Source: a virus | Length of the DNA: 64,000 nucleotides | Strand: one strand, 5' to 3' | Virus genome (UHGV): UHGV-0038496 | Part shown: positions 1 through 64,000 of the stretch, piece by piece | How the letters are laid out: every line of letters starts with the position of its first letter | Numbering within the stretch: position 1 is the stretch's first letter | Made by a program: the position numbers and the translations under genes | The notes under the pieces: generated by a model | Told to the model about the DNA's origin: nothing | Databases searched by the model: none | Seen by the model: only the letters and a program-made list of their open reading frames with translations

Positions 1-498
1 GTGTGGGCAGAAAAAAGCTGCCTGTTTCTGACCAACATTGATAAGGCAGTACTGAGTCATCTTGCTGACCAGAACAGAATCCAGTTCAAGTGCTACCAGA
101 TTCGTAAGCAGACAAGCTACGAAGATATGCACAGGAACAACTGGTGCGGTGATTCCACACATGTGATCGCCATGGAAGCAGGGTTGCCGTACGACAAGAA
201 CCACAACAGGAACCGGAAGGTGGCAGAGAGTATCAAATTCCTAGAGTCAATCGGCCTTGTGATTAGCAAACCACATGCACGGAGATTAGCGACTATTGAT
301 GAAATATCCACACACGAAGACGTGGAATATTTTCTTCTGCACCCTTCTAAAGACAGAACTTTAAGATCTGTTTTCAGCAGCAGAGCAGGTTTCCTGAAAT
401 GGGTAGAAGAAAACAGAGGTTGTGGATACAGCCAGTTACCTTACCAAGAGCATCATATTGACACGGATGTTCTCTTGTGGTATCCTTGTTACGATTAA
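1..498 (+). CDS. hypothetical protein, possibly 5'-truncated at window edge
   Basis: Open frame from position 1 (GTG); no recognisable motif. Confidence 0.3.
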   Translation: MWAEKSCLFLTNIDKAVLSHLADQNRIQFKCYQIRKQTSYEDMHRNNWCGDSTHVIAMEAGLPYDKNHNRNRKVAESIKFLESIGLVISKPHARRLATIDEISTHEDVEYFLLHPSKDRTLRSVFSSRAGFLKWVEENRGCGYSQLPYQEHHIDTDVLLWYPCYD

Positions 499-515
499 AA
501 ACAGGAGATGGGCTT

Positions 516-914
516 ATGACAAATTTAGGGCAGTACCACAAAATCTACTGGGAGATGACAGAGATAAAATACATCAGAAACAAGAAAGATGGTGGAGTAA
601 TCAGAGTAAAATCTGCACACATTTTAATCTACTCATACCTCCGTAGCTGTTTTGAAAAATATCTCAAAGCTATCAAGTTACGCAAAAACCAAGGTATGAA
701 GGTTGTTCGGGCAGAGTTATGTGAGAAAGCAATGGTTGACAAATCTGTAGTCTGCAAAACTCTTAACGACCTTTCAGATGCTGGGTTGATATCTTTAATG
801 AGTAACTCTGGTAAAAGGGGGTACGTATTCAATTTTGTAGCGGATGTTGAGTCTTTCTACAAAGCAGCAGTTGATGAGGATGGAGAGTCTATCTATGCAG
901 TGGATACAGAGTGA
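516..914 (+). CDS. putative winged-helix DNA-binding protein (possible iteron-binding protein)
   Basis: ATG at 516 preceded by AGGAG; helix-turn-helix-like segment KSVVCKTLNDLSDAGLISL; iteron cluster lies immediately downstream. Confidence 0.45.
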   Translation: MTNLGQYHKIYWEMTEIKYIRNKKDGGVIRVKSAHILIYSYLRSCFEKYLKAIKLRKNQGMKVVRAELCEKAMVDKSVVCKTLNDLSDAGLISLMSNSGKRGYVFNFVADVESFYKAAVDEDGESIYAVDTE

Positions 915-954
915 TTATGACTGGTGCATTTTTGGCGGTTATAACCTCTCATCA

Positions 955-1076
955 GTATGGAAACCATACCGTTTATCGGTATGGAAACCATTCATTATCG
1001 GTATGGAAACCGAAGAAAAAAGTGCGGTTTTATTTTTAAGAATATACCGATAAGAGGCGGTTTTCATACCAATAAG
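955..1076. repeat. iteron-like repeats, core GTATGGAAACC (3 direct copies plus 2 inverted, degenerate copies)
   Basis: Direct copies at 955-965, 973-989, 995-1011; inverted degenerate copies at 1043-1053 and 1059-1076. Confidence 0.55.
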
Positions 1077-1129
1077 AGGTGGAAATCGCCTAAAAACTCC
1101 AGAATTATCTTTATAAATCCTAGGGTTAA

Positions 1130-1460
1130 GTGCTGACAGATCAGATCAGATCAGGGATAGTAACTTCGTTAGCATTCCCTCTAACTCGTTACTATGTAGT
1201 ACTAAGCTCGTACTCTCGCTTACTACCGTAAGCTCGGTACTCACTAAGTACTACCATAAGCAATGTCTTGCTTAATTAATTTATCAATTAATTTTATCAG
1301 TACAAAATCAATCAATAAATTAATTAATCAATCCATTGATACCACTAAGTTCGTTCCTCACTAAGTGGTATACATGCTGATAGCATTCCCTCTATCAGAT
1401 GATACTAAGTTCACACTTCGTATCCACTCGTGTTCACTAAGTATCATTGATCCATTATTG
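1130..1460. repeat. short CACTAAGT-type repeats flanking an AT-rich TTAATTAAT tract
   Basis: Multiple ACTAAG(T/C) copies; AGCATTCCCTCTA present twice (about 1170 and 1385); AT-rich palindromic tract 1260-1330. Confidence 0.4.
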
Positions 1461-1827
1461 CTCAAATTTATTTTTTCTTTTCCCACAAATATGGCGCTCC
1501 TTTTACCGCTCGCTCGCGCTCGGCGGGTCGCGCCTGATCATCGTCTGCTATCAACAAGTGGGCCTGTGGCAACAGAGCTGCCTGAGTTGTGTGGGAAGAT
1601 CACCGACCGTAAGGGAGGTGCTAATGTGGGGATGACGGTGAAAAGCGAAGCTGCCGAGAGGAACCGTCGAATTGTCTGCGCCGCCGCTTCAACCATACCC
1701 AGATACCAGAAATCAGTTTTGAGGCCTCTGGTAGCTTCTGTGGTTAGCTAATAGTGCCTGATGGCTACAGTTGCATTACTAAACTATCAACATCGTTACA
1801 GAGCGTTTGAGAGCGTTTAAATTAGTA

Positions 1828-1856
1828 TTGACAGCAGATGAAAATTATGTTATTGT
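1828..1856 (+). promoter_or_regulatory. sigma70-like promoter (TTGACA, 17 bp spacer, TATTGT)
   Basis: TTGACA at 1828-1833, TATTGT at 1851-1856; upstream of CDS 1898. Confidence 0.5.
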
Positions 1857-1897
1857 TCGCCTACTGGTAAAAGTATGCATGAGAAGAGAGGTGCTAC

Positions 1898-2371
1898 ATG
1901 CAAGACGGTCGTAAAATGCGTGAAGAGAAAATGCTGATCGTTCAGCTTATCCCTAAACCGTTGTGGGGAGTAGCAGGACGTGAAGCTATTGGTCGTAGCT
2001 TGTGGGATAAAGCTCGTAAACGCTGCTATAAAGAAGCAGAGTACAGATGCGAAGTCTGCGGTGGTAAAGGGCCTAAACACCCTGTGGAAGCCCATGAGTT
2101 GTATCTGTTTGAAGATCACAAGATCACCTGTGTGGGGCTGATCGCATTATGCCCAGACTGCCATATGAGCGTGCATCCTGGACGCTGCAACTGCCTCGGC
2201 AGAGATGTTTACCTCAAGGCAAGAAAGCATTTTGCTGACGTAAACTGGTTGACAGAACAGCAGGCACAGGAGTATTATGAAGAGTGTTTCGAAGAGTGGA
2301 GAGAACTAAGCAAGATCAAGATCTGGGAAACTGATTTTTCATGGTTGGAGAATTACGCAAAAGGTAACTAA
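1898..2371 (+). CDS. Cys-rich putative zinc-binding protein
   Basis: CEVCGG ... CPDCH cysteine clusters; GAGAGG RBS upstream. Confidence 0.45.
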   Translation: MQDGRKMREEKMLIVQLIPKPLWGVAGREAIGRSLWDKARKRCYKEAEYRCEVCGGKGPKHPVEAHELYLFEDHKITCVGLIALCPDCHMSVHPGRCNCLGRDVYLKARKHFADVNWLTEQQAQEYYEECFEEWRELSKIKIWETDFSWLENYAKGN

Positions 2372-2372
2372 G

Positions 2373-2651
2373 ATGAAACTGAAAGATCTCGAAGGAGACT
2401 TCGTGTTCGGTGGACAATTCGCTGCGCTGAAGGGCATTGTTCAGGATATTGAACACAAGTTTGATGAAAAATTGTACTTTGATACCTGTGTGGTGAATGG
2501 TAGTAACTGGCGTAATGTCTGTGTAGGCCTGCACGGTGATCGTAACTTGATCAACCTTGTGGTGATCCGATTTATCAGCTGGCAACATATGAATGTACGT
2601 TACGATGATTGCCACTTGTTAGTTTACCCTGTTGAGGAGTTACCGGAATGA
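2373..2651 (+). CDS. hypothetical protein
   Basis: ORF directly abutting upstream gene, co-oriented. Confidence 0.4.
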   Translation: MKLKDLEGDFVFGGQFAALKGIVQDIEHKFDEKLYFDTCVVNGSNWRNVCVGLHGDRNLINLVVIRFISWQHMNVRYDDCHLLVYPVEELPE

Positions 2652-2917
2652 AATTTGAACTGATTAAACCGATTGAAGCACACCAGTTTGATGGATCAAG
2701 CACAAGCGTGTCTGAATTGCAACACTGGCATGATACTGAGGTGTTTGTTCGTCATGCTGTACGGACGAGAGATATCCGACCACAAGCCCTCATCTATGAC
2801 GATTTTGGTGGGTATGTCCTCCATCGTGGTGACTGGTTGGTGAATTTCTTCGGGGATTTTTTGGTGATGAGCGATGAATCGATGCACCAGATATTCAAGG
2901 AGGTGGAAGATGCCTAA
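2648..2917 (+). CDS. hypothetical protein
   Basis: ORF with 4-nt overlap to upstream gene. Confidence 0.4.
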   Translation: MKFELIKPIEAHQFDGSSTSVSELQHWHDTEVFVRHAVRTRDIRPQALIYDDFGGYVLHRGDWLVNFFGDFLVMSDESMHQIFKEVEDA

Positions 2918-3203
2918 GGCAAAACAGCCGAAGAAAGCGCCTTTTGATAAAACAGCTTTTGTGTTTGATACCCCGCTCGATGATATTATTGCTGGTATGC
3001 AGAAGCTGTACCGAAAAGCAGAAGAGGAGAAGCTGACAGAGAGTGAGCTGTATTGGCTTGGCTGGTGGGAACTAAATCTTCCGATAGCACAAGCCTACGG
3101 TCTGAAAACAGTCAAAACATGTGCCCAGGAGAACGCTGCTCTCGATATCTACCACAAACGCCGCAGAGCTACGAAGAAAGTGGCAAGGAAATCTGCAAAA
3201 TAG
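2910..3203 (+). CDS. hypothetical basic protein
   Basis: ATG at 2910 preceded by AAGGAGG; Lys-rich termini. Confidence 0.4.
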   Translation: MPKAKQPKKAPFDKTAFVFDTPLDDIIAGMQKLYRKAEEEKLTESELYWLGWWELNLPIAQAYGLKTVKTCAQENAALDIYHKRRRATKKVARKSAK

Positions 3204-3220
3204 GGAGAAGGGGTGTATAG

Positions 3221-3418
3221 ATGTTTGTAAAATGTACGAAAACACCAGCAATAGGTGATTACCTGTTCTCAACAGGTGGTGTTTACTACGCTTACCTCGA
3301 AGGTTGGGACTTAATGGTGGATTCACCCAATGGTGGTCTGGCGATCCGGTTGATAGATCTCGTGGTCGCCGGATACGAGTTCGAGGAAGAAAACGGTGCA
3401 GCTTGCCCGGAGGAGTAA
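3221..3418 (+). CDS. hypothetical protein
   Basis: Small ORF, co-oriented. Confidence 0.35.
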   Translation: MFVKCTKTPAIGDYLFSTGGVYYAYLEGWDLMVDSPNGGLAIRLIDLVVAGYEFEEENGAACPEE

Positions 3419-3437
3419 TCCTCCGGGCTATTTCCAC

Positions 3438-3467
3438 TTGACAATGCATGGATGTTTTGGGTATAAT
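3438..3467 (+). promoter_or_regulatory. sigma70 consensus promoter (TTGACA, 18 bp spacer, TATAAT)
   Basis: TTGACA at 3438-3443 and TATAAT at 3462-3467. Confidence 0.6.
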
Positions 3468-3496
3468 TGATAATCACACAGAATAAGGAGAGTAGC

Positions 3497-3781
3497 ATGT
3501 ACACGTATAGAGTTCACCACCTTGAATCTGATGATATTAAAGAGATTTCTCATGGCCTGAGCACTATGGTAATAGCTCTGAAGCGCAAGAAAGGTCTGCA
3601 TGAGGTTTACATCCAGCCGAACGATGTTCTCCAGCTGGGAGATATGAAAGGGGTTAAAGTGAACCAGGTGGCAGGTGTGGATCAGAAAAGGTTTGTGAAA
3701 GGAAGCAAATGGAACGTAGTCTTCTTGTGTGCAACAAGTGAAGAAGCGTTGTACTACACAGTGACAGAATTTTGGTATTAA
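3497..3781 (+). CDS. hypothetical protein
   Basis: ATG at 3497 preceded by AAGGAG. Confidence 0.45.
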   Translation: MYTYRVHHLESDDIKEISHGLSTMVIALKRKKGLHEVYIQPNDVLQLGDMKGVKVNQVAGVDQKRFVKGSKWNVVFLCATSEEALYYTVTEFWY

Positions 3782-3795
3782 CAGGAGCACCACGC

Positions 3796-5073
3796 ATGAA
3801 TCAAGTAAAAACAACCCTCTATGCACTCAACCGTGACGGAAGCGTACAGCGGTGGAAAGTGTTTACAGAGGGTGAAAAAGTAATAGTTGAGTTCGGTAAG
3901 AAAGACGGTAAAATGCAGTACAAGGAGACGATCTGCAAAGCTAAAAACGTAGGCCGTGCCAATGAGACTACTCCAGAGCAACAGGCCGTTCTGGAAGCAA
4001 CCAGTAAGTGGGAGAAGCAAGTTCGCCTGGGTTATGTTGAAGATGAAAGCAATCTTGTGGTGGAAGAAAATCTGATTCCGATGCTGGTCCATGATTACCT
4101 GAAACGCGGTAAATCACTTATTCTGCCGTGCTGGGGATCACACAAGCTGGATGGTCTGCGGCTGCTGGTAAACTTCGAAGGGGATACTCCTGTGTTTATC
4201 TCACGCGGTAACAAATCGTATCCTATCGAAGGGGACATTATCAAACAACTTAAACAGCTCCGTATCCGCACTGGATTCAGCCGTTTTGACGGTGAGATTT
4301 ACATTCATGGTCTGCCGTTGCAGAAAATAGTGTCTCTGGCGAAACGCTGGCGCACACAGGAAGAAATTCAGGCCGAGATCGATAAAGACTATGCCGCCGA
4401 CATAAAACGCCGTCAGGCAGCGATTAAGGCAGGAAAACCGACGTATCTGAACTTCAACAAAGAAGAGTTTCCTGTTGAAGTCGAACCTGTGCGTGATGAC
4501 ATGCGTTACGGTGGTTACTCAAGCTACGATCTGCAATACCACATCTTCGATATTCCGAGTAACAAAGTATGGTGGGATCCTGAAACAGAGCAAGGGCGTT
4601 GTGCAGATCTTCTTGGCATCAAAGATTTCATTGAAGATCTTGACCACATCTTCACTGCTGAGCCGGAACTGTTCCACACGGTTGAAGAGTGTGAAGAATC
4701 GGTGGGACGCTACATGGCTGAAGGTTATGAAGGTACAGTACTGCGTAATTTCTGTGGTGAATATGAATACGGTCAACGTTCATGTAATGCTTTGAAATGG
4801 AAGAAATTTAACACGGATGAGGCCAAAGTTGTCGGTGCTGAAGAAGATAAAAACGGTGAAGGTGTATTGATTTGCCAGCTGAAAAATGGTAAAGTATTTA
4901 AGTGCAAAATGAAAGGCACACATGGTGAACGGTTGTACTGGAGGATGGCTAATCTGAAAGGTAAATTTATCACGTTTAAGTACCAGGCTCTCACAGAAGA
5001 CGGTCTTCCTAGTTTCCCTACAGGTATAGCGGTACGGGATGTAGACCCAATTACCTGGGAGGTTTTAGAATGA
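3796..5073 (+). CDS. DNA ligase (nucleotidyltransferase motifs I, III, IV, V)
   Basis: Motif I HKLDGLR, FDGEIYIHG, EGYEGTVLRN, ALKWKKF; ATG at 3796 with AGGAGC RBS; ATP- versus NAD-dependence not resolved. Confidence 0.8.
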   Translation: MNQVKTTLYALNRDGSVQRWKVFTEGEKVIVEFGKKDGKMQYKETICKAKNVGRANETTPEQQAVLEATSKWEKQVRLGYVEDESNLVVEENLIPMLVHDYLKRGKSLILPCWGSHKLDGLRLLVNFEGDTPVFISRGNKSYPIEGDIIKQLKQLRIRTGFSRFDGEIYIHGLPLQKIVSLAKRWRTQEEIQAEIDKDYAADIKRRQAAIKAGKPTYLNFNKEEFPVEVEPVRDDMRYGGYSSYDLQYHIFDIPSNKVWWDPETEQGRCADLLGIKDFIEDLDHIFTAEPELFHTVEECEESVGRYMAEGYEGTVLRNFCGEYEYGQRSCNALKWKKFNTDEAKVVGAEEDKNGEGVLICQLKNGKVFKCKMKGTHGERLYWRMANLKGKFITFKYQALTEDGLPSFPTGIAVRDVDPITWEVLE

Positions 5074-5714
5074 AAAAGAGAAATAGAAAACCTGTAGAGT
5101 GGTATTTGTTAGATTTTGACTTTAAATTCAGAGATGGTACATGGTGCAACTGTACTGAAGTTGTTGTAGGTGATAAATCTTACAAAGTTTTAACAAAAGC
5201 AGGTATGATATGGTTTAATATCAAACAGAGAACAAGGTTGGGGTCAGCTTACCAGAAAAATAAGCCCACTTATGCTGGAGTAAAAAATTGTTTTAAGGAT
5301 TTTCAAGATTTTTGTGATTTTTGCCAAACAGCCCCAGGGTATCACATGAAGGATAAGTATGGTAGAAACTATGCTTTAGATAAAGACATTCTTGATAGAA
5401 GTGGTAGAAAAGAGTATAGTAGAGACACCTGTTGCTTTGTTCCTTTGGATGTAAATAATATGTTGTTAACTAGAGGAGGTAAAAAGGCTTCAGACTGTCC
5501 ACCAGGTATATGTATGACTTCTTGTAAAAAATATGTAGTTCGTGATGGTCGTGGTAAAAGCAAAGTCTGTAATACGTTAGAGGAAGCCATAGCTGTTAAA
5601 AATAAGTTAAAAGCCGAGAGAATCTTGAGCAAGGTGGAAAGTGGTTATCTCGATTATGACAAAAGGATAGCTTTGCGTTTAACGGAGATAGCTGAAGATC
5701 TTCTAGGAGGGTAG
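5070..5714 (+). CDS. putative homing endonuclease-like protein (HNH/AP2-like)
   Basis: YALDKDIL ... CCFVPLDVNN segment plus AP2-like C-terminus; overlaps ligase stop. Confidence 0.4.
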   Translation: MKKRNRKPVEWYLLDFDFKFRDGTWCNCTEVVVGDKSYKVLTKAGMIWFNIKQRTRLGSAYQKNKPTYAGVKNCFKDFQDFCDFCQTAPGYHMKDKYGRNYALDKDILDRSGRKEYSRDTCCFVPLDVNNMLLTRGGKKASDCPPGICMTSCKKYVVRDGRGKSKVCNTLEEAIAVKNKLKAERILSKVESGYLDYDKRIALRLTEIAEDLLGG

Positions 5715-5718
5715 TCAA

Positions 5719-6219
5719 ATGGCTATAATAGATCGGATGCCGATGCTGCAAAAAGCATTGCTGTACATACTGATTTTCACGCTGTGTAACATTGCGGTTG
5801 GTGTTTGGGGATGGTTGGTTATCCCGATAACGACTTCTTGCTGTGTTGCTGCAAACATGTTTCTGCGTGACAACGTGATCCACCAGTATGGAGCATTCTG
5901 GTCTATAAGCATGGTGGCAATAGCTGGTATGGTTACAGCAGCTGTATCTCCTGTTGCCACACAGGCCGCGATAGGTTGCTTTGTGGCTGTTGTAGCAAGC
6001 TGCGGCGCTGCTAACATACTTTATAGATTCACAGATAACATAGTGGTTGTTAATATCTGCACTGCTGCTGTAGATGCATTGATATTCAGTCCGGTTGCAT
6101 TCCTGGAGATTATGCCAGGTGTTATGGCTATGCAGTTTGGGGTGAAATGCATTGCGGTTGTGCTGGTTGGGGTACTGATTGCTAAACTTGAACGAAGAGA
6201 GGCTCACAACAATGATTAA
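5719..6219 (+). CDS. multi-pass membrane protein
   Basis: Four to five hydrophobic helices. Confidence 0.45.
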   Translation: MAIIDRMPMLQKALLYILIFTLCNIAVGVWGWLVIPITTSCCVAANMFLRDNVIHQYGAFWSISMVAIAGMVTAAVSPVATQAAIGCFVAVVASCGAANILYRFTDNIVVVNICTAAVDALIFSPVAFLEIMPGVMAMQFGVKCIAVVLVGVLIAKLERREAHNND

Positions 6220-6916
6220 ACTGTACCGTAAGCTGGAAGAACTTTCACTTAGTAATAACTTCGTATGGGCTGCTGACCACGTACGAGACTGGAACCTCAC
6301 TGCTGCACAGGCCAAAGGTGGTAAGTTTACACCTCTGGATCTGCAACTAAGTTTTGTGGAAGAAGAGTTCAACGAGGTGCTGGAAGCAATTGACGAAGGA
6401 AATATTGATCATCTGATGAAAGAGGCTTGTGATCTCTTCGTGGTGACAAGCTATGCCGGATACTTGCTCCGTGAAACATTGGTCTGGAGGGATTTATTCG
6501 AGCGTGACACAGAAAGCAAGTTTGAAATCGGAACGTTTATGCATCTCCTGAGTCGTGCGATGGTTGGTGATCATCAGTCAATGAACGTTGCTAAACTTTG
6601 CCGTATGTCAACTGCTCTGCTGTTCCAGCTCCGTGGCGATACTGAAGGCATGATGAAAAAAGTTCTGGAATCAAACGACAGTAAGTTTGCCACATTACAG
6701 AAACTTCGTGCAGCACACGGTGTTCCTGCTGTGCAGGTAGATATTCCGTCACTGATAGGTTTGGAGCTAAAAGAGTTGACAAACCGCTTCGAAGGGCGTT
6801 ATACTGGTTTCACTTGCTCAGAAGTCGTCTACAAAGGTGAAAAACGCTTCGTCTTCCTTGACGGAAAAGGTAAGATCATGAAGCCTTCGAGCTTTGTAGA
6901 TGTTGATGAACTGTAA
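6212..6916 (+). CDS. MazG-like nucleotide pyrophosphohydrolase domain protein (putative)
   Basis: EEEFNEVLEAIDEGNIDHLMKEACDLF resembles the MazG/HisE EExxE...E..D signature; ATG at 6212. Confidence 0.4.
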   Translation: MIKLYRKLEELSLSNNFVWAADHVRDWNLTAAQAKGGKFTPLDLQLSFVEEEFNEVLEAIDEGNIDHLMKEACDLFVVTSYAGYLLRETLVWRDLFERDTESKFEIGTFMHLLSRAMVGDHQSMNVAKLCRMSTALLFQLRGDTEGMMKKVLESNDSKFATLQKLRAAHGVPAVQVDIPSLIGLELKELTNRFEGRYTGFTCSEVVYKGEKRFVFLDGKGKIMKPSSFVDVDEL

Positions 6917-6975
6917 CAACAATCGCCAGGGCTAGTCCCTGGCTTTGATCGTTGAAACTGCACACGGAGACTACT

Positions 6976-7539
6976 ATGAAAGTGACAGACGATAAAGATC
7001 GTGAAGAACTTGCCAAAAAATACGAAATCCCAGGTAAAACGTTCACATGGACACACGGTTATCAGAGAAACCATTCTGATATTAATGACCGTAAACACCC
7101 TGATTTGTGGTTGAAACCTCCTGTACAAGAGGAGGAGAAGAAACACGAAACAGTTACCCCACGCAAAGATGGTAACTACATTAAGTGTGGTAAATCATCC
7201 ACACAGAAAGAGGGCTATGCCCTTGATGAGGTGTTGCATGATGTAGAAACTGTTGTTGATGAGCGCAAACAGCTGATGCTGCAATGGTATCAGAAAGGTT
7301 TCTTTGATATGCAAGCTATCAGGAAAGTTTGTGATGTTAAGAAATCTCAATACGATGATGACTCATTGCATCGTGCACTAAAACACTACGCAGAGCGCTA
7401 CGGTATGGCTTTGGTTGAACTTGATAAAACAGTACTGTACCCGCTTGAAGCGATTGCTGGCAGGTTTGGTGATGCTTACGGCGAGATGCTTGGCAACGGG
7501 GACGATGTGCTGTTCAATAAAATTTATAGCGGCAAATAA
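6976..7539 (+). CDS. hypothetical protein
   Basis: ATG at 6976 preceded by ACGGAGA. Confidence 0.45.
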   Translation: MKVTDDKDREELAKKYEIPGKTFTWTHGYQRNHSDINDRKHPDLWLKPPVQEEEKKHETVTPRKDGNYIKCGKSSTQKEGYALDEVLHDVETVVDERKQLMLQWYQKGFFDMQAIRKVCDVKKSQYDDDSLHRALKHYAERYGMALVELDKTVLYPLEAIAGRFGDAYGEMLGNGDDVLFNKIYSGK

Positions 7540-7551
7540 CAGGAGGATACT

Positions 7552-8691
7552 TTGAGAGACTACCCATTACTTACCTCTATTGAGGAGTTAAAAGATCTTC
7601 TTGAACCTGATGCTAAAATCTACTACGACTTTGATCAGGTGGCTTATCAGGCTGCTGCAAGCTGTGAGAAACGCACCATCGAGGTCACTCACAAAGCGTC
7701 AGGACACAAGAAAGAGTTCAAGACCAGAACAGAGTTCTGGGGCAGACAGAAAAAAGCTGTAGGTGGTTGGCTGAAAGCTGAGAATGCTAACCGTGAAGCA
7801 CGTTGCAAGAAAGCTGGTAAAGAGTTCGTACCCTGGACCCGCGATGATTTTGATGTGCTGGATATACAGACACCTGAGCCTGTTGAGAATTGCCTCCACA
7901 CACTGAAATGCAAAGCTAACGCAGTGCTCAACCACCTCGGTATCCCAGTTGAAAGATGTGTTGGCGTGCTCGGTGGGGAAGGGAACTTCCGTCTGGATCT
8001 CCCTATGCCGGAACAGTACAAGGCCAACAGGGCTGACATGCTGCGACCCCTGATGCTGCCGGATGCACGTAGATACCTGCGAGAGCACTTCAACGCACAA
8101 GTGATCGACGGTATGGAAGCCGATGACTGGTTGGCAATCCAGCAGTATTCCGGTTGGCTACATTACCAACAGACAGGTAAATTCGACAAACTGGTGATCA
8201 GTATCGATAAAGATCAACGCCAGACTCCTGGCCTGCTGTTTGATCCGATGCGTAATGACAAAGGTGATTTTGTTCGTGAAACACCGATGCTGATCGACGA
8301 TTCCATAGGCCACATCTTCATGAAGCCGAACGGGGATGTTGGTGGCTGGGGCCAGATGTTCTTCCATTACCAAATGTTGTGTGGGGATACCGCTGATAAC
8401 ATCAAACCCTATCAGGGGTTGATTGCTAAAGGCCGTTTTGGTGATGCTTCTGCATTCCAGCTGTTATCCGTATGCGAGAGTGAACTGGAGCTGTGGGAAG
8501 CAACGATCCAGCAGTATAAAGAGTGGTTCCCAGATGGGCGGGTGAAATACACCGACTTCAACGGCATTGATCGGGACATTTCGGTTGGTCAGTGGATGGG
8601 CGTTATTTTCGATGCTGTCTATATGAAGCGTGTTTTCAATGACAAAACTTCTTTATCTTCGACTTTACGTCGAGTGGGGATTATCAAATGA
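7552..8691 (+). CDS. 5'-3' exonuclease / flap endonuclease family protein
   Basis: GMEADDWLA (EADD) and GDTADNIKPYQG (H3TH-like) motifs; TTG start with AGGAGGA RBS. Confidence 0.65.
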   Translation: MRDYPLLTSIEELKDLLEPDAKIYYDFDQVAYQAAASCEKRTIEVTHKASGHKKEFKTRTEFWGRQKKAVGGWLKAENANREARCKKAGKEFVPWTRDDFDVLDIQTPEPVENCLHTLKCKANAVLNHLGIPVERCVGVLGGEGNFRLDLPMPEQYKANRADMLRPLMLPDARRYLREHFNAQVIDGMEADDWLAIQQYSGWLHYQQTGKFDKLVISIDKDQRQTPGLLFDPMRNDKGDFVRETPMLIDDSIGHIFMKPNGDVGGWGQMFFHYQMLCGDTADNIKPYQGLIAKGRFGDASAFQLLSVCESELELWEATIQQYKEWFPDGRVKYTDFNGIDRDISVGQWMGVIFDAVYMKRVFNDKTSLSSTLRRVGIIK

Positions 8692-9020
8692 ATAAAATCG
8701 ATGGCGGTGACTTAGCAATTATGGCAGCAGTGTTCGAAGACGAACATAAAGTTGGTGTAACACAGCTTAAGCCGACGTTCATCGTAGCCACAGGGATGTG
8801 GCGTTTGTACGATGAAAATGACTTTGCTTTCATCCTTTGTACAGATGATTTTGCGAGTGATCGTGTTTTCGCATTGACTCTGAATAAGGATTGTGAGATA
8901 ATTGAGGGTGAAAACTTATGTGTGTTCACCAGTGTGCAGGAAGATGCGACTGGTCCAGCATATTCTCTGGTACTTTTCAAAGAAAAAGCGTGGGATGGTG
9001 AGGAGGTTCCCGAAGAATGA
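8688..9020 (+). CDS. hypothetical protein
   Basis: ORF overlapping neighbours by 4 nt. Confidence 0.4.
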   Translation: MNKIDGGDLAIMAAVFEDEHKVGVTQLKPTFIVATGMWRLYDENDFAFILCTDDFASDRVFALTLNKDCEIIEGENLCVFTSVQEDATGPAYSLVLFKEKAWDGEEVPEE

Positions 9021-9571
9021 AATTCGTAACAGCAGATCTACACCTATTGCATAAAAATATCCTGAATTTTGATTCATCGCAAAAACACAGGGGTATGTAC
9101 AAAGGTAATCTGGACTCCATGCACAGGGGAATTATCACTACGTGGAATGATCAAGTGTCTCCTGATGATACTGTGTTCCTTCTGGGGGACATTTGTTGCG
9201 CTAAGGATAAAGATATCGCACACGATCTGCAATACTTTTTGGATATTATGAACGGTCATATTATTCTTGTCCGTGGGAATCATGATACCGAAACCACAGT
9301 GCGGATCATGAAAGAGTTTGGTCATGAAGTGGTTGACTACTACGAATGCCGGGACTTCGAAGATCTGATCTGCATGAGCCACTACCAGTTTGCTACATGG
9401 AATAAGAAACGCTACGGTGCAAGGCAGCTGTACGGGCATGATCATGGTACGGGGACTGAGTGCTACGGCAGGCAGATGGATTGCGGCTGGGATCTGTGGG
9501 GCAGACTGTTAACGCTGGAGGAGGCCTACAACATGACAGGCGCACTTCCGGTATGGAATAAACATTGTTAA
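9017..9571 (+). CDS. calcineurin-like metallophosphatase (Ser/Thr phosphatase-like)
   Basis: DxH (TADLHL), GD (LLGDI), GNHD (VRGNHDT), GHDHG motifs. Confidence 0.65.
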   Translation: MKFVTADLHLLHKNILNFDSSQKHRGMYKGNLDSMHRGIITTWNDQVSPDDTVFLLGDICCAKDKDIAHDLQYFLDIMNGHIILVRGNHDTETTVRIMKEFGHEVVDYYECRDFEDLICMSHYQFATWNKKRYGARQLYGHDHGTGTECYGRQMDCGWDLWGRLLTLEEAYNMTGALPVWNKHC

Positions 9572-9580
9572 GGAGAACAA

Positions 9581-19269: not shown

Positions 19270-20244
19270 TGTAGAAGTTTCTTGAGTAAATACAACGATC
19301 CTGTAACAGGTGAAGAGAAATATCTCGGTCGTTTCAACTTAGGTGTGGTAAGCCTGAACCTACCTATGATTGCAGCTCGTTCCAAAGCTGAACAGGTAGA
19401 TTTCTTCAAACTGCTTGACGAGTATCTTGAACTGGCGTATGATGCTCATATGGTACGTGTGAACCGTTTGAAAGGCACAAAAGCTGGACAGAACCCGATC
19501 ATGTGGTGTGAAGGTGTTCTGGCTCGTCTTGATCCTAATGAGGAGATTGACAAACTGTTCTACGATGGCTATGCTTCTATAAGCATCGGCTATATTGGTG
19601 TTTATGAAACATGCCAGATCCTTGGCAGAGAAGGCGACAAAAACCTTGCTCTGGGTATCCTCCAGCACATGAAGGATAAATGTGTTGAGTTCAAAGAACG
19701 CAGCAGATTAGGTTTTAGCCTGTACGGCACACCAAGTGAAAATCTCTGCTATAAAGCGGCTACTTGCTTAGACAGGGCGTATCCTGGAGTTCTGGAGCAC
19801 GAAAGGGAATATCTGACTAATTCGTTTCATCAGCCAGTCTGGATCAAGAGCAGTCCTTTCGACAAGTGGGACTATGAAACCGGATTCGCAGCGATCTCCA
19901 ACGGAGGGTTCATAGGTTACGTTGAACTACCTAATTTACGTAACAATCTCGATGCTTTGGAAAAAATTGTTGATTACGGGTACACCCATTTGCCATATTT
20001 CGGCATCAACATGCCTGTTGACCAATGCTTCAAATGTGGCTTCCGTGGGGAATTTTCTGCCACTGCAAAAGGGTTCTGCTGCCCTGAGTGTGGTAACCAT
20101 GACGAAAGTAGCATCAGTGTGATCCGAAGAGTATCAGGCTATCTGTCTGCACCTAATGCTCGCCCATTCAATCGAGGGAAACAATCGGAGGTGTTAGAAA
20201 GGGTTAAACATGTCGGCAACGTAGATTGTTGTAGTATCTGTTAA
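19270..20244 (+). CDS. nrdD: NrdD, exon 3 (glycyl-radical domain)
   Basis: CRSFL ... GRFNLGVVSLNLP ... CFKCGF ... CPECG zinc ribbon and RVSGYL glycyl-radical motif; the three exons total 712 codons. Confidence 0.75.
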   Translation, partial: CRSFLSKYNDPVTGEEKYLGRFNLGVVSLNLPMIAARSKAEQVDFFKLLDEYLELAYDAHMVRVNRLKGTKAGQNPIMWCEGVLARLDPNEEIDKLFYDGYASISIGYIGVYETCQILGREGDKNLALGILQHMKDKCVEFKERSRLGFSLYGTPSENLCYKAATCLDRAYPGVLEHEREYLTNSFHQPVWIKSSPFDKWDYETGFAAISNGGFIGYVELPNLRNNLDALEKIVDYGYTHLPYFGINMPVDQCFKCGFRGEFSATAKGFCCPECGNHDESSISVIRRVSGYLSAPNARPFNRGKQSEVLERVKHVGNVDCCSIC

Positions 20245-20298
20245 CAGAGGTAGGAGCCACCTCTGGTGGGTGGCTCTATACCTTCGTAGGGAGGAGTT

Positions 20299-20808
20299 AT
20301 GAATGGAAGATGTTCTATACCTGTTCCTAAAGGTAGTAACGGAGAAATCTTATGGGATGAAATTTTCATAGCCAAAGATAAAGGTTTAGTGTGGAAATAC
20401 GACAGAAGGATGGTTAAAGCTGGCGAGAAGGCAGGTACAAAACAGAAAAATGGCTACTTTGCTGTCTATGTTTGTGGGAAACAGTATTATGTTCACCGAA
20501 TAGTTTGGGAAATGCATAATGGTCCTATACCGAAAGGTAAAATGATTGACCATGTGGATCACGACAGAGAAAACAATGATATAAGCAATCTTAGGCTTGT
20601 TGATGATAAAGGCAATACGAGAAATGTATCCTTGAGAGCAGACAACAAGTGTGGTTGCCCTGGTGTGTGCTTCGACAACACAAGGCAGAAATGGCTTGTC
20701 ACTATTTGCGGGAAATACATAGGTAGGTTTGATACCTTGTTTGAAGCAATTTGCGCCAGAAAATCTAGAAACGCAGAGCACGGCTTCCACAAGAACCACG
20801 GGAGGTGA
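20299..20808 (+). CDS. HNH homing endonuclease with AP2 domain (free-standing)
   Basis: HRIVWEMHNG ... IDHVDHDRENNDISNLRL; GVCFDNTRQKWLVTI AP2-like; GGGAGGAG RBS. Confidence 0.75.
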   Translation: MNGRCSIPVPKGSNGEILWDEIFIAKDKGLVWKYDRRMVKAGEKAGTKQKNGYFAVYVCGKQYYVHRIVWEMHNGPIPKGKMIDHVDHDRENNDISNLRLVDDKGNTRNVSLRADNKCGCPGVCFDNTRQKWLVTICGKYIGRFDTLFEAICARKSRNAEHGFHKNHGR

Positions 20809-21051
20809 CTATCGTAGCCCATAGAGGCCATTTAAATAAGGATAGCCAAAGAACACAAAGAGGTGCTGTTAAGATAAGCAAATGCTGATTGTTAGGTAAA
20901 GAAGAGGTTTAATTGATTAAAGAAAAGGTTGAGGAAATTGTCGAAAGTCCTGTAGAATGGTGTAAGCGAATGCAGGATGAAGCCGAGACAACAGAAGATG
21001 TGATGAATCACTATAAACTGGCCCAGATGTGGATGGGACGGGAGAAAAAAG

Positions 21052-21537
21052 ATGAACATAGTGGGGTATGACTCTACCTCTTATACAGAGGGTCCAGGTA
21101 TCAGGGTTGCTGTGTGGGTGTCTGGTTGCGTACATCACTGCAAGGGGTGTTTTAACGCTCATTATTTCGATCCGAAGGTAGGTACACCATTTTCAGAAAA
21201 ACATCTTGACAAAATACTTCAAGATCTGGATAATAGCTACATCGACGGAATCAGTTTCCTCGGTGGTGAACCTCTTGCACCTTACAACGTGGAAGGCGTT
21301 CTTTCAGTAATGCGAGAAATCCGCAAAAAATTTGGTGACAAGAAGACAATTTTAGTGTATACTGGCTACGTATTGGAAGAACTACCGATTTGGGTACGTG
21401 CCCAGGTAGAATGCCTTGCTGACATGATTATCGACGGCAGATATGAGAAAGACCTGCCAACAAAGAAACCTTTCCGTGGTTCTGATAATCAGTGCTTTTA
21501 TGTTAAGAAAGACGGCATCTGGCACAAGGTTGATTGA
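21052..21537 (+). CDS. nrdG: anaerobic ribonucleotide reductase activating protein NrdG (radical SAM)
   Basis: GPGIRVAVWVSGCVHHCKGCFN (CxxxCxxC) closely parallels E. coli NrdG. Confidence 0.85.
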   Translation: MNIVGYDSTSYTEGPGIRVAVWVSGCVHHCKGCFNAHYFDPKVGTPFSEKHLDKILQDLDNSYIDGISFLGGEPLAPYNVEGVLSVMREIRKKFGDKKTILVYTGYVLEELPIWVRAQVECLADMIIDGRYEKDLPTKKPFRGSDNQCFYVKKDGIWHKVD

Positions 21538-21574
21538 AAAGCAAGCAAACAATACGTAATACTTAAAAGATTGG

Positions 21575-21604
21575 TTGACAAAGCCCAGTAAACTTTGCTA
21601 TACT
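21575..21604 (+). promoter_or_regulatory. sigma70-like promoter (TTGACA, 18 bp spacer, TATACT)
   Basis: TTGACA at 21575-21580, TATACT at 21599-21604. Confidence 0.5.
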
Positions 21605-21757
21605 TAGTTCAACAAAACAGAGGAGGAGCCTTGAAATGGCTAAGAAAATGCTGAAAAAAGCTCTGAAGAAAGAAATGGCACTAGAGCTTAAACGTAGGCG
21701 TAAACACGAAGAGATTGAAAGGGCAAAACGTAAAGCAAAAGAAGAGGAAGAAGAATA

Positions 21758-22117
21758 ATGCCGATCAATGTAGACAAACGCAGAGCTTTGGCTCAGGAAT
21801 TTGTGGATTTAGTATTTCCACGTATGATGGCAGGCCATGCTGAAAGTATTCAGTTTGAACTGGAAGGTATTCGCCTGTTACTACAGAAATCTACCGATCC
21901 TCGTTTGATGAAAGACCTGGAAGCAAAAGCCAAACAGCTTGAAAAAGCATTGTTAGCTGAAACTCAGGCCAAAGTGCGGGAGATTATGGTGGATGCGATG
22001 GCGAAAGAGTTCTCCGTGAAAGAGTTGGAAGAACTGATCCACACAGAGAAACTTAACATTCGTGTACAAGGTGTAGCAGCCGGACTTGATCAATCTTTAA
22101 CTGAACTCCTGGGATGA
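21758..22117 (+). CDS. hypothetical protein
   Basis: ORF preceded by a small Lys-rich ORF (21636-21757). Confidence 0.45.
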   Translation: MPINVDKRRALAQEFVDLVFPRMMAGHAESIQFELEGIRLLLQKSTDPRLMKDLEAKAKQLEKALLAETQAKVREIMVDAMAKEFSVKELEELIHTEKLNIRVQGVAAGLDQSLTELLG

Positions 22118-22211
22118 TTCAAGAAAACAGCCGTTGATTAGGCCGTGCGGTGCTGAAGTGTAGCGGTCTGAAACAATATTCCCCAATTATCCTCAACTAA
22201 GGAGTCCCAAA

Positions 22212-23021
22212 ATGGGCAGAAGTTTAGAGACTAAAATGCGTCGTCAAGAGGCTCGTGAGGCTCGTAAAGAAAAACGCATGAAACATGCTGTTGAGAAATT
22301 TGCAGAGGAACGTGAAGAGATTCAGAAAGTTGAACCTCTGGTGGGCCTCAATCCTAAGCAAAAAGCTATGCTCCGTGCTCTGCGTGAAAAAACTCTTATT
22401 GTGGTAGACGGTTTAGCAGGGACTGGGAAAACATATCTTGCGGCGGCTTTTGCAGCAGACCTTTTCCGTGAAAACCAGATCGATAAAATCGTTGTTACTC
22501 GCCCTTTAGTATATTGCGGGGGGAAAACAAGCGGTTACAAACCTGGTGGCGTTGTAGAGAAAATGGGGCCGTATGTACGACCAATGCTGGAAGTAATTAT
22601 GTCTCGCCTGGGTAAAGGTGCTTATAAAACTGCACTGGCGAATGGTACTGATGGTCGTATTGAAATTCTTGAGTTTGAAAGTGTGCGTGGTCGTTCTATT
22701 GGTTCAAGCAAGTGCCCGACAATTCTGATTGTTGACGAAGCACAGAACGCAACACCAGAAGAACTTTTCAGTATGATCACTCGTATTGGTGAAGGCTCTA
22801 AAGTTATCTTACTTGGCGACGTATACCAACGTGATACTCGCAATTCTGGTCTGAAATGGTTAACAACTTTCATTGAAAACCATGAAGGTCTTGACGAGTT
22901 TGCTGAGGTTATTCACTTCAACCGTCCAGAAGATATTGTTCGTTCTGGCTTAACTAAAGCTATGATTACTGCTGTTATGGAAGATGCTGATGACGGTCTG
23001 TATGTTCCTATCAGTAAATAA
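22212..23021 (+). CDS. phoH: PhoH-like ATPase
   Basis: Walker A GLAGTGKTYLA, DEAQN and GDVYQRD motifs; AAGGAG RBS. Confidence 0.85.
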   Translation: MGRSLETKMRRQEAREARKEKRMKHAVEKFAEEREEIQKVEPLVGLNPKQKAMLRALREKTLIVVDGLAGTGKTYLAAAFAADLFRENQIDKIVVTRPLVYCGGKTSGYKPGGVVEKMGPYVRPMLEVIMSRLGKGAYKTALANGTDGRIEILEFESVRGRSIGSSKCPTILIVDEAQNATPEELFSMITRIGEGSKVILLGDVYQRDTRNSGLKWLTTFIENHEGLDEFAEVIHFNRPEDIVRSGLTKAMITAVMEDADDGLYVPISK

Positions 23022-23032
23022 TTGACAGGAGG

Positions 23033-23055
23033 GAGGGGTGTCATGCCCCTCTTTT
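23033..23055 (+). terminator. rho-independent terminator
   Basis: GAGGGG-tgtcat-CCCCTC hairpin followed by TTTT. Confidence 0.5.
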
Positions 23056-23061
23056 GCATAA

Positions 23062-23598
23062 ATGTCAAAAGCAAGAGAGATAGAGTTAAAATACGGTCAA
23101 GAAGGCTTCAATAAATTATTCCTTATAGACCAAAAGAACAATTTGGTGTGGAAAGTAAATAGAGGTGGTGGAGCAAGAATCGGGGATGTATCTTGCAACA
23201 GCAAAGACACTTCTGGTTACTTCATTGTTACAGTAGACGGTGTGCATCTGGCAGCTCATAGGGTTATTTGGATTATGAGGCACGGCGATATACCGGATAA
23301 CATGCAGATTAATCATATAGACCTGTGTAAAACCAATAATGCTGACTCTAACCATGAGCTTGTGGCACATGCTACAAATTGCAGGAGGAGAGGTCCCCAG
23401 AGGAAAAGCAAAACGGGTTATGGTGGTGTGCATTACCGTAAAGATCGGGATAAATGGAGAGTTTGCACAAGAAACGAGAAAGGTGAACGTGTAAACCTTG
23501 GGTGCTATGACGATCTCGACATGGCTAATACAGTTGTTACTTTGTACAAGATAACATTAGAAGCATTATTCGGAGAAGATTTTAAATATTTGTGTTGA
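23062..23598 (+). CDS. HNH homing endonuclease with AP2 domain (free-standing)
   Basis: HRVIWIMRHG ... INHIDLCKTNNADSNHEL; GVHYRKDRDKWRV AP2-like. Confidence 0.7.
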   Translation: MSKAREIELKYGQEGFNKLFLIDQKNNLVWKVNRGGGARIGDVSCNSKDTSGYFIVTVDGVHLAAHRVIWIMRHGDIPDNMQINHIDLCKTNNADSNHELVAHATNCRRRGPQRKSKTGYGGVHYRKDRDKWRVCTRNEKGERVNLGCYDDLDMANTVVTLYKITLEALFGEDFKYLC

Positions 23599-23623
23599 CA
23601 ACCATCGTCGTTTCTGTTATAGT
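23595..23623 (+). promoter_or_regulatory. sigma70-like promoter (TTGACA, 17 bp spacer, TATAGT)
   Basis: TTGACA at 23595-23600, TATAGT at 23618-23623. Confidence 0.5.
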
Positions 23624-23649
23624 TAGTCCCATCAAGAGGAGAACGAAGT

Positions 23650-23967
23650 ATGGCAGAAAAGAGATTTCTATCATTGCAAGAAAGACTTAACAAAGTGTAT
23701 TGCCTTGTCCCTAAAGGTGAAGGTTATATCGTAGCCAACAAGGGAACACGTAATGCATGGGTCAAGAATCCTGACGGTTCTGTAGAAAGTGTGGCAATCT
23801 TGACAAATTCGTCTTACAAGATGTTCACAGAGTCTATGGAATATTTCACAAGTGAAGTAAAATTTGTTGGAGAAAAGGTTGACATAGACGGTGTAATCTG
23901 GTACATTGTTGACATTGCAGGAATCCCAGAGAACGACAACACTTACAAATACGTTGTAGCAAGATAA
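23650..23967 (+). CDS. hypothetical protein
   Basis: ORF with AAGAGGAGAA RBS. Confidence 0.45.
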   Translation: MAEKRFLSLQERLNKVYCLVPKGEGYIVANKGTRNAWVKNPDGSVESVAILTNSSYKMFTESMEYFTSEVKFVGEKVDIDGVIWYIVDIAGIPENDNTYKYVVAR

Positions 23968-24021
23968 GGTGGTGATGCAGTAACGCTACAACAAGTCTAC
24001 CCTCACATAAGGATCGCTATC

Positions 24022-25035
24022 ATGAACAAATTTTATAACAATCGTCGTCAGCCTGAACGCAACGAGAAAGCAGTAGAACCGATGCAGAACAAAATGTTTG
24101 GTATGCCTGGTGGCATCATGGAAACATACAGCTATCCTGCTCCGGTTATGGATCACGTCATCTATATTGATGACTTAGAAGACCTTCAGGACCATCTATC
24201 TCGTTTACAACTGATCCGTATGCTGCAACCTGATGATTCTATTCGTATTATCATCAATAGCCCAGGGGGTTGCGTTAACATTGCTATGGCTTATCTCCAG
24301 GCAATGCGTGAATCTCAGGGCCATGTAGTTACTCATGCGGAAGGTATGGTTTGCTCTGCTGGTACTATTTTGTGGTTAGGTGCAAAAGAACGTACTTTGT
24401 CTCCGAACTGTGAGTTCATGTTCCACAACTATCAGGGCGGTACTTTCGGAGACGGTGCTAACATGCACGATCAGGTGACTTTCTTCAAACGTCATTTTGA
24501 TCGCTTGATTGATAAAATGTATACTGGGGTGTTAACTGAAGAAGAGATTGCTAAAATTAAAGGTGGTGGTCAGGTTTGGTTGAACGAAGAAGAGATCGCT
24601 GAACGTACTGGTGCAATCATCCTTGACGAAGAGAATATTGCACGTATTCAGGCTGGTCAGCAGGCTTTACCTTTCAACAAAGACCGTGGCGTGTTAGGTG
24701 AAGAAGGTTTACCGGAAGTTCATCAATGCAGCTCTATGGAAGAACTGGTAAAAGCTATCCATGAAGCGAAAGCAAAAAGCAATGAAGAAGATAAACCGAA
24801 AGATGTTTATCTGAATCTGCTGATGGACGATGGTCGTAACTTTAAACTGAACGTTGCAACGTTAAGTGAAGAAGAGCTGAAAGACTTCACTGTTGCAGAA
24901 CTTCGTGAGATTCTGGTTCAATTACACGGTGCTTTAACTGGTGAAGAAATTGAAGTTAAAGACAACAACCGTGGTCGTCTGGTTAAGAAAATCATCAAAG
25001 CTGGCAAAGATCTTCATGATAAATTGCTGGGCTGA
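24022..25035 (+). CDS. ClpP-like serine protease
   Basis: INSPGG, GMVCSAGTILWLGA, NCEFMFHN parallel ClpP active-site regions. Confidence 0.7.
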   Translation: MNKFYNNRRQPERNEKAVEPMQNKMFGMPGGIMETYSYPAPVMDHVIYIDDLEDLQDHLSRLQLIRMLQPDDSIRIIINSPGGCVNIAMAYLQAMRESQGHVVTHAEGMVCSAGTILWLGAKERTLSPNCEFMFHNYQGGTFGDGANMHDQVTFFKRHFDRLIDKMYTGVLTEEEIAKIKGGGQVWLNEEEIAERTGAIILDEENIARIQAGQQALPFNKDRGVLGEEGLPEVHQCSSMEELVKAIHEAKAKSNEEDKPKDVYLNLLMDDGRNFKLNVATLSEEELKDFTVAELREILVQLHGALTGEEIEVKDNNRGRLVKKIIKAGKDLHDKLLG

Positions 25036-25048
25036 TTAACATAACGCT

Positions 25049-25072
25049 AAGCCCTCTTCGGAGGGCTTTTTT
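25049..25072 (+). terminator. rho-independent terminator
   Basis: AGCCCTC-ttcg-GAGGGCT hairpin followed by TTTTTT. Confidence 0.75.
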
Positions 25073-25089
25073 GATCTGGAGATTTATTT

Positions 25090-25608
25090 ATGACCTGTGC
25101 TCGCAAGCCAGATAGTGAACGTAAACCCTATGATGAGTATGTCACCCCACAATATTTAGCGGATGCACTGTTTGAACTGATTGACTTCCCTGACCACTTC
25201 ACATTCATGGAGCCATGCAGAAACAGTGCAACAGGGCCGTTCTACAGTAATATGCCGTTAGGTTCAGCCTGGGGTGAGATTCAGGAAGGTGTAGACTACC
25301 TTGAAACAGATTATCCACATGTTAACTGCATTGTGACCAACCCGCCATTCTCTAAAGCCAAAGAGTTTATTGAGAAAGGCATGGACGATGCTGATGTGGT
25401 GATCATGTTACTCCGTCTTAACTTCCTTGAGTCAAAGACACGTTATGAGTGGTGGCAAACTCACCAACCCACAACGATAATCACCATTGCCAAGCGTCCA
25501 TCCTTCCAGGAGAACGGCAGAACCGATGGTCAGGCCTATGCCTTCTTTGTGTGGGATAAACAGGACCTGCTGAAACTTCCACCATTTATGTGGATAGGGC
25601 CAGAATAA
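25090..25608 (+). CDS. putative DNA N6-adenine methyltransferase-like protein
   Basis: IVTNPPFS (motif IV NPPF) and FMEPCRNSATGPF (motif I-like); unusually short at 172 aa. Confidence 0.45.
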   Translation: MTCARKPDSERKPYDEYVTPQYLADALFELIDFPDHFTFMEPCRNSATGPFYSNMPLGSAWGEIQEGVDYLETDYPHVNCIVTNPPFSKAKEFIEKGMDDADVVIMLLRLNFLESKTRYEWWQTHQPTTIITIAKRPSFQENGRTDGQAYAFFVWDKQDLLKLPPFMWIGPE

Positions 25609-25886
25609 TGAACGCCAGAGATACGCTACACAACCTAGCCAAAAAAGCTCCTATAACACTCCCAAAAGAGATGAACGAGCTTTATGATGCAGTTGTGGCT
25701 ACAGCCAAAGAAAAGGCGGTTGCAGGCTTCTTTGGCTGCTCATTTACGCTGAAAATACCTGAGCATCTGTCAGATTACATTCCTCACATGATAGCTGACC
25801 TAAGATCTGGCGGCATATCTGTAGATGTGATCGGGATGAATCCAGAAAAAGATGCCGTATTTGTGTTTTTGATGTTGACATGGTAA
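25608..25886 (+). CDS. hypothetical protein
   Basis: ATG overlapping upstream stop (TAATG). Confidence 0.4.
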   Translation: MNARDTLHNLAKKAPITLPKEMNELYDAVVATAKEKAVAGFFGCSFTLKIPEHLSDYIPHMIADLRSGGISVDVIGMNPEKDAVFVFLMLTW

Positions 25887-25923
25887 GAGAGGTGTGCTAC
25901 TATTCACAACATCGGAGGTGCTT

Positions 25924-26154
25924 ATGGCTTACGTTAAATTCAATATCTGGTTCCGCAAAAACAAACACTATACAGAGCTGTTCATCACACAAGGTGAAAA
26001 GCCTGAGGGGAATGGTTGGTGGTGCCGTGAGATGCTGCGTAAGGATGAGCACTTCAAAAGGCTGATTGGCATGATTCCGGCTGATGAAATTTATGATCTG
26101 GATCATGGCAGAGATGTGTTAGATTTAATAAAATACATGAACACTTGGAAATAA
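25924..26154 (+). CDS. hypothetical protein
   Basis: ATG at 25924 with GGAGGTG RBS. Confidence 0.4.
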   Translation: MAYVKFNIWFRKNKHYTELFITQGEKPEGNGWWCREMLRKDEHFKRLIGMIPADEIYDLDHGRDVLDLIKYMNTWK

Positions 26155-26166
26155 CAGGAGTCCACG

Positions 26167-26577
26167 ATGAAAATCGAAATCGTAACAGGTGAGAGCGGTA
26201 AGAAAGAAGTGAACGGTGAATTCGCCACAGTGGTGAAAGACACAATGTTCGAGAAAACTCATTTCGGTGAAAGTGTTGTTGGTGACACTGTTCAGGTGAT
26301 GGGTTTTGTACCTAAAGGTGCAACAATCCTGATCCTTGTAGCAGGTCAGGAACCTATGGAAGGTACTGTTGGCACAGACGGATACATCTGCATGACTGAA
26401 CACCCTCGTATGCAGATGGAAGATAGTGCAGGCAATCGTATCGGTTGCAAATTTGATGAAGTGGCTCTGATTTATGCAGAAGACCCTGAAAACTGCGAAA
26501 AAGAAGATATCATTGTTGGTAACGAACTCTTTGCTATTGAAGAGTTGTCAATGGTAGCTCCGAAAACAGTTCAGTAA
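26167..26577 (+). CDS. hypothetical protein
   Basis: ORF with CAGGAG RBS. Confidence 0.45.
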   Translation: MKIEIVTGESGKKEVNGEFATVVKDTMFEKTHFGESVVGDTVQVMGFVPKGATILILVAGQEPMEGTVGTDGYICMTEHPRMQMEDSAGNRIGCKFDEVALIYAEDPENCEKEDIIVGNELFAIEELSMVAPKTVQ

Positions 26578-26618
26578 GTTTCTTTAGCCTGCCAGGGATG
26601 GCCTTTCAGGAGGTTTAA

Positions 26619-26852
26619 ATGAAAGTTAAATTCCTTACCGACCACGGTTACCCATCCCTTTGTGATTGTGTTGGCAAAATTGTCCCCTGTAAACGCTTGA
26701 CAACCGATCCAACAATTGTTATAATCCGTGGTGTTGACTTACTGGAGGCAGGTGCAAAAGAGGGAAGAATATCTCCCGGATACACCTACTACATGTCCCT
26801 TCTGCCACTCCCAGAGCATGGCGGCTTGGGGTTCGAAATAGTTGAGGAGTGA
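26619..26852 (+). CDS. hypothetical protein
   Basis: ORF with AGGAGG RBS. Confidence 0.45.
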   Translation: MKVKFLTDHGYPSLCDCVGKIVPCKRLTTDPTIVIIRGVDLLEAGAKEGRISPGYTYYMSLLPLPEHGGLGFEIVEE

Positions 26853-26857
26853 CCACT

Positions 26858-27364
26858 ATGAGCAAGCTACTGTACACTTGGAAAGACTTTTACGTATCAC
26901 CGGATAAGATCCACACATATTATTACTATGCTTCAGGAAAACATACTGAAGCAGATGTAAAACGTCATCAAATCATGATGGCTAAAGCTAAATATGCTTA
27001 CTTTATCGCTGGTGTTTCTGAGGCAGTAGCTGCTTTTGTATCTTGCATGGATAAAGCGTTCGATGATAATACGCTTTACTTTGTTGAAGGTGAGGAAACA
27101 GGCCATCCAGAGCGCCGGGTAACACCATTCACTCTCGAAGGTCATGACCTGCCTGTTAAAATTGCTGTGAATTGGTATGATGGCTACAATGAATGTGGTC
27201 TGTATTCTTACAAAACTGTAGAAATAGAAGAGGAAGGACTCCTAACTAAAGCTGAGCGAGATTACATTGCAAGATTTATCTCTGAAGTGTTTGAAGAGTG
27301 TATGCGTGCTCATCACAGAAAAGCTCGTGATCGGATGATCCGCAATATGGCAGAATTTAAATAG
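26858..27364 (+). CDS. hypothetical protein
   Basis: ATG at 26858 with GAGGAG RBS. Confidence 0.45.
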   Translation: MSKLLYTWKDFYVSPDKIHTYYYYASGKHTEADVKRHQIMMAKAKYAYFIAGVSEAVAAFVSCMDKAFDDNTLYFVEGEETGHPERRVTPFTLEGHDLPVKIAVNWYDGYNECGLYSYKTVEIEEEGLLTKAERDYIARFISEVFEECMRAHHRKARDRMIRNMAEFK

Positions 27365-27375
27365 GAGTTGACACA

Positions 27376-27594
27376 ATGGGCATTGTTGAGCTATATTTCG
27401 GGGTAGCAGGATTGCTAATGATTGTTCTGGCAATTCTGTGTCTGAAGACTAAACGTCGGATCGATGGTGATGACGTTCACAATATCCTTGGGTTGGCAGG
27501 ACTGTGGCCTTTCCTGTTCCTGGGTTTACTGATCGGCGTAATCGATTGGGTTAAGAATATGCGTAAGTTGAGAGGAGGTGGTGATGGAAGATAA
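27376..27594 (+). CDS. small two-helix membrane protein
   Basis: Two hydrophobic segments. Confidence 0.4.
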   Translation: MGIVELYFGVAGLLMIVLAILCLKTKRRIDGDDVHNILGLAGLWPFLFLGLLIGVIDWVKNMRKLRGGGDGR

Positions 27595-27825
27595 TATTCA
27601 TGCCCAATTGCTGTGGCAAGTTCTCCACATCATAAAAGACCACAGAAACAATGCTGAAACGTTGGCTGATCAAATGTTGTTGCAAAACTTGCTGCATGAA
27701 GTTGTTGAACTGATCGAAGAGGTTGACCATGGGCCAAGCAATGCTGGTTGAGATGTTGACTGGGGTGTGCCTGTTCTTTGTTATCTTAGCGGGTGCAATT
27801 ATCCTTTATCACAAACTGAAAGAGG

Positions 27826-28038
27826 ATGATGAAGATGATTGACATTTCAAAGATTAATCCTGACAACATGTCTCTTGAACAGGCCAAAGAGTATATGCAC
27901 CAGCTAATAGATGTGTGGGAGATGGACTACCGCGCCCACAACGTTGAGCATGGTGATGAATCTTGGCCTATGATCCGTTCTAATTGGGACTGGATTGATG
28001 ATTTTAACTTCTTTTTGACTTTCGGCAAGGAGGATTAG
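27826..28038 (+). CDS. hypothetical protein
   Basis: Small ORF. Confidence 0.4.
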   Translation: MMKMIDISKINPDNMSLEQAKEYMHQLIDVWEMDYRAHNVEHGDESWPMIRSNWDWIDDFNFFLTFGKED

Positions 28039-28494
28039 ATGTTTGTGAAGTACGTCAGGTCTGGTCTTGAGAATCTGGATAAGAAGCACTGGATGATGCT
28101 CCTTGAGGCTGGTAAGATTGAAACGACAACTGGTGTGATTAAACTTTCACCATCAATTGACCATACCAAAGAGGTTCTTAGCATTTATGATTCTGAGGCG
28201 AATACACATTATTCTGTGTCAATGAATCGACTCATTGTGACTCGTGGTTCTGGAGGTAGCACAAAAGACTACGCTTTCGATGTGGTTACGGAGAAAGACG
28301 AAGGATCTGATAGTTTTAAAATGGCTGTCCATGATATGAATCGCTCAGTTGAGCGTATCCTGAAAGCTCTGCCTGAATCACGTTCTGAAAAGATTCGTAA
28401 AATTGTTAACAATAAGGTCAACTGGGTAGTTCTTGCCATCGTGATAGTGCAATTAATGCTTATTTTACACCACGTAGAGCTACTCTTTGAATAA
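28039..28494 (+). CDS. hypothetical protein with C-terminal membrane anchor
   Basis: ORF; C-terminal hydrophobic helix. Confidence 0.45.
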   Translation: MFVKYVRSGLENLDKKHWMMLLEAGKIETTTGVIKLSPSIDHTKEVLSIYDSEANTHYSVSMNRLIVTRGSGGSTKDYAFDVVTEKDEGSDSFKMAVHDMNRSVERILKALPESRSEKIRKIVNNKVNWVVLAIVIVQLMLILHHVELLFE

Positions 28495-28626
28495 ATGTTA
28501 CACAAGGATGTGTAAGAGGAGATGGTAACATGAAAAATTCATTAAGGAGTTGGCAGAGGGGGTGTACTGGTTTGCGTTCGGTGCAGTGTTAGGTCTTCTG
28601 TTTGTTGAAGCTATGAGGCTCATTGT

Positions 28627-29016
28627 ATGAAAAATTTTCTGTTCAGTGTTGCTTTCGCCAAGTGTATGCTTGCTTTAGGTATCCTTCTGTTTTGCGGATT
28701 AGGCCTAGGATTCATTATTCATACACTGGGTGAAGATTATAAAGATCAGGAGGCTTACGCTTGCCAGGTTGCAACGTACACGCTCCAACAAAGTGGCTAC
28801 GAAGAAGTCTGTGTTGAAGCGACAATTGATGAAAAGTTGACTAAGAACAAAGATTTCTTCCACGGTTATGCTATTCTTTCTTCTGGTGAAGAGATAGAGT
28901 TCTGGCTTTATATGGATGAAGACCAGGCTCAGATGAGAATGGAAGCTCCAGCCGCCAGTGATCCGGTAACGGAACCTGAGCGGTACTCTGGGCCAGCAGA
29001 TGGGGTTCGTATATGA
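28627..29016 (+). CDS. hypothetical protein with N-terminal membrane anchor
   Basis: ORF; N-terminal hydrophobic helix. Confidence 0.45.
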   Translation: MKNFLFSVAFAKCMLALGILLFCGLGLGFIIHTLGEDYKDQEAYACQVATYTLQQSGYEEVCVEATIDEKLTKNKDFFHGYAILSSGEEIEFWLYMDEDQAQMRMEAPAASDPVTEPERYSGPADGVRI

Positions 29017-29216
29017 CAAAAGAGCAATTTGAGGTATTCCAACGCATTTTTGACGAACTGGATCGGGATATCGTAGCTCGTCGCTACAACCCAACAATGG
29101 AGTCTCCTCTGGAAGATATGTTGCGTCAGCAGGGTTTTGACGTTGCATATGATGCCATTATGGATATCTACCACCAGATGTTGAAGGAGGAAGACAATGC
29201 TGTGGATCCATCATAG
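29013..29216 (+). CDS. hypothetical protein
   Basis: Small ORF, stop-start overlap. Confidence 0.4.
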   Translation: MTKEQFEVFQRIFDELDRDIVARRYNPTMESPLEDMLRQQGFDVAYDAIMDIYHQMLKEEDNAVDPS

Positions 29217-29505
29217 TGACGGTACACTTTTCTACACGGCAGGTGTCCGTTATGAGACAGAAGAAAACGGGAAAACAATTATTATAAAAACATTTGACAA
29301 GGACGGTAAACTTCTGTTAGAATTGCCATACAAGGTCGGAGAGGTTGAGTCAGTAGAGATTGACATTGAAGAACATGACAATCCTTTGAAGAAACCTGGC
29401 CTTGGAAAGAACTCTCAGGCACATCTCATGCAGATGTTTAATGCAGATGATGAAGCTGGGGAATCTAAGAAAACAGCAAAAAGAAAAGGTAGAGGTAGAC
29501 GCTGA
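29197..29505 (+). CDS. hypothetical protein
   Basis: ORF with basic C-terminus. Confidence 0.4.
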   Translation: MLWIHHSDGTLFYTAGVRYETEENGKTIIIKTFDKDGKLLLELPYKVGEVESVEIDIEEHDNPLKKPGLGKNSQAHLMQMFNADDEAGESKKTAKRKGRGRR

Positions 29506-29702
29506 TGGCTAACGAATTTAAATATGACACTTATTACTTCAACAAGCAGAACGGCCTGTATTACATCGTGCACTCAGACGCTCCTGGTGTTGTAATGGTG
29601 TGCAGACCTGAAAATATAAGTAAGGGTAAGGCTTCTGCTTTCACGCAGGATCTTATGATAAAAGCTATTCAAATAGGTATTTTTGAAGAGGAGATCTTCT
29701 GA
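29505..29702 (+). CDS. hypothetical protein
   Basis: Small ORF, stop-start overlap. Confidence 0.4.
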   Translation: MANEFKYDTYYFNKQNGLYYIVHSDAPGVVMVCRPENISKGKASAFTQDLMIKAIQIGIFEEEIF

Positions 29703-29896
29703 TGCCTACAGAAACAACTTTCATCATATCTGGTCGTATGTCTGTTGACGAAGACTGGCATTTGGTCAGGGTTCTTGTTTTTAAAGAAGGCACGACTCCT
29801 GAGTACATCCGTGATACTCTTGATGACGCTGGTGCCCTCTATAGCCGGACGTGGCGCTATGTGAAGCTGGAGGAGGTTACAGATGTGGCTCTTTAA
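29702..29896 (+). CDS. hypothetical protein
   Basis: Small ORF, stop-start overlap. Confidence 0.4.
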   Translation: MPTETTFIISGRMSVDEDWHLVRVLVFKEGTTPEYIRDTLDDAGALYSRTWRYVKLEEVTDVAL

Positions 29897-30152
29897 CTGG
29901 TGGCAGAAACGTAAATTCCACACAGTAGCTTATTGCCGCTGGAGTATAGAGTGGCTTGATGAGAGCGGCATGAAAATACCTGGAGATGCTGACACAGGTT
30001 TCTGGCTCTTCCAGGAGAACGGTTATGGTGAACGTCGTTTCTGCACCACAACTAAACCTTGTGGAATATCCCGCATTCCAGGGTATGCTCAGTGCGAGCT
30101 TTGGGTTGAAACAGGTATTTATCCAGCAGGTGCACAGCTGGTGGGAGGGTGA
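29883..30152 (+). CDS. hypothetical protein
   Basis: Small ORF. Confidence 0.4.
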   Translation: MWLFNWWQKRKFHTVAYCRWSIEWLDESGMKIPGDADTGFWLFQENGYGERRFCTTTKPCGISRIPGYAQCELWVETGIYPAGAQLVGG

Positions 30153-30155
30153 CCG

Positions 30156-30419
30156 ATGGAAGTGGAATTTAAAATCTTCTTTGATGGTGTATGGTGGAGA
30201 GCACAGGTGAAGAAAGTTCACTTTGGCTTTATACCAATGTGGCATGATATCTGGCTAAACGGTCAGCGTAAATGGCACGCTGAAGAACAGGCCGTTTGGG
30301 CTGCTGATTGCTACTTGAAAGACAGAGCTTTAACAGAGCAAGGTGCACAGTATTACACTGCTGACCAGATTCATGCTAAAGCTCATATGCCTAAGGCAGC
30401 ACCGCCAAAAAAGCCGTAA
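30156..30419 (+). CDS. hypothetical protein
   Basis: Small ORF. Confidence 0.4.
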   Translation: MEVEFKIFFDGVWWRAQVKKVHFGFIPMWHDIWLNGQRKWHAEEQAVWAADCYLKDRALTEQGAQYYTADQIHAKAHMPKAAPPKKP

Positions 30420-30491
30420 AGGACGATAAACCACGTCCACCTGAACCACCACAACCAATTATCCGCTATGAAGGCTGGTAAGGAGAGAGTT

Positions 30492-30767
30492 ATGCGTCAT
30501 GTTCGTTTACTTGATGGCCTCGATGACGATCCGGTAGTAAACCGGGTAGCTGAATTAGTCAATAAGATGATGGAATACCAATACCGTTTGTCAAACGGCA
30601 CATTCCGCATGTTCCGACGCAAAGATGCACAACGTATGGAAGAGACGGTTGAGAAAATCCGTCGCCATATAGGCATACTGCTGGGTAAAGTTTATCCAGG
30701 TGGTGGCTACTGGGAGGTAACTGGGGTGCCGGATACTCGTATCTTGCTCATGTATGTAGATGAGTAG
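30492..30767 (+). CDS. hypothetical protein
   Basis: ATG at 30492 with AAGGAGAGAG RBS. Confidence 0.4.
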   Translation: MRHVRLLDGLDDDPVVNRVAELVNKMMEYQYRLSNGTFRMFRRKDAQRMEETVEKIRRHIGILLGKVYPGGGYWEVTGVPDTRILLMYVDE

Positions 30768-30776
30768 AGGTGGGTT

Positions 30777-31139
30777 ATGGTTATCGAGACAGTAATCCCT
30801 TCTGACTTCATGTATCAATTTTACATGGAGTACAGGAGCTGGGCATGGGGAGGTGCTAAAGACACTGATCCTGTGTTCCAGGATCATCGCGGTTTATGTG
30901 GTAACCTGGCTGAGTATGCCTCTTATCAAGGTCTTGATACAGAGACGTACCATCAGCTCCAGGAAGAGCTGGAAACTGCTCTGGAAAAAGTTTATGGTGA
31001 CACACAATTTCCGTTTGACAACGGGGATGCATACGTGTATTATAGTCGTAAGAACAAACACCTCAACGTTATGAGGATGTTGTTTGTAGATGCCATGATT
31101 CTGAACTATGAGGAGGCCCACAGAGGTGAATCTCTATAA
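30777..31139 (+). CDS. hypothetical protein
   Basis: ORF with GAGGTGGG RBS. Confidence 0.45.
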   Translation: MVIETVIPSDFMYQFYMEYRSWAWGGAKDTDPVFQDHRGLCGNLAEYASYQGLDTETYHQLQEELETALEKVYGDTQFPFDNGDAYVYYSRKNKHLNVMRMLFVDAMILNYEEAHRGESL

Positions 31140-31512
31140 AATAACTGCGCTGGTGGAAGATGCCTGGGATGTTGAGGATGACCACCAGAAAAGAAAACGT
31201 GTAATTGGCTACGCCATTGCGGGGGATGGTGTCTCTGCTGGCTGGTTAGCCGGATATTTATTTGCAAGATCGAATTTCGACCGTGGATATCAACGTGGTG
31301 GGTTTAATGGTAAAGTCCACGTAGATTTTGAAAAAATTGACTTGACAACAGCACCTGAAGTGTTTATAATCAAACATCCTGATAGCAGATCTCCTTACTA
31401 TTGGGACAATGATAAAAAACAGTGGACACCAGATAAAAACTGTGCTACAATGCTTAAAAATAGCAATCTTGATGACATGCCTCCGTATGGCAAAATTGAG
31501 ATTAAAAAGTAG
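31126..31512 (+). CDS. hypothetical protein
   Basis: GTG at 31126 preceded by AGGAGG. Confidence 0.4.
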   Translation: MNLYKITALVEDAWDVEDDHQKRKRVIGYAIAGDGVSAGWLAGYLFARSNFDRGYQRGGFNGKVHVDFEKIDLTTAPEVFIIKHPDSRSPYYWDNDKKQWTPDKNCATMLKNSNLDDMPPYGKIEIKK

Positions 31513-31513
31513 T

Positions 31514-31542
31514 TGACAACACGATTTGAATCTGGTATAGTT
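31514..31542 (+). promoter_or_regulatory. sigma70-like promoter (TTGACA, 17 bp spacer, TATAGT)
   Basis: TTGACA at 31514-31519, TATAGT at 31537-31542. Confidence 0.5.
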
Positions 31543-31570
31543 ACCACATCAAAACAAAGAGGGTGCCAAG

Positions 31571-31831
31571 ATGAAACAAGAACTCGTTATCGACAACAAC
31601 GGTGCATTCGGCCTTATCGCTGGTGTAGATTACGTTGAAGAAAGTATGGACCAATCTTGTCCTGGGGTACTTCCGGTACGTGGTGAACTCCATGCGGAAG
31701 ATGGTGAGTTGAAAGCAGTACTCGAAGCATTACGCTTCGATCCTCAAGACGGACTTTCTCCTTTGGAACACGCCAAAGCGGTTCGTCAACTGGCCGACGC
31801 GCTCATTAAACTGGCGCAAGGTCACTTTTAA
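31571..31831 (+). CDS. hypothetical acidic protein
   Basis: ORF with AGAGGG RBS. Confidence 0.45.
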   Translation: MKQELVIDNNGAFGLIAGVDYVEESMDQSCPGVLPVRGELHAEDGELKAVLEALRFDPQDGLSPLEHAKAVRQLADALIKLAQGHF

Positions 31832-32205
31832 TTAACTAACTGGAGATTGCACTTATGGCATGTGGCAAAAAAGGTGGTTGTAAAGGAAAAGGTAAAGGGA
31901 AAGGTAAAAAATAATTTACCTCTTTTCCGAATTTTAACTTTACACGAGCAGCAAGATGGTGTAGTATGTACGACATGATTTTGATGTTTCTCATCTATAC
32001 TTTTCTTGTCTGTGGAATCATTGGAGGGCTGGACTTTGTAATCCAGCTCCTCCGTGAACACTACAAACAAGATAAATAACTACCAACTAAGGAGAATATG
32101 TAATGCGTTTAGAGATAGCTTGTCTGTTAATTATGATTTTCTTGATAGCTGTTGTTAACTTCTTAGGCTACGGCTATTAATTCTACCCAAAAAGAGGACC
32201 TTCTG

Positions 32206-32478
32206 ATGAAAATTAAATTACTGAACACTGAAATTGCTGATCCAATCCATGGCCTGACTGAAGGTATGATCGTAGAAGCTAAAATGCCTACACCGGAAGA
32301 TGTTGCTCGTGATGCTCTGGGCGACGAAACATTCGAAGGCATGGGCGAAGCTGAACGTGAAGCTCTGCTCACTATGGTTGAACTGCACCTGCCAGAAGGT
32401 ATGGCTACTTTTGATGCCCCAGGGAGCGGTGAAAACCTGATTGTTTTACCTGAAAACTACGAGGTAGTTGAGGAGTAA
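32206..32478 (+). CDS. small acidic protein, tandem paralog family member 1
   Basis: 90 aa, acidic, MKIKL start, ends YEVVEE; similar to the next three ORFs. Confidence 0.5.
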   Translation: MKIKLLNTEIADPIHGLTEGMIVEAKMPTPEDVARDALGDETFEGMGEAEREALLTMVELHLPEGMATFDAPGSGENLIVLPENYEVVEE

Positions 32479-32651
32479 AGCATGTTAGCGGTCGCTTATC
32501 TCTTAACTGTCGTAACAGCACCTGTAGTTCTTGCTTATGGTGTCTTTATGGTCACTCAAGCTAAAGTTTTGAAAGAGTTTCTCTGATAAACTTGCAGTTA
32601 CCTCACTAACTTAGGCACAGCGGATGTGCCCTTTTACAAAAGGTACTCACA

Positions 32652-32945
32652 ATGCGCCAACCAGATTTTAAAGTAGTGCTTAAAGGTGTAGACGAAGAAA
32701 CAGCAAAAATCTTCGGTATCAAAGACGGCGAAATTCATGATGCATTTGTCCCAAGTCCGGCAGATGTGTTGAAAGAGATCACTTCTCACGGTGATCCTGA
32801 TCCTGGTGAAGATGCATTACAGCAGGTCACTCTGATGATGATCCTCGAAGGTGTTGTTTTCATTTTCCCGAATGGTGATGAAAGTAACGGTCTGGCTATA
32901 CCTGGTGATTTCTGGGATGTTGTTGAAGAAGAGGAGGACGAATAA
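32652..32945 (+). CDS. small acidic protein, tandem paralog family member 2
   Basis: 97 aa, acidic, ends DVVEEEEDE. Confidence 0.5.
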   Translation: MRQPDFKVVLKGVDEETAKIFGIKDGEIHDAFVPSPADVLKEITSHGDPDPGEDALQQVTLMMILEGVVFIFPNGDESNGLAIPGDFWDVVEEEEDE

Positions 32946-33217
32946 TGAAAATTCGCCTGACTAAAGTTGAAGACGGCATGACTCCTGATGACATGAAAGA
33001 AATGGTTGAAGCAACTGGGATGATCAAGGTAGGTGCGGTGCTTGATGCACACTACCCGGATAAAGAAGAACTGCTTCGCTTGGGTGTCGCAGAAGAAGAT
33101 GTTGGTATTCTCCTGGTTATGCTGACTCTCGACCAAGCGATCGTTCTTGAAAATATCCCTGGCTTCGAAGCAGACCCAATGATTGTTTGCGGTGATTGCT
33201 ACGAAGTAATCGAATAA
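32945..33217 (+). CDS. small acidic protein, tandem paralog family member 3
   Basis: 90 aa, acidic, MKIRL start, ends CYEVIE. Confidence 0.5.
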   Translation: MKIRLTKVEDGMTPDDMKEMVEATGMIKVGAVLDAHYPDKEELLRLGVAEEDVGILLVMLTLDQAIVLENIPGFEADPMIVCGDCYEVIE

Positions 33218-33232
33218 CAGGAGGACTCTCCC

Positions 33233-33508
33233 ATGCTGGTTAAAGTTAGATTGATTGGTGTGGGAGATGTTTTAGCAGAGTACGGGGTTCACGAAGGTGA
33301 CAAAGTTGTTGGTGAAACTCCTACTAAAGAATCTGTAGCTAAAGCACTCTCACACGAGGACCTCTCCACTTGTGGATTGACTGAAGATGATATCTTATTC
33401 CACATGGTAAGAGACAATGTAATTATCTGTTACTTCTATCGTAATGGTGCACCAGAAGCCTTCATATTCAAACCTAACCATTATGAACTTTTGGAGATCA
33501 TACCATGA
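33233..33508 (+). CDS. small acidic protein, tandem paralog family member 4
   Basis: 91 aa, MLVKVRL start, ends YELLEIIP. Confidence 0.45.
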   Translation: MLVKVRLIGVGDVLAEYGVHEGDKVVGETPTKESVAKALSHEDLSTCGLTEDDILFHMVRDNVIICYFYRNGAPEAFIFKPNHYELLEIIP

Positions 33509-33597
33509 ATAAAGAGATGCTGAAATTGTTTTTAGGAACAATGGCTATTACAGCGGCAGCAGTTATCGCACTTATCATTCTGATCTAAGGGGACTTT

Positions 33598-33855
33598 ATG
33601 GTGGTCAGTACATTGACCGCCATTCTTCTGGCAATCTTGATCCTGTTTATTATTTGCAGGGTTGCCGTAGAATGGTGTAAGATAGAACTTCGTAAACAGG
33701 GTTTCAGTGAGTTTGATATCAGCCGTCTGGAACTTCGTGGTGAACTGTTTGTAGCCTGCCGCTTGTGTAAAGAATACTACTACACAGCGGAAGAAGTTAT
33801 CCATGCGATTGACGAAGGCTATAAACTTGAAGATATCCTGAAAGGTATTCGATAG
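33598..33855 (+). CDS. membrane-anchored small protein
   Basis: N-terminal hydrophobic helix. Confidence 0.4.
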   Translation: MVVSTLTAILLAILILFIICRVAVEWCKIELRKQGFSEFDISRLELRGELFVACRLCKEYYYTAEEVIHAIDEGYKLEDILKGIR

Positions 33856-33998
33856 GGGGTGGCTTGTGGACGTTTCCATGGTAGATATCTATGTCCTGTT
33901 GTTGATCTTCGGTGTATCCATTGTACTTGGCGGGATACTTGCTGGGGTATCGTATCTGCTGAAAGTGGCTTGTGACCGGATTCGTGAGGAGTTGAAAA

Positions 33999-34217
33999 AT
34001 GACAAACGGTGATTGCTTCGCAGTGAAATGCCTCGGTGATTACTGGGGGTTCACTAAAGGTGGAATCTACGATGGTTACGTTGTCCACCATCCGAATATT
34101 GAAAGTGAGTTAGCTTTCTATACGATTGATGACGATGGGGATAGCCGTTACATCTGCCTGAATGTGATTGAATCGCCAGAGTACTTCAAAATCGTAGATA
34201 TTTTTGATCAGGAGTAG
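33999..34217 (+). CDS. hypothetical protein
   Basis: Small ORF. Confidence 0.4.
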   Translation: MTNGDCFAVKCLGDYWGFTKGGIYDGYVVHHPNIESELAFYTIDDDGDSRYICLNVIESPEYFKIVDIFDQE

Positions 34218-34221
34218 CACT

Positions 34222-34557
34222 ATGCACTGTAAACATTGTGGTCACAAAGTATTAGACGAAGCTGTTATTTGCCCATCTTGTGGGTGCGAATTGAAAGAAA
34301 AGACTCAGGTTGGTAAATCGAAATGGGTTGCATGGATACTCAGCTTTTTCTTTGGTGGCTGGGGTATTCACCGCTTCTACATGGGCAACCCGATGATTGG
34401 TATCATCTATTTGTTAATTAACCTGGCTGGTTGGTTGGTTACTGGTGGTATTCTCAGTATGTTCTTGTACATCTTCTTAATTTTTGAAGGTATCTACATC
34501 ATCACTCGTAACGACGAAGACTTCCAGAACATGTGTGGCAAGAAAGGGGACCTCTAA
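34222..34557 (+). CDS. zinc-ribbon plus TM2-like membrane protein
   Basis: CKHCGH ... CPSCG followed by GGWGIHRFYMGN membrane motif. Confidence 0.5.
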   Translation: MHCKHCGHKVLDEAVICPSCGCELKEKTQVGKSKWVAWILSFFFGGWGIHRFYMGNPMIGIIYLLINLAGWLVTGGILSMFLYIFLIFEGIYIITRNDEDFQNMCGKKGDL

Positions 34558-34558
34558 G

Positions 34559-34864
34559 ATGGCACGTACTAAAGTTGAACTGTTTACTTCTCTTCCGGCT
34601 GATCCAGCAGAACGTGAACGTCTGCGTAAAACAGTTGAAGAACTGGTTGATCTCCAGTTGAAAATTAAAGACATGAAGGAAGCAATGAAGGATATCATCA
34701 AGGTGGAAAAAGAAGACCACCTGATTTCTCCTAAATTCCTGAAGTCACTGGTGGCTACTGAATTTGACCGTCGATTTGAAGCAGAGAAACGTCGTGCAAG
34801 ACTGGAAGCCGAAGTGGATGCTATGGAAGAGACTGATATCCTCTTCAAGCGTTCAGCAGAATAA
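34559..34864 (+). CDS. hypothetical coiled-coil protein
   Basis: ATG at 34559; followed by terminator. Confidence 0.45.
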   Translation: MARTKVELFTSLPADPAERERLRKTVEELVDLQLKIKDMKEAMKDIIKVEKEDHLISPKFLKSLVATEFDRRFEAEKRRARLEAEVDAMEETDILFKRSAE

Positions 34865-34870
34865 CCTGGA

Positions 34871-34892
34871 GGGAGCTTCGGCTCCCTTTTTC
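34871..34892 (+). terminator. rho-independent terminator
   Basis: GGGAGC-ttcg-GCTCCC hairpin followed by TTTTT. Confidence 0.75.
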
Positions 34893-34908
34893 TTTATCTG
34901 AGGTTTAC

Positions 34909-35214
34909 ATGTTCAGTGATCACGAATTGTTACCTGGTGACAGCCCTACACTTGTAGCTGTCTGCACAGGTATTGACAGAACATTCAATATCATTAGCCC
35001 CGATGATAGCACTATCGATGAAATCTTTCCAAACCTTGACAAGAAAGATGCTCTGGATAAGATGCTACCCAGGGACTTCTGTCAGGTTATGATAGATCTG
35101 CACTGGCTGAACACATGCAGAGAATCTTTGTGTACCAGGACTGATGCCGATCTCAATGCTTTGCAGGATTTCACGAAAAACCGCAGGGCCGCTTGTGAAG
35201 CAATCTTTGGATGA
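34909..35214 (+). CDS. hypothetical protein
   Basis: ORF. Confidence 0.45.
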   Translation: MFSDHELLPGDSPTLVAVCTGIDRTFNIISPDDSTIDEIFPNLDKKDALDKMLPRDFCQVMIDLHWLNTCRESLCTRTDADLNALQDFTKNRRAACEAIFG

Positions 35215-35501
35215 TGGAGGACGAGATGAGATACACTATGCGAGAACTGAGCAAATTGACCTGTGAAGAAGGTTTATACCCTCTCATGAGTGTCATGTGC
35301 GTAAAAACAGGCAATATCGAAGGGTTGTACCTCGGTGAGATCTATACGGTGCTCTATGCCCATCAGAGAAATTTTGAATGCATCGTTACAGAAACTGGGC
35401 AGACTATCTTCCTGCAAGGTCTTACTACTGGTGAAGTTGTTGCCCCTGGCCTTGATTGTGAATTTCTCCCCTGGAAAGACTATGACGCTGATCATAAGTG
35501 A
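35211..35501 (+). CDS. hypothetical protein
   Basis: ORF with 4-nt overlap. Confidence 0.45.
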   Translation: MMEDEMRYTMRELSKLTCEEGLYPLMSVMCVKTGNIEGLYLGEIYTVLYAHQRNFECIVTETGQTIFLQGLTTGEVVAPGLDCEFLPWKDYDADHK

Positions 35502-35517
35502 TCGGAGGTAATGCAAA

Positions 35518-35733
35518 ATGGAGTTCAGTGTGCTCTGCTCTGAAGGTGAGGTGCATAATTACCCTTTCGAGAACTCTTATCTAGCCAGTATGCCTCTGGA
35601 CTTCTGGACAACAATAACTGCGGTGCACAATAGAAACACCAGACGTGCACTTGCACAGGATCTTGATATGATCACAGACACTGCCTGGCTTGAAGAGTTC
35701 ACTAAAATACTTCGTGAAAGGGAGGAGTTTTAG
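35518..35733 (+). CDS. hypothetical protein
   Basis: ORF with GGAGG RBS. Confidence 0.4.
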   Translation: MEFSVLCSEGEVHNYPFENSYLASMPLDFWTTITAVHNRNTRRALAQDLDMITDTAWLEEFTKILREREEF

Positions 35734-36016
35734 CGTACCCTAAGACTAAAAACAGGCCCCAGATTTCAAATTTAAGGGGCCTAGACGCAATTCTGACGCA
35801 TTTTTCTCAGGAATGTGAGCAAACGCCTTACCCTAACATAAAAACCCTTCACAGGCCTTCTTATAGCGTTTTAGGAGGTCTGTATACTTTCTCGCCAGCG
35901 GCGAGCTGTCCAAAATTTTTCCCATCTTACCTTCACTGCTCAGAAAATGTACTATTTTCTTCGAGGCTCTGCCGAGATACTGCCAGAAAATGTACTATTT
36001 TCTTCGCGGTTTATGC

Positions 36017-36045
36017 TTGACTCCTTCTCCTGTTTGTGCTATTAT
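36017..36045 (+). promoter_or_regulatory. sigma70-like promoter (TTGACT, 17 bp spacer, TATTAT)
   Basis: TTGACT at 36017-36022, TATTAT at 36040-36045; follows a 23-bp direct repeat CAGAAAATGTACTATTTTCTTCG (two copies). Confidence 0.5.
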
Positions 36046-36070
36046 CAGTTTGCATTTGAAAGGAGGGGCT

Positions 36071-36223
36071 ATGTACAAGCTGATAATCGTTTTACAATCG
36101 GGTGAGCGTATAGAGCTTGGAGATCGCTTCCACACAATTGAAGAAGCAGACAGGGAGGGTTATCGTATCCTGCAAGAATCAAGATATGCAGACTATTTTG
36201 AAGTAGCAAAAGCAATGCAATAG
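36071..36223 (+). CDS. small hypothetical protein (50 aa)
   Basis: ATG with AAAGGAGGGG RBS. Confidence 0.45.
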   Translation: MYKLIIVLQSGERIELGDRFHTIEEADREGYRILQESRYADYFEVAKAMQ

Positions 36224-36232
36224 GAGGAGCGT

Positions 36233-36373
36233 ATGAAATCAAGTGAAGTCACAGACGGAATCATCGTCTATTGTCTGGTTACACTGGCAATCCTGTGTGC
36301 TGTATTGTGTATAGCTGGAGCATATACAATGCTATCTTTGCTACTGGAGTATGTTGCAGGGCTATTGTTCTGA
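36233..36373 (+). CDS. small membrane peptide (46 aa)
   Basis: ATG with AGGAGGAG RBS; hydrophobic. Confidence 0.4.
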   Translation: MKSSEVTDGIIVYCLVTLAILCAVLCIAGAYTMLSLLLEYVAGLLF

Positions 36374-36883
36374 CACGTAACTCCTCTGCCCACACATCCA
36401 CAACAATCGCAAGCTCTGTTGCCTGAAGAGTCAGACAAACTTCAGCGATAAGTGCTTTAGCAAGTAGCTTTTAGCTAATTGTGCTGTTCACACATGCCTA
36501 CCAATTCTGGTAGGTATCTTCCGTATTGCAATTCCTTTCATCTCCTGCTATAATTTAGATCTTCTCTCTCTTTTCCAGAATACGCTTCTGGGTTTCTCTC
36601 TCTTCGGATTGAAGGAGATAGGGGAATATCGACTGAGTGAACAGTGTGAACATCCGAACGAATGGAGTATCGCACGAGCTTGTCGAGGTTGGAGAGCGGG
36701 AGCGGTTATAGCGACCAGCCAACTGCGATGTAATATAGGCAGTAAGGCACAATAACGGTAGAGTTTAAGTACCAGCGTTGTTGGGGAGACTAGAACCGGG
36801 GGTAGGGGGTTAGGCACATATAGATACTTAGCCTGCTAATTATTGCATAACTAAGTGATTATAATGGCTTCCTTGCCTGAAAA

Positions 36884-37594
36884 CTACATTCCATAATCCT
36901 CATCCTGCTTCTGAGCCATTCCATGATAAACTTCCCAGTACTTAGAGGCATACACCATATCCCATTCTTCCTGAGTCACCCATGCAATCATCCCACTGAG
37001 AATGTCTCTCACCTGTTCCCATTCTTCCCTTTGAGCAATAGCCTCTTCCTGTGTTTTGAATGCTTTCGCTATACGTTTTGTAACGGTATGACGAGTGACA
37101 GCAATACTTGCCCTCCAGTAAGTGTACGGGCCATTATGATATTCACTTACCCCACAAATACCAGACTTGTTAGTTTTGTGCATACCACTGTTAGTCATGT
37201 TCTGTAGGCGACTAACCAGTCTGAGATTGTCCAGGTGGTTGTTACCAGGGTCACGATCAATATGGTCAATCTCCATACCTTCCGGGATTGGACCATGATG
37301 CATCACCCAGATAATCCTTGCACCCTGGAGCAGAGTCTGTTTCCCGTCCACCAGCCAGCCTACAACATAGCGACCATCTTTAGCTGCATAGCTACCAGCA
37401 ACAGCCCCCTTCTTCGCATTAGAAGAACGAGTAAATTTATTCCTCAACACACCAAACTCAGCATCATAAACGAAATAGATGCTCCAGTCTGTAGTGTTAT
37501 ACACCTCCTCAAATTTCACCACAACTGTTTTGTTGTGATTGTTCTTCACAGCGTTATCATAATACGCCTGGGCATCAGCCTTGAACTCAAACAT
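36884..37594 (-). CDS. HNH homing endonuclease with AP2-like domain
   Basis: IDHIDRDPGNNHLDNLRLVSRLQN HNH motif; GICGVSEYHNGPYTYWRA AP2-like. Confidence 0.7.
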   Translation of the reverse strand: MFEFKADAQAYYDNAVKNNHNKTVVVKFEEVYNTTDWSIYFVYDAEFGVLRNKFTRSSNAKKGAVAGSYAAKDGRYVVGWLVDGKQTLLQGARIIWVMHHGPIPEGMEIDHIDRDPGNNHLDNLRLVSRLQNMTNSGMHKTNKSGICGVSEYHNGPYTYWRASIAVTRHTVTKRIAKAFKTQEEAIAQREEWEQVRDILSGMIAWVTQEEWDMVYASKYWEVYHGMAQKQDEDYGM

Positions 37595-38357
37595 CCTGAC
37601 CTCCGAAACCTTTTACCAGTATCGAAAATATACCACAAATGGCCTGAAGAGTCAAATCATTTCCCCTCTTTAAGCCTCTTTGATCCGATTAACATGCTAA
37701 TTATTCACAGAAAATACCCACACATAGCCTAAGCACTTGATTTCATTGTGAAATATGGCCTGAAGAGCACCACATATTTTAACATACCTTTAACATAATA
37801 CTTCCCCCGTATATACCTCCCCGCCCTGTCCAGGAGTCCCGTAAATACTGGCTTCCCCACAAATATCAGCACCACAAATATCACAGGCCTGAAGAGGGCC
37901 TCATTTTTTTTTATTCGCACCTCCCCCTCCCCCGTAGGGCGGTACATAGCCTGAAGAGGCATTCATACAATCAGGGGCAAATATCCCAGACTTACATTTG
38001 AGGTATTAGGCAGGCGAAACGCGACTCCTTCTCATAATGCGAATGATTCTCAAATATCACGGCTGCTTTCGTTATTGATAGCCTGGGCCTTGCAGCTATT
38101 GGCCTGGTTATTGCACGGTAGTTACTCACAGCGATTAATAGTTACACACAGAGATTATAGGGTTGACTGTTCACGCCCTCATTGTGTGGGGTTGAATAAT
38201 AACATGCGTTACAGTTTTCCACAGGAGCATTTAAGTTGATGATAAGCCTTCTCATTTGGGAATAATTATTACTTCGTATTGTTCATCATACGTAACACCA
38301 GTTATACGCACTTATGATCATCTGTACAGTAGTTCCACACAAAGGTAGGACACTGGG

Positions 38358-38397
38358 TTATCCACAGGTGGCAGGGTTATCCACAGACTTATCCACA
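38358..38397 (+). promoter_or_regulatory. cluster of three perfect DnaA boxes (TTATCCACA)
   Basis: TTATCCACA at 38358-38366, 38377-38385 and 38389-38397, same orientation. Confidence 0.6.
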
Positions 38398-39410
38398 GCT
38401 CACGTATGACGCTACGCGGAATAATCACAGGTCAAACGACAGGAAACGAAAGGAAACGAAAACAATCGAAAGAAGATTAATTGCGGTTTATTACAGCACG
38501 AAAAGATTAATCATTGCAATAGTTAGCCTGCTATTAATTATATTTACAGGGGTGACAGTTACGTCATGTTACAGATGACTGGGCATCATATTGCACTGGC
38601 ACACTACCATACCAGCTATATAACATGCCCCACAGATGCATCTTATAACTGGTCTGACCACTTACGCATAAAAAATCGTTGACAAAAAGAGCGAAATTTG
38701 TTAGGCATACTTTCCCCATACTTCGGTCATACTCCCCCCACAGTTTACAGTTTGAAAAGCCCATAATCACACCTCAGGCCTCTGGCCTTCGAGGTAACGC
38801 AGTTACGAGACACGCATTGAAATCATAACATCCCATGACTGTTTACACAGCGTAGCACTGAGGCCCCGCCGATTTTACACATCTGACAGTTTACACGCAT
38901 GACAGTTTACGCCTTGATTTACAAGGAAATAGTTGCGACATGTAACTACCGCAAGACGGTATAGTTGCGCCGTGTTATCGTTGCATGTGTAACTTTACCG
39001 TGAAGCCATAGGCTGAATGTGTAACATTACTTCAGCGTTATTGTCACAGATCTGATAGTTTGCACTCTACTCTTAACCAGTGTTATAGTAACACCTGTTA
39101 CTACTACTTTTGACATAATAACGCTGGGAAAACGTAACCGTTTTTGATTATTAACATGTAATAACCCAGCGTTACCATAACAATTTTTATTGTTATTGGA
39201 GGACATAATAACGCTGAGGATTATTACATGATAATTTATGATATAATTTCGCTGGCTATGCCAGGTGGACTACGTCCACCCCGTAGGGCGTTATCATAAA
39301 TTAGCGAGATAATAATGCTGGATAATAACACGGGGGTGTTATTGTCACTCAGCGTTATTATGTCGCTCCCTCCGGTCGCGCCATGTTATCGTTGCATAAT
39401 GTGATTATTG

Positions 39411-39545
39411 CATTCGCAAATTATTATTTATCTTATTTTACTTTATGCAATTTATATATTTTCATTGATTGTAATTTTATTTATTTTATATTTTATTGTA
39501 TCTCATAATCTAATTATATTACTAATATTATACTATATAGATTAT
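39411..39545. other. AT-rich tract (candidate DNA unwinding element)
   Basis: About 130 bp of very high A+T with short ATTTTAT-type repeats. Confidence 0.45.
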
Positions 39546-40092
39546 TGAGATACAGAATAATCACCGCCTGAAAGTATATTAATCCCACAGCAGAATAGTC
39601 ACTGCATGAAATAATGTGGGGTGGGATAGTCACACCTCGGCATGACTGCCTTGCGGAATAATCACCATATTTACCACACCTGCCAGGTTGTTGAGAATAT
39701 TTCTCATATGTTAGCTATGCACTAATATTGCATAATTAAAACATACCTATCAGATGCATCTTATCGTGACGCTACGTGAAAAATAGAATTTTGCGCCTAT
39801 AGTTATACCCGATTTTTCAAAAAATGGACTTTATAACTCACTGTTTTATAAAGATTTATAGTTGTTGACACAGCCATATAAAATGTGCATCAGCCGAAAA
39901 GTGTGAGATACTTCACAAAATGCCCTACATTTGACAGCCGAAAACTGAAAAAACTTAAAAACTATGTATGCAAATACAGCTATTTTACTGTGTGGTTAAT
40001 TTTTAGGCATTTTATTTTATGCATTGTTTGAATACCGGATTCACAGCTTGCCCATGAAGCTACGCTGAATAAATCACTATATTACAGACAAC

Positions 40093-40115
40093 AAAAAGGC
40101 CGCTTATTTGCGGCC
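40093..40115 (-). terminator. rho-independent terminator (minus strand)
   Basis: GGCCGC-ttattt-GCGGCC hairpin with T-run on minus strand; directly after stop of 40137-40556. Confidence 0.6.
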
Positions 40116-40136
40116 CCTTATTATTTCGTTGATAAA

Positions 40137-40556
40137 TTATAGCGCTTCGTATATTTCATAGATTCGATTTGCAAGGTCGTTACGGTAGCGGAATTTTTCG
40201 TCACGCTTGATCATTAAATCTTTATAGCCATACTCCTTAAGCACTTCATTAACTTTATGGCGGCATACCTGCATATTGTCCTGAGCGTCACCAATAAACT
40301 TGTTGCTGTGGTGCATTGCTTTAATTTCTTCTTCCAGGACCAGGGCAACTACCCGGACCGGATCAAGCTGGTAGGCGTTAACATCCATGCGGCACTGTAG
40401 GCGGCTTTTAACATCGTTTACCGGATATACTGCAACCTCTTCCCCGTCCACGTTGACAATAACCAGCTTGTCGCCGATCTCGAATCCTTTAGCCGCTGGA
40501 CCGTGGCAAAAAGCGTTATCAAAACTATATGCGGGATTGTTTGATTCAATGTTCAT
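40137..40556 (-). CDS. hypothetical protein
   Basis: First ORF of the minus-strand array; terminator downstream. Confidence 0.45.
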   Translation of the reverse strand: MNIESNNPAYSFDNAFCHGPAAKGFEIGDKLVIVNVDGEEVAVYPVNDVKSRLQCRMDVNAYQLDPVRVVALVLEEEIKAMHHSNKFIGDAQDNMQVCRHKVNEVLKEYGYKDLMIKRDEKFRYRNDLANRIYEIYEAL

Positions 40557-40613
40557 GGTGTTTTCCTCTTCGTTGTGTCTTAGTTGGGCCTTTCGGCCCT
40601 TGCAATTATCTTA

Positions 40614-40886
40614 TTACTTGATGCGGCAAAATTCAAGCGTTTTTAATTGATAATCTTCTTCGGCTTGCATCACCACGCAATTGATCATGTGGTCGGCGTT
40701 ATCGAATCCACATTTCACAGCGAAATCATCGGCCCCGCCTTTGTGGTCATGTTCTGCGTTCATAGCCTCTACAAAATGGTACTCAAGATTATTCAAGTAA
40801 GGGCTAGATGTGCCGTCTTCTTTTTCAATAAGATCCCAGATAGCATTAAAACGTTTTTCAGTCGCCTTTTTAATCCACCCTTTCAT
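40614..40886 (-). CDS. hypothetical protein
   Basis: ORF in minus-strand array. Confidence 0.4.
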   Translation of the reverse strand: MKGWIKKATEKRFNAIWDLIEKEDGTSSPYLNNLEYHFVEAMNAEHDHKGGADDFAVKCGFDNADHMINCVVMQAEEDYQLKTLEFCRIK

Positions 40887-41165
40887 AATTTTGCCCCTTA
40901 TTGTGTGAGATATTTACTTCTTCCATTTTCATTATAGCCTATTTGTGGATTGATGCAAGATTGTTTTTTAGTTACAACATTCCAACCCCCTCCAACCGGA
41001 CCGGACCGCCGTCACGGCCTGGACCGGACCACAGGAAACGCAACAGGAAGCATTTTAGGGGCATGAAAAAGGAGGCTATGCACTTGCAAGGCCTCCTCCA
41101 GTTTATCCCGCCTGTGTGGCGATTATGTGGGCTATTTTTGATTTGCAGCTTTCGAGTATAGTCGG

Positions 41166-41471
41166 CTATTCTTCAACAGGGAAAACATCGTTCACGAAAG
41201 CGATGATCGCACCCTGGACCAGGTAGCGCGGGAAGATGGCTTGATCCCCTGCCTCCTGGTGACCGTCTTCAAAGAGGCGATAGATCACCAGATAACTTTT
41301 TTCGTCAACCTTTTGGATCTCGACCTCCAGCCATCGATCATGGTCATGGTCATCACGGAATGCCATCACCTGGCCGCCGTTTTTGTTGGCAATCTCAACC
41401 ATTACAGCGGCATTGTCGATCATGCCGTCAAAGAAGAATAAACCGTTTGCAGGGATAAACATAATAATCAC
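41166..41471 (-). CDS. hypothetical protein
   Basis: ORF in minus-strand array. Confidence 0.4.
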   Translation of the reverse strand: MIIMFIPANGLFFFDGMIDNAAVMVEIANKNGGQVMAFRDDHDHDRWLEVEIQKVDEKSYLVIYRLFEDGHQEAGDQAIFPRYLVQGAIIAFVNDVFPVEE

Positions 41472-41521
41472 TCCTTTCGATTTGGTGGATAGCTGGCGGG
41501 GTATCGTCCCCGCCTGGTTGC

Positions 41522-41812
41522 TTATTTGTTTTCTTTAATCATTTTGCCGATATACTCGATCACTGCTTTCAGCTGGCGGCGATCCTTGATCCAGGCTGGG
41601 AGGTCTTCCAGGTAGCTGCATAAGCTGCCACGGAAAAACATTTCTTCACCCTGTAAGTGATACAGTACTAAAGGCTCGCATTCATTTTCAAGATCCCAGA
41701 TCCAGACTACGGGAACGGCCTTTTCTTCCACCTCGTTCCATGCTTCTTCAATCGTTACGTCCACACCGCGATTATTAGCAAAGTTAATTAGTTTTTTATC
41801 GATGATGCTCAT
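41522..41812 (-). CDS. hypothetical protein
   Basis: ORF in minus-strand array. Confidence 0.4.
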   Translation of the reverse strand: MSIIDKKLINFANNRGVDVTIEEAWNEVEEKAVPVVWIWDLENECEPLVLYHLQGEEMFFRGSLCSYLEDLPAWIKDRRQLKAVIEYIGKMIKENK

Positions 41813-41889
41813 TTTATTTTCCTCCCTTCCTGCTCTTTATGATTAGTTTAATACCCTGGGGACTGCATTGCAAGCCCCTATCTTAAAAT

Positions 41890-42054
41890 TTACATAATTA
41901 CCGCCTTTTTGCCTTCGGCTATTGCGATCCGGTAAACTTCCATTGCTCGCATCCAGTCGCCTCCCTCGTACATCAAACGATAATTGCCGTTTTCCAACAC
42001 TTCATAAATGGCATAGGCGGGAGCGCCATAATCTTTTACTAAATCTGCGTTCAT
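41890..42054 (-). CDS. small hypothetical protein (54 aa)
   Basis: Below ORF-track cutoff; ATG preceded by AAGGGGGAA. Confidence 0.4.
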   Translation of the reverse strand: MNADLVKDYGAPAYAIYEVLENGNYRLMYEGGDWMRAMEVYRIAIAEGKKAVIM

Positions 42055-42364
42055 GATGTTTTCCCCCTTAAGCTACCACGATTGCCACAGCTGCCACTAC
42101 ACCTATTACAACTGCCGCCATAGTCAGAGCTAACACACTGCCTACGAATAAAGTTGCCATAATCTTTTCCTCCCCTTCGTGTTACTGTTTACTGCCTTCA
42201 CCTATAGAATACAGTATGGGGGGCAGTAGTCAACACCTTTTGTAAAAAAAAATCCTGGTAGTCGTTGGCATCGGCGGCACTGACTAACCAGGATGGGCAA
42301 ACATCAAAAATAAGGCATCAAACGGGGCGTAGGACGCAAAAAACTTAGTTCCCTTTGTACTTCT

Positions 42365-42718
42365 TCATAGCTGGATAATATAGCCCTTAGAATCGTATAG
42401 ACGGCGTTCCAGCGCTTCATAATAAAAACCCGCAAGGCTAAAAAGGCAGTGATTAGCACGTAAAACTTCCGCTGCATAAGCCGGATCCGCTTCCATTCGT
42501 TTGATTAGAATATTCTGCCACGCCAGGCGACGGATCTCACCGTTAACGTTACGTTTGATCAAAGTGTCTACTTTGTAGAGTCGTGCGGCTTGAGCGGCTT
42601 TTTTCGCTTTTACCCGCAAGGCCTCTTTTTCGTAGGCTATCACCGCGCCGATGGCCTCATCCTGGGCTTTTGCTGCCAATAGGTCGAAAGTTAACAGGCT
42701 AACGCTTGCACGTTTCAT
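42365..42718 (-). CDS. hypothetical protein
   Basis: ORF in minus-strand array. Confidence 0.4.
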   Translation of the reverse strand: MKRASVSLLTFDLLAAKAQDEAIGAVIAYEKEALRVKAKKAAQAARLYKVDTLIKRNVNGEIRRLAWQNILIKRMEADPAYAAEVLRANHCLFSLAGFYYEALERRLYDSKGYIIQL

Positions 42719-42744
42719 AGTAATTTACCTCTTATGCTGTTGCA

Positions 42745-42972
42745 TTATTTATTATCATTCCGGTAAATAACTTTTCCGTTCCGGTCCATCAGCACGCCGA
42801 TTAATCCGTGGCGTTCGTGGTAGTATTTTTCCATTTTGAAGATTAAAAAATCTTCTGCTTTATCATATTCATAGCAAGAAACGATATAATCAGGGCGAAA
42901 ATATATAAAATGGTTAGCATGTGGATTTTTTTCTTTTGCCTGATTAAATGCTTTGCTGTCAACGATAATCAT
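42745..42972 (-). CDS. hypothetical protein
   Basis: ATG at 42972 preceded by GGGGAG. Confidence 0.4.
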   Translation of the reverse strand: MIIVDSKAFNQAKEKNPHANHFIYFRPDYIVSCYEYDKAEDFLIFKMEKYYHERHGLIGVLMDRNGKVIYRNDNK

Positions 42973-42989
42973 GATCTTTACTCCCCTTG

Positions 42990-43238
42990 TCAACCGTGCA
43001 ATGCCTGCACATTGAAAGCGCCATAGATAGGATCAGCCGGAACATCAATTTTGTATTTTTCGCATTTAAAGACGATATAAACATAGTCTTTTTTGTCCTG
43101 CCTGATCGCACGTTCGACCATTTTCCCATTGTGCACAAATACAACGTAACCGCTTGCGATGTACTGGTTAATGGCGACAGGTATCATAGTACGGCGAACG
43201 TTAGTACCCTTGTCGATTAAAGCGCTTAGATTTTTCAT
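42990..43238 (-). CDS. hypothetical protein
   Basis: ORF in minus-strand array. Confidence 0.4.
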   Translation of the reverse strand: MKNLSALIDKGTNVRRTMIPVAINQYIASGYVVFVHNGKMVERAIRQDKKDYVYIVFKCEKYKIDVPADPIYGAFNVQALHG

Positions 43239-43279
43239 TTTGCTTACTCCTCTTTTCTTGTTGGACTTAAGGCCCTGCC

Positions 43280-43459
43280 TTACAGGGCCATTTTTAACAA
43301 TTCATGCATGTCGAAATTTTCAAGGTTTTTAGCCAGGTAGACGGCTTTTTCTGCCACCTCCTCATCGATATCGTCATCGGGGAGAAGGTCCAGAGCATTT
43401 TCACGTTCACGCATTGCAACATTTACCAGGTTGTTAACTTTTTTGATATTCCGTTTCAT
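43280..43459 (-). CDS. small acidic protein (59 aa)
   Basis: Below ORF-track cutoff; ATG preceded by AGAGGAG. Confidence 0.4.
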   Translation of the reverse strand: MKRNIKKVNNLVNVAMRERENALDLLPDDDIDEEVAEKAVYLAKNLENFDMHELLKMAL

Positions 43460-43536
43460 GATTTAGTACTCCTCTTATTTGGTGTGGTACTTCTTTTATT
43501 TACATCTTACAACAACCTGGCAGCTTGTCAACCTTT

Positions 43537-44067
43537 TTATTTCATCATTTTGCGAATTTTGTTAGCCATTGCCGGGTTATCTAGTACAAGGTTGTAGAGG
43601 TCTTTAAAATTCTCGGCGGCATCCTCATAACCATTCAGGCCATAGCCTTTTACCATTTTGTTAAAACCTGCTTTATCTTCCTCTATAACTTCCTCTTTTT
43701 CTTTGAAAATTAATTCGCCGTTATCATCAACCAGGTTGGCCCCATTGTCAAAAACCAGATTCCCTTTTTCCCCTTTATAAACATGGTCACGGATCACGAC
43801 CTCTTTTAAAGCCTCCTGTATAACATATTTTGCATCATTTGCACAATTGCGATCCGCCTTTTTCAACCAGGCCCCTTTTTCCTTGATATCCGCATCAGGA
43901 TTAAAGGCGACCATAGGGGCAACAACTTCCCCGGCGCAATTCATTATAATTTCTTTCACATAGACGGGATTGATATGCTCAGGGGCTTCAACTTTAAAGC
44001 CGCCAGCGTTTACATTCGCACCGATAACCATCGCCAGGGCAGCTAAAACATATTTGAATGCTTTCAT
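43537..44067 (-). CDS. secreted/periplasmic protein (signal peptide)
   Basis: ATG at 44067 with AAGAGGAAAA RBS; MKAFKYVLAALAMVIGANVNA signal-peptide-like. Confidence 0.5.
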   Translation of the reverse strand: MKAFKYVLAALAMVIGANVNAGGFKVEAPEHINPVYVKEIIMNCAGEVVAPMVAFNPDADIKEKGAWLKKADRNCANDAKYVIQEALKEVVIRDHVYKGEKGNLVFDNGANLVDDNGELIFKEKEEVIEEDKAGFNKMVKGYGLNGYEDAAENFKDLYNLVLDNPAMANKIRKMMK

Positions 44068-44147
44068 GATTTTTTCCTCTTTCAAGTGGTTAATACTGCT
44101 TTCAGTTTTATAATATACTATCCTGGCAAGGTGTCAACACTTTTATC

Positions 44148-44333
44148 TTATTTTGCTTCTCTTTCTCTTCGTGCCAGGTACTTACACCGGGCCAGGGCTA
44201 GATCGAAATCTGCGTAAGCGCTATCACAAGTAGAATGTGTTAAACCTTTTACCATCACCTGGTAAACTTCCGGCCTAACCTCAAGGATCCAGTAGTTGCC
44301 CTCTTCGTAAAGTATTTGAGATTCTTTAATCAT
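44148..44333 (-). CDS. hypothetical protein
   Basis: Small ORF in minus-strand array. Confidence 0.35.
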   Translation of the reverse strand: MIKESQILYEEGNYWILEVRPEVYQVMVKGLTHSTCDSAYADFDLALARCKYLARREREAK

Positions 44334-44381
44334 GGTGTTTACTCCTTTTAGTGCTTTATGTTGTGTTTTTATGTTCTGTCG

Positions 44382-44657
44382 TTATTTATGAGCGCCTTTT
44401 ACGCCAACCAGGCGATTATATTCTAAGTGCTCAACAATTAACCAATCTTTGAAATCGCCGTCACGGTTTAACAGCCGCCAATCTTTGTTGATATTGTATT
44501 TATAGCCATAGCCGCAATTTAACTTAGTAGGATGCACCGCTTTCGCGTTGTGTGCTTCCAGGATGCTCAGGGCTTTTTTAAGAACGTTTGCGGGAGTATT
44601 TTTTTGCATTTTAACGTTCTTGATACCTTTAACGTCGATCATTTTCATGATGGTCAC
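44382..44657 (-). CDS. hypothetical protein
   Basis: ORF in minus-strand array. Confidence 0.4.
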   Translation of the reverse strand: MTIMKMIDVKGIKNVKMQKNTPANVLKKALSILEAHNAKAVHPTKLNCGYGYKYNINKDWRLLNRDGDFKDWLIVEHLEYNRLVGVKGAHK

Positions 44658-44744
44658 CTTTTTGTGTTTTGTTAGTCTTAACTACTTCTTTTAATTTAAT
44701 TGTATATCTTTTAGATTCTGTGTCAACTACTTTTTTCTAACTTT

Positions 44745-44954
44745 TTACCCCTCCCTGGCAAGGCGTTCAAGCCGGATAACCATTCTTGCGACCGCCCTCC
44801 AATCCGCATCATTAAATTCATCCATAGGGGCCGGATTGTTCATTACTTCCAGGTTGTTGATATTGACGTGATACGGTACAGCTTTTACAGGTGCGGCCTT
44901 TGCTGCCGCTTTTCTTGCTTTCGCCGCTTTGCGTTTATCTCTACCCATGCCCAT
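44745..44954 (-). CDS. hypothetical basic protein
   Basis: Lys/Ala-rich N-terminus. Confidence 0.4.
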   Translation of the reverse strand: MGMGRDKRKAAKARKAAAKAAPVKAVPYHVNINNLEVMNNPAPMDEFNDADWRAVARMVIRLERLAREG

Positions 44955-45047
44955 GATTTGTTACTCCTCTGGTTGTTGGCCTTACTTCTTTCTTCATCTT
45001 TATAGTAAGAAAAAGGCCTGCACATTGCAAGCCTTTATGAAGATTTT

Positions 45048-45329
45048 TTAAAACAACGCATGTAGCGGGTAACGGTTACCAGGGTAATAAATCACCTTGA
45101 TCATTTCGTCCGGCAGGAAGAAGTTAAACCATTCGCCAGTGTTATCGTCTGGATCTTCGTCCGCATACATGAAGAAGTAGTCTACAGTTTCCTCGCCAGG
45201 GGCCTGGCCTTCGTTGTATTCTACCCTAGTTAATTTCAACGGGCGATCATTACGGATTATAACCATACCAGCCTGTAAATAACGGGCTTCAAAATTGATA
45301 ACCGCGCCAGGTAATAAGTTAGGGAACAT
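45048..45329 (-). CDS. hypothetical protein
   Basis: ATG at 45329 with AGAGGAG RBS; a C10 homopolymer lies in the 5' leader. Confidence 0.45.
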   Translation of the reverse strand: MFPNLLPGAVINFEARYLQAGMVIIRNDRPLKLTRVEYNEGQAPGEETVDYFFMYADEDPDDNTGEWFNFFLPDEMIKVIYYPGNRYPLHALF

Positions 45330-45636
45330 AATTTTAACTCCTCTGTTGTTGGTGGGGGGGGGGTATTCCCCTTTCAAGAATAAGTATACACACAACAGAC
45401 CACATTGCAAGAAAAATTTTATCAGATGATAACTATTCTCATTTTGCAGGAGGCAACACTTTTGAGTCTGGATCGCTTCGAGGTTGGCAATAGTGGAAGC
45501 GTTGAAATCGATTTTTAGGCACCTGGCAGGGCCTGTAACGGCCTGGAATGGTGGGGGCTTTACACTTGCATATCTTGCTGGTAAATCTTGATGGCGGGGC
45601 TTACAGGAAGGATTTAAAACACAGGAGGCAGGGCCA

Positions 45637-45661
45637 TAAAAAAGGCCGCTGATTTGCGGCC
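45637..45661 (-). terminator. rho-independent terminator (minus strand)
   Basis: GGCCGC-tgattt-GCGGCC hairpin with T-run on minus strand; near-identical to the 40093 terminator. Confidence 0.55.
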
Positions 45662-45682
45662 CTTCATAATAGTTTCACATTG

Positions 45683-45799
45683 TTATCTTTTCGCGTCGTG
45701 TTTATCGCCAGCTATACCGAAGACCTTCCAGCCTACACCGATCCCGATGATACAGATAAACCAGACAACCAGGGCACCAAGCCCGATCAAGATGTGCAT
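45683..45799 (-). CDS. small membrane peptide (38 aa)
   Basis: Below ORF-track cutoff; AGAGGG RBS; hydrophobic. Confidence 0.35.
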   Translation of the reverse strand: MHILIGLGALVVWFICIIGIGVGWKVFGIAGDKHDAKR

Positions 45800-45804
45800 T
45801 GTCG

Positions 45805-46155
45805 TTACCCTCTAAAATAATGTTTTACGATTGCAATAATTACAGGCGCAACATAATAGACCACTGCACCCAAGACGGCCCACGGGGCCAGTTTTTTGGC
45901 GACTGGATAAATGTATTCACCGCACACATAGCACACGATCCAGGCCAACATAATTTTAATCGGTGCATTGTAAAAGATGTTATGCACCCAATCAATATAA
46001 GCGTATGCCATACCGAAAAGCACCGCACCGATAGCGGCCCCACGGCATTTAATTTTACGGGCCGCTTTTTCGGCAGCTTCTCGATCAATGGCGTTCATCT
46101 CTGGGGCCATCTCGTTGACGTCCGGCATACGGTTTAACAGGTCGATGATTCTCAT
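45805..46155 (-). CDS. multi-pass membrane protein
   Basis: Three hydrophobic helices. Confidence 0.45.
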   Translation of the reverse strand: MRIIDLLNRMPDVNEMAPEMNAIDREAAEKAARKIKCRGAAIGAVLFGMAYAYIDWVHNIFYNAPIKIMLAWIVCYVCGEYIYPVAKKLAPWAVLGAVVYYVAPVIIAIVKHYFRG

Positions 46156-46369
46156 TGTTTTTCTTCCTCATGGTTGTTTCCTTCTGCGTCAATTATAGAT
46201 CGCTATAAAGTAAATGCCAACCCCCATAAGTGTTTCAATCGCCAGGATCTCACACCACGTTATCAAGTGGCTGATTGTATCATTGCAAGGTCGAGGCTTG
46301 TCTTTCATTTTCTTATTCCCCTTGTTGGTTGATGATAGGGCCGGACTTCCGGCCCTGGTTGAAATTGTG

Positions 46370-46600
46370 TTACATGATAGTAAGTTTACGGCCTTTGATC
46401 ATGATGTAACCGTGTCCAGCATTGCCCCAGATATCAACGTAGACGCGGCGCATCCGGCCCTCGAAGTTGATCATCCAGTTAGTCGGTAATTTTTTACCGT
46501 AACCGCTTGCAGGCATTTTGGCGTTGACTGGTTTTTCAATCATGACTACATCAAAAAAGTTTTTATAGTCAAATGTTGCAACAGCTGGCATAAGGTCCAT
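46370..46600 (-). CDS. hypothetical protein
   Basis: ORF in minus-strand array. Confidence 0.4.
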   Translation of the reverse strand: MDLMPAVATFDYKNFFDVVMIEKPVNAKMPASGYGKKLPTNWMINFEGRMRRVYVDIWGNAGHGYIMIKGRKLTIM

Positions 46601-46681
46601 GATGTTTCCCCTTCTTACTGTGTGGTTGAGTTCTCTTTATTGATGATCCACTTTCTCATCGTGGACCATCTAAAAGCTAAC

Positions 46682-46876
46682 TCATGCGGCTATTGCAATG
46701 ATTCGTTCTGCTGCCTCAACCGCTTCATAGTCCAGATTATTGTGGTGCGCTACATCCAGGAGGAAAGTTAGTGCATCTTTATAATCTTCGTAGTCGCAAC
46801 GATAAGCCTCTACACCTTCAACAAGAATCGCAATTTTACCAGCTTTTTTCAGGTTTACGATGTTAATGTGTTTCAT
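46682..46876 (-). CDS. hypothetical protein
   Basis: Small ORF in minus-strand array. Confidence 0.4.
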   Translation of the reverse strand: MKHINIVNLKKAGKIAILVEGVEAYRCDYEDYKDALTFLLDVAHHNNLDYEAVEAAERIIAIAA

Positions 46877-46951
46877 GATTTGTCACTCCTTTTAAATTGT
46901 TTACTGCTTTCGATTATCAGTATACTTGTTTTTTCTGATTTGTCAACCTTT

Positions 46952-47179
46952 CTAGACTTCTTCCGGTGCCGCTTTAAAGAATCCTCTAATGATCCGGCCT
47001 CCCCTTACACTTCTTGAAAAAATTGCGTCAACCTCGCGCCTGAATGCCTCTACCCAGATATCGCCCTTACTATCGCTATTCCTAACAATCCAGGCCATAC
47101 GGTAGACCTTGTTATCGAAATTAATCACACCTTTAGATGGTTTAACTCGATTCATGGGGAACTTGATAACGTTGCTCAT
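46952..47179 (-). CDS. hypothetical protein
   Basis: ORF in minus-strand array. Confidence 0.4.
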   Translation of the reverse strand: MSNVIKFPMNRVKPSKGVINFDNKVYRMAWIVRNSDSKGDIWVEAFRREVDAIFSRSVRGGRIIRGFFKAAPEEV

Positions 47180-47843
47180 TTTATTTTCCTCGCTTAGTTG
47201 TTTATTTTTGTAGTGGGAGGTTTATAACCTCCCTCCTCTGTGTTTATAATGCTGCCCGTATATGATGTACCAGATGTTTAAAAGCTCGCGCCAGGTAAAT
47301 TTATCATCTTCGGGCTTTTCTTTATCGTTTTTCATACCCAACCTCATTTTTTGTTATTCAGACCTTTTAACATTTCTTTAATGAAATCTTCCACCCTTTC
47401 ATATTCGTTTGCTTTGTAGTAGTCTTTCATTTTATTTTCCTCGTTTTCTTTCAGCTTCCCCCGGTTTATCCGGTCCTTGTTGCCTCCCTGCATCCTTTCC
47501 TTTCAACTTTATTTTACTGCTTTGTGTTACCTTGTCAACCTTTTTTACTTCTTTCTAGTTTTAGGGCTTTTCGGCTCCCTCGGTCCTTCGGTTAGCTATG
47601 CTTCAAGGCTTTTCCTTTACCCTTCTTTTCCCGCTCCCGGAACTTTCCTTTCTGTTCCCTTTCTTCTCCTTTCGACTATAGAATACCAAACCGGGGGGCC
47701 GTGTCAATACCTTTTTCACAACTTTCTTAAAAATTTTTACTTCCGCATGTTGCTTAAGATAAAACCAACAACCAGGCAGCAGATAACCACAAAGGCCAGG
47801 CCCACAGCGATAAACGGATTCATCAGCATTTCAAGTAACATGA

Positions 47844-48053
47844 TCAGGCCTCCAATACCATAATTTCAAAGCGTGCGACGATAGGGCTAACGTCTACGAG
47901 GCACATCGGATCGACTACGCGATGGATAACGACTAGATGATCATCATGCTTATCGATGTAATAATCCTCGTTATCAATTATTTCGCTTAGGTCATAATAA
48001 CGGCCTTTCTCATAGCGGCCCCGTGCATCATTGGCATAATCACAGTAGACCAT
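47844..48053 (-). CDS. hypothetical acidic protein
   Basis: ATG at 48053 with AGGAGGA RBS. Confidence 0.4.
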   Translation of the reverse strand: MVYCDYANDARGRYEKGRYYDLSEIIDNEDYYIDKHDDHLVVIHRVVDPMCLVDVSPIVARFEIMVLEA

Positions 48054-48209
48054 TTTGCTTTCCTCCTGCTGTGTTTCTTCTTTCAATTAAAATAATACGC
48101 AGATCCTACAAGAAGTAAATAAGGTTTTACCTATTGATTTTTGCGTTAGATGTGTTTTACAGGTTGGGGAGTGGCAAACGAAGAAAGGCCCCACCAGGGG
48201 GCCTATCGG

Positions 48210-48431
48210 TTAAATTTCGTCTGCTTTCATGCGTTCACGCCGTGCTGCATATTTCATTTGCTGGCGTTCACGTTCAAGTAACAGGCGGCGTAAATTACGG
48301 TCGTAATAGTTGCGCCACAGTTTACCGAAGCGGCGCGGCTTGTTCAATTTGTTGTTACGCTGGCGGCGTTCCGGCAGTTCATCAGATAAATGATTGCGTT
48401 TAGTGATTTTTTCAAAGTTTACCATGTTCAT
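48210..48431 (-). CDS. Arg-rich basic protein (possible nucleic-acid binding)
   Basis: About 25% Arg/Lys; AGGAG RBS. Confidence 0.4.
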   Translation of the reverse strand: MNMVNFEKITKRNHLSDELPERRQRNNKLNKPRRFGKLWRNYYDRNLRRLLLERERQQMKYAARRERMKADEI

Positions 48432-48445
48432 AATCGGCGCTCCTG

Positions 48446-48784
48446 TTACTCGTTATCGTCGTTTTCTTCTGCTGCAATATTTGCCGCTACTGCTTTAATA
48501 AATTTTTTCGCGTCACCGTTGCGGCCCCACAGGTCAACGATTAAAAATCCTGCCTGCTTTATCTTATTCGTGTACTCCAGCAAGTTGTAAGCCGGGATCG
48601 GCGACGGCGTTACATATTGTTTCCCGTGTCGGTCCTGGTACTTGATAACATAATCAGCACCCGGATCAATATCCCACGGATTCACCCGAAAAGCCTGGCA
48701 CCTGGCGTAATAACTTTGATTTCTTACTTTGTTCCAGACTACCCCGATTGCAATAAATGTAAGTATGCACGTCACTAGATCCAT
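48446..48784 (-). CDS. membrane-anchored protein
   Basis: ATG at 48784 with AAGAGGAAAA RBS; N-terminal helix. Confidence 0.4.
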   Translation of the reverse strand: MDLVTCILTFIAIGVVWNKVRNQSYYARCQAFRVNPWDIDPGADYVIKYQDRHGKQYVTPSPIPAYNLLEYTNKIKQAGFLIVDLWGRNGDAKKFIKAVAANIAAEENDDNE

Positions 48785-48871
48785 AGATTTTTCCTCTTTG
48801 CTATTGTGTGGGCATAATGTCACCTCCTCCTGGTTGGATAGGGGGCCGGACTCCCGGCCCCGCCTGGTATG

Positions 48872-49120
48872 TTATCCTAACATTTTAAAATAGTTGACGT
48901 TCAAAATTTTTTCAATATCGTCAACCGCTTTGATATGCATGAAAGCAATCAATTTACCATCGATGCGGATAACCGGGCGGCCCAGGTGATAACCTTTAAT
49001 CATACGCGCTTTTACTTTTCCACCTGCTCCCCCTTCACGCCACCAAATGGCTTTTCCGTTGCTGTAATACCAATCAGCTTTTACCAGGTCCACCGCTGCA
49101 AAGTTAATTAATTTAGCCAT
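48872..49120 (-). CDS. hypothetical protein
   Basis: ORF in minus-strand array. Confidence 0.4.
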   Translation of the reverse strand: MAKLINFAAVDLVKADWYYSNGKAIWWREGGAGGKVKARMIKGYHLGRPVIRIDGKLIAFMHIKAVDDIEKILNVNYFKMLG

Positions 49121-49197
49121 TGCGTAACTCCTCTCTTATTGTGGTTACACTAAATTATCTTTATGGATGGCCCCGCCAGGGCCATCTAAAAGGCAAC

Positions 49198-49536
49198 TTA
49201 GTTACGTAACGCTTCCTCTACTTCCTGCAATTCTGCTTCAAGGTCGGCCAATTCGTCGCACAAATCACAATAGTTTGCGTCATCGCTTACGTCTACGCTG
49301 TCTACATAGTCATTCAATCCGCAACGATAAGCAATCGGATCCAATTCGCGTAAGATTCTAGACGGTAAAAATTCGCAACCGCCTACCACTACCGCACCGC
49401 CTTCGTCTAGTACTTCATTGTAGTCATCTTCATAATCAGCCGGATCGATTTCAAAATTCTCGATTTTATTGTTCAGTTGTTCGATAGCTGCAACCAGAGC
49501 GGCACGACGTGCAATCATTTCGACGTTAGCGTTCAT
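49198..49536 (-). CDS. hypothetical acidic protein
   Basis: Acidic, Cys-containing. Confidence 0.4.
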   Translation of the reverse strand: MNANVEMIARRAALVAAIEQLNNKIENFEIDPADYEDDYNEVLDEGGAVVVGGCEFLPSRILRELDPIAYRCGLNDYVDSVDVSDDANYCDLCDELADLEAELQEVEEALRN

Positions 49537-49634
49537 AATGTTTTCTCCTCTGTTGTTACTTATTACTGTGGTTAGTTTACTTTATTGATGGCCCCGTGTC
49601 AATACTTTTTGAGGCCATCTAAAAGCAAGCTATT

Positions 49635-49994
49635 TTATTTGTATGCTAGTTCCACATAAAACCGCGCCATCAGTTCAAACCATTCTTCAATGTAACGTTC
49701 TTTAGTATCTTCTTTAGTTTTTTCATCAATGATCCCGAACTCACGCAGGCGGTTTAAAATGTCATCGTTGCAAAAATCGATATCAACACCGCTAGGAAGA
49801 CCAGCCAGCCAGTCAGCCATAGCCTTCACACGATTGCCATTGAAGCGACGGATATAATAGCCGTCGAAATGCTCAGCTTCAAAGCGTGCTTTCAGTTCCT
49901 CAACGTCGTTGTCGTGTTCCATGTCATCAAAGTTCAAGCTATCAACTACATACTCACGAATTGCGTTAGCCATAGCCTTATTGATGCGTTTCAT
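49635..49994 (-). CDS. hypothetical protein
   Basis: ORF in minus-strand array. Confidence 0.4.
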   Translation of the reverse strand: MKRINKAMANAIREYVVDSLNFDDMEHDNDVEELKARFEAEHFDGYYIRRFNGNRVKAMADWLAGLPSGVDIDFCNDDILNRLREFGIIDEKTKEDTKERYIEEWFELMARFYVELAYK

Positions 49995-50261
49995 AATATT
50001 TTCCTCTTTGTGATTTACTAATTACTTCTTTCAGTTTTAAGTTTACTTATTTTTGCTACCGTGTCAACTAATTTTTTGAATTTATTTTACATCATTACAC
50101 GAAAGACCAACATAACCAGGTAGACCAGTACCATAATCATAACATCGCGGCGGATCTGATAGCGAGAATAATTTTTCATGATTGTTTCCCCTTCGTTGTG
50201 TGGATTTTTAGGTTACTTTATAGATGGCCCGGTGTCAATATCCAGGCCATCGAAAAACAAC

Positions 50262-50672
50262 CTATAAGCTCATATAGTCACGATGTGCAATCATCCATGC
50301 AGCGTCTTTGTTTTCACAATAGCCGACGTGGCGAGACTCCCCATCATAACGATAGATAACCTGGTAAACTGCTTCCCCTCTAAGGTCCAGGACGTGGCGC
50401 ACTTCGTAACGTTTGCAACGTTTAACTTGTGCGATACGTGCCCCGAAAATTAGTTTTACCAGTTCTTTCCAATGGCGACGGGCATCAGTTAAAGACACCA
50501 CACTAAACCATGCTTGCCGCTCGCCATCAGCATTAAAAGCGCGAACATGGTAGCAACCGTGGGCCTTAAACAGATCCACCATTTCACGATCCCGCCCCTC
50601 TACCATTTGAACATATCCGCAAGCTAAAGCGAACGCAGTTAAACCATTTGCATTACGGAAAGTAGTTTTCAT
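50262..50672 (-). CDS. hypothetical protein
   Basis: ORF in minus-strand array. Confidence 0.4.
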   Translation of the reverse strand: MKTTFRNANGLTAFALACGYVQMVEGRDREMVDLFKAHGCYHVRAFNADGERQAWFSVVSLTDARRHWKELVKLIFGARIAQVKRCKRYEVRHVLDLRGEAVYQVIYRYDGESRHVGYCENKDAAWMIAHRDYMSL

Positions 50673-50721
50673 GATCCTTTCTCCTGTGTTTTATTAATCT
50701 CGTTTACTGCTTTCATTGTTA

Positions 50722-50749
50722 AGTATACTTGTTTTTTATCGCCTGTCAA
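50722..50749 (-). promoter_or_regulatory. sigma70-like promoter on minus strand (TTGACA, 16 bp spacer, TATACT)
   Basis: rc TTGACA at 50744-50749 and rc TATACT at 50722-50727; drives gene starting at 50672. Confidence 0.5.
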
Positions 50750-50936
50750 CTCTATTTTTCATCTTTTTTAAAGAAATCGATCAGGCCTTTGATAACTGCC
50801 GCCAGGTGCAAGCCCAGCAAAAAGAAGGCATAGCCTACAATGATTGCCGCGATAATGTTCATAATGTTGCCTCCTGTTGTGTGAATAGTAACTTTATTCA
50901 TGGGGCCGTTGCTACAGCCCCAGGGTAAAGCGGCTA

Positions 50937-51182
50937 TTAGTGCGGCATTCCTACCATAGCGGCGCGGATGTTAGTTTTATTGTAAGGCACTCCATCAGGC
51001 GTATGAGTGATCCCCTCTTCTTTCAAGCGGTAAACCATTAAATCAGCTGCCGCGTCTTTATTGCCACACTCATTAATCAGGCCCATCGCTAAAAACCATA
51101 AACCTTCGTCATTGTTGATCCAAAGTGCGACGTTCCATTGATTGTAATTTTTCCAACCGTTATAACCTTTATTGCCTTTCAT
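50937..51182 (-). CDS. hypothetical protein
   Basis: ORF in minus-strand array. Confidence 0.4.
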   Translation of the reverse strand: MKGNKGYNGWKNYNQWNVALWINNDEGLWFLAMGLINECGNKDAAADLMVYRLKEEGITHTPDGVPYNKTNIRAAMVGMPH

Positions 51183-51262
51183 AATTTTATCCTCTTTAGT
51201 TTTTGCCTCTGGGGAAATTTCTTTCCCTTTCGGTTTATATACTACATCTTTATTCTACCGTG

Positions 51263-51496
51263 TCAACATTTTTTAAAGAATTTTTCTACCGTGATATCTT
51301 TCCCAGCAGGTTTAGCCACTTTCAGAATTTTATCATGCACCGGGCGCCCGAAAGAATAAGCGCCATACACAGTAAGCCAATAATCCCCGTTAGGCTGTAC
51401 TATTACCGCTGCATATGGTACGCCTTTCTCGTTATCGTTGACAAAATAGATCACATTGCCATTAATAGCCTCAGCGCGTTTAATTTGTTCCTTCAT
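51263..51496 (-). CDS. hypothetical protein
   Basis: ORF in minus-strand array. Confidence 0.4.
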   Translation of the reverse strand: MKEQIKRAEAINGNVIYFVNDNEKGVPYAAVIVQPNGDYWLTVYGAYSFGRPVHDKILKVAKPAGKDITVEKFFKKC

Positions 51497-51582
51497 GATT
51501 GTACCTCTCTTTTTGACTGTTGTTTGCCTTTCACTTATAGAATAACAGAACGTTCGGGCGTGTCAACTATTTTTTCTCCAGG

Positions 51583-51768
51583 TCATTGATCGCGGTCGCC
51601 AGTATTGTAAACCTCACCGCCGATCTTGTGTTCAACGTAACGATATAACATGCAATACAACCATTTTAAAACTTTTGCTATAATAGCCACCGCCATAATA
51701 ATAGCCTCTTTAAACCAGTATATTACTATCAAGACGGCGGCAATGTTGACTAAAGTATCATTGCTCAT
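51583..51768 (-). CDS. small membrane protein
   Basis: Two hydrophobic helices. Confidence 0.4.
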   Translation of the reverse strand: MSNDTLVNIAAVLIVIYWFKEAIIMAVAIIAKVLKWLYCMLYRYVEHKIGGEVYNTGDRDQ

Positions 51769-51838
51769 AACCGGATCCCCTCTTCGTTGTTTAAACTGCC
51801 TTTATTGATGGCCCCGCCAGGGCCATCTAAAAGGCAGC

Positions 51839-52240
51839 TTAAGCGTGTGCCTCAATCACTTTAGCTTTTTCATAACCGAAGTAGTGAGCAAGCTGAATTA
51901 AGAATTTTTCAGGATAAACATAATCACCAGCTTTTACACCCATTGCCTCGATTGCTTCCCGTAATGCGGCCTCTTCTTTATCGTAACCATAGCCACCAGC
52001 TTTCCCGCCAACAGTAGCATAAAATTCGTGCCCTGCTTCATGTACCCAAACTACACAGTAAACAGTGTTACCGCGCGGCGCCTGGTAGAAACGAATCGTT
52101 GCTACTTCTTCCAGGTCCATTTTGTGGTCCAGTGCCACCAGGTCAAAAGACTTATAAAAACCATTTTCGCGGCGGCAGTTACGAAGATCGCGAACTTCTT
52201 CCAGACCAGAGAAATCGAAATTTGTGTTAAAAGCGTTCAT
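51839..52240 (-). CDS. hypothetical protein with HExxH motif
   Basis: VWVHEAGHEFYA contains HEAGH. Confidence 0.4.
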   Translation of the reverse strand: MNAFNTNFDFSGLEEVRDLRNCRRENGFYKSFDLVALDHKMDLEEVATIRFYQAPRGNTVYCVVWVHEAGHEFYATVGGKAGGYGYDKEEAALREAIEAMGVKAGDYVYPEKFLIQLAHYFGYEKAKVIEAHA

Positions 52241-52289
52241 GATGTTACTCCTTATATTTTGTTAACCTTATGTACTGCTTTCACTATCT

Positions 52290-52318
52290 ATAATACTTTA
52301 TTTCTTTCTGGTGTCAAC
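52290..52318 (-). promoter_or_regulatory. sigma70-like promoter on minus strand (TTGACA, 17 bp spacer, TATTAT)
   Basis: rc TTGACA at 52313-52318 and rc TATTAT at 52290-52295; drives gene starting at 52240. Confidence 0.55.
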
Positions 52319-52323
52319 TCTTT

Positions 52324-52518
52324 TTAAAATTTTTTATCTTTAAACCAGTGTTTGATCTGGCCAGGTGTTAACGCACAACGGTTAAGATACTGGATTGTAT
52401 AGCTATTCCCCCGTTTAAACTTGTAAAGACCTTGCCCGTTGTTGATTGTTACGTCTACCTTTGCCGTTACCTGGTCGGCAACTGTCCGGCGGCGGCCTGG
52501 AAGGTTGTAAGCTAACAT
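52324..52518 (-). CDS. hypothetical protein
   Basis: ATG at 52518 with AGGAGAGG RBS. Confidence 0.4.
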   Translation of the reverse strand: MLAYNLPGRRRTVADQVTAKVDVTINNGQGLYKFKRGNSYTIQYLNRCALTPGQIKHWFKDKKF

Positions 52519-52537
52519 TTTTTGTCCTCTCCTGTGG

Positions 52538-52711
52538 TCATTTGTGGTTAAATTCACCAGCGGCGGCACCTGCTGCCATTACCATCATTTTTTCATAATC
52601 CAACCAGTTGATAAGCGCGTCACGCATTGCTTTACGGCGTTTATCGTCAACTTCACGACCATTAACGATAATTTCTCTTTCTTTTACGTTGTTGTTAACC
52701 ATGCCTTTCAT
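52538..52711 (-). CDS. small hypothetical protein (57 aa)
   Basis: Below ORF-track cutoff; ATG with AGGAGGA RBS. Confidence 0.4.
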   Translation of the reverse strand: MKGMVNNNVKEREIIVNGREVDDKRRKAMRDALINWLDYEKMMVMAAGAAAGEFNHK

Positions 52712-52719
52712 TTTATTTT

Positions 52720-53860
52720 CCTCCTACCTTGCGGCCTGATGTTTTGCTTTCCGTTTCCCCTTTGTTTCCCTTCACCTATAGAATACACCAGGCCATAGCC
52801 TGATCAATAGCTATATGGTAAAAGGTTGACATAGATCACACTACCAACCAGGTTGCAAGCCGGACTCCCCACCGGACCAGGGGAGGCGGCCCAGTGTACC
52901 AGGGCGCGGCCTGTTGGCCCCGCCAGGTTGCAGACTATCGGGGGATCGGTCGTGTGAATGTTGTAACTAATATTTTTCGAAAAAAGCTGTTGACATGGGG
53001 GCCGGATCTGTTATTATATAATCAAGCCGGGGCACCAGGGGCCGGGAGACAAACACCGGGGATGCGCGAAATATATTTTGAGAATGATTATCATTTAAAA
53101 AAATAGTTACTTACGGTGATTGATAGTAACCTAAGCAAATCGAGGTAATAACGCACGGTTAGTAATAGTTTTCTATAGAAATAGTAACTGACCGTGATTT
53201 ATAGTTGCGTGGTGTAATTAAAATAGTAACGCACGGTGATTTATAGTCACAAAGATTTGTAGTAACGGTGATAATCACTCATGAAACTATCTAAAATTTA
53301 GTTAGCAGGCTAATTACGTACCGTGACTATCCACCAAAAATGGTAGGGGGTAAATTTTTTCTATATAGAAATTCAAAATCCACTTTCAAAAATAAAAAAG
53401 TGCTTTCGTGCCTCAGGCGCAGGCCTAGCCAGAACCAGACCGAGATCCAGAATCCAAAATCGAAAATAAAAAACCTATCGAGAACCGAGGAAAAAGGCTG
53501 TCGAGATTTTCAGAATCCGCTTTCGATTTTGAAAAACAGATCGAGTACTTAGGGAAATTGCTGGGAAAGTCTCAGGATAAGTTGACAGGTCAATAGAGTA
53601 CTGTGTGGAAATGTGGGAAAAGATGTGGGGGAATATGTGCAATGCATATGCAAATACATGCATACATAATAGCAATAGGCTAAAATCTATTTGGCTAGTT
53701 TTCTAAAGTGTTGCTTATGCTTCTAAAAAATCCATTTTCGTACTCTCCTAATTGCCTAAGTTTTTTATAATTCCCAAATATCTGTAAGTATCTGATAAAT
53801 AAGGAGAAATCCACTACAGATTTCTCCTTGTAACCTAAAACTTTTATAATTCTCAAATCA
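52720..53860. repeat. second ORF-free repeat region with iteron-like ATAGTAAC...CGGTGAT repeats and 35-bp imperfect direct repeats
   Basis: At least four ATAGTAAC(N)ACGGTGAT(T)TATAGT copies in 53100-53290; three imperfect repeats in 53360-53545; palindromes 53600-53680. Confidence 0.55.
52992..53020 (+). promoter_or_regulatory. strong sigma70-like promoter on plus strand, opposite to flanking genes
   Basis: A-rich upstream tract, TTGACA, 16-17 bp spacer, TATTAT/TATAAT; no downstream plus-strand ORF; coordinates approximate. Confidence 0.5.
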
Positions 53861-54184
53861 CTTTTTCTTAAGCATCCGTTTTGGAGTTACCTCTGTCACC
53901 TCCCATCTGAATAATCCTACCCACCACCAACCATCAGCATGATAACTTTCAATGCAGCTCAAGCGTGCATGATCGAATGTGTAAGATAGTGCAATACTAT
54001 ACAAAGTGAACCAGTCTTTTACAGGTTGTGGGCCATATGCTCTATGCCAGCAATGACACAAGCTGAATGCTTCAAGGAAAGGCAGGAGTGCCATCTTGTA
54101 TCCTACCAGCGCCAGAGCAATAACCAAAGCACCTATAAACGTGATTCCTGCTACGTCTACACAGATTTCCCATACTTCATTCAT
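53858..54184 (-). CDS. membrane protein
   Basis: Hydrophobic helices. Confidence 0.4.
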   Translation of the reverse strand: MNEVWEICVDVAGITFIGALVIALALVGYKMALLPFLEAFSLCHCWHRAYGPQPVKDWFTLYSIALSYTFDHARLSCIESYHADGWWWVGLFRWEVTEVTPKRMLKKK

Positions 54185-54375
54185 TCTTTAGCACCTCTGT
54201 CAATGTACACTTTGCTTCTCATCCGCATGTACACTTGGTATCCATTCTCAAAAGTGAACAGGAGAACACGGTTACCTACAGACTCAATGCTTTTAACCTG
54301 TAGGATTTCGTGACGGCCTGGGATACGGATGCGATCCCCCGGTGCTACGATTGTGCAAGATTTAAGCTCGAACAT
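54181..54375 (-). CDS. hypothetical protein
   Basis: ORF in minus-strand array. Confidence 0.4.
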   Translation of the reverse strand: MFELKSCTIVAPGDRIRIPGRHEILQVKSIESVGNRVLLFTFENGYQVYMRMRSKVYIDRGAKE

Positions 54376-54387
54376 AGTACACTCTCC

Positions 54388-54729
54388 TTATTCCACCAGG
54401 AAACGGCGGCAGCAGAAGCAGAATAAATCGTCCCGTGCCATACCGATATCAGTGCTACCACAATGTGGGCAACGGCGTTTACCATCCTGAATCGGCACAT
54501 AGTCTGGGATAACCATGTATGCTACGATTGGTGGAAATTCAAAATAGAATTGACCATTGATCACGCCAACCTTGTGTGCATACTTGCCCTGACCAGCCAT
54601 AACAACTTCGCATACACCATATTCTTGCAGACCATTAATGTCTCGCATACAGACAAAGTATATACCGATTGGCATGTTCTCCACGCCATCAACATCTATC
54701 CATTGCATTGTTACTGTCTGATTCTTCAT
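54388..54729 (-). CDS. hypothetical protein with C-terminal zinc ribbon
   Basis: CPHCGS ... CFCC. Confidence 0.4.
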   Translation of the reverse strand: MKNQTVTMQWIDVDGVENMPIGIYFVCMRDINGLQEYGVCEVVMAGQGKYAHKVGVINGQFYFEFPPIVAYMVIPDYVPIQDGKRRCPHCGSTDIGMARDDLFCFCCRRFLVE

Positions 54730-54741
54730 TGATCTCTCCTG

Positions 54742-55086
54742 TTATTGTGGAAGCCAGAAAACAATCTCACCTTTCAGGCGAATGTTTTTACCAGTGATGA
54801 TATCGATTCCCCGCATACGTTCATTGTTCAGGCTAACAGGGTTTCTTTCCTCGAACCAGCAGCCCAGTTGATCAGCCCAGACGTAAGATTGTCCGAACTT
54901 ATCCCATGCCCTTTTCACCAAGCCATTCTTAGAGATGGCTACAATCACTGGTGTTGGGAACAGGATTCGTGCTGTCTCCCACATGTTGTGAGTATCGTAT
55001 GGATCTGAAACGTTGAAGATATCGCACAGTACCATAGCAATACTATTACGTTCTCGAAGATAGAGTGGATGTGTACGGTTTTTCAT
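54742..55086 (-). CDS. hypothetical protein
   Basis: ORF in minus-strand array. Confidence 0.4.
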   Translation of the reverse strand: MKNRTHPLYLRERNSIAMVLCDIFNVSDPYDTHNMWETARILFPTPVIVAISKNGLVKRAWDKFGQSYVWADQLGCWFEERNPVSLNNERMRGIDIITGKNIRLKGEIVFWLPQ

Positions 55087-55087
55087 A

Positions 55088-55300
55088 TCAGTCCTCGTTC
55101 ACCAGTAAGTAAATGTATTTGCCAGTTGAAGTACGTGCGAAGTGGTAACCCGGATAATCGCAGCTCTTGTGGAACCACCATGTTTCACCGTCACGGGCTT
55201 TCACCAACAAAGTAAACTCATTTGGCTCACCGATGACCTCGTACTCTTCGAAGAGTTCCCACTTGTCATGCTGTGTAGATACACATGTTGCAGTAGCCAT
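55088..55300 (-). CDS. hypothetical protein
   Basis: ATG at 55300 with GAGGTG RBS. Confidence 0.4.
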   Translation of the reverse strand: MATATCVSTQHDKWELFEEYEVIGEPNEFTLLVKARDGETWWFHKSCDYPGYHFARTSTGKYIYLLVNED

Positions 55301-55308
55301 GATGCACC

Positions 55309-55503
55309 TCACAGGTTGCATTCTACAGGAATAAACCAGCAACCAAGATCTGGCTCTCTTACACGAAATGCTTCGATGTGGTGAATGTCAATCTTGCTGA
55401 AGCTAGTACCTTTGAGGATATACAGGTTGCCGAGTACAGTTTCATAAATTGGGCCATACAAAGTGTTGTGGCATTTAATAGCCATAAGATGTACAGTTGC
55501 CAT
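55309..55503 (-). CDS. hypothetical protein
   Basis: ORF with AAGGAGAGAG RBS. Confidence 0.4.
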   Translation of the reverse strand: MATVHLMAIKCHNTLYGPIYETVLGNLYILKGTSFSKIDIHHIEAFRVREPDLGCWFIPVECNL

Positions 55504-55580
55504 AGCTCTCTCTCCTTCTTCTTAAGATGGGGAAAGTATAACACTCTCCCCTACAGTTGTCAATAGAAAATGAATGAAAA

Positions 55581-56012
55581 TTACTGCCGACGGCTTCTTA
55601 ACACTTCCCTTTCTCTTTCCACAATCTCGAAGAACTCTTCCCAGTCATTAGGGAAGTTAGTCTCACCGAAATGGGTTTCAAAGTAGATAGTCTCACCTGA
55701 AGGTAAGTGGATATCGCAAACGCAATAATCACCGCAGTCCTCGCATTCTCCTTCAGCGAACTCTACATCTTTAGGTTTGATGATACCTGCAACACCTAAC
55801 AGCATTTCTACTTCTTCGAAGTACATCTCCCCGTTTTCATCGAAGTAGACGTTATAATCGTAGCCGTCCCATTCAATAGAGTATTCTTTAAAACGTTCAC
55901 CGTTGAACACGTAGCTATCGATTTTACCAGTGACAAGGATACCTGCAATCATTACCTGAAAGCGAGAATCGTTGTCATATACAGGAATCAGTTTAGGTAC
56001 AGGGTAGATCAT
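55581..56012 (-). CDS. hypothetical acidic Cys-cluster protein
   Basis: CEDCGDYCVCD. Confidence 0.4.
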   Translation of the reverse strand: MIYPVPKLIPVYDNDSRFQVMIAGILVTGKIDSYVFNGERFKEYSIEWDGYDYNVYFDENGEMYFEEVEMLLGVAGIIKPKDVEFAEGECEDCGDYCVCDIHLPSGETIYFETHFGETNFPNDWEEFFEIVEREREVLRSRRQ

Positions 56013-56203
56013 TTTTCAGGCACCTCACGTCCTACATATTTTAAGAAACTGCACAAACCACCCAGCATAATAGCTGAATATGAAGCACGTACCCATGCAG
56101 GGAAGTCTGCATAATGTGCAGCGCTAATAGCTACAAAACCTACTGCCGCAAACATACCGATAAGAAGCAGGACAGTAAATAAGATTTTCTGTAACTCACT
56201 CAT
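56009..56203 (-). CDS. small membrane protein
   Basis: Two hydrophobic helices. Confidence 0.4.
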   Translation of the reverse strand: MSELQKILFTVLLLIGMFAAVGFVAISAAHYADFPAWVRASYSAIMLGGLCSFLKYVGREVPEK

Positions 56204-56214
56204 TGTACGTACTC

Positions 56215-56373
56215 CTAGTGAAAAATGATTCCAGCTTCATACATAGAGCTGATGATAATAAACAGCAGAATCAGCGTAATGAAGAACACTTTGTTAGCTG
56301 TTGACAGCTTCATAAGGCTGATAAGAAACACAACCAAAAGGCAAAGTGTTACAGCTATACCTAAGACTTCCAT
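56215..56373 (-). CDS. small membrane peptide (52 aa)
   Basis: Below ORF-track cutoff; GAGGAGG RBS. Confidence 0.4.
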   Translation of the reverse strand: MEVLGIAVTLCLLVVFLISLMKLSTANKVFFITLILLFIIISSMYEAGIIFH

Positions 56374-56394
56374 CGGAGAACCTCCTCGATCATT

Positions 56395-56613
56395 TTAACT
56401 CTGGTAGCAAAGTGCATCTTCCCAGTCTACAAAATCGTTGCAAGCTGCATCAAATGCACGTTCACCATGCACACCAGAGTAATAAACAGGGTCCTCTACA
56501 ATATTGGCAAAGCGACTGTGAATTTCAATAAGACGCAAGTCCGATGCCATTTGCTGAGGGTAATTCGTTGTGATCATATGACACATATGTGCTGCATGTT
56601 CTTGAATATTCAT
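56395..56613 (-). CDS. hypothetical protein
   Basis: ORF in minus-strand array. Confidence 0.4.
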   Translation of the reverse strand: MNIQEHAAHMCHMITTNYPQQMASDLRLIEIHSRFANIVEDPVYYSGVHGERAFDAACNDFVDWEDALCYQS

Positions 56614-56624
56614 TTTTCGTCCCC

Positions 56625-56852
56625 TCAGTAAGAATAATAACCTGGTATAGAATCGAAAGCTGGCTCGACTTCAAACAAACCTTGCGCTATACCATCTGCA
56701 ATGTAGAGTTCCTCTTCAAGTTCCTCTTCATTGTAGAGGCAAGCATTGTACTTGATATCAGTACAACCCTCCATCGGAGCAAGCAAATACCAGCCTGCCC
56801 ATTCAGCCCACGGACCCTGAACATCCGCTGCTACTCTAATACGATACAGCAT
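56625..56852 (-). CDS. hypothetical protein
   Basis: ORF in minus-strand array. Confidence 0.4.
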   Translation of the reverse strand: MLYRIRVAADVQGPWAEWAGWYLLAPMEGCTDIKYNACLYNEEELEEELYIADGIAQGLFEVEPAFDSIPGYYSY

Positions 56853-56944
56853 AGTGTGTGCTCCTTCTCTTTTGTATGGGATGTACTGTACCAGATTCCA
56901 CGCCTGTTGTCAATCAGTTTTTAACTGGTGTGGGGATCAAATAC

Positions 56945-57136
56945 TTACTTGTTGTTAAGGAGTTCCAAAACTTTCTGTTTTACTTCATCAAGGTTTGTTG
57001 ATTCAAAAACTGTGCGATATTCCCAACTTTGCCCATAGGAATAACTGCAATCCCCGTAACACCATTGCTCGACTTGATAGTATTCAAGGAATTGGTGCTG
57101 TCGGACTATGATACCATCTCGATTAAAAATTACCAT
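56945..57136 (-). CDS. hypothetical protein
   Basis: Small ORF. Confidence 0.35.
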   Translation of the reverse strand: MVIFNRDGIIVRQHQFLEYYQVEQWCYGDCSYSYGQSWEYRTVFESTNLDEVKQKVLELLNNK

Positions 57137-57192
57137 AATGCGTCACTCTCTGTTGGTTTATGTGCTGTATTATACACCATAGTTTCCTGGTG

Positions 57193-57654
57193 TCAACCCT
57201 TTTTGCAGTACTCCACTACGATCACTCTTATATCAGGAGTCGTGAGGTTGATGATATTCTCTACATGCTCCCACATAAGACCTCCTATACCGCACCCAAT
57301 CTTAGGGATGTAGAACGGTAACGACATACCTTCGAATACCTCATTGACTTGCTCAAAACCTTTCATGATTGAAGAGTAATCAGCATTAGGTCCCGGTCGG
57401 AATTGAGTATACATATTAATACCGTATACAATCCTGTTCTTGGCAAAATGCTCCCAACAAGAGAGTGTGCCCAGCTTGTCTGGATCACCATAAGCAGTCA
57501 TTTTGTCAGTTTCCAACGCTTGAGGAAACTCCCTGACAATTTGTCTTGCTATACCTGCACCCATTGTGTGGAAGCAGTTGCAACCGTGGATTAGATGACC
57601 AGCCCCGCTCTTAAAGATAGAGATTAAATCTCCATTTACAGTACCGATAATCAT
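57193..57654 (-). CDS. macro-domain-like protein (putative ADP-ribose binding/hydrolase)
   Basis: GDLISIFKSGAGHLIHGCNCFHTMGAGIARQI and IPKIGCGIGGL resemble macro-domain glycine-rich motifs. Confidence 0.5.
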   Translation of the reverse strand: MIIGTVNGDLISIFKSGAGHLIHGCNCFHTMGAGIARQIVREFPQALETDKMTAYGDPDKLGTLSCWEHFAKNRIVYGINMYTQFRPGPNADYSSIMKGFEQVNEVFEGMSLPFYIPKIGCGIGGLMWEHVENIINLTTPDIRVIVVEYCKKG

Positions 57655-57666
57655 AGTGCCCCTCTT

Positions 57667-58122
57667 TTAGCGATCTCCGTACTCTGCTGCGTGTTTGTGC
57701 AGGTAGTCTAACACAACCTTTAACTCGTTTTCAAGGTCTTTTAAAAACTCGATAGAAGTAAAATGATTGATGCGGTAGCAATCAGAGATACAAAACTCTG
57801 GATAGCAAGCCCCTTCCATCCCGACATGCCAGCAACAACGAGCCAGCATCTTGAATGCTTCCTCGCTCCAATCCAGGTCAACTTTACCACAACTTTTCTC
57901 ACCGTTGTCAACTGCTCTCAGAAACTCACACAGGCAGTTTTGCAGTGTCTCGACCTTCATCAGGAAGTGTTCAAAATGGTCGTTGTGCAAACGAACAACA
58001 CGCTCCGCTTTTTTGATGCACAGTTCGAACACGCAAGGCAGCTTTTTGTTCAGTTCTATGTGGTAGCTGATTGCGTAGTAGTCATCACCGTACCATTTGC
58101 CACCGTCACTGCCGAAAATCAT
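57667..58122 (-). CDS. hypothetical Cys-rich protein
   Basis: ORF overlapping downstream stop. Confidence 0.4.
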   Translation of the reverse strand: MIFGSDGGKWYGDDYYAISYHIELNKKLPCVFELCIKKAERVVRLHNDHFEHFLMKVETLQNCLCEFLRAVDNGEKSCGKVDLDWSEEAFKMLARCCWHVGMEGACYPEFCISDCYRINHFTSIEFLKDLENELKVVLDYLHKHAAEYGDR

Positions 58123-58556
58123 AATGCACCCCCATAAACGTCATGAGTTTTGCAATACTGGATTGCTTTAAGGATATTGCAAAGTTCTTTGTGCAGCAAT
58201 TTTATTTGATTCATCTGGTAAGGAGAAAAATACAGCCGTTTCTGACAATCAGCTAAAGTGAAAGTATCATCGCTACGATCACCATCATCGCAGACCTCGA
58301 AAGTGCAATTCCCGTGCATGTGGCCTTTGGCGTGAGAGTTGTCTAACCAGACGCGATCACTGCATTTAATGTTGTTATCTAAAGCAAACATCCAGCGCTC
58401 AATCATATCGCGGATAAGATCGTATTTGGCATACATTTCGTCAGGAGTTACGTCACCATCCCCTGGTGGATAGTGATTCTCGTAGTGTAAATCTGGACAG
58501 ACAGTGTAGCATAAGTCTCTTGCTTGTCCTGATAACCAGTGAACTTCTCTACACAC
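58119..58556 (-). CDS. hypothetical protein (possibly frameshifted continuation of a short upstream ORF)
   Basis: GTG start without good RBS; a 57-codon ORF with good RBS starts at 58623 in another frame. Confidence 0.35.
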   Translation of the reverse strand: MCREVHWLSGQARDLCYTVCPDLHYENHYPPGDGDVTPDEMYAKYDLIRDMIERWMFALDNNIKCSDRVWLDNSHAKGHMHGNCTFEVCDDGDRSDDTFTLADCQKRLYFSPYQMNQIKLLHKELCNILKAIQYCKTHDVYGGAL

Positions 58557-58711
58557 CAGTCAATACCAAAAAGTTCTCTGTCAACAAGACCGCCAAATTC
58601 GTGTTTCAGACAAAGTGCCATGATGTGTATCTCCGAAAATAAAAAAGGCTAACAATTTCTGTTAGCCTTTAATGTACTCTTTTTTGTTGGTGTTGTCAAG
58701 TGGTAAAACTG

Positions 58712-58957
58712 TTAATTTTTTCCCTTCAACCCAACACAGATTCTTGACGGCTCTTTACCGTACCACATCAGGTAAAGTCCGTTAATGCGACCCTGTTTCG
58801 TATATGATTCTTTCCTGAGCTTCTTGTAGTACCGCGTTTCCATAACTGACATTTTAGAATACCTGTCATAAAGGAAGAGGTACAAAGGCCAGCCCTTAGC
58901 GTCCTTAATACACTTACTTAAAAATGCCTTGTTGCGCTTAATTAGTTTTCTTTTCAT
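58712..58957 (-). CDS. hypothetical basic protein
   Basis: Lys/Arg-rich. Confidence 0.4.
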   Translation of the reverse strand: MKRKLIKRNKAFLSKCIKDAKGWPLYLFLYDRYSKMSVMETRYYKKLRKESYTKQGRINGLYLMWYGKEPSRICVGLKGKN

Positions 58958-58977
58958 GAACTTAATACCTTAGCTTA

Positions 58978-59448
58978 TTAGTTGAACACTTTAGTGGCTA
59001 TGTAAAAATCTGGGCCATGAACTTTTGGAGGCTCACTGATACAAAGTATAGCTGAACCTACCTTAATGTAGTAGAACAGACTAAACTCACCTTTGAACTT
59101 ACGCCACTGTGCAACACAAGTTTGCTCATAACGATCAAGAATCTTGAAATAATCATCCAGACAAGCATCTTCTGGGATAATTATTGTAGGCATAAACTTG
59201 TTGTGACCGCAGCAACAGTTCATAGTCTGCAAACCTGCTGCCCACAGACTGACCAGCCGTTTAGCCATACACTTATCAACTGCGATAGTGCGTTGTTCAG
59301 TACCATCCATCCGTTTTGTACGAAGACGTTTAGGAACTTCCAGAATAACATTAGGGTGCTTAGCACCCTTCACTTTCTTGTTGTAAGATTTGCATTTACA
59401 CATGTGGTGTACCTCTGCTTTGTGGGAAGGCATCAGGCTAAAGCCCAT
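58978..59448 (-). CDS. hypothetical Cys/His-rich protein
   Basis: HHMCKCK ... CCCGHNK. Confidence 0.4.
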   Translation of the reverse strand: MGFSLMPSHKAEVHHMCKCKSYNKKVKGAKHPNVILEVPKRLRTKRMDGTEQRTIAVDKCMAKRLVSLWAAGLQTMNCCCGHNKFMPTIIIPEDACLDDYFKILDRYEQTCVAQWRKFKGEFSLFYYIKVGSAILCISEPPKVHGPDFYIATKVFN

Positions 59449-60071
59449 TCAAGGTGCTCTTTCATTTTGTCACCCCAACCGTTGACAACAGCGTCAACAC
59501 GCGTCCAATCCGTGCAACTCTGATCGTAAGGAGTATCCATCAGAATAGTGCTTCCGGTGTGAGAATCTTTCCGAGAAGGAAATGCTTCTATGCGGTCATC
59601 GATGAGCACGTCCCACTCAAAATTTATCTTCTCCTGCATGTCTTTCACACGGATCAGTTCATTCTCGTGCCTGTCCCCGTGGCCTCCCCATTTTATCTCC
59701 AGAAAAGGACACCATCTGTTGATGAAATCAAATTTATTGACATGCTGTTTGTGGCTTAAAGACCCAGTTAAAAACCAGATGATGGCTCCTTCGTCATGTA
59801 GCCACTTAATAGTGTCAACAGCACCAGGCAACGGCTCAAGGTTGTCATAGATGCCGCCTAACTTCCAGAAAAGCCTTAAGTCTCTCTTGTAGCATTCAGG
59901 AAAGTATTTTGTTAGGTCGTAGTAGAAACGCATCTGTGGATTCTGTGGCGGCAGAAAGACGTTAATGGGCAGACCAGTCCTTTTCTGACACCAGTCTAAC
60001 CATGCACGACCAGAATCAACAAAAGTAAGGTCCACATCTACAGCCACCACCTTGCCAATAAACTTTTTCAT
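59433..60071 (-). CDS. HAD-superfamily phosphatase (5'-nucleotidase-like), paralog of 14700-15302
   Basis: VDVDLTF motif I, YDLTKYFPE, VLIDDR; ATG at 60071 with GAGAGG RBS. Confidence 0.5.
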   Translation of the reverse strand: MKKFIGKVVAVDVDLTFVDSGRAWLDWCQKRTGLPINVFLPPQNPQMRFYYDLTKYFPECYKRDLRLFWKLGGIYDNLEPLPGAVDTIKWLHDEGAIIWFLTGSLSHKQHVNKFDFINRWCPFLEIKWGGHGDRHENELIRVKDMQEKINFEWDVLIDDRIEAFPSRKDSHTGSTILMDTPYDQSCTDWTRVDAVVNGWGDKMKEHLEWALA

Positions 60072-60081
60072 GGAATACCTC

Positions 60082-60336
60082 TCACAAACGTTCCAAACGG
60101 AACATGATTTTGAAAGCATAATCACGAACAGTTATGCCTAAACTTTCTAACCTGCAAAGTGTGTACTCAGAAATTTTAATGCTGATATTGTTTTTCATCA
60201 CTTCCCGCTGCCCATTGACCATATCAGTCAGTGCTTCACGGATAGCTTGGTAAGTCCGTGCAAAACGATAACCCCGATCAAGAGCTTCTTCCACTGTCAA
60301 CTGTTTGCGTGCTTTGATAATATCTTGTTTAATCAT
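60082..60336 (-). CDS. hypothetical protein
   Basis: ATG at 60336. Confidence 0.4.
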   Translation of the reverse strand: MIKQDIIKARKQLTVEEALDRGYRFARTYQAIREALTDMVNGQREVMKNNISIKISEYTLCRLESLGITVRDYAFKIMFRLERL

Positions 60337-60398
60337 GATGGTAGTCCTTATCTTTCTCTTAGTGGTCGCATTATATCCTAAAATTTTTCTCTTGTCAA

Positions 60399-60423
60399 TA
60401 AAAAAGGCCACCCGAAGGTGGCC
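60399..60423 (-). terminator. rho-independent terminator (minus strand)
   Basis: GGCCACC-cgaa-GGTGGCC hairpin with T-run on minus strand. Confidence 0.6.
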
Positions 60424-60486
60424 TTGTCGTTACACATCCCAGTTTTCTTCGTTGAACATGGCTAGAATCCTCTGTAAGTCATTGAT

Positions 60487-61740
60487 TTAGAAGGGGATAT
60501 CATCATCAAAGGCCCACTTTGTCGGATTAGGTTCCCCCTCTTCGATAGGTGGAGCATCTACAGTATTCTGCTGAGGCTCCGGTTGTGGTTCTGGTTTCTG
60601 TTCCGGCACAGGTTCCTGTTTGGCTTCCTGTTTAGGAACAGCAGTTGTGCTGCCAGTTTTGATCCACTTATACAAAGGTTCAGCCAGATTTACCAGAACG
60701 TTATTGGCTTCAGCTTTGATATCCTTGAACAGACAATCAAGATTCTGTAGGTTGTTGATGTTAACACGGCGACATGCGTTAAGTACAGCGTTACCTACAG
60801 TTGCCCCAACGGCATCCTCTTCATTCCCTGTTGCCTTAGCATACTCCATTTTGAGGTCAATTGTCAAGGTGTGGAGTTGCATTGCGATACCTAAATCTGT
60901 CGTACTGCCCGGATTCAATCCACGATCCAGAAGGATTTGCATTGCATTAAGAGCATGACCAGTGCTCACACCAATAGGGTCGTAAGTTGATTTACGAGGT
61001 GTTTTGTTTTCCAGTGGTGGATATGCTTTAAAACCACTTAAAACGTTACCTGCTTTATCACATACAGCTGCAACACGACCACCTACAACCAGTTCTTTCA
61101 GCTGATTCGGGTTGTTGACAACCATCACACCGACACCGATCTTCTGGTCATCAACGGTTACCGATTTACCATCGATAGCTGTGATAGTGCCATAGATGCG
61201 TAAAACGTCATTAGCCCCTTTCTGAGCAGGTTTTTGTTGGTTGCCTTGTGGTTGTTTACCCTGACCCTGTTTAGGCTGTTGTTGGCCTTTCTGCTGCGCT
61301 TTAGGAGCACTTGCAGGTACTTCACCAGTCCCTAACACAACAATTTTAGCCAGAGAGCCTTTGTAATAGGTCTTACCGTTGTACTCGTTGGATTTGAGAG
61401 GGATGTTAACAATCCAGCCCGGTACTACAGTTTCCCATTTGTCATTAATCTTAATGCTAACAGAATCCTGATGACCTGGTTTCAGGAGTTTATCACCCAT
61501 GCTAACCCACATCTCTTCACCACCCTGGATCAGTTTGTCGTTCTCATCCAGTTCAGCGATCAGAAGAGCAATCGTATGCGAGGATTCGATTTTCTTACCT
61601 TGCCACGTAGTGGTTTTGATACCAGTTTCAGGATCAGCCCCTTTGATAGGTTTGATACTCACCCGTTTGATGATACCGTGAGCCATGAGGATAGTTTCAC
61701 GAGGATTCATCGGGTTTTTAAATTCTTGTACAACGCTCAT
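60487..61740 (-). CDS. SSB-like protein with host-SSB-type C-terminal tip (DDDIPF)
   Basis: C-terminus FDDDIPF identical to the E. coli SSB tip; Q/P/G-rich linker; AAGGAGA RBS. Confidence 0.55.
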   Translation of the reverse strand: MSVVQEFKNPMNPRETILMAHGIIKRVSIKPIKGADPETGIKTTTWQGKKIESSHTIALLIAELDENDKLIQGGEEMWVSMGDKLLKPGHQDSVSIKINDKWETVVPGWIVNIPLKSNEYNGKTYYKGSLAKIVVLGTGEVPASAPKAQQKGQQQPKQGQGKQPQGNQQKPAQKGANDVLRIYGTITAIDGKSVTVDDQKIGVGVMVVNNPNQLKELVVGGRVAAVCDKAGNVLSGFKAYPPLENKTPRKSTYDPIGVSTGHALNAMQILLDRGLNPGSTTDLGIAMQLHTLTIDLKMEYAKATGNEEDAVGATVGNAVLNACRRVNINNLQNLDCLFKDIKAEANNVLVNLAEPLYKWIKTGSTTAVPKQEAKQEPVPEQKPEPQPEPQQNTVDAPPIEEGEPNPTKWAFDDDIPF

Positions 61741-62132
61741 TATTTGTCTCCTTCGGTTTGTTGTGGTTGCTCTGCTTCTTGTTGCTGATCACCAGCCTGG
61801 AAGCCAACTTTGATTAAGGTATCCTGTACTTTAGCCAGTAAGCCCAGTGCAAAATTGCAGGTTCCTACCAGAGCCAGGATATCATCCCGGTTGCGAGCTA
61901 CCCAACCTAAAGCATAGTCTAAGCGTCTGTAATTTGGTTCTTCAACCAGTGCCTGGAAGAGTCGATCAGCATCTTGTTGCTTCATGACTTCGGTAAGGTT
62001 GGAGAAGAAGGAAGAGAGAACAGCCAGCAAAGCCACCTGATCTCGTGATAACCCTAAGAATACAGCTTCTTGAGGTTGTTCTTCGTTTGGCACGTTCATT
62101 GCCGCCGTTTGTTGATCGTTCATTTGTTCCAT
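61740..62132 (-). CDS. hypothetical protein
   Basis: Gln/Glu-rich termini. Confidence 0.4.
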   Translation of the reverse strand: MEQMNDQQTAAMNVPNEEQPQEAVFLGLSRDQVALLAVLSSFFSNLTEVMKQQDADRLFQALVEEPNYRRLDYALGWVARNRDDILALVGTCNFALGLLAKVQDTLIKVGFQAGDQQQEAEQPQQTEGDK

Positions 62133-62228
62133 TGTAGGAAGTCTCCGATTAGTTGAACAACGTATTAAAGGGAGATACTATTTTAGCACCTCCCTCAGAG
62201 AATAACAATACTGATTGTCTATACAGTG

Positions 62229-62489
62229 TTACACTGGGCGTGCAAAACCCCACAGGCCGTCACCAAGCACACCTACGATCAGATCGCCTTCATCATCACG
62301 GATTTCAAACATACCTGGTAACAGGATTTCAGCATCAATGCCGAACAGTTGTGTGTGTTTGTAAGTAGGAGTTACAACTTTATACTCTTTACCTACTGTC
62401 AGGTTTTCACATGCTTCCGCACCAGGACCTAACTCATCGAATACGATTTTGTCACCTTCACTGAATACATGGTCTGTTAAGCGTTTCAT
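62229..62489 (-). CDS. hypothetical protein
   Basis: ORF in minus-strand array. Confidence 0.4.
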   Translation of the reverse strand: MKRLTDHVFSEGDKIVFDELGPGAEACENLTVGKEYKVVTPTYKHTQLFGIDAEILLPGMFEIRDDEGDLIVGVLGDGLWGFARPV

Positions 62490-62806
62490 ACTGGGTAGCC
62501 TTCGTCAAGTTGATAAAACTCTGCAACCGTTTTATCGAATGCAGGGACCCCGATATTGTTGACCAGGTGCCAGATAATCATATCTTTACCTGTTTCAAGA
62601 ATATCTATCTTGCGCCACAAGGCATACATGCCACCAGGACCCGCATAGATTGGAAGCTCATCACCCGCCTCTTCGAGGTAAGAGGCAAGTAATTCATCTT
62701 CCAAAGTGATCTCGTTTTGCGAGTTCATTACGCGGCGTAAGATTTTCAGAAAGTCTTCAGGATCCATATTTTCGTAATCAATCCTCATCAGCACCTCCAA
62801 TTGCAT
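62486..62806 (-). CDS. hypothetical protein
   Basis: ORF; start may be the internal ATG at 62788. Confidence 0.4.
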   Translation of the reverse strand: MQLEVLMRIDYENMDPEDFLKILRRVMNSQNEITLEDELLASYLEEAGDELPIYAGPGGMYALWRKIDILETGKDMIIWHLVNNIGVPAFDKTVAEFYQLDEGYPV

Positions 62807-63176
62807 TCTTTAAATCTTCCATCGCATCACCCACTTTGAGGATGATAACGTCGTTTTTAGCCCGTGGGTCGTGATCGTTAAGGCTGCACATTTTCTTGAC
62901 TGTGCAGATCACCAGATACGGACCTTGTTGTGTGACCATCACGTTGACCTTACAATCAAGGTCTGCTTTTGCACCTTTACGGAAATTGAACGGCTGTAAA
63001 CGGTCAAACAGATCAGCTTTTGGATTGTCATCTGTACGTACCAAAGCCATATCTTCAAGCAGGAATTGCTGACCGTTAAGGTTAAGCACAGCCACACCGT
63101 CACGGACTGTGATAACACCGAATGAATCGTCAAATCCAGTAAGGTCGAAGAGGTCTAAATCCCAGATTTTTTTCAT
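62778..63176 (-). CDS. hypothetical protein
   Basis: ORF in minus-strand array. Confidence 0.4.
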   Translation of the reverse strand: MKKIWDLDLFDLTGFDDSFGVITVRDGVAVLNLNGQQFLLEDMALVRTDDNPKADLFDRLQPFNFRKGAKADLDCKVNVMVTQQGPYLVICTVKKMCSLNDHDPRAKNDVIILKVGDAMEDLKNAIGGADED

Positions 63177-63188
63177 CTTGTGGCACCT

Positions 63189-63449
63189 TTAAAAGCTACG
63201 GAAGAGTTCTGTGTAAGTAGTTTCGTAGACTTCACCTTCTTCTACGATTTCCAACTCTGTTGTTGTGCAGTAAACATCATCACCATGCCCATCGATCAGG
63301 ATACATTCTTTGCCCAGTTGAGGATCATCTTCGTCATCCAGATTGATAATAGCATCATAGATGACACCTGGTTCACAATCGCAGAATGCACAGTCTTCTT
63401 CAAGGCAGAAACGTTTTACTTTAGCTTTGACACGTTGTGCTTTCATCAT
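63189..63449 (-). CDS. acidic Cys-containing small protein (paralog pair member)
   Basis: ILIDGHGDDVYCTTTELEIVEEG; similar to the next gene. Confidence 0.4.
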   Translation of the reverse strand: MMKAQRVKAKVKRFCLEEDCAFCDCEPGVIYDAIINLDDEDDPQLGKECILIDGHGDDVYCTTTELEIVEEGEVYETTYTELFRSF

Positions 63450-63507
63450 GGCTCTCCTTTTTTGTTAACGGGGCTATTATACATAACCCCGCTGTACTTG
63501 TCAATAG

Positions 63508-63765
63508 TTAATAGTGTTCAGGTTTTACAATAATCACATCTTCGAAAGTGCAATATACATCCTCTCCTTCATCATCTTGGAAGAGGAGACATTGCAGACC
63601 TTCTTCGGCGTAACGAATATCTTCTTCAGTGAGGTGAATACCAAGTTGTTCACAAAGTGCAATTAGCGGATTTTCACACATTTTCGCTTCATAGACTGCA
63701 CCAGCAGTGCAATCACGGAAAGTTTCATCAGAAATCAGTTTGTCTTCTTTGATCATAATTTTCAT
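63508..63765 (-). CDS. acidic Cys-containing small protein (paralog pair member)
   Basis: ATG at 63765 overlapping upstream stop (ATGA); LLFQDDEGEDVYCTFEDVIIVKPE. Confidence 0.4.
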   Translation of the reverse strand: MKIMIKEDKLISDETFRDCTAGAVYEAKMCENPLIALCEQLGIHLTEEDIRYAEEGLQCLLFQDDEGEDVYCTFEDVIIVKPEHY

Positions 63766-64000
63766 TTGGCTTCTCCAACTGGAATTCTTAACTGGAATAT
63801 TGCGTTCTCTACCCAACCACGGAGATAAATATACTCTACAACCTCCTCTGTTGTCAAGTCTTTTATTTTCTCATCAATGCCAACATCGTTGTGGTAGTCC
63901 CAGTCGGCATCAATTTCCCACAATTGGTACACAGATGTACCATCTTCTTCGTAACGCTGCCGTACGCAAAAAGATCCTTCAAAACCTGCAACCCGCTCGT
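63762..64000 (-). CDS. hypothetical acidic protein, 5'-partial (start beyond window end)
   Basis: Open minus-strand frame to window edge; stop at 63762-63764. Confidence 0.35.
   Translation of the reverse strand, partial: ERVAGFEGSFCVRQRYEEDGTSVYQLWEIDADWDYHNDVGIDEKIKDLTTEEVVEYIYLRGWVENAIFQLRIPVGEAK

Follow-up and report, generated by a model that had tools for sequence, protein, structure and literature searches.

A winged-helix gene and its phased repeats form a candidate replication origin in an uncultured rV5-like phage

What is the role of a gene for a small DNA-binding protein that is followed by phased repeats, an AT-rich hairpin tract, and a GC-rich element in a phage genome? We addressed this question for the locus at 516-1900 of the window, the whole 64,000-nucleotide stretch of virus genome UHGV-0038496 that was analyzed here. 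The window belongs to an uncultured Vequintavirinae-like (rV5-like) virulent phage, a myophage of ~135 kb. The element was originally predicted to be plasmid-like, a label that does not fit a virulent rV5-like myophage of this size. No plasmid-maintenance genes were seen, and the phage group is strictly virulent. Using blastn, the locus matches no PLSDB plasmid and no complete E. coli genome, which argues that the element was not borrowed from a plasmid or from the host. Megablast and blastn searches of 50,697 phage records also returned no match to the locus.

Phages of the rV5 type (Vequintavirinae) are widely isolated and are used against E. coli, Salmonella, and Klebsiella. Their replication origin, left undefined in the 2013 rV5 paper, is so far undefined, and the locus offers a concrete candidate. 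Literature searches on the rV5 origin and on non-coding RNAs or transcriptomes of Vequintavirinae returned nothing relevant. The locus is positioned 1-3 genes away from the divergent strand switch and heads the arm with the genes for ligase, exonuclease, a DNA polymerase subunit, and Nrd. To the right, the non-coding locus is bounded by a conserved promoter-like site (1828-1856, + strand) of the next gene, which encodes an HNH endonuclease (1898-2371). A tRNA search was empty.

The gene at the head of the locus encodes a winged-helix protein, which we propose to be an origin-binding initiator. This stand-alone gene occupies 516-914 on the + strand, runs from ATG to TGA, and encodes 132 amino acids. 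A consensus scan detected a sigma-70-type promoter with an extended -10 element (TTGACA-17-TG-TATCCT; 10/12 matches) at 458-486 on the + strand. The identical element is present in the same place in a relative (L008), and it probably drives the winged-helix gene. A first AF2 model, based on 12 near-identical sequences, had a pLDDT of 51 and was replaced once two more lineages had been added. The final model (pLDDT 84.5) has an H-H-H-wing topology and thus bears out the winged helix that had been predicted from the sequence. In a Foldseek comparison of this model, ranks 3-11 are mostly 5KBJ (a RepA-iteron DNA complex), 4PQL, and 4PT7, with four generic regulators interspersed. Past the wing, the chain runs for 25 residues, which include one short helix and an acidic tail. 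In the model, the C-terminal domain of the RepA_N-initiator kind is absent, and the protein comprises the DNA-binding domain only.

Sequence profiles point to a specific initiator family. The best Pfam match of the window protein is DUF6945 (21.6 bits, E = 2.3e-4), at a score that does not reach the gathering cut-off of 28 bits. DUF6945 is also the best Pfam match of the homologues P0013 (27.4 bits) and FV3_00072 (26.9 bits), while the crystallized member 4RO3 itself scores 84 bits. A family profile built from three lineages and compared with all PDB sequences matched 4RO3 at E = 2.1e-7 over 98 residues (9-106 versus 6-101), and the next PDB match had an E value of 0.008. The AF2 model comparison indicates that the window protein shares its fold with 4RO3. 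We found no match to PF06970 (RepA_N) at E <= 0.1 among the Pfam hits of the window protein and its homologues. Judged by profile and modeled fold, the protein is a divergent homologue of DUF6945 and the N-terminal domain of PLE RepA. 4RO3 is this N-terminal domain; EMSA showed that PLE RepA binds iterons of the PLE origin, and deletions showed that PLE replication needs the bound repeat sequence (PMC7145576).

The link to rV5 itself is made only via the intermediate P0013, which was found in an exhaustive HMMER search and is 33% identical to the window protein and 26% identical to FV3_00072. A tblastn search of phages with the protein returned nothing. The rV5/FV3 homologue falls in phrog_12838, a “replication initiation protein” family, and rV5 ORF79 is annotated as a “putative transcriptional regulator.”

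Directly downstream of the gene is an iteron zone (929-1095), which forms an imperfect 167-bp palindrome overall. The core GTATGGAAACC is repeated directly on the + strand, with three copies (955-965, 979-989, and 1001-1011) spaced by 24 and 22 bp; the first starts 40 bases past the stop codon. The original prediction of three direct and two inverted copies holds for the three direct copies and for one full inverted unit, GGTTTTCATACC, at 1059-1070. The second inverted copy, ATACCGATAA at 1044-1053, is the outer half of the unit alone. The 12-mer GGTATGGAAACC has four matches at <=1 mismatch within 117 bp of this zone and one elsewhere in the 64 kb; by our own arithmetic, ~0.3 matches would be expected in the whole window. 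Unit 1 (955-969) is a dyad, GTATGG-AAA-CCATAC, and units 2 and 3 retain the left half and the AAA. Unit 1 fits the RepA_N-type iteron layout as defined previously (PMC7145576), in which inverted half-sites meet on an A-tract.

The iteron zone is the least conserved part of the locus, with 74.8% mean pairwise identity among relatives. The features of the locus, from the gene and the repeats to the hairpins described below, are present in 12 related metagenomic loci. Two relatives (L002 and L017) exhibit concerted change: GTATGG has become GTACGG in both direct and inverted copies, giving the unit GTACGG-AAA-CCGTAC. At the center of the zone is an A/T-rich dyad, GGAAACCG-AAGAAAAAAGTG-CGGTTTTATTTTT (1005-1037, + strand), with a stem of 6-7 bp and a 12-nt loop, followed by a T-run. 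Within the zone, AAGAAAAAAGTGCGGTTTT is unchanged in nine of ten aligned loci and has one substitution in L002. The dyad center may serve the winged-helix gene as a weak terminator; it was not among the calls of a terminator scan. A short tandem repeat, (GATCA)3, at 1138-1154 separates the iterons from the hairpin tract. At this position, relatives have tandem copies of other units, namely AATAAC, AATAG, and GGACT (the last in L018).

The protein and its repeats are exchanged jointly, as one cassette, across three phage lineages, as judged from sequence comparison. Behind its homologue, FV3 has four 22-nt semi-palindromes (TGTCCG-N5-CGGACA) spaced by 22, 21, and 21 bp, and L018 has a different repeat set with 23-bp phasing. 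L018 and FV3 are 83-89% identical in flanking genes and 84% identical in the GC-rich element; their proteins, repeats, and cores are unalignable. Each of the three lineages has its own recognition helix and its own repeat sequence, and FV3 and L018 have AT-rich tracts at the same place. This swap within a conserved backbone is a natural experiment, and shows that the protein and the repeats function together.

Beyond the iterons, six consecutive hairpins occupy 1157-1447. GC content falls to 23% at 1250-1349. Compared with dinucleotide shuffles, the segment at 1150-1480 is predicted to fold much more stably (z = -8.7 to -13.3, depending on strand and on the use of DNA or RNA parameters). Among relatives, the tract at 1156-1449 is 96.1% identical, compared with 80-82% at third codon positions of flanking genes. 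The GC skew of this core is opposite to that of its flanks.

The original prediction placed ACTAAG-type repeats around an AT-rich palindromic tract. Both the motifs and the palindrome are present, but the motifs do not stand alone as repeats; they form the paired arms of three of the hairpins, H2, H4, and H6. ACTAAGT occurs five times within 1243-1442, always on the + strand, and eight more times in the other 63.8 kb, which is about the chance number. A sixth copy, ACTAAGC, begins at 1201. H1 (1157-1195) has a two-tier stem, ATAGTAAC/GTTACTAT and GTTAG/CTAAC, and the loop CATTCCCT. The same loop closes H5 (1377-1398; stem CTGATAG/CTATCAG) and, in L018, a hairpin with the different stem GGGAAG/CTTCCC. 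H2 (1196-1254) has arms with ACTAAG(C/T) and an A.A mismatch on the + strand. H3 (1261-1338) is the 78-nt AT-rich palindrome, which we propose as a DNA-unwinding element. Its pair 1282/1317 is T-A in seven loci and G-C in five, and its non-Watson-Crick states are strongly one-sided: nine stem positions are A.C on the + strand (G.T on the - strand), versus one in the opposite sense. H4 (1339-1371) has the arms ATACCACTAAGT and ACTAAGTGGTAT. H6 (1399-1447) has the arms ATGATACTAAGT and ACTAAGTATCAT and a loop that contains GTATCCACT; its pair 1402/1444 has changed from A-T to T-A in L022. A T-rich run and an invariant junction, TTTTCCCACAA (1465-1489, + strand), connect the hairpin tract with the GC-rich element, and a related junction, TCTCCCACAGAGG, is found in L018.

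Taken together, these features incline us modestly toward reading the locus as a candidate phage replication origin with its cognate initiator gene, on the basis of sequence comparison and structural modeling. As in iteron-type origins, at least three direct repeats at helical phasing lie beside the proposed initiator gene, the adjoining tract is AT-rich and easily melted, and repeats and proposed initiator change together. The earlier proposal of an iteron-controlled origin thus gains support from the homology to the PLE RepA N-terminal domain, from the RepA_N-type layout of the first repeat, and from the co-variation of protein and repeats.

Several observations count against an origin. There is no match to the DnaA box TTWTNCACA in 900-1900; the nearest are GTATCCACT at 1420-1428 (7/9) and TTTCCCACA at 1479-1487 (8/9). 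The recognition helix is invariant in 12 homologues, although the repeats drift. The hairpin array is weaker in other lineages (z = -3.1 in L018 and -0.75 in FV3). The lack of a C-terminal domain leaves the recruitment of the replisome without explanation. Finally, the skew analysis in the 2013 rV5 paper showed changes that follow transcription only.

For a candidate origin of this kind, we infer the following course of binding, melting, and replisome loading, with roles for the hairpins and the GC-rich element. Host RNA polymerase would transcribe the winged-helix gene early, from its own promoter. The 132-aa protein would then bind as a dimer to the five repeats, phased at 22-24 bp, just downstream of its gene. 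The resulting nucleoprotein complex would destabilize the neighboring 23% GC tract, where the AT-rich palindrome and the flanking hairpins could extrude or melt. The exposed single-stranded DNA would be the start for the phage's own helicase-primase and polymerase, and the invariant CATTCCCT loops and ACTAAGT arms may act as strand-specific signals for loading or priming. The GC-rich hairpin element might bound the bubble, or might be transcribed as a primer or regulatory RNA.

A second region of the window, a 2.5-kb non-coding stretch at 37.6-40.1 kb, looks at least as origin-like in sequence as the 516-1900 locus. It contains three perfect DnaA boxes, TTATCCACA, within 40 bp and three further TTWTNCACA matches nearby, and thus holds six of the ten matches in 64 kb. 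It also has four families of 13-18-nt repeats and a GC content of 20.5% at 39400-39599, and Vequintavirus has a gene-poor region at the equivalent junction. This region could be the real or main origin, with the 516-1900 locus being a secondary origin or having some other purpose, an arrangement that we consider rather unlikely. No initiator-like gene adjoins the region, and its counterpart in Murica is without the DnaA-box cluster. Furthermore, it is located at a convergent junction where the skew peaks as at a terminus. Multiple origins are frequent in large phages, so an origin at 37.6-40.1 kb does not exclude one at 516-1900.

The GC-rich structured element (1490-1800, + strand) has a GC content of 54-60% and consists of hairpins that are each followed by a (U)GUGGG motif. 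Hairpin P1 (1600-1621) has two covarying pairs. Hairpin P2 (1634-1668) is 100% paired, with double changes at five of its six pairs across three lineages, a signal reached by one of 500 shuffles. For these counts, single hairpins were aligned and pairs counted; the hairpins were chosen by eye, which favors them. On MAFFT alignments of the element, RNAalifold failed because of misaligned stems. The number of hairpin modules differs among relatives through hairpin-sized indels of 0-265 nt. These indels are mostly not multiples of three, which argues that the element is not coding. An open reading frame at 1365-1751 (128 aa) was rejected as a gene for the same kind of reason: the indels of relatives (51-265 nt) are mostly not multiples of three, and no gene was called there in any locus.

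Covariation in this element raises the alternative that 1150-1800 mainly encodes one or more structured non-coding RNAs acting on host or phage targets, for instance as a sponge for a protein, as an element for processing or stability, or as an anti-defense RNA, with the repeats being incidental or regulatory. The candidates are a modular hairpin RNA from the + strand of the GC-rich element and possibly a hairpin RNA from the - strand of the core. P1 and P2 are kept by compensatory changes, hairpin modules are gained and lost between relatives, and loop sequences are conserved over changed stems. G.U pairs favor the + strand in the GC-rich element and the - strand in H3 (nine positions versus one), and the core has a GC skew opposite to its flanks. 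Moreover, the GC-rich element keeps its place beside the locus even though the downstream gene differs between lineages. However, it folds no better than shuffled sequence (z ~0), and we found no conserved promoter or terminator on either strand. Rfam 15 yielded no match in the 64 kb at gathering scores, and at E <= 5 the only matches in 880-1920 were two spurious plant-miRNA hairpins, each falling on the iteron palindrome. The same covariation signal would be expected from hairpins that form in single-stranded DNA at an origin, and an RNA is compatible with an origin whose primer or regulator is RNA. We regard a locus devoted mainly to non-coding RNA as improbable. A related idea, a CsrA sponge based on GGA in - strand loops, was set aside, since a promoter was not found and P2 does not conserve the GGA motifs.

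A bolder interpretation is that the hairpin array (1157-1447) and the modular element (1490-1800) are new in kind: strand-specific elements that depend on structure and are attached to an initiator-iteron cassette that can be swapped. We offer this only tentatively, as something short of an even chance. It is suggested by an array that is more conserved than the neighboring proteins and has wobble pairs favoring one strand, and by modular hairpins and UGUGGG motifs that vary in number and are kept by compensatory changes. Such elements may be novel single-strand initiation signals read by an rV5-type helicase-primase. Alternatively, they may be novel non-coding RNAs of the phage, for example a primer, an R-loop RNA, or a sponge that takes up a host protein. 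Both the ultraconserved tract of hairpins and the GC-rich element with its covarying pairs are thus candidates for new cis-acting DNA signals or for new RNAs.

A further possibility is that the protein is an early transcription regulator, as the annotation of rV5 ORF79 has it, and that the repeats are its operators, through which it controls either read-through or a promoter for the non-coding region and genes further downstream, with no direct role in replication initiation. The protein has many weak profile matches to MarR, Lrs14, Fur, and CodY-type regulators and consists of a DNA-binding domain only, and the dyad center of the repeat zone resembles a weak terminator. Nevertheless, its sole strong relative by both sequence and fold is an initiator domain. 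The sites follow the gene and do not overlap its promoter, the 64 kb contain no additional copies of the kind that a regulon would require, and no conserved promoter was found just 3' of the repeats. We consider a purely regulatory role unlikely.

Small terminases of the lambda Nu1 type also have a winged helix and bind repeated sites beside bending sites. The locus might accordingly be a packaging site (pac or cos) with the protein as a small terminase-like recognition subunit, and four related contigs (L003, L004, L013, and L016) do break inside it. These breaks are as easily explained by strain variation in fast-evolving repeats, and full-length contigs run through the locus. The large terminase gene, TerL, is 5-6 kb distant on the opposite arm, no terminase family occurs among the Pfam or PHROG matches of the protein, and its fold matches are initiators, making a packaging site very unlikely. 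The least credible reading is the originally suggested centromere-like site, taken here as a partition site with a TubR/ParR-like adaptor as in plasmid prophages: a phased repeat array does lie beside a small DNA-binding protein, but no ParA, ParM, or TubZ-type gene is present in the neighborhood in the window or the 12 related loci, and the phage group is strictly virulent. Matches to TubR are weak (profile E = 0.16; Foldseek E ~0.03 on the pLDDT-51 model), and with the pLDDT-84.5 model TubR does not occur among the top 50-60.

A candidate origin and initiator can be compared with several known systems. One is formed by PLE RepA and the PLE origin (NCR3 iterons) in phage satellites of Vibrio cholerae (Barth et al., NAR 2020, PMC7145576). 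RepA there includes a C-terminal domain; the window protein corresponds to the N-terminal domain alone, at only ~16-22% identity and with a Pfam score under the cut-off. PLE is a satellite, whereas the locus described here is in a large virulent phage genome, and PLE has no described counterpart of the hairpin array or the GC-rich structured element. Also among the closest known systems are the RepA_N initiators of Gram-positive plasmids (pSK41 and pTZ2162 RepA; 4PQL, 4PT7, 4PTA, and 5KBJ) and the DnaD N-terminal domain. Relative to RepA_N plasmids, the window protein lacks both a PF06970 match and the C-terminal domain. Their iterons are usually inside the rep gene, whereas here they are downstream of the gene and in a phage, and their copy number is under antisense RNA control.

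Other similarities are of layout or mechanism. Ori-lambda has dyad-symmetric iterons of ~20 bp with roughly two-turn spacing beside an AT-rich region. The N-terminal domain of lambda O binds as a dimer, and related phages exchange the specificities of initiator and iterons jointly. The locus resembles ori-lambda in its iteron array, AT-rich neighbor, and joint exchange of specificity, a likeness of layout; ori-lambda is inside the O gene, and the C-terminal domain of O recruits P-DnaB. The IncQ oriV (RSF1010) has iterons, then GC-rich and AT-rich stretches, and then conserved hairpins that are one-strand entry sites for its own primase. IncQ brings its own helicase and primase and has two ssi hairpins on opposite strands, whereas here there are six hairpins and all motifs have the same direction. 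With no protein or DNA homology to IncQ, any likeness would be in mechanism only.

In rV5 and FV3, a homologous protein (ORF79/FV3_00072, linked through P0013) is followed by a 660-bp gap with the same order of features: the protein gene, ~22-bp-phased repeats, an AT-rich tract, and a GC-rich element. The GC-rich element has UGUGUGGGA, CUAAUGUGG, and hairpin P2 in common with the window, and the locus is likewise near a divergent strand switch. However, the repeat sequence in rV5 and FV3 is a different one, the CATTCCCT hairpin is missing, the hairpin array is unexceptional (z = -0.75 in FV3), and the module is oriented oppositely relative to the ligase arm.

PLE RepA, once seen as an oddity (a RepA_N-type initiator in a Gram-negative setting), is now tied to stand-alone domains in large virulent coliphage relatives, which hints at the source of satellite initiators. 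A defined origin and initiator would also aid the engineering of rV5-like phages. The module is not next to the phosphoesterase gene in Mydovirus or in phage VivaForever, and a scan of IMG/VR added only two more members, both of the window's own lineage.

The locus at 516-1900, which comprises a winged-helix gene, a repeat zone, a hairpin tract, and a GC-rich element, is a candidate origin of replication together with its origin-binding protein. We regard this as the most likely mechanism, at somewhat better than even confidence. Judged by its sequence, the window belongs to an uncultured phage related to the rV5-like virulent myophages (Vequintavirinae). The DNA ligase it encodes has 70% protein identity to the FV3 and rV5 ligases, and Vequintavirus genomes match about a fifth of a 24-kb stretch at 76-78% identity. 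Genes near the locus are those of phage replication and nucleotide metabolism (ligase, exonuclease, a DNA polymerase subunit, and NrdD). Gene direction is rightward to about 37 kb and leftward past that point, and the cumulative GC skew tracks it. In related metagenomic contigs (112-138 kb), the locus lies one to three genes from a divergent strand switch, and the arm across the switch leads to the large terminase gene.

The winged-helix protein is homologous to a known replication initiator. The open reading frame at 516-914 is, as the original prediction held, a real gene, with a putative extended -10 promoter (458-486, + strand) that is kept in relatives. Used singly, its product gives weak winged-helix matches, of which the top is Pfam DUF6945 (21.6 bits, below the cut-off of 28), and tblastn finds no match in 50,697 phage records. 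Eleven metagenomic homologues share 81-97% identity. An exhaustive HMMER search found a divergent homologue, P0013 (33% identity), which is 26% identical (E = 3e-11) to FV3_00072, the equivalent of rV5 ORF79. A profile of these three lineages (the window protein's, P0013, and FV3_00072) has one significant match among solved structures, 4RO3, over the whole domain (E = 2.1e-7); 4RO3 itself scores 84 bits against DUF6945. An AlphaFold model of the window protein, made with the three lineages aligned, is confident (pLDDT 84.5), and Foldseek ranks 4RO3 first, then the RepA-iteron DNA complex 5KBJ, 4PQL, and 4PT7, bearing out the predicted winged-helix fold. The domain solved in 4RO3 is the N-terminal one of the RepA protein encoded by PLE, a Vibrio cholerae satellite. 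This RepA is an initiator of RepA_N type that binds iterons in the PLE origin, and PLE replication requires the repeat sequence that it binds (PMC7145576). By analogy, the locus may work in the manner of an iteron origin whose initiator is of RepA_N / PLE-RepA type, although formal membership is partial: the fold and profile-to-structure tests place the protein in this family, while the Pfam cut-off is not reached and the C-terminal domain is missing, the chain having just a short helix and an acidic tail past the wing. PHROG has already annotated the rV5 homologue as an initiator, with FV3_00072 assigned to phrog_12838 ("replication initiation protein"). We found no paper on the origin or the repeats, on exchange of the cassette, or on either the hairpin tract or the structured element.

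The repeats directly follow the gene. On the + strand, the three predicted direct copies of GTATGGAAACC are confirmed at 955, 979, and 1001, with intervals of 24 and 22 bp. Of two inverted copies also proposed, that at 1059-1070 is full, while that at 1044-1053 is an outer half only. Four near-exact copies of the repeat's 12-mer fall inside 117 bp, against one elsewhere in the window. The first unit is a dyad, GTATGG-AAA-CCATAC. In two related loci (L002 and L017) it reads GTACGG-AAA-CCGTAC, and the change from GTATGG to GTACGG is concerted, occurring in every direct and inverted copy. In the RepA_N iteron layout of Barth et al., inverted sub-repeats converge on a poly-A tract (PMC7145576); the dyad has this same layout. 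The repeats are separated from the first hairpin by (GATCA)3 (1138-1154), and at this position relatives carry three tandem copies of other 5-6-nt units (AATAAC, AATAG, or, in L018, the locus of the P0013 lineage, GGACT). Repetitiveness, not sequence, seems to be kept here.

Gene and sites move together. FV3 has four 22-nt semi-palindromes (TGTCCG-N5-CGGACA), 21-22 bp apart, directly 3' of its homologue, and L018 has another repeat set with 23-bp phasing. Between these two, identity is 83-89% in the genes to either side and 84% in the GC-rich element, yet their protein genes, repeats, and AT-rich cores are unalignable. Thus, the protein and the sites next to it exchange as a single cassette, as would be expected of a cognate initiator-origin pair. 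Between the window lineage and FV3, the whole module is inverted, yet it is still at the strand switch.

The non-coding region splits into three zones that differ widely in conservation. We aligned the zones across ten to twelve related loci and calculated mean pairwise identity from eleven. The repeat zone (929-1095; 74.8%) evolves fastest, below the third codon positions of the flanking genes (80-82%). The hairpin tract (1156-1449) reaches 96.1%, compared with 91.9% for first and second codon positions of the winged-helix gene. The GC-rich zone (1500-1800; 75.9%) contains hairpin-sized insertions of 0 to 265 nt.

Six hairpins (H1-H6) fill 1157-1447. The tract folds strongly both as DNA (z = -8.7 on the + strand, -11.3 on the - strand) and as RNA (z = -11.3 and -13.3, respectively). 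H1 and H5 have a common loop, CATTCCCT, on unlike stems, and L018 carries this loop on a third stem, GGGAAG/CTTCCC. The predicted ACTAAG-type repeats are present as five copies of ACTAAGT in 200 bp, all in one orientation; they are paired hairpin arms and not free repeats. These form the inner arms of H2, H4, and H6, giving an A.A mismatch, while the outer arms are unlike in sequence and retain complementarity. H3 is a 78-nt AT-rich palindrome (23% GC around it), in which one base pair varies between T-A (seven loci) and G-C (five loci). Its non-Watson-Crick states are + strand A.C (- strand G.T) at nine positions against one opposite, and GC skew is negative in the tract and positive in its flanks. 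These patterns suggest that it is in a single strand, the - strand, that the structure matters. In L018 the array is much weaker (z = -3.1), and FV3 lacks it (z = -0.75). Thus, it is an elaboration of the window lineage and not a general feature of the module.

The GC-rich element is common to the window, FV3, and L018, which share UGUGUGGGA, CUAAUGUGG, and hairpin P2 (1634-1668). P2 is paired in all eight distinct sequences, with both-sided changes at five of six pairs. Only 1 of 500 shuffles scored as high in covariation, and every slid control scored zero, in a test biased toward P1 and P2, which were picked by eye. P1 (1600-1621) has two covarying pairs beneath a conserved 12-nt loop, and its few G.U pairs favour the + strand. 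The region overall folds no better than shuffled sequence and has no Rfam family match. This covariation would fit a non-coding RNA locus, but no promoter or terminator was found; we consider such a locus, which would also be compatible with an origin, fairly improbable. Coding is ruled out by the indel pattern in relatives, so rV5 ORF78, annotated as 56 aa within the element (2230-2400 of the rV5 locus, L025), is probably spurious.

Somewhat less probable still is a transcription regulator with its operators. The older annotation of rV5 ORF79, putative transcriptional regulator, and a protein lacking a second domain both fit; however, the sites lie downstream of the gene, are unique in 64 kb, and accompany a homologue of an initiator. 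Packaging is very unlikely and partition more so, neither having partner genes or fold support.

The homology, anatomy, cassette behaviour, and conservation of the locus are direct observations. Under the origin reading, the winged-helix gene would be expressed early from its own promoter, and protein dimers would occupy the phased repeats. The adjoining AT-rich hairpin tract would then melt or extrude, allowing the phage's own helicase-primase to enter and be loaded. As to the hairpins and GC-rich element, we can only guess that they might bound the bubble, signal single-strand initiation, or give a primer or regulatory RNA.

A second candidate origin is found where the two gene arms converge. 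This gene-free, repeat-laden 2.5-kb region (37600-40130) has three perfect DnaA boxes, TTATCCACA, within 40 bp (38358, 38377, and 38389) and three looser ones; a search of the locus found none. It contains four repeat families, GACATAATAACGCTG (four direct copies plus inverted copies), TGACAGTTTACAC, GCGGAATAATCAC, and GGCCTGAAGAG (four copies each), and a low-GC tract (39400-39599; 20.5% GC). It is the counterpart of a gene-poor Vequintavirus junction, with patchy similarity at about 103-107 kb, and the DnaA-box cluster is not in the Murica counterpart. The region may act as a further origin or even as the principal one; alternatively, it may serve as a DnaA sink or in packaging. Chiefly because of this second candidate, our confidence in the locus as the origin rises no further above even.

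The surroundings of the locus are variable. The window has four HNH endonuclease genes (1898-2371, 5070-5714, 9581-10315, and, on the - strand, 36884-37594), several of them interspersed among the neighbouring genes, and relatives have other insertions in their ligase arm (Bro-N, pRha, and further HNH genes), which points to heavy traffic of homing and moron genes around the locus. In one related locus (L012, 483-2066), an IS200/IS605-type element (Y1 transposase and OrfB / Cas12f-like TnpB) sits just upstream of the winged-helix gene. The gene directly 5' (1-498 in the window) encodes 236, 160, 103, or 90 aa, or is absent, across the window and L002-L017, despite which the winged-helix gene, its promoter, and the non-coding region are constant. 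The first genes of the other arm are interchangeable (KilA-N/ANT, AntA, pRha, and Bro-N proteins). Four contigs (L003, L004, L013, and L016) terminate inside the locus, two in the repeats 54-62 nt past the stop codon and two in the core or GC-rich part, likely from strain variation or assembly trouble with repeats, although these may be physical ends. 

Eighteen GenBank "Campylobacter phage" records (MG0656xx) have a copy of the winged-helix gene of rV5 / FV3 with 97-99% identity to that of the E. coli phages, and match the window as Vequintavirus does; their host labels look doubtful. Two tandem copies of GAGAGCGTTT (1799-1818) directly precede the -35 of the HNH gene promoter, the second invariant in aligned relatives and the first variable in several. 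Downstream of that promoter, TGGTAAAAGTA (1865-1875) resembles TggTAaAAtA, the late-promoter motif proposed for rV5.

Follow-up and report, generated by a model that had tools for sequence, protein, structure and literature searches.

The DNA analysed here is a 64,000-nt stretch of UHGV virus genome UHGV-0038496, referred to below as the window. Between a ClpP-like protease gene and a small overlapping reading frame, it encodes a compact protein of 172 residues that carries the sequence motifs of a SAM-dependent methyltransferase. The features of the locus are listed in order along the strand.

24022..25035 (+): gene for a ClpP-like protease, 337 aa, the upstream neighbour (phrog_5410, E 1e-129)
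25049..25074 (+): terminator-like hairpin separating the ClpP-like and methyltransferase genes, AAGCCCTC-TTCG-GAGGGCTT and then a T run
25078..25081 (+): GGAG ribosome-binding site, read from the sequence, 8 nt 5' of the methyltransferase ATG
25090..25608 (+): methyltransferase gene, an ATG open reading frame of 172 aa, stop codon included (PHROG 799, AF2 fold, orthology to bas51_0176)
25132..25149 (+): motif X, D15-E-Y17-V-T19-P20, the D-x-Y-x-T-P element preceding the Rossmann core
25210..25242 (+): motif I, E41-P42-CRNSAT-G49-P-F51, the SAM-binding loop with the EPxxxxxxGxF pattern
25276..25296 (+): acidic E63 of motif II and D69 of motif III, putative contacts to the SAM ribose and adenine
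25324..25350 (+): strand beta-4 and catalytic motif IV, N79-C-I-V-T83-N84-P85-P86-F87
25489..25536 (+): loop 134-149 (A-K-R136-P-S-F139-...-G-R-T-D-G-Q) between beta-6 and beta-7, a candidate DNA-contact element
25608..25886 (+): called gene of 92 aa, function unknown, downstream (phrog_12158, E 1.6e-34)
26849-27364 (+): gene for a 171-aa protein of unknown function (phrog_13467), 28% identical (E 6e-19) to bas51_0171, a "putative glycosidase"

A preliminary description of this DNA had reported a 172-residue frame with an NPPF motif and an EPxxxxxxGxF motif at this position, and all of these are present as claimed. NPPF is formed by residues 84 to 87 (nt 25339-25350), and MEPCRNSATGPFY includes the E41-P42-x6-G49-x-F51 pattern (nt 25210-25242), residues 41 to 51 reading EPCRNSATGPF. 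On its own, NPPF is weak evidence and could have arisen by chance, since the window contains a second NPPF in a 96-residue open frame at 40872. The methyltransferase match as such lies far beyond chance because it extends over the whole protein in PHROG 799 ("DNA methyltransferase", E 2.9e-58, 199 bits, residues 1 to 168 of 172, PHROGs) and over motifs X to IV in a profile comparison with M.TaqI. The protein has a calculated mass of 20.0 kDa and a calculated pI of 4.74, an acidic value that would not be expected of an enzyme binding DNA.

The profile search that the preliminary description had named as its check thus returns a full-length PHROG 799 match, while the Pfam and NCBIfam matches stay below threshold: PF05869 (Dam) scores 17.0 bits (E 0.0047) against a gathering threshold of 28.1 bits, and TIGR01712 (phage_N6A_met) scores 12.9 bits against a curated cutoff of 97. 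Scanning 40 homologs singly with PF05869 leaves this picture unchanged, with 7 of the 40 reaching E 0.01. A check by Pfam only would therefore wrongly refute the methyltransferase reading, these matches being non-significant. By tblastn, homologs are found in 540 phage records, many of them labelled DNA N6-adenine methyltransferase. The best matches come from rV5-like Vequintavirus phages (71% identity); Certrevirus, Seunavirus and phi92-like phages come next (43-55%), and lower still are various phages of Vibrio, Aeromonas, Bacillus, Staphylococcus and Campylobacter (27-38%). An exhaustive search with a family profile recovers 22,164 clusters (at 50% identity) at E<=1e-3, of which 1,557 reach E<=1e-30, and member length is mostly 160-200 residues among the matches listed (the best 150 of the 22,164 and 97 in another listing). 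Judged from these sequences, compact size is the norm for this methyltransferase family and not an anomaly. The earlier remark that the protein is shorter than typical Dam enzymes accordingly holds against E. coli Dam and T4 Dam, and falls away within its own family.

Despite its more than 22,000 clusters, the family is without a Pfam or NCBIfam model and without a solved structure; searched singly against PDB chains, the protein found no meaningful match, the best hit being the unrelated Gp34 at E 0.26, and it took the family-profile search to reach M.TaqI. Pfam-based pipelines would label its members hypothetical, the family being invisible to Pfam and NCBIfam. In a domain scan of 10 longer members, only two were informative: one has a fused PF01555 DNA methylase domain, the other DUF3102. 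The literature search yielded nothing on nanopore methylation in Vequintavirus and nothing on a smallest or minimal DNA methyltransferase; papers on Druantia and Zorya that name Vequintavirinae together with methyltransferases proved irrelevant to this gene. Hundreds of phage genomes already have annotated copies of this family, whose Bas51 representative has recently been characterised, and the gene adds a diverged new member to it.

Structurally, the AF2 model (pLDDT 88) displays the Rossmann-like, seven-stranded class I methyltransferase fold, with lower confidence (about 75) at loop 134-149. Its fold neighbours include the rRNA and tRNA m6A methyltransferases METTL5, Erm, KsgA/DIMT1 and TrmN, so the fold alone does not fix whether the substrate is DNA or RNA. 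Sequence conservation across the 40 homologs (26-95% identity) is concentrated in the catalytic machinery. P42, N84, P85, P86, A90, F93, L107, L108, R109, F112, R118 and R136 are invariant, and D15, Y17, T19, P20, E41, G49, D69 and T83 are conserved in at least 90% of the sequences (at least 95% for E41 and G49, 39 of 40 for T83). All 40 sequences have E or D at position 63 and F or Y at position 87, and at position 69 there is D in 36 and N in four. Position 79, which is N in the present protein, is the variable one (D in 24 sequences, E in nine, G in four, N in two, T in one). The family profile matches M.TaqI at E 3.3e-7, with motifs X, I, II, III and IV in that order; M.TaqI residues 20-109 span motifs X to IV in this alignment, the motif X residues aligning to VETPPEV and motif I to LEPACAHGPF. 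Type I HsdM ranks next, and the best matches of the profile are DNA enzymes (M.TaqI, HsdM, PacII, DpnA). A two-residue "NS" insertion in motif I is specific to the rV5 clade.

Taken as a whole, the chain comprises just the catalytic Rossmann core of the gamma, or M.TaqI, type; it has no separate target-recognition domain and stops right past the seventh strand of the core. This sets it apart from the known gamma-class enzymes (M.TaqI, type I HsdM, MmeI, BseCI, CamA), which are 380-1500 aa long, carry a recognition domain or subunit, and share only 15-19% identity with it; of the 421 residues of M.TaqI, only 143 align. With the alpha-class enzymes E. coli Dam and T4 Dam, which are about 260-280 aa long, it shares the cofactor, the D/NPP[YF] catalytic motif and probably the product Gm6ATC, but in those enzymes a recognition domain interrupts the stretch from motif I to motif IV. 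The alpha-class Dam family gave no sequence-profile match in the Pfam scan, the family-profile search or the 40-homolog scan, and the GATC specificity that the protein probably has in common with E. coli and T4 Dam is a matter of convergence and not of membership. The closer precedent in size is the Dam protein of Haemophilus phage HP1 (orf13), which is likewise phage-borne, 173 aa long and without a separate recognition domain, and which presents the same order of elements, D-x-W/Y-x-TP ... NPP[YF] ... MLL ... R-x-P-F. The family aligns to HP1 Dam with 84.9% probability (hhalign, E 6.5e-6, 119 columns). HP1 orf13 itself matches PF05869 at E 7e-75, whereas PF05869 proteins differ from the present one in having "LDTCA" in place of the EP...G.F glycine loop and are only 17% identical to it. 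The family is thus likely a remote sister of PF05869 and not a member of it. PMC7556043 counts HP1 Dam (its ref. 32) among the Dam-like (GATC) enzymes of phages. With HP1 Dam as precedent, methyltransferases of about 170 residues that lack a recognition domain are an established phage type.

Genomic neighborhood analysis ties the gene to a specific counterpart. A ClpP-like protease gene occupies the same upstream position in rV5, Bas51, Bas56 and PVP-SE1. Downstream, the ATG of the 92-aa gene shares 1 nt with the methyltransferase stop codon (TAATG, 25606-25610), which suggests translational coupling of the two genes; the equivalents in rV5, Bas56 and Bas51 overlap the methyltransferase gene by 4 nt. 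The small gene is absent beside the phi92 and Vibrio phage homologs, and it was rejected as a conserved methyltransferase partner on that account. The hairpin upstream ends about 16 nt before the methyltransferase start and has a GATC at 25073-25076 in its T-tail; one such terminator-like site against a mean of 1.6 in shuffled sequences is not a significant count. Synteny with Bas51 extends over a PhoH-like ATPase, a small ORF, the ClpP-like protease, the methyltransferase, four small ORFs and the "glycosidase" homolog. A premature stop in bas51_0171 helps Bas51 escape Retron-Asa1 (PMC12548924).

Bas51 (Escherichia phage WalterGehring, MZ501111 in the BASEL supplement) provides the experimental reference for the family. 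Native nanopore sequencing of its DNA revealed a GATC m6A motif attributed to its N6 adenine methyltransferase, and GATC methylation is nearly lost in a T83P phage (PMC12548924, PLoS Biol 2025). The same study recovered D69G, D79G and T83P in the methyltransferase gene as loss-of-function changes in retron escape mutants, D69G abolishing function and D79G abolishing retron triggering; the enzyme is toxic when overexpressed and triggers Retron-Asa1 and Retron-Squ1, and the retrons it triggers carry GATC in their msDNA (PMC12548924). In the genome, bas51_0176, a "putative N6 adenine methyltransferase", lies directly 3' of the ClpP-like protease gene. It is securely identified as the characterised gene because the rV5-type sequence has D69, D79 and T83 at all three published mutation sites.

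The present protein aligns to bas51_0176 with 71% identity over 171 aa and 0 gaps, and by sequence and position it is the syntenic ortholog of both bas51_0176 and rV5 gp118. The two proteins are similar in length (172 against 177 aa, the C-terminus being 5 residues shorter here), both keep D69 and T83, and both carry the motif I "NS" insertion, which is compatible with activity since the active Bas51 enzyme has it. Their genes also share their neighbours: a ClpP-like protease gene precedes each of them, a small ORF that overlaps it follows, and the "glycosidase" or its homolog lies five genes on. They differ in 29% of residues, among them position 79 (D in Bas51, N here) and motif IV (NPPY in Bas51, NPPF here). 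N79 for D79 is a conservative replacement, in a column that varies across the family. The encoding phage also differs, being of a distinct lineage: megablast of 3 kb around the gene (24000-27000) gave no match in 50,697 phage records, and it is therefore not a close relative of any of them. Identity to Bas51 is unevenly distributed along the protein, reaching 80% in residues 1-20, 81% in 39-64, 79% in 101-133 and 87% in 134-156, the best-conserved segment, which contains the invariant R136; it is lowest, at 39-46%, in two surface helices. Since the segments that could contact cofactor or DNA are the best conserved, this distribution argues for retained specificity, and loop 134-149 becomes a candidate to stand in for the separate recognition domain.

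The best explanation, to which we assign a probability of roughly 0.78, is that the gene encodes an active orphan SAM-dependent DNA N6-adenine methyltransferase, consisting of the catalytic core only, with GATC as its most likely target. Fold, motif conservation, orthology and synteny are direct results for the 172-residue protein itself. By analogy with its relatives, activity as a DNA adenine methyltransferase is very likely, and GATC specificity, taken over from the 71%-identical Bas51 ortholog, is probable. The methyltransferase identity proposed in the preliminary description is thus backed by profile matches and invariant motifs, by the predicted fold and by a characterised ortholog. Counted against the best explanation are the 29% residue divergence from the Bas51 enzyme, the N79 residue at a site where D79G inactivates Bas51, the acidic pI, the lack of a recognisable DNA-recognition domain, the sub-threshold Pfam and NCBIfam matches, the ambiguous fold and the sensitivity of rV5-like phages to restriction-modification systems.

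An active DNA adenine methyltransferase could, through its 29% divergence and the lack of a recognition domain, have come to read a sequence other than GATC or to act with relaxed specificity, and the difference from Bas51 at position 79 would fit such a change. The toxicity of the overexpressed Bas51 enzyme could likewise reflect off-target activity (PMC12548924), and a small phage enzyme with relaxed adenine specificity is on record in p25 of Serratia prophage OS31 (PMC7556043). This reading is nevertheless unlikely, as the probable DNA-contact segments are 79-87% identical to those of the GATC enzyme of Bas51, the alignment to it is gapless, and GATC is not avoided in the window, which holds 297 sites (observed/expected ratio 0.91 under a Markov model and 1.24 from base composition).

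Further readings question the substrate or the activity itself. An NPPF/Y motif and similarly small size are common among enzymes that methylate rRNA or tRNA at N6-adenine or N2-guanine, or protein glutamine in the manner of HemK; yet the Bas51 ortholog loses GATC methylation of DNA in vivo when mutated (PMC12548924), the leading profile matches are to DNA enzymes, one member of the family carries a fused DNA methylase domain, and no tRNA genes were found in the 64-kb window, which makes an RNA or protein methyltransferase very improbable. A catalytically dead methyltransferase-fold protein that binds DNA or SAM only, the inactive binding protein of the preliminary description, is hardly to be expected. 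It could appeal to N79, given the loss of function caused by D79G in Bas51, and to the two-residue insertion in the motif I glycine loop, but D, E, N, G and T are all tolerated at position 79 by family members, and the insertion is also found in the active Bas51 enzyme. Moreover, E41, P42, G49, E63, D69, T83, N84, P85, P86 and F87 are all kept, and the catalytic and cofactor residues are invariant or nearly so in homologs of 26-95% identity.

As an active orphan adenine methyltransferase, the enzyme would hold SAM through motif X (D15-x-Y-x-TP), the motif I loop (E41-P42...G49-x-F51), E63 and D69. The target adenine would be flipped into the N84-P85-P86-F87 pocket and methylated at its N6 amino group; by orthology to Bas51, the most likely target would be GATC on replicating phage DNA, the encoding phage probably being an rV5-like (Vequintavirinae-type) myovirus of about 140 kb. 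The window belongs to a metagenomic contig of 140.7 kb (ENA ERZ27287477), a length that matches rV5-like genomes. Because there is no separate recognition domain, sequence reading would have to use short conserved elements, for which the N-terminal segment, the LLRLNFLES..R stretch and the K-R-P-S-F...G-R-T-D-G loop are candidates. The structural question that this family raises is by what means an enzyme of 20 kDa reads GATC when it has no recognition domain. A tentative, rather doubtful proposal is that the family reads GATC with about 170 residues by a mode unseen in solved methyltransferases, or that the N79 lineage has drifted to a new or relaxed specificity; the unseen mode, if real, might rest on catalytic-core loops or on obligate dimerisation, for instance.

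The biological role of the enzyme is a separate matter. Eight palindromic hexamers (AAGCTT, TCCGGA, CTGCAG, GCATGC, GGGCCC, GGTACC, ACCGGT and CACGTG) have 0 occurrences in the 64-kb window against 6-19 expected for each, and CTAG has an observed/expected ratio of 0.30. The phage thus avoids many restriction sites but not GATC, a pattern that is consistent with GATC being modified without proving it and that suggests restriction-site avoidance as the main anti-restriction strategy of the phage. The preliminary description had proposed a minimal orphan methyltransferase protecting phage DNA. An orphan enzyme fits the GATC-methylating Bas51 ortholog; protection is not established, because Vequintavirinae, or rV5-like phages, are "exceptionally susceptible" to the restriction-modification systems tried in the BASEL study (PMC8594841), whose plating table covers EcoKI, EcoCFT_I, EcoCFT_II, EcoRI, EcoRV and EcoPI. 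GATC methylation could block only those nucleases that are m6A-sensitive and whose sites overlap GATC. The enzyme may shield the phage DNA from m6A-sensitive nucleases directed at GATC, spare it nicking by MutH, or help to control replication or packaging. Avoidance of MutH, which concerns unmethylated phage DNA, and the timing of replication or packaging are drawn from general Dam biology. The only demonstrated consequence of GATC methylation in Bas51 is a cost, the triggering of retrons (PMC12548924), and the gene described here is a likely determinant of sensitivity to retron defences triggered by GATC methylation.

Several smaller observations concern the records of related phages and the surrounding genes. 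Near-identical orthologs are labelled inconsistently in GenBank, as hypothetical protein, DNA methyltransferase, TrmN6 tRNA methylase or ClpP subunit. PVP-SE1 gp152 and other orthologs of the Seunavirus/Certrevirus type reach 226-227 aa through Arg/Asp-rich, low-complexity C-terminal tails, the one of gp152 overlapping the downstream gene; such tails may stem from a lost stop codon or be an annotation artefact. A fusion with the small downstream ORF was considered for these longer proteins and rejected, the tails being non-homologous to it (E 0.42). Many MG0656xx "Campylobacter phage" records (A138, C5, C14, D# and others) contain, in genomes of rV5-like size, a gene that shares 99.4% identity with the E. 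coli rV5-type methyltransferase, and they may be mislabelled or contaminating coliphages. Upstream of the ClpP-like protease, between the PhoH-like gene and a 105-aa phrog_5456 gene, the window encodes a 178-aa HNH endonuclease (23062-23598, +; phrog_99, E 8e-40). It is probably a mobile homing-endonuclease insertion, because this position is empty in Bas51, Bas56 and rV5_ev168. Farther upstream, a 350-aa ORF (19192-20244, +) matches only the C-terminal half of the anaerobic ribonucleotide reductase NrdD (profile positions 391-715 of 718) and is grouped with further ORFs at 17069-19104. The Bas51 nrdD is annotated as two joined pieces with a homing endonuclease adjoining, and nrdD in the window may be split by an intron or endonuclease in the same way.

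Follow-up and report, generated by a model that had tools for sequence, protein, structure and literature searches.

The question raised by this locus is what a 2.5-kb stretch of repeat-dense DNA without genes does in a phage genome. The window (the whole stretch of 64,000 nucleotides that was analyzed) is a metagenome contig whose sequence assigns it to an rV5-like myovirus. The gp159 homolog that flanks the gene-free stretch shares 84.6% DNA identity with the rV5 gene (protein relatives are found at 90–95% identity in 129 records and at 80–90% in 13), and the region is syntenic with positions 104014–106617 of rV5 (NC_011041). The rV5 genome paper draws this interval as a "non-coding" box without explanation, and no published account of the region's anatomy was found beyond that label. 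A megablast search of the region against phage and plasmid collections gave no match. A distant blastn search matched two islands (about 8–9% of the region aligned, about 74% identity), and tblastx recovered conserved blocks that are collinear with the rV5 region in clades only about 75% identical in sequence. Three closer relatives (L004, L016, and L019) were compared, giving four clade members including the window. The 2.5-kb stretch most likely holds the site at which replicated DNA is cut to virion length, an element of a known kind.

The interval 37595–40136 is the largest ORF-free interval of the 64 kb at thresholds of 60, 80, and 100 amino acids, as the earlier note had claimed for its 2.5-kb non-coding stretch; at 80 amino acids or more the gap measures 2,404 nt (37733–40136), against 1,059 nt for the runner-up. 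An independent gene call on an identical ENA contig (L025) leaves the interval from the gp159 homolog to the HNH gene on the other side empty. Among 14 ORFs of 30–77 amino acids that were checked in L004, L016, and L019, a single 37-amino-acid frame stays open, and it has no Shine-Dalgarno sequence. The 77-amino-acid ORF at 37729–37962, which runs through copies of the repeat GCCTGAAGAG, was rejected based on frame-breaking indels in all three relatives. The tblastx matches to the rV5 region occur in every frame and on both strands, indicating conservation at the nucleotide level rather than of coding sequence. Hidden genes are ruled out by the unconserved ORFs together with these frame-independent matches, and the proposal of a conserved cis-acting non-coding hub in place of unannotated genes is upheld. 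Rfam (at a permissive threshold) and ARAGORN detected no known RNA and no tRNA in the region, and Rfam returned only sub-threshold noise at the terminator of the rV5 counterpart.

The genes and transcription signals at the two edges of the region are as follows:
36526–36554, plus strand: near-consensus sigma-70 promoter-like site (TTGCAA-17-TATAAT with TG), in the extended non-coding region outside 37595–40136
36562–36815, plus strand: candidate structured ncRNA downstream of this promoter-like site
36884–37594, minus strand: HNH endonuclease gene (236 amino acids, PF13392), inserted in the non-coding region
37627–37655, minus strand: promoter-like site TTGACT-17-TATATT, upstream of the HNH gene
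37885–37909, plus strand: intrinsic terminator-like hairpin, AGGCCTGAAGAGGGCCT then T9, closing rightward transcription
40094–40119, no strand: bidirectional terminator-like hairpin closing the leftward block after the gp159 homolog
40137–40556, minus strand: gp159 homolog gene, right neighbor and end of the leftward block

The earlier description of the region as lying between the end of a rightward gene block and a terminator-capped leftward block holds on the right, where the hairpin is conserved, but not on the left, where the neighbor is the leftward HNH gene. rV5 has no HNH gene at the corresponding place. Left of this gene, gene-free DNA runs on to about position 36374, and the non-coding region is therefore larger than first stated and split by the HNH insertion. 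The plus-strand terminator-like hairpin is kept in all four clade members. Sigma-70-like promoters are not enriched in the region (11 matches against 14.7 expected), and a reading as a promoter cluster was discarded on these counts. The promoter-like site at 36526–36554 has a counterpart in rV5 (TTGACA, a spacer of about 16–17 nt read by eye, TAAAAT, at about 2548–2577 of L003). For the candidate ncRNA downstream of it, RNAalifold predicts 48 pairs, 11 of them with compensatory double changes between the two clades, and 98% of cells are paired compared with 51–59% in slid controls; the candidate has no match in Rfam.

Vequintavirus relatives have both of their physical genome ends within the counterpart of this non-coding region. 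The first 459 nt of the HdK5 record (MK373780) are identical to its last 459 nt, and both copies are located in the non-coding region. A direct terminal repeat (DTR) of 458–459 bp with identical boundaries is present in at least eight Vequintavirus GenBank records, occupying positions 1–459 in EdH4, Gotham, and ECP2309 and positions 1–458 in YN3, and is annotated as a repeat_region in Gotham (MT682716). Two matching places each were recorded in HdK5, EdH4, Gotham, ECP2309, YN3, and CM1, of which the second was inspected in HdK5 only; the match place listed for CM1 is internal. Single copies support both boundaries: the bov10K2 record begins exactly at the left one, and the right one is exactly where Pr121LW starts and ECP2303 ends. 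Fixed, sequence-specific boundaries were thus found to recur in independent isolates. Korf et al. linearized their genomes where most PacBio reads stopped abruptly and reported a redundancy of 458 bp in HdK5 and EdH4 and of 328 bp in Schickermooser. A DTR of 514 bp was derived for KPP-1 from twofold coverage and PhageTerm, and one of 342 bp is reported for BME3, whose record has 1,482 gene-free nt ahead of the first, leftward gene. Against a DTR, one Vequintavirus paper reports its PhageTerm output as headful packaging.

The part of the window that is homologous to the DTR and to both its boundaries comprises the following features:
37985–38060, no strand: near-invariant island at the left DTR boundary, with TTAGGCA (38006–38012) and ATTCTCAAATATC (38046–38058)
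38009–38702, no strand: predicted DTR, about 694 bp long with ±5 nt at either boundary, by homology to the HdK5 DTR
38358–38397, plus strand: DnaA boxes (TTATCCACA), three perfect direct copies within the predicted DTR
38636–38712, no strand: near-invariant island at the right DTR boundary, with TTGACAAAAAGAGCGAAATTTGT and TTAGGCA (38701–38707)

The boundaries were mapped from HdK5 through the gapless alignments A4 (left, 38009) and A5 (right, 38702), and the DTR and exact ends of the contig are predictions by homology. Boundaries at about 38009 and 38702 imply a repeat of about 694 bp, with one copy predicted in replicated concatemers and in the assembly and two in virion DNA. The predicted length exceeds any DTR measured in the group (328–514 bp). 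Conservation reaches 0.97 at 38010–38059, with an indel hot spot immediately upstream, and 0.95 at 38660–38709, falling to 0.23–0.43 just outside; the same fall is seen just outside the HdK5 right boundary among eight Vequintavirus genomes. Both islands are bordered on their outer side by indel-rich or hypervariable DNA. Two of the six TTAGGCA copies on the plus strand of the 64 kb lie at the two predicted boundaries, and the paired boundary copies recur in L004, L016, and L019 at spacings of 672–705 nt. No related metagenome contig ends at a predicted boundary; contig ends were dropped as a clue to physical ends since IMG/VR and metagenome contigs break elsewhere. No relevant Chi sites were found near the predicted ends. 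The whole window contains four perfect copies of TTATCCACA against 0.78 expected, and two of the DnaA boxes are invariant in all four clade members although their flanks have diverged; the nearby stretch 38410–38460 is poorly conserved.

Left of the predicted DTR lies an array of a single repeat:
36421–36430, plus strand: outlying first copy of GCCTGAAGAG, beyond the HNH gene in the gene-free DNA to its left, with a homologous copy in L004 and L016
37642–37958, plus strand: four perfect copies of GCCTGAAGAG (37642, 37758, 37887, and 37949) in uniform orientation

These five are the only perfect copies in the 64 kb, all on the plus strand and within 36421–37958, and the last one is separated from the predicted left DTR boundary by about 50 nt. 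The CCTGAAGAG array keeps its position and orientation in rV5, L005, L013, L004, L016, and L019 and is missing from phAPEC8-type loci. The GCCTGAAGAG array may tentatively be regarded as a candidate binding array for a packaging protein, that is, for pac/cosB-like terminase recognition; the presence of DTRs in phAPEC8-type phages although the GCCTGAAGAG motif is absent counts against such a role.

The right arm, between the predicted DTR and the gp159 homolog, is more heterogeneous:
38703–38960, plus strand: hypervariable stretch just outside the DTR, CATACTT units (38706–38733) followed by TGAC(A/T)GTTTAC(A/G)C
38964–39397, plus strand: iteron/palindrome module, bracketed by a 23-nt direct repeat (38964–38986 and 39375–39397)
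39246–39292, plus strand: 47-nt two-hairpin mini-element at the palindrome center
39396–39545, no strand: extreme AT-rich tract, 14% GC over 150 nt, conservation 0.91–0.97 among four relatives
39555–39665, plus strand: GAATA(A/G)TCAC at three sites (39555, 39593, and 39656), plus a copy at 38419
39690–39900, no strand: most conserved non-coding block (core 39763–39893), with TATAGTTATACCCGATTTTTCA and TTGTTGACA...ATGTGCATCA
40041–40073, plus strand: 33-nt insertion TCACAGCTTGCCCATGAAGCTACGCTGAATAAA, of the same mini-element family

The unit number of the hypervariable stretch, with TGAC(A/T)GTTTAC(A/G)C copies at 38836, 38884, and 38900, varies between close relatives, and the rV5 clade has GACAYAAT units and about ten GTTTACA copies in its place; 38710–39310 as a whole is poorly conserved. 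Within the module, a 20–23-nt repeat, GCGCC(A/G)TGTTATCGTTGCAT, stands at 38964 and 39375, and GACATAATAACGCTG is present between 39033 and 39364 in three perfect and three degenerate copies, direct and inverted (at up to three mismatches the window holds eight matches, a number reached by no shuffle). The module also contains a nested palindrome at 39202–39364 (fold z = −3.9 for 39195–39340), and positions 39310–39409 are 96–100% conserved. rV5 and HdK5 keep the layout of the module with different repeat sequences, indicating that the copies co-vary. Covariation as such cannot separate RNA pairing from protein-binding sites; the extra direct copies favor protein-binding sites. The 47-nt mini-element (DNA fold −9.9 kcal/mol, z = −2.7; found in the non-coding region only) is shared with L016, with stem-preserving changes, and missing in L004 and L019. 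The AT-rich tract has the lowest GC content of the 64 kb at 100, 150, and 200 nt (runner-up 26%), about 6 SD under the mean, and is a candidate DNA-unwinding element. GAATA(A/G)TCAC is the 3′ end of a small insertion family whose unit number differs in L004, and GAATAATCAC with its variants gave 14 matches against 5.6 expected. The block at 39690–39900 shows a conservation of 0.93–0.99 in the clade and is still aligned by blastn with rV5-type phages. The site of the 33-nt insertion is empty in L004, L016, and L019, and family members are found elsewhere in the non-coding DNA of L016, where two are in tandem, and of L019. Overall, the repeat families, DnaA boxes, and AT tract that the earlier note had listed are real and all above chance.

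A genome terminus, for which the earlier note had listed a read pile-up among its checks, is the best-supported identity of the region, which is probably the concatemer junction of an rV5-like myovirus with short exact DTRs and T7-type packaging of unit-length DNA. In both clades the DTR has repeat arrays on either side; their sequences have changed, but not their layout. Terminase would cut or nick at the two conserved boundary islands, each with its TTAGGCA, and strand-displacement synthesis would then duplicate the repeat, placing a DTR at the start and the end of each virion DNA. The left virion end would begin with the DTR and run through the variable short-unit arrays, the iteron/palindrome module, and the AT tract to the 3′ end of the leftward block, and the right end would consist of the rightward genes, the promoter and candidate ncRNA, the HNH gene, the GCCTGAAGAG array, and the DTR. 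More tentatively, the palindrome with its iterons and the 14%-GC tract might serve replication initiation or hairpin-primed repeat duplication, and the terminators on both sides might insulate the junction from the converging transcription units. The DTR model assigns no role to the DnaA boxes.

A main function as replication origin, with initiators binding the iterons and DnaA boxes and opening the AT tract for a bidirectional start, is possible though doubtful; for the right arm (38964–39665) it can coexist with a terminus. The origin likeness put forward earlier stands insofar as the iteron-like sites at 39033–39364 adjoin the most AT-rich 150 nt of the window (14% GC). Six GACATAATAACGCTG-like sites in both orientations are bracketed by the 23-nt direct repeat in a module that is 91–100% conserved in four relatives, the repeat copies change together between clades, a pattern that co-evolution with a binding protein would produce, and three perfect DnaA boxes are found where 0.78 would be expected for the whole window. 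However, some 1 kb separates these boxes, which are inside the predicted DTR, from the AT tract, and an initiator gene is found neither in the region, which has no conserved ORF, nor among its neighbors, an HNH gene and a small hypothetical gene. The features are also not conserved: HdK5 has neither perfect DnaA boxes nor an extreme AT tract (minimum 26% GC per 100 nt), rV5 likewise lacks both, and in Schickermooser, where there are no perfect DnaA boxes, the AT-rich tract falls within the DTR. The flanking genes point toward the region instead of away from it, and a packaging site would be just as likely to show iterons and palindromes. GC skew was set aside as an origin marker, its change being inseparable from the reversal of gene orientation. 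The origin-like appearance of the right arm is unproven and in part confined to the clade. A rather unlikely variant couples both functions: host DnaA on the conserved box cluster and a phage protein on the palindromic iterons beside the 14%-GC tract would let one terminal 1.5-kb non-coding block of this virulent myovirus organize initiation, concatemer formation, and repeat duplication. Each virion DNA would then hold two DnaA box clusters, one per terminal repeat. The junction-specific hairpin mini-elements and the adjoining promoter-driven structured RNA would be functional parts rather than debris.

That the region is instead a hyperplastic non-coding "graveyard" or RNA locus, shaped by decay, homing endonucleases, and mobile hairpins with selection on small RNAs and promoters only, is improbable. 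The inserted HNH gene, hairpin mini-elements gained and lost between close relatives, the promoter-driven candidate ncRNA in the left extension, and the poor conservation of 38410–38460 and 38710–39310 fit such decay, but several blocks (0.93–1.00) exceed the conservation of the gp159 coding sequence (about 89% identity to L004 over 39293–40800), the layout is collinear across clades at only about 75% sequence identity, the physical ends of relatives map to the region, and 37595–40136 contains no Rfam or tRNA match. Least probable is the T5-type injection stop that had been suggested, in which a structured block halts DNA entry after the first-step-transfer segment. What survives of this suggestion are surface features shared with T5 and BF23, namely long non-coding DNA, direct and inverted repeats, DnaA boxes, and the border of a terminal repeat; the defining context is missing. 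The predicted repeat of about 0.7 kb is gene-free, compared with about 10 kb carrying pre-early genes in T5, so that the stretch from either predicted end to the repeat-dense DNA holds no pre-early genes and no other gene that a pause would allow to be expressed. Furthermore, the phage is an rV5-like myovirus and not a member of the Demerecviridae, and in T5 itself the injection-stop role is a proposal.

As a concatemer junction, the 2.5-kb "non-coding" box of the rV5-like phages, which are commonly isolated and considered for therapy, would acquire a likely function. For this uncultured relative the model yields nucleotide-level predictions, with ends at about 38009 and 38702 and TTAGGCA at both cuts. 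True ends matter for genome deposition, comparative alignment, engineering and rebooting, and for which DNA enters the cell first.

Compared with known systems, the right arm resembles iteron origins (lambda ori, P1 oriR, plasmid oriV) in its multiple 15-bp sites beside an AT-rich tract with DnaA boxes near, and differs from them in having no overlapping or adjacent initiator gene, in mixed-orientation sites that form a large palindrome, in the 1-kb distance to the DnaA boxes, and in features that are not conserved outside the window clade. The border between the first- and second-step-transfer DNA (FST/SST) of T5 and BF23 is described in the BF23 paper as long non-coding DNA on the inner border of the terminal repeat, rich in DnaA boxes and in direct and inverted repeats, and the T5 terminal repeat of about 10 kb carries the pre-early genes. 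The phage families are unrelated, but the clade-specific DnaA boxes in the terminal repeat of the window parallel the unexplained boxes near the T5 repeat border, and the present locus makes that question approachable.

The T7/T3 junction shares with the region a short DTR, abutting short-repeat arrays, and an inverted repeat nearby. In T7, short repeat arrays stand beside the terminal repeat, and a hairpin-intermediate model accounts for repeat duplication. As a general mechanism, a short exact DTR is present once per junction and is duplicated at packaging, and the packaging specificity of T3 and T7 resides within the terminal 5% of the genome. Unlike T7, the phage is a myovirus of about 140 kb that lacks a phage RNA polymerase, which means that the T7 coupling of packaging to transcription pausing cannot apply as such, and its junction lies between converging gene blocks and spans 2.5–3.7 kb rather than a few hundred bp. 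The direct homolog is the Vequintavirus region (rV5, HdK5, and Gotham), which has the same gp159 flank and the same convergence of gene blocks and shares, in collinear order, the CCTGAAGAG array, the boundary motifs ATTCTCAAATATC and TTGACAAAGAG, the GTTTACA-type array, the bracketed palindrome, and the 39763–39893 block. In contrast to Vequintavirus, the window has a predicted DTR of 694 bp instead of 459 bp, and its clade has added the HNH gene, two to three perfect DnaA boxes in the DTR, the 14%-GC tract, and repeats of its own.

The interval from the start codon of an HNH endonuclease gene to the stop codon of a 139-aa gene, both leftward, is the longest without open reading frames (ORFs) in the 64-kb window at thresholds of 60, 80, and 100 aa, as the earlier note had claimed. 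For ORFs of at least 80 aa the uncovered gap is 2404 nt, compared with 1059 nt for the runner-up. No gene is called in 37595-40136 on the ENA metagenome contig ERZ27287477 k141_617802 (140,706 bp), which is identical to the window over the 8.4 kb compared. The junction and its neighborhood contain the following features:

36526-36554, + strand: sigma-70 promoter-like site (near-consensus TTGCAA-17-TATAAT with TG)
36884-37594, - strand: free-standing HNH endonuclease gene (PF13392)
37595-40136: ORF-free interval (the junction)
37885-37909: intrinsic terminator with a T9 tail, formed by one GCCTGAAGAG copy
38964 and 39375: copies of a 23-nt direct repeat flanking a module of six 15-bp sites in both orientations
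39202-39364: nested palindrome inside this bracketed module
40094-40119: bidirectional terminator closing the leftward block
40137-40556, - strand: 139-aa gene, homolog of rV5 gp159, right neighbor of the junction

The earlier note described the left border as the end of the rightward gene block, but the actual left neighbor is the leftward HNH gene. This gene shares about 40% identity with HNH genes from many unrelated phages, has a promoter-like site of its own (37655-37627) and is common to three close relatives (L004, L016, and L019), whereas rV5 has no HNH gene at the same place. The DNA to its left is also gene-free, as far as about 36374, so the HNH gene appears to have entered a larger non-coding region by insertion. 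Hidden genes within the junction were considered and rejected: none of its 30-77-aa ORFs is open throughout L004, L016, and L019 except one 37-aa frame, which lacks a ribosome-binding site, and tblastx against the rV5 counterpart gives matches in every frame and on both strands, which points to conservation at the nucleotide rather than the protein level. GATC sites are scarce in the interval (3, where their density across the window would predict about 12).

The gp159 homolog makes the junction syntenic with rV5 104014-106617, a region drawn as a grey "non-coding" box and left unexplained in the rV5 genome paper, which mentions only that a skew change at the box coincides with the switch of transcription direction. 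One window protein, 417 aa long, shares 63% identity with rV5-type phage proteins, and at the DNA level the window matches Vequintavirus genomes best (about 83% identity across about 7% of a 22-kb query). A megablast of the junction against phage and plasmid records returned no match, and the phage collection searched contained no close record for the window clade (proteins about 63% to rV5, DNA about 7% coverage). Relatives were found by a metagenome motif scan and a protein-anchored IMG/VR scan, which yielded L004, L016, and L019 as full-length members of the window's own clade with 80-86% identity. The clade probably represents a so far undescribed relative of Vequintavirus at genus level. 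In 129 out of 143 records with a match (Vequintavirus and Phapecoctavirus phages) the gp159 homolog displays 90-95% protein identity, in contrast to the window protein with only 63% identity to rV5. Its annotations by depositors include hypothetical, "DNA translocase" and "Rel homology domain", and it is apparently missing from HdK5 and Gotham.

The relatives have fixed genome ends and a short exact direct terminal repeat (DTR) inside the homologous region. Korf et al. reported "short terminal redundancies of 458 bp" in the Vequintavirus phages HdK5 and EdH4 and a terminal redundancy of 328 bp in the phAPEC8-like Schickermooser, the genomes being linearised at the place where most PacBio reads stopped abruptly. 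The HdK5 record begins and ends with the same 459 nt, and both DTR copies (the first at nt 1-459) fall within the homologous non-coding region, in the order rightward genes, 979 nt non-coding, 459-bp DTR, about 1045 nt non-coding, leftward genes. The HdK5 DTR has two matching places in each of EdH4, Gotham, ECP2309, and YN3, including record positions 1-459 (1-458 in YN3), and carries a repeat_region annotation in Gotham; CM1 also has two matching places, of which the one listed is internal. The bov10K2 record begins precisely at the left DTR boundary, and the right boundary is the exact start of the Pr121LW record and the exact end of the ECP2303 record. Since an arbitrary linearisation point would coincide with one particular nucleotide only about once in 136,000 cases, the agreement of these record ends independently confirms fixed ends in Vequintavirus. 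A 514-bp DTR ("T7 type") has been reported for KPP-1 from twofold coverage and PhageTerm, and a 342-bp DTR for the phi92-like BME3, whose record contains 1482 gene-free nt ahead of a leftward first gene. One Vequintavirus paper gives a headful call by PhageTerm, which counts for less than the read-end and record evidence.

By homology, the window phage would likewise have its ends at conserved islands. Gapless alignments across the left (A4) and right (A5) boundary neighborhoods pair the HdK5 left end CCA/GGCGGACGAAAT with TTA/GGCAGGCGAAAC in the window and the HdK5 right end AAACTTGTC/TGACA with AAATTTGTT/AGGCA (slashes mark the boundary), which places the predicted boundaries at 38009 and 38702 and gives a predicted DTR of about 694 bp. 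In the four-way clade alignment, conservation peaks at these boundaries (0.97 at 38010-38059 and 0.95 at 38660-38709), with an indel hot spot directly upstream of the left one and a drop to 0.23-0.43 directly downstream of the right one; the same drop occurs just outside the experimentally defined right boundary in eight Vequintavirus genomes. Two of the six TTAGGCA occurrences on the window + strand lie on the predicted boundaries (38006-38012 and 38701-38707), and the motif is present at both boundaries in L004, L016, and L019 (spacings of 672-705 nt). L016 has two copies of the right-boundary motif TTTGTTAGGCATAC, spaced by 46 nt, just right of the predicted DTR (6075-6140, window orientation), and L004 carries TTAGGCATACTT twice in tandem. 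These duplications suggest that slippage or recombination may have occurred at the cut site.

Every repeat family described in the earlier note was found again, at levels beyond chance. GCCTGAAGAG has five perfect copies, on the + strand only and confined to 36421-37958; those in the left arm share one orientation and the last lies about 50 nt ahead of the predicted boundary. The CCTGAAGAG array retains its position and orientation in rV5-type genomes and is missing in phAPEC8-type genomes. Three perfect and three degenerate copies of GACATAATAACGCTG occur in both orientations, and variants of GAATAATCAC give 14 matches compared with 5.6 expected.

A candidate new phage non-coding RNA follows the promoter-like site within 36526-36815 (+ strand). 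About 250 nt downstream of the promoter-like site align with rV5 at about 75%, and the HdK5 counterpart (HdK5 nt 101-400) is 98-100% conserved among eight Vequintavirus genomes. RNAalifold predicts 48 pairs, 11 of them with compensatory double changes between the clades, with 98% paired cells compared with 51-59% in slid controls. The candidate has no match in Rfam.

The DnaA boxes and the AT-rich tract noted earlier were also recovered: three perfect boxes lie at 38358-38397 (four in the window, 0.78 expected), and the 150 nt at 39396-39545 have 14% GC, the lowest in the window by a wide margin. The boxes fall within the predicted DTR, and two out of three are invariant across four clade members amid diverged flanks. 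Directly past the right boundary are short units (CATACTT type in the window, GACAYAAT type in rV5 phages) whose number varies among close relatives, and then copies of TGAC(A/T)GTTTAC(A/G)C (3-4 in the window, about 10 in rV5). The right arm continues with the bracketed module, the 14%-GC tract, and then GAATAATCAC copies along with a block at 39690-39900. Conservation of this block (93-99%) exceeds that of the adjacent gp159 coding sequence, and it is among the segments still alignable with rV5-type phages by blastn. The same module layout is found in rV5 and HdK5 with other repeat sequences (GCCATGCCATTCGTTTGCAT twice; GACATAATATAAAAGCAG and its complement), so that the repeat copies co-vary, a pattern that binding sites would show if they evolve together with their protein.

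Small insertions that form hairpins, in two families of 47 nt and about 33 nt, occur in the junction (window 39246-39292, 40041-40073, and about 38400-38428; L016 5212-5281 and about 6900; L019 about 1500), and none outside it within the 64-kb window. They come and go at differing junction sites among phages that are 80-86% identical. Changes in the 47-nt element preserve its stems, and L016 contains one tandem duplication of a hairpin insertion. The 33-nt family ends, on its 3' side, in the GAATAATCAC "repeat", and one of its insertions completes the third DnaA box of the window.

The earlier note compared the junction with a replication origin; the right arm may plausibly contain one, which would be compatible with genome ends. 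As its primary identity, an origin is opposed by the distance of 1 kb between the DnaA boxes and the AT tract, the convergence of genes on the site and the absence of an initiator gene; moreover, neither HdK5 nor Schickermooser has the boxes, an extreme AT tract is missing from HdK5, and the AT-rich tract of Schickermooser falls within its DTR. The T5-type injection stop, also proposed in that note, has surface features in common with the junction, among them DnaA boxes bordering a repeat, but fails on context, as with a gene-free repeat of 0.7 kb there would be no genes available for expression while entry pauses. Debris or an RNA locus is contradicted by blocks conserved beyond the neighboring genes and by a layout that is collinear across clades.

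Short-DTR concatemer junctions are already known as a kind of element, as are DTRs of 328-514 bp as a family trait. In the literature searched, the reading of the rV5 "non-coding" box as genome ends, its detailed anatomy and the ends predicted for the window's uncultured clade were all undescribed. With ends at the DTR boundaries, concatemers would carry one DTR per junction, terminase would cut at both boundaries and the DTR would be duplicated during packaging, as the terminal repeat is in T7-like phages. Packaging specificity would reside in DNA near the ends, as it does in T3 and T7. More tentatively, the one-sided, oriented GCCTGAAGAG array might be the terminase recognition element, and the palindrome/iteron module with the AT tract might serve to initiate replication or to copy the repeat by hairpin priming. 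T7 has repeat arrays at its junction and a hairpin model for the copying of its terminal repeat.

Follow-up and report, generated by a model that had tools for sequence, protein, structure and literature searches.

A Conserved Array of Perfect DnaA Boxes in the Predicted Terminal Repeat of an rV5-like Phage Genome

The DnaA-Box Array

Why would a phage genome carry several perfect consensus sites for the DnaA protein of its host, lined up within 40 bp and all pointing the same way? The question is raised by the virus genome UHGV-0038496, of which a stretch of 64,000 nucleotides was analysed (hereafter, the window). The original prediction for this locus stated that three exact DnaA 9-mers of the same orientation occur within 40 bp, that such a cluster is improbable by chance, and that it would recruit or titrate host DnaA, with origin function, transcriptional control, and host manipulation as possible purposes. 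The first of these statements was verified directly, as exact copies of TTATCCACA start on the + strand at 38358, 38377, and 38389. Box 1 (38358-38366, in the context GGTTATCCACAGG) is invariant in all four members of the clade described below; box 2 (38377-38385, context GGTTATCCACAGA) follows it after a gap of 10 nt, and box 3 (38389-38397, context CTTATCCACAGC) follows box 2 after a gap of 3 nt, corresponding to start-to-start spacings of 19 and 12 bp. The three sites have the sequence required of a high-affinity R-type box (TTATNCACA, ideally TTATCCACA). Each is followed by a G, giving the extended form TTATCCACAG, and boxes 1 and 2 additionally share the longer form GGTTATCCACAG and the 11-mer GTTATCCACAG, which, when compared with the oriC sequence of E. 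coli, was identical to R1 (opposite strand) and R4. A fourth, relaxed box, TTTTCCACA (38215-38223, +), fits TTWTNCACA and has the orientation of boxes 1-3, so that three perfect boxes and one relaxed box of a single orientation are found within 183 bp, as is expected of the box cluster of an origin.

The improbability of the cluster was likewise upheld. The window contains four exact copies of TTATCCACA, compared with 0.78 expected, a number that none of 100 shuffled sequences reached; the copy outside the array is isolated, at 25311. By our own arithmetic from the window rate, ~1e-8 same-strand triplets within 40 bp would be expected by chance. Matches to the relaxed consensus TTWTNCACA do not exceed chance in overall number (10 in the 64-kb window), and six of the ten are concentrated within 37701-38881, all six on the + strand. 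A recent tandem duplication was considered as the source of the cluster and was ruled out, because the spacers differ from one another and three diverged relatives, with different spacers and flanks, retain the exact 9-mers.

Genomic Setting of the Array

The window belongs to an rV5-like myovirus (Vequintavirinae), the flanking genes showing 73-90% nucleotide identity to Vequintavirus phages, and a nucleotide search of the GenBank phage collection returned no close relative of it. ORF maps placed the array in a gene-poor junction of 3.7 kb (36400-40137) between two converging gene blocks, with the + strand genes spanning 1 to 36373 and the - strand genes running from 64000 down to 40137; the cumulative GC skew has its maximum at this junction, which also holds the predicted genome termini. 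The sole junction ORF with a family match encodes an HNH_3 homing endonuclease (36884-37594), and dozens of short direct and inverted repeat families crowd the region. Scans of the window for tRNA genes and Rfam families gave no match. A sigma-70 scan predicted no promoter beside the boxes and a promoter count not above that of shuffles, and terminator-like hairpins were enriched (9 compared with 2.6 expected), none of them being located at the boxes. An equivalent non-coding region is present in Murica, rV5, and KPP-1, and the published map of rV5 draws it as a 'non-coding' box (PMC3606486).

Prediction of a Direct Terminal Repeat

The position of the array within this junction was interpreted with the help of phages whose genome ends have been described. 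The EdH4 record has a perfect 459-bp repeat at both ends, and terminal redundancies of 458 bp have been published for EdH4 and HdK5 (Korf 2019, PMC6563267). The EdH4 repeat maps to positions 3787-4245 of Murica (L001). Its start (GGCGGACGGAATGGG...CTTCTCAT...ATTCTCAAATATC) aligns with the window at ~38009, and its end (...TTGACAAAGAGGAGAAAAACTTGTC) aligns with a near-invariant window block, TTGACAAAAAGAGCGAAATTTGTTA, that ends at ~38703 (alignment A1). For the Mydovirus phage KPP-1, the corresponding paper described a 514-bp direct terminal repeat at 116,316-116,829, obtained from coverage and PhageTerm; this interval falls inside the equivalent junction and ends in the same TTGACA element. 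By homology to the EdH4 repeat, a direct terminal repeat of ~695 bp is thus predicted in the window at ~38009-38703, with boundaries good to ~10 bp. The predicted right boundary coincides with a conserved element, GTTGACAAAAAGAGCGAAATTTGTTAGGCATACTTT (38678-38713, +), which is invariant in the three-way clade alignment except at 38694 and nearly so in the fourth member; in Murica/EdH4 and in KPP-1, the repeat end point falls within the homologous element. On the basis of this alignment with EdH4, a phage of a different genus, the boxes most likely lie mid-way in a direct terminal repeat (~38009-38703). The same finding points to the place where the termini of the clade would lie; the paper describing Septuagintavirus makes no mention of termini.

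Conservation within the Clade and Absence from Sister Genera

The clade to which the window belongs comprises the window and three IMG/VR relatives, contigs 140627 (L005/L016), 159287 (L009/L017), and 157310 (L015), whose junctions are ~76-90% identical to that of the window. Neither near nor distant nucleotide searches of the phage collection yielded a homologue of the box region itself, and the clade relatives came only from IMG/VR contigs. All three relatives, L015 included, carry the three exact 9-mers at the 19/12 spacing. In the three-way clade alignment, all 27 box columns are invariant, as opposed to 6 of the 13 spacer columns, 7 of the 40 columns in the 20-nt flanks, and 57% of the whole region. 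The length of the gap between boxes 1 and 2 is kept in the relatives while its sequence varies (GGTGGCAGGG, GGTGCGGGGG, GGAGGAAGAG), and the stretch located 3' of box 3 has been lost from one relative and exchanged for other sequence in another. The G that follows each box in the window is missing after boxes 2 and 3 of L017 and after box 1 of L015, which indicates that selection targets the 9-mer itself. The relaxed box is also retained, as TTTTCCACAG, in the four clade members.

Outside the clade, the boxes are absent from the junctions of the sister genera Vequintavirus (Murica, EdH4) and Mydovirus (KPP-1). At the aligned position, Murica and EdH4 have only degenerate box remnants and KPP-1 has none, and the junction of Ab3-TPeters was also found to contain no boxes. 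A lack of conservation in related phages, which would have refuted the original prediction, is therefore not what was observed inside the clade, whose four members all keep the boxes, although the sister genera are without them. Since the sister genera lack the boxes, the array is clade-specific and accessory; moreover, no essential end function can hinge on it, because Vequintavirus and Mydovirus possess both the junction and the repeat and no boxes. In the literature, no report of DnaA boxes in rV5-like phages was found.

The Same Module in Other Phages and Bacteria

The G-extended triple with identical spacing was detected in seven IMG/VR contigs, six of which have no nucleotide similarity to the window beyond the array itself. 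Among these contigs are relatives of Pelagibacter/Roseobacter podophages (L003, L004, and L006), a relative of Acinetobacter myophages (L002), a contig with a seven-box array of 31-bp period beside a primase-helicase gene (L007), and a contig with 10 boxes (L008); the arrays of L007, L003, and L004 are located near primase/helicase genes. A scan of ~100,000 bacterial and archaeal species genomes revealed the triple with gaps of 10 and 3 nt at 11 bacterial loci, which are intergenic multi-box clusters distributed over several phyla. The possibility that these loci represent oriC next to dnaA was rejected, as Pfam searches of the neighbour genes at the seven loci tested showed no DnaA or DnaN. 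One of the bacterial triple loci adjoins a terminase-like gene. A plasmid-origin module was also rejected, because the 42-mer spanning the array, when compared with 72,556 plasmids, gave only 7 weak partial matches. A tblastn search with E. coli DnaA found no homologue in the window below E = 0.3. Because the phased architecture recurs in unrelated phages and in several bacterial phyla, and because the window encodes no DnaA, host DnaA appears to be the sole plausible binding partner that these arrays could have in common.

Preferences in spacing and position were also observed among the viral arrays. Among the matches listed, the gaps between tandem same-strand perfect boxes on viral contigs peak at 3 nt (19 of 111) and 12 nt (23 of 111), which indicates helical phasing of the kind expected for cooperative protein binding, and these two gap lengths are suggested here as the preferred phasing of DnaA boxes on phage DNA. 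In the Arthrobacter phage Seahorse, four boxes spaced 12 bp apart, three of them perfect and one near-consensus, are located no more than 100 bp from the right end. In 16 of 30 whole viral contigs, the arrays are found in the outer quarter, where 25% would be expected (p ~8e-4), a figure subject to redundancy among contigs and to assembly breaks at repeats that may mimic true genome ends. In Pseudoalteromonas phage H101, the boxes flank an AT-rich stretch next to ATGTTAAC iterons, an arrangement with an origin-like look.

The closest parallel was found in T5-like phages. When the window 42-mer was used as a query, 307 phage records were matched, mostly T5-like, and the box pair of the T5-like phage KPP2018 agrees with window positions 38373-38400 (boxes 2 and 3) at 26 of 28 bases, a match that takes in the GAC spacer and the flanks on both sides. 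In a survey of 25 T5-like phages, ~8 DnaA boxes were described in the left terminal repeat, within its large untranslated portion, with pairs separated by 3 bp that were first noted in 1987, and it was hypothesized that they act as an injection stop via membrane-associated DnaA (Davison, bioRxiv 10.1101/866236). We verified the T5 box pairs at 9437/9449 and 9498/9510, both of which fall within the annotated iss region and within the terminal repeat. A further motif, AATGAGAATCATT, is shared with T5, being significant in the T5 and KPP-1 repeats and only marginal in the window, and it was not counted as evidence. Given that the boxes of the window most likely lie inside a direct terminal repeat, the array is, by analogy, most likely the rV5-like counterpart, in a new variant, of the T5 terminal-repeat DnaA-box region.

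Possible Functions of the Array

The reading that we favour, tentatively, is that selection maintains the boxes as a docking array on the terminal repeat, where host DnaA would play an architectural or anchoring part. The three 9-mers, together with the relaxed box 135 bp upstream, would provide a high-affinity docking array; the boxes are of R1/R4 grade and arranged head-to-tail, and with gaps of 10 and 3 nt the first and third boxes are 31 bp apart (~three helical turns), a geometry that would fit the cooperative binding of three DnaA molecules in one orientation. If the array lies inside the terminal repeat as predicted, it would be present at both ends of the virion DNA, ~300-390 bp from each, and once per concatemer junction. 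DnaA could then serve as an architectural or anchoring factor of the terminal repeat and not as an initiator that opens an origin, and the candidate steps would be the holding or organizing of the DNA end at entry, end-to-end synapsis, or the processing of the concatemer junction. Two-step DNA injection is not known from rV5-like phages, and this counts against the reading, as do the origin-like arrays of H101 and L007.

The main alternative is a DnaA-assisted origin, in which the array would open nearby DNA or recruit a helicase, either at 38436-38545 or, by looping, at 39400-39545. Tandem perfect DnaA boxes are typical of origins, and in plasmids with an iteron origin (P1, F, and RK2, for example) tandem boxes assist its function, which provides a model for this alternative. 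The A-rich, moderately AT-rich segment with GAAACGA repeats at 38436-38545 (+), located 3' of the boxes, is the sole adjacent candidate for an unwinding element, and A-rich or AT-rich DNA 3' of TTATCCACA is the arrangement of R1 relative to the unwinding element in the oriC of E. coli. This candidate is nevertheless a weak one, since its duplex stability z score is only 1.2-1.9, and although the segment abuts box 3 in L016 and L015, unrelated sequence takes its place in L017; no unwinding element that is strong or conserved therefore adjoins the boxes. The least stable DNA of the whole window is instead a 60-bp stretch at 39472-39531 (z 5.4), which also lies in the junction, bordered by iteron-like GGAATAATCAC repeats and by a palindromic element that is conserved; it speaks for an origin in the junction, but it is 1.07 kb from the boxes and outside the predicted terminal repeat. 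Origin-like arrays elsewhere, such as that of H101 with its AT-rich stretch and iterons and those of L007, L003, and L004 with their primase/helicase genes, also favour this alternative, as does the fact that the origin of rV5 has never been located, the paper on that phage having left it unplaced (PMC3606486). On the other side, no 13-mers, AGATCT sites, or GATC clusters occur at the boxes and no IHF site (WATCAANNNNTTR) within 600 bp of them, and GATC is depleted, with 5 sites in the 3.7-kb junction as compared with 4.6 per kb in the window. The GC-skew peak and the gene orientation resemble those of a terminus, an argument confounded by the fact that skew in phages is largely driven by transcription; because all genes point to the junction, replication forks leaving it would meet all transcription head-on. 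In addition, the sister genera share the architecture of the junction without the boxes, and in T5 the origins have a central map position, outside the repeat (Davison, bioRxiv 10.1101/866236). The origin function proposed in the original prediction is thus not supported by the local anatomy, in which an adjacent strong unwinding element and 13-mers are missing, GATC is depleted, and the skew is terminus-like. With the weak adjacent AT-rich DNA, the missing hallmarks, the terminus-like polarity, and the box-less sister genera weighed against the points in its favour, a DnaA-assisted origin is ranked second and considered possible though rather doubtful.

Transcriptional control and titration, the other purposes put forward by the original prediction, are possible as well, and the analysis yielded no specific support for them. 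As a polar transcription roadblock or insulator, the DnaA array would stop RNA polymerase that leaves one gene block from crossing the concatemer junction into the antisense strand of the adjoining genome unit, or would regulate a promoter located inside the repeat. Complexes of DnaA with its boxes can halt RNA polymerase, depending on their orientation, as work on asnC and dnaA indicates; the array is located between converging transcription units, its boxes have one orientation in common, in T5 a TTGACA element stands between the boxes at 6121 and 6194, and the authors of the rV5 study expected bidirectional terminators at the homologous junction and found none (PMC3606486). However, the nearest + strand gene ends ~2 kb and the nearest - strand gene 1.7 kb away from the boxes of the window, terminator-like hairpins occur in the intervening DNA, a single orientation would stop transcription from one direction only, no promoter is predicted beside the boxes, and the sister genera do without them, which makes such a roadblock improbable. 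We regard as highly improbable a DnaA sink in the manner of datA, in which the boxes of the amplifying genome (3-4 per repeat copy) would titrate DnaA and shut off host initiation or DnaA-regulated genes. Perfect boxes of R1/R4 grade bind DnaA in both nucleotide states, and their number would be multiplied by the copy number of the phage; yet three to six boxes per genome are few, and titration requires no fixed spacing, orientation, or position, all three of which are conserved here and recur across phages. The hallmarks of datA are also missing, as there is no IHF site between the boxes and, instead of some five dispersed boxes, the sites are confined to 40 bp, and the benefit of a sink to a fast virulent phage is not obvious. 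The remaining alternative, that the match to DnaA is coincidental and the 9-mers belong to a phage-specific YCACAG repeat family recognized by a phage protein such as the terminase small subunit or another end-binding protein, has the strand bias of CACAG in its favour: within 37600-39100 the motif occurs 13 times on the + strand and 0 times on the - strand, far over background, in a junction full of other short repeat families. Against it, conservation across the clade is limited to the CACAG sites that fit the DnaA consensus and ends at the edges of the 9-mers, the CACAG sites outside this consensus not being conserved, and CACAG is not enriched in the junctions of Murica and KPP-1. These two observations favour DnaA over a CACAG-recognizing phage protein, and the identical phased architecture recurs in unrelated phages and in bacteria, which have no phage protein in common. 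A CACAG motif was accordingly rejected as the main reading, only the DnaA-consensus sites being conserved, and we give this explanation hardly any probability.

If the docking of host DnaA on the terminal repeat applies more generally, phased arrays of perfect boxes in terminal repeats or near genome ends could constitute a widespread, previously unrecognized class of phage cis-elements, a generalization that we consider unlikely at present. Such a class would take in the T5-like siphoviruses, the rV5-like clade, the Arthrobacter phage, and the viral contigs akin to marine podophages and to an Acinetobacter myophage, all of which would employ the universally conserved DnaA for the handling of their ends rather than for replication. 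This handling could consist of tethering the incoming DNA to membrane-associated DnaA, of joining the repeat copies to form a circle or concatemer, or of marking the concatemer junction for the terminase. The module would then have been gained repeatedly or passed from phage to phage, in view of its identity with T5-like pairs at 26 of 28 bases. The DnaA boxes of the T5 terminal repeat were noted as early as 1987, and what they do has yet to be explained; a phased array much like them, in the much smaller, gene-free predicted repeat of another and unrelated virulent coliphage family, offers a simpler test system, in which only three or four boxes would have to be mutated and the box-less sister genera provide natural controls. 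Should a role in end handling prove true, it would represent a new dependency on a host factor and a possible vulnerability of phages used in the biocontrol of E. coli.

Comparison with Known Systems

Among chromosomal systems, the array resembles the oriC of E. coli in the 11-mer that it has in common with R1 and R4, and differs from it in lacking 13-mer unwinding repeats, low-affinity arrays with 2-bp spacing, a GATC cluster, and sites for IHF or Fis. The arrangement of the strong sites is also different, since the window packs three of them into 40 bp, whereas R1 and R4 stand at opposite ends of an origin of ~250 bp. The datA and DARS loci of E. coli, and the box clusters of Bacillus, are comparable as chromosomal clusters of DnaA boxes outside the origin, as are the 10/3 triples of the 11 bacterial genomes. 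However, datA depends on an IHF site and on boxes set farther apart, and the core of DARS has boxes of opposite orientation; neither pattern is present in the window. The plasmid origins P1 oriR, F oriS, and RK2 oriV are similar in that a mobile element carries tandem consensus boxes in a non-coding region that also includes short repeat families and an AT-rich block. They differ from the window in that no Rep initiator was identified in the latter, its AT-rich block is ~1 kb away from the boxes, and GATC is depleted.

The terminal repeats of EdH4, HdK5, and KPP-1 occupy the same converging, gene-poor junction, and the window retains both of their boundary elements, left and right, but the EdH4 and KPP-1 repeats contain no consensus DnaA boxes. 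The predicted repeat of the window is ~230 bp longer than that of EdH4, and it is the extra, poorly alignable central part that carries the boxes. The iss region of T5 is in turn the system closest to the array itself, in spite of several differences. T5-like phages have ~8 boxes in four pairs tied to the IRC/IRD inverted repeats, whereas the window has three perfect boxes and one relaxed box on one strand, with no inverted-repeat partner bearing a second set. The T5-like repeat measures 10 kb and includes the pre-early genes, whereas the predicted repeat of the window is ~0.7 kb and gene-free; T5-like phages inject their DNA in two steps using A1 and A2, and the phage of the window is a myovirus of another family, in which the boxes are confined to one clade of the subfamily. 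Several features are common to the two: both phages are virulent coliphages, the T5 boxes lie inside a direct terminal repeat as those of the window are predicted to do, the surrounding sequence is a large untranslated stretch rich in repeats and palindromes, as is the junction described here, and perfect or near-perfect TTATCCACA boxes form a same-orientation pair with a gap of exactly 3 bp, represented in the window by boxes 2 and 3.

Sequence Features of the Junction Surrounding the DnaA Boxes

The gene-poor junction that carries the three DnaA boxes (36400-40137) is strongly depleted in GATC: its 3.7 kb contain 5 sites, whereas the window as a whole averages 4.6 per kb. Its central part, 37600-39100, shows a marked strand bias for CACAG. 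All 13 copies lie on the + strand, a density of 8.7 per kb compared with 1.4 per kb in the window. In the equivalent region of the Vequintavirus Murica, CCACACA-type motifs are enriched instead, likewise on one strand. To the left, a block at 36526-36660 contains a strong promoter-like site with an upstream TG, in which a 17-nt spacer separates TTGCAA from TATAAT; a short hairpin and T-run come after it at 36574-36592. Though non-coding, this block is approximately 75% conserved with respect to Murica (L001 2961-3083), and it may represent a small RNA or leader. The decamer GCCTGAAGAG is present in at least five copies left of the predicted terminal repeat (36422, 37642, 37758, 37887, and 37949) and was also found in Murica (L001 3590-3720). 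It is often adjoined by C-rich CCCCCTCCCCCG motifs, which are located upstream of the DnaA arrays of the unrelated viral contigs L003, L004, and L006 as well. Also within the non-coding junction, an HNH_3 homing-endonuclease gene is encoded on the - strand (36884-37594; 236 aa, Pfam E = 1e-18). This gene looks like a mobile insertion, since of the relatives sharing the three boxes, contig 140627 has it but contig 157310 has mostly lost it by deletion.

The right part of the junction contains an element at 39202-39398 with internal hairpins and a perfect 17-nt inverted repeat, formed by GACATAATAACGCTGAG (39202-39218) and CTCAGCGTTATTATGTC (39348-39364). A 74-nt block placed within this inverted-repeat element (39309-39382) is invariant in three clade members, and Murica and the Mydovirus KPP-1 possess structurally similar elements. 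Its role could be in packaging, as a signal, in replication, as an origin, or at the RNA level, as a structured element. Immediately to its right lies an AT-rich stretch (39400-39545; 82-90% AT, z up to 5.4) with the lowest DNA stability in the whole window, which is kept in the relatives and is flanked on its right by GGAATAATCAC-type repeats at 39552, 39590, and 39653. A fourth GGAATAATCAC-type copy is found at 38416, directly past DnaA box 3. Contig 140627 terminates inside the AT-rich stretch (window-equivalent 39518), and contig 157310 about 100 bp to the left of it. In the latter contig, the box-carrying segment is flanked on both sides by a copy of the hairpin element that corresponds by homology to window 39246-39293 (11484-11531 and 13917-13966), and the contig end is itself a tandem copy of this element. 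Either the DNA has been rearranged here or the assembly has produced an artefact at a repeat.

DnaA-Box Arrays and Terminal-Repeat Motifs in Other Elements

Outside the array, the only further exact copy of TTATCCACA in the window is isolated at 25311-25319, within the ORF 25090-25608, and is probably a chance occurrence. Among the matches listed for viral contigs L037-L156, the gaps between tandem same-strand perfect DnaA boxes show sharp peaks at 3 nt and 12 nt and a minor peak at 24 nt, and the arrays are over-represented near contig ends. Two otherwise unrelated viral contigs carry larger arrays: seven boxes, spaced alternately by 12 and 19 bp, that adjoin a primase-helicase gene (L007, 332-433), and ten boxes on both strands (L008, 213-551). 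In a bacterial MAG (L028, 3034-3167), a terminase-like gene is accompanied by nine boxes, most of them in a run with a 12-bp period. In Pseudoalteromonas phage H101 (L036, 3003-3170), box pairs are situated on both sides of an AT-rich stretch with adjoining ATGTTAAC iterons, an arrangement that looks like an origin.

The repeat AATGAGAATCATT of the T5 injection-stop region, which resembles the Fur box, is present in nine copies in T5 (9552-9709). The KPP-1 terminal repeat contains one exact copy and one with a single mismatch (L014 5714-5767). In the window, an overlapping palindromic pair with two mismatches each (38036-38054) marks the left margin of the predicted terminal repeat. This motif may constitute a second host-factor site common to the terminal repeats of T5 and KPP-1 and the predicted one of the window.

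What the first reader, a model, noticed from the sequence alone, without database searches (positions are those of the whole stretch)
39112..39364. 15-mer GACATAATAACGCTG in two direct copies and one inverted copy, with partial copies between
Exact copies sit at 39112-39126 and 39202-39216, with the reverse complement at 39350-39364 and degenerate copies (TAACCCAGCGTTACC, AATAATGCTGG) between them. This is an iteron or operator-like arrangement for a sequence-specific DNA-binding protein.
Basis: seen in the sequence. Interest (0 to 1): 0.5.

Follow-up and report, generated by a model that had tools for sequence, protein, structure and literature searches.

The report
Base-paired arms of a conserved phage hairpin element
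The repeated 15-mer is real, but its copies are best read as the paired stems of a branched hairpin that one DNA strand (or its RNA copy) folds into; this undescribed element sits next to the most easily melted DNA in the long-unexplained "non-coding" gap of rV5-like coliphages.

Summary
GACATAATAACGCTG occurs exactly at 39112 and 39202 (+) and 39350 (-), with degenerate copies between, far above chance.

The window is a diverged rV5-like coliphage. The copies lie in its 2.5-kb ORF-free gap, the region the rV5 paper labelled "non-coding" without explaining it.

Every copy is an arm of a nested, almost fully paired structure:
- a Y-shaped module at 39202-39364: a 17-bp outer stem plus two hairpins;
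- an optional upstream hairpin that contains copy 1.

The same module occurs at the same place in Vequintavirus and in Stephanstirmvirinae, with unrelated arm sequences that are always perfectly complementary (six arm variants).

In 11 Stephanstirmvirinae sequences, 99.4% of pair cells are standard pairs and 14 pairs show compensatory changes. No shuffle in 500 matched this.

Non-Watson-Crick pairs are G·T on the + strand in 20 pair columns and A·C in none. Selection therefore acts on a single-stranded + strand, not on duplex protein sites.

The module is flanked by about 20-nt direct repeats, is absent from phage FV3, and abuts the least stable duplex in the 64 kb.

My best reading is an origin-associated single-strand fold, either ssDNA or an origin transcript. 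Function was not tested, and there is no Rfam family or literature match.

The parts
37595..40136 (.). ORF-free gap of an rV5-like phage. It probably starts near 36.4 kb if the inserted HNH endonuclease gene at 36884-37594 (-) is set aside. It is the equivalent of rV5 104013-106618.
   Evidence: ORF lists; synteny with rV5 gp153/gp154 on the left and gp159/gp162 on the right; the rV5 paper calls the region 'non-coding'.
38964..38986 (+). Left flanking direct repeat DR1, GTTGCGCCGTGTTATCGTTGCAT.
   Evidence: family D3. Equivalent flanking repeats exist in rV5 (GCCATGCCATTCGTTTGCAT) and in Stephanstirmvirinae (TGCTAATGAT). FV3 keeps one copy and has nothing between.
39112..39128 (+). 15-mer copy 1 plus GG. 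It is the 5' arm of the optional upstream hairpin X. In an alternative fold about 3 kcal/mol away, it pairs with the distal arm at 39348-39364.
   Evidence: The 90-nt segment 39112-39201 is present in the window, L003, L069 and L073 and absent in L036, L068 and L070.
39129..39144 (+). Small hairpin AAAACG-TAAC-CGTTTT inside hairpin X.
   Evidence: Folds. The only substitution among relatives is in the loop.
39165..39175 (-). Degenerate inverted copy CCCAGCGTTAC. It is the 3' arm of hairpin X and pairs with AACGCTGGG of copy 1.
   Evidence: (I8). Covariation: GGG/CCC in the window and L003, GAG/CTC in L069, and GGG/CTC (a G.T pair on the + strand) in L073.
39177..39196 (+). Palindromic hairpin P, ATAACAAT-TTTT-ATTGTTAT.
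39202..39218 (+). 15-mer copy 2 plus AG. It is the 5' strand of the 17-bp outer stem of the Y module.
   Evidence: (I2).
39219..39320 (+). Left branch of the Y. It contains the perfect 12-nt palindrome TAATTTATGATA/TATCATAAATTA (39232-43 with 39292-303) and includes the degenerate direct copy GAGATAATAATGCTG (39306-39320).
   Evidence: (I20).
39244..39291 (+). GC-rich insert of three small hairpins (CTGGC-TAT-GCCAG, GGTGGAC-TAC-GTCCACC, CCC-GTA-GGG) at the apex of the left branch. Its presence varies between relatives.
   Evidence: Present in the window, L003, L070 and, with compensatory changes, L068. Absent in L036, L069 and L073. It is the only part of 39195-39420 that matches known phages. 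A second copy lies elsewhere on contig IMGVR 3300010279_000001.
39321..39346 (+). Right branch of the Y: hairpin GATAATAACAC-GGGG-GTGTTATTGTC, 11 bp with one T.G pair.
   Evidence: The equivalent in rV5 is AACTATCAC-GGGG-GTGATGGTT, with a T.G pair that is C:G in slur12. L068 carries a roughly 90-nt GC-rich hairpin insert in this loop.
39348..39364 (-). Inverted 15-mer copy plus CT. It is the 3' strand of the outer stem.
39365..39397 (+). GC-rich box GCTCCCTCCGGTCGCGCC followed by the right flanking repeat DR2 (39375-39397). A third, degenerate repeat lies at 39391-39413.
   Evidence: D3. rV5 has the hairpin GCGAC-TCC-GTCGC here. Stephanstirmvirinae have a GC hairpin with compensatory changes, helix 5.
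39412..39561 (.). AT-rich block (86% A+T), a candidate DNA-unwinding element.
   Evidence: It is the least stable 150-bp duplex in the window: -149.7 kcal/mol against a mean of -200.1 (sd 8.0), with the next lowest at -171.7. The same position ranks first or second in the rV5, L036, L037, L038 and FV3 loci. It is nearly invariant among the window, L003 and L036.

Best explanation
Shown. The 15-mer copies are not independent protein sites. They are the base-paired arms of a conserved, strand-specific, branched hairpin element.
- In the window, copy 2 and the inverted copy form the 17-bp outer stem of a Y-shaped three-way junction at 39202-39364. Its two branches are a long palindromic hairpin and an 11-bp hairpin with a G-rich loop.
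- Copy 1 and the degenerate inverted copy at 39165 form an extra upstream hairpin that some close relatives lack.
- The element folds on the + strand as a single strand.
- It is homologous to a module at the same genomic position in Vequintavirus and Stephanstirmvirinae.

Inferred.
- The module lies between roughly 20-nt direct repeats, immediately left of the most easily melted DNA in the region, inside a gap packed with other repeat families. In this lineage the gap also holds three perfect DnaA boxes.
- I therefore take the gap to be the phage replication-origin region.
- I propose the module is an accessory origin element that acts once the neighbouring AT-rich DNA opens. The + strand would then snap into the Y fold and serve as a structure-specific landing or priming signal for leftward leading-strand synthesis. 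An origin transcript of the same sense could adopt the fold and play the same role.
- RNA and ssDNA cannot be separated with these data.

Confidence. The figure of 0.45 is for the whole statement. I put the structural part alone at about 0.85 and the origin-associated function at about 0.35-0.4.
For: Structure:
- The fold is nearly fully paired, with z-scores from -8 to -13 against shuffles.
- Six arm variants are each perfectly complementary to their partner: GACATAATAACGCTGAG, GACATAATATAAAAGCAG, GCTAATAATAAGCCA, GCTAATAATAACGCA, GCTAATAATACCGCA and GCTAATAATAACACA.
- In alignment A3 (11 Stephanstirmvirinae sequences) there are 53 pairs, 99.4% of cells are paired, and 14 pairs changed on both sides. 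No shuffle in 500 reached any measure, and slid controls paired only 25-51% of cells.

Strand specificity:
- G.T falls on the + strand in 12, 3 and 5 pair columns in the three lineage alignments. A.C appears in none.
- The + strand minimum free energy is lower than the - strand in all 10 modules tested, by 3-20 kcal/mol. With DNA parameters this holds in 9 of 10.

Homology:
- A covariance model built only from Stephanstirmvirinae hits the Vequintavirus modules full length on the + strand at E about 1e-4 in 199 kb.

Within the window lineage:
- Copy 1 and its inverted partner run through G:C, G.T and A:T in different relatives.
- Insertions occur only at hairpin tips.
- The module and the AT-rich block are nearly invariant while DNA to the left is hypervariable.

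Origin-like context:
- The AT-rich block is the least stable duplex in the window, and the same position ranks first or second in all lineages checked.
- Three of the four exact TTATCCACA boxes in the window sit at 38358-38397.
Against: - No replication data exist. The origin assignment rests on architecture alone.
- In Vequintavirus and in this window, flanking genes converge on the gap. By co-orientation logic, that is where a terminus would be expected rather than an origin.
- Phage FV3 lacks the whole module yet was isolated as a phage, so the module is dispensable.
- The DnaA boxes are specific to this lineage and absent from rV5.
- No initiator protein was identified.
- For the RNA version, no conserved sigma-70 promoter or intrinsic terminator was found.
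- The covariance model's best hit in the window itself is on the - strand. The + orientation here rests on synteny and on the 5-to-0 G.T count.
Confidence: 0.45

Rival explanations
1. Free-standing structured non-coding RNA. The + strand is transcribed from an unrecognised promoter. The Y-shaped RNA of about 120-250 nt acts in trans, for example as a decoy or regulator against a host defence or a host RNA-binding protein, and has nothing to do with replication.
For: - G.U-only wobble, 14 compensatory pairs and about 10% G.U cells are typical of functional RNAs.
- Hairpin tips accept expansion-segment-like inserts.
- A related rV5-like phage (PhiTE) is known to encode an anti-ToxN RNA, pseudo-ToxI, although at a different locus.
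- DNA to the left of the module is hypervariable, as in arms-race loci.
Against: - No conserved promoter lies upstream and no terminator downstream in three lineages.
- Many loops are 3 nt long, which is more usual in DNA hairpins.
- No Rfam family matches.
- No transcriptome data were found for these phages.
- This reading does not explain the fixed association with the direct repeats and the AT-rich block.
Confidence: 0.25
2. The 15-mers are duplex binding sites (iterons or operators) for a sequence-specific phage or host protein. The inverted copy allows looping or dimer binding.
For: - The arm's first 8-9 nt are iterated as direct repeats in relatives: GCTAATAAT four times upstream of the module in KP13-26, and GACAYAAT arrays in Vequintavirus.
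- An AT-rich block lies next to the module.
- The arm sequence differs between lineages, as expected when a protein and its site co-evolve.
Against: - All 20 non-Watson-Crick pair columns carry G.T on one strand and none carries A.C. This has no meaning for duplex sites.
- Compensatory changes extend through the inner hairpins, not only the arms.
- Copy number is 1-2 and spacing is 90 nt rather than tandem.
- No promoter or regulated gene is present.
- The neighbouring protein gp159 is 92% identical between phages whose arms differ, and it has no recognisable DNA-binding domain.
Confidence: 0.15
3. Relic of a miniature mobile element. The inverted 15-17-mers are terminal inverted repeats and the flanking direct repeats are a target-site or att duplication.
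For: - The layout is inverted repeats between roughly 20-nt direct repeats.
- FV3 looks like an empty site, with one copy of the direct repeat.
Against: - There is a single copy per genome in nearly all records (places_in_record = 1).
- The module sits at the same locus in two subfamilies with co-diverged sequence.
- The inverted repeats are 13-90 nt away from the direct repeats.
- No transposase or integrase was found.
- The internal hairpins covary.
Confidence: 0.05
4. Transcription terminator or insulator at the convergent gene junction, or a packaging (pac) site.
For: - The module lies at the junction of convergent transcription units in the window and in rV5.
- The Murica annotators marked one inner hairpin as a terminator.
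Against: - No U-tract follows the stems.
- Real terminators flank the gap at 37885-37901 and 40094-40119.
- In Stephanstirmvirinae the flanking genes are co-directional.
- These phages are circularly permuted headful packagers.
- A duplex pac site does not explain the strand asymmetry.
Confidence: 0.05

Closest known systems
Single-strand initiation signals at origins (G4-type complementary-strand origin with three hairpins; ssiA/ssiB in the inverted repeat next to the AT-rich segment and iterons of RSF1010 oriV). Recalled from general knowledge, not tested here.
   Same: Strand-specific, multi-hairpin folds of about 100-200 nt. Their structure, rather than their sequence, is conserved. They sit beside an AT-rich unwinding region and repeat arrays and act only once the duplex is opened.
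   Different: No priming activity or cognate primase recognition has been shown. There is no sequence similarity. The module is a closed three-way junction rather than a row of hairpins. Only one strand carries it, and no mirror element was seen to the right of the AT-rich block.
Parvovirus/AAV terminal hairpins (T- or Y-shaped A-B-B'-C-C'-A' fold). Recalled from general knowledge.
   Same: The same topology: an outer stem closing two internal palindromic arms, about 120-150 nt.
   Different: Those are genome termini of ssDNA viruses with Rep-binding and nicking sites. This element is internal in a circularly permuted dsDNA phage genome, and no HUH or Rep gene was found.
Integron attC sites and other ssDNA-folded recombination sites. 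Recalled from general knowledge.
   Same: The sequence is variable and the structure is conserved. Function is strand-specific, and the terminal bases of the inverted repeat are conserved (GACATAAT or GCTAATAAT here).
   Different: No integrase or recombinase is nearby. There is one copy per genome and no cassette structure. Extrahelical bases were not examined.
Plasmid or phage iterons and operators
   Same: Short repeated motifs in a non-coding, AT-rich-flanked region. The terminal motif is iterated in some relatives.
   Different: The repeats are not tandem or phased. Copies pair with each other. Strand-biased wobble pairs are present. No adjacent initiator or repressor gene was recognised.
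The 'non-coding' region of phage rV5, 104013-106618 (Kropinski et al. 2013, PMC3606486).
   Same: It is the homologous locus. The gap itself is already on record.
   Different: The paper reports only the absence of ORFs and a skew change there. The module, its covariation, its flanking repeats and the neighbouring AT-rich block are not described.

Membership tests
Iterons of a replication origin | Three or more direct repeats of about 17-22 bp, tandem or helically phased. | tested here: not met
   There are two direct copies 90 nt apart. Relatives L036, L068 and L070 have one.
Iterons of a replication origin | An adjacent AT-rich unwinding element. | tested here: met
   39412-39561 is the least stable duplex in 64 kb. 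The position is conserved in relatives.
Iterons of a replication origin | A cognate initiator gene, with binding shown. | tested here: inconclusive
   No Rep-like domain was found in the flanking ORFs. gp159 has no Pfam or PDB match, and its AF2 model has pLDDT 65. Binding is not testable with these tools.
Operator (repressor site) | Dyad half-sites a few bp apart, overlapping a promoter of a regulated gene. | tested here: not met
   The arms are 129 or 223 nt apart. Promoter-like sites are not above the shuffled expectation and there is no downstream gene.
Structured single-stranded nucleic-acid element (RNA or ssDNA) | Base pairs maintained by compensatory substitutions across relatives. | tested here: met
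   14 of 53 pairs changed on both sides, 99.4% of cells are paired, and no shuffle in 500 matched. Six arm variants are all complementary. Within the window lineage only one pair varies, running G:C, G.T and A:T.
Structured single-stranded nucleic-acid element (RNA or ssDNA) | Strand asymmetry: wobble pairs tolerated on one strand only. | tested here: met
   20 pair columns carry G.T on the + strand and none carries A.C. The + strand energy is lower in 10 of 10 modules.
Any Rfam 15 family | A covariance-model match at or near the gathering score. | tested here: not met
   Only two chance-level hits at E of 0.6 or more.
Transcribed ncRNA gene | Own promoter and terminator, with a detectable transcript. 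| tested here: inconclusive
   No conserved sigma-70 promoter or intrinsic terminator was found. Phage-specific promoters are unknown, and no transcriptome was found.
Single-strand initiation signal / primosome assembly site | Strand-specific priming of DNA synthesis on the folded single strand. | not testable with these tools
   Only the geometry fits: the + strand is the leading-strand template for a fork leaving the AT-rich block leftwards.
MITE / IS with terminal inverted repeats | Multiple copies, with inverted repeats abutting short target duplications. | tested here: not met
   The 15-mer occurs only at this locus in the window. There is one place per record in nearly all relatives. The direct repeats are 13-90 nt from the inverted repeats.
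Intrinsic terminator | A GC-rich hairpin followed by a U/T tract. | tested here: not met
   None of the module's stems appears in the terminator scan. The terminator-like sites are at 37885-37901 and 40094-40119.

The most novel reading that the evidence does not exclude
The module defines a new family of strand-specific three-way-junction elements shared by Vequintavirinae-like and Stephanstirmvirinae phages. It would be the key cis-acting signal of their so far unmapped replication origin, either a structure-specific priming or helicase-loading site on unwound ssDNA or an origin-priming RNA. The two near-isoenergetic pairings of copy 1 and copy 2 with the inverted copies would act as a conformational switch.
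Probability: 0.3. Interest if true: 0.75.

Novelty: new variant of a known kind. Interest (0 to 1): 0.6.

Why it matters
- rV5-like and phi92/phAPEC8-like phages are common coliphages and are widely used as therapy candidates. Their origin of replication is unmapped, and the 2.5-kb "non-coding" block has been unexplained since the rV5 genome paper.
- A covariation-supported, strand-specific structured element next to a DUE-like block gives a concrete, mutable target for locating the origin.
- It also gives a starting point for asking how a T7-gp4-type primase-helicase replisome initiates in these phages.
- It adds a well-supported candidate family to the catalogue of phage structured nucleic acids.
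- It flags small GC-rich hairpin inserts that home to hairpin tips.

Tried and rejected
- BLAST of the gap against 50,697 phage records, in near and distant modes, found nothing except the GC hairpin insert.
- Using the gp153-like 'transcriptional regulator' as an anchor to find the gap in Seunavirus, Mydovirus, Certrevirus and TH18 failed. The gene sits elsewhere in those genomes, so the module's presence there is unknown.
- The PhiTE pseudo-ToxI locus is a different locus, near the tRNA and structural genes.
- gp159 as a candidate binding protein gave nothing: no Pfam or PDB hit, a narrow family (all members 82% identical or more) and a low-confidence model. No fold search was run.
- The 'transposase-like protein' of PVP-SE1/rV5 has no Pfam match, so I dropped the HUH/ssDNA-transposase idea.
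- An IMG/VR scan with ATTATGTCGC...GTCGCGCC gave mostly chance hits and one further rV5-type locus.
- Rfam gave no family.
- Promoter and terminator scans were not above the shuffled expectation inside the gap.
- GACATAAT and ACAGTTTAC are not enriched window-wide.
- The covariance model could not settle the orientation in the window lineage, because the module is nearly palindromic.

Full report
**Observation.** With up to 3 mismatches there are 8 matches in 64 kb, against 1.72 expected; none of 100 shuffles reached 8, and six of the eight fall within 39033-39364. Copy 2 and the inverted copy form a perfect 17-nt inverted repeat. Only four long inverted repeats with arms under 400 nt apart exist in the whole window, and two of them are these.

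**Context.** The window comes from a diverged rV5-like coliphage.
- PHROG matches include the ligase, exonuclease, polymerase exonuclease subunit, NrdD, PhoH and Clp-like protease.
- Core genes are 72-79% identical in nucleotide sequence to Vequintavirus.
- The ORF to the right (40137-40556, -) is 92% identical to rV5 gp159, while most neighbours are 30-45% identical.
- Genes run rightwards up to about 36 kb and leftwards from 40.1 kb.
- The finding lies inside the ORF-free gap 37595-40136.
- rV5 has the equivalent gap at 104013-106618. Its genome paper records it only as 'non-coding' and could not place the origin.

**Anatomy in the window.** Every copy of the 15-mer has an inverted partner.
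- On the + strand, 39202-39364 folds into a Y (-71.2 kcal/mol, z = -9.6). The 17-bp outer stem is copy 2 paired with the inverted copy.
- The left branch is built on the perfect 12-nt palindrome 39232-43/39292-303.
- The right branch is the hairpin GATAATAACAC-GGGG-GTGTTATTGTC.
- The 90 nt upstream (39112-39201) add hairpin X, in which copy 1's AACGCTGGG pairs with CCCAGCGTT at 39165 and encloses AAAACG-TAAC-CGTTTT.
- They also add the small palindrome ATAACAAT-TTTT-ATTGTTAT.
- An alternative fold pairs copy 1 with the distal arm and copy 2 with the 39165 copy. It lies within 3 kcal/mol, and which of the two is the minimum-energy fold differs between relatives.

**Close relatives.** Six metagenomic relatives were aligned with the window: L003, L036, L068, L069, L070 and L073.
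- The Y module and the AT-rich DNA to its right are almost invariant, while DNA to the left is full of substitutions and indels.
- Differences inside the module are insertions at hairpin tips. The 48-nt GC-rich three-hairpin insert at 39244-39291 is present in four relatives and absent in three; L068 carries it with compensatory stem changes. L068 also has an extra GC-rich insert of about 90 nt in the right-branch loop.
- The whole 90-nt copy-1 segment is either present or absent.
- Copy 1 and its partner read GGG/CCC, GAG/CTC, or GGG/CTC (a G.T pair) in different relatives.

**Other lineages.** Vequintavirus has the same layout with arms GACATAATATAAAAGCAG/CTGCTTTTATATTATGTC, a G-loop hairpin and a following GC hairpin.
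- Stephanstirmvirinae have it with GCTAATAAT-type arms whose inner bases differ between lineages: AAGCCA in Phapecoctavirus, AACGCA in Justusliebigvirus, and ACCGCA or AACACA in the Klebsiella phages. The partner arm is perfectly complementary in every case.
- On 11 Stephanstirmvirinae sequences, RNAalifold predicts 53 pairs, 14 of which changed on both sides.
- In the same alignment 99.4% of cells form standard pairs. None of 500 shuffles reached the observed value on any measure, and sliding the partner column drops pairing to 25-51%.
- A covariance model built from that alignment finds the Vequintavirus modules full length on the + strand at E about 1e-4 in 199 kb, so the modules are homologous.
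- In the window the model's best hit is the module itself, but on the - strand. This follows from its near-palindromy. Orientation here is fixed by synteny: the G-run, the GTCGCGCC box, DR2 and the AT-rich block all lie on the right.

**Strand asymmetry.** This is the key result.
- Pair columns that carry a non-Watson-Crick pair carry G.T on the + strand in 12 columns (Stephanstirmvirinae), 3 (Vequintavirus) and 5 (window lineage). None carries A.C.
- The + strand is more stable than the - strand in all 10 modules folded, by 3-20 kcal/mol, and in 9 of 10 with DNA parameters.
- Under strand-symmetric mutation, duplex protein sites would show both mismatch types equally often. The pattern means selection acts on a folded single + strand, either RNA or ssDNA.

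**Surroundings.**
- The module lies between direct repeats: 38964-38986 and 39375-39397 here, and GCCATGCCATTCGTTTGCAT in rV5.
- Phage FV3 has one repeat copy and no module (no model hit), so the module is dispensable.
- About 50 nt to the right begins 39412-39561, 86% A+T. It is the least stable 150-bp duplex in the window by more than 6 sd. The same position ranks first or second in the rV5, L036, L037, L038 and FV3 loci.
- Other repeat families fill the gap: three perfect DnaA boxes at 38358-38397, specific to this lineage; ACAGTTTAC repeats; GGAATAATCAC repeats; and GCCTGAAGAG repeats.
- In Stephanstirmvirinae the flanking genes are co-directional, so convergence of genes on the gap is not a constant feature.

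**Mechanism.**
- *Shown:* a conserved, strand-specific, branched fold whose stems are the 15-mer copies.
- *Inferred:* the gap is the origin region, and the module is an accessory origin element. It would fold when the adjacent AT-rich DNA opens, or as an origin transcript, and provide a structure-specific priming or loading signal. The + strand is the leading-strand template for a fork leaving the AT-rich block leftwards.
- *Against:* there are no replication data. Genes converge on the gap in this lineage. FV3 manages without the module. No initiator, promoter or terminator was identified.
- *Rivals:* a trans-acting ncRNA (0.25), duplex iterons or an operator (0.15), a mobile-element relic (0.05), and a terminator or pac site (0.05).

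**Comparison and novelty.**
- No Rfam family matches, and literature searches found no description of the element.
- It works most like single-strand initiation signals beside AT-rich origin segments, and it has the topology of parvoviral T/Y hairpins. It fails or cannot be tested for the defining features of each of these (see the membership table).
- The gap itself is already on record. The structured module, its covariation and its strand bias are new.

Noticed in passing
window 38358-38397 (also 38215-38223): Three perfect DnaA boxes (TTATCCACA) in the same orientation within 40 bp, which is 3 of the 4 exact copies in the 64 kb. A TTTTCCACA lies nearby. They are conserved in L003 and L036 but absent from the rV5-lineage gap.
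   Followed up: partly
window 39244-39291; L001 5693-5735; L002 (reverse strand) about 8118-8165; L068: A GC-rich mini-insert of about 35-50 nt made of three small hairpins. Its presence varies between close relatives. It occurs at a second, unrelated site on one contig and shows compensatory stem changes. A further GC-rich multi-hairpin insert of about 90 nt sits in another hairpin loop in L068. It looks like a small mobile or expansion element that targets hairpin tips.
   Followed up: partly
window 39412-39561: A block of 86% A+T that is by far the least stable duplex in the window (more than 6 sd from the mean). It is nearly invariant among close relatives and is a candidate unwinding element.
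   Followed up: yes
window 36421, 37642, 37758, 37887, 37949 (+): GCCTGAAGAG: all five exact copies in the window lie on the + strand in the left part of the gap, on both sides of the HNH gene. CCTGAAGAG also recurs four times in the rV5 gap. Its function is unknown.
   Followed up: partly
window 36884-37594 (-): A free-standing HNH homing-endonuclease gene (Pfam HNH_3, E = 1e-18) sits inside the otherwise non-coding region. rV5 has no gene there.
   Followed up: no
window 40137-40556 (-): The gp159 homologue next to the gap is 92% identical to rV5, while most neighbouring proteins are 30-45% identical. Its family is narrow (every homologue found is 82% identical or more). It has no Pfam or PDB match, and its AF2 model is poor (pLDDT 65).
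   Followed up: partly
window 38679-38912; L039-L043 about 1500-1720: A conserved box, TTGACAA...TTGT, is followed by short phased repeat arrays: 11-nt GGCATACTT / GACAYAAT units, then 16-nt ACWGTTTAC units. Copy number varies strongly between otherwise near-identical Vequintavirus genomes.
   Followed up: partly
L044 (phage FV3, NC_019517) 1680-1710: FV3 has a single copy of the flanking direct repeat and lacks the whole hairpin module, consistent with deletion by recombination between the repeats.
   Followed up: yes
window 1261-1338: An AT-rich imperfect hairpin with 35-nt arms (83% complementary, 8-nt loop) lies in a short intergenic space. It is the second least stable duplex in the window.
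   Followed up: no
window 38416, 39552, 39590, 39653 (+): Four copies of GCRGAATARTCAC flank the AT-rich block and the DnaA-box cluster, all in one orientation.
   Followed up: no
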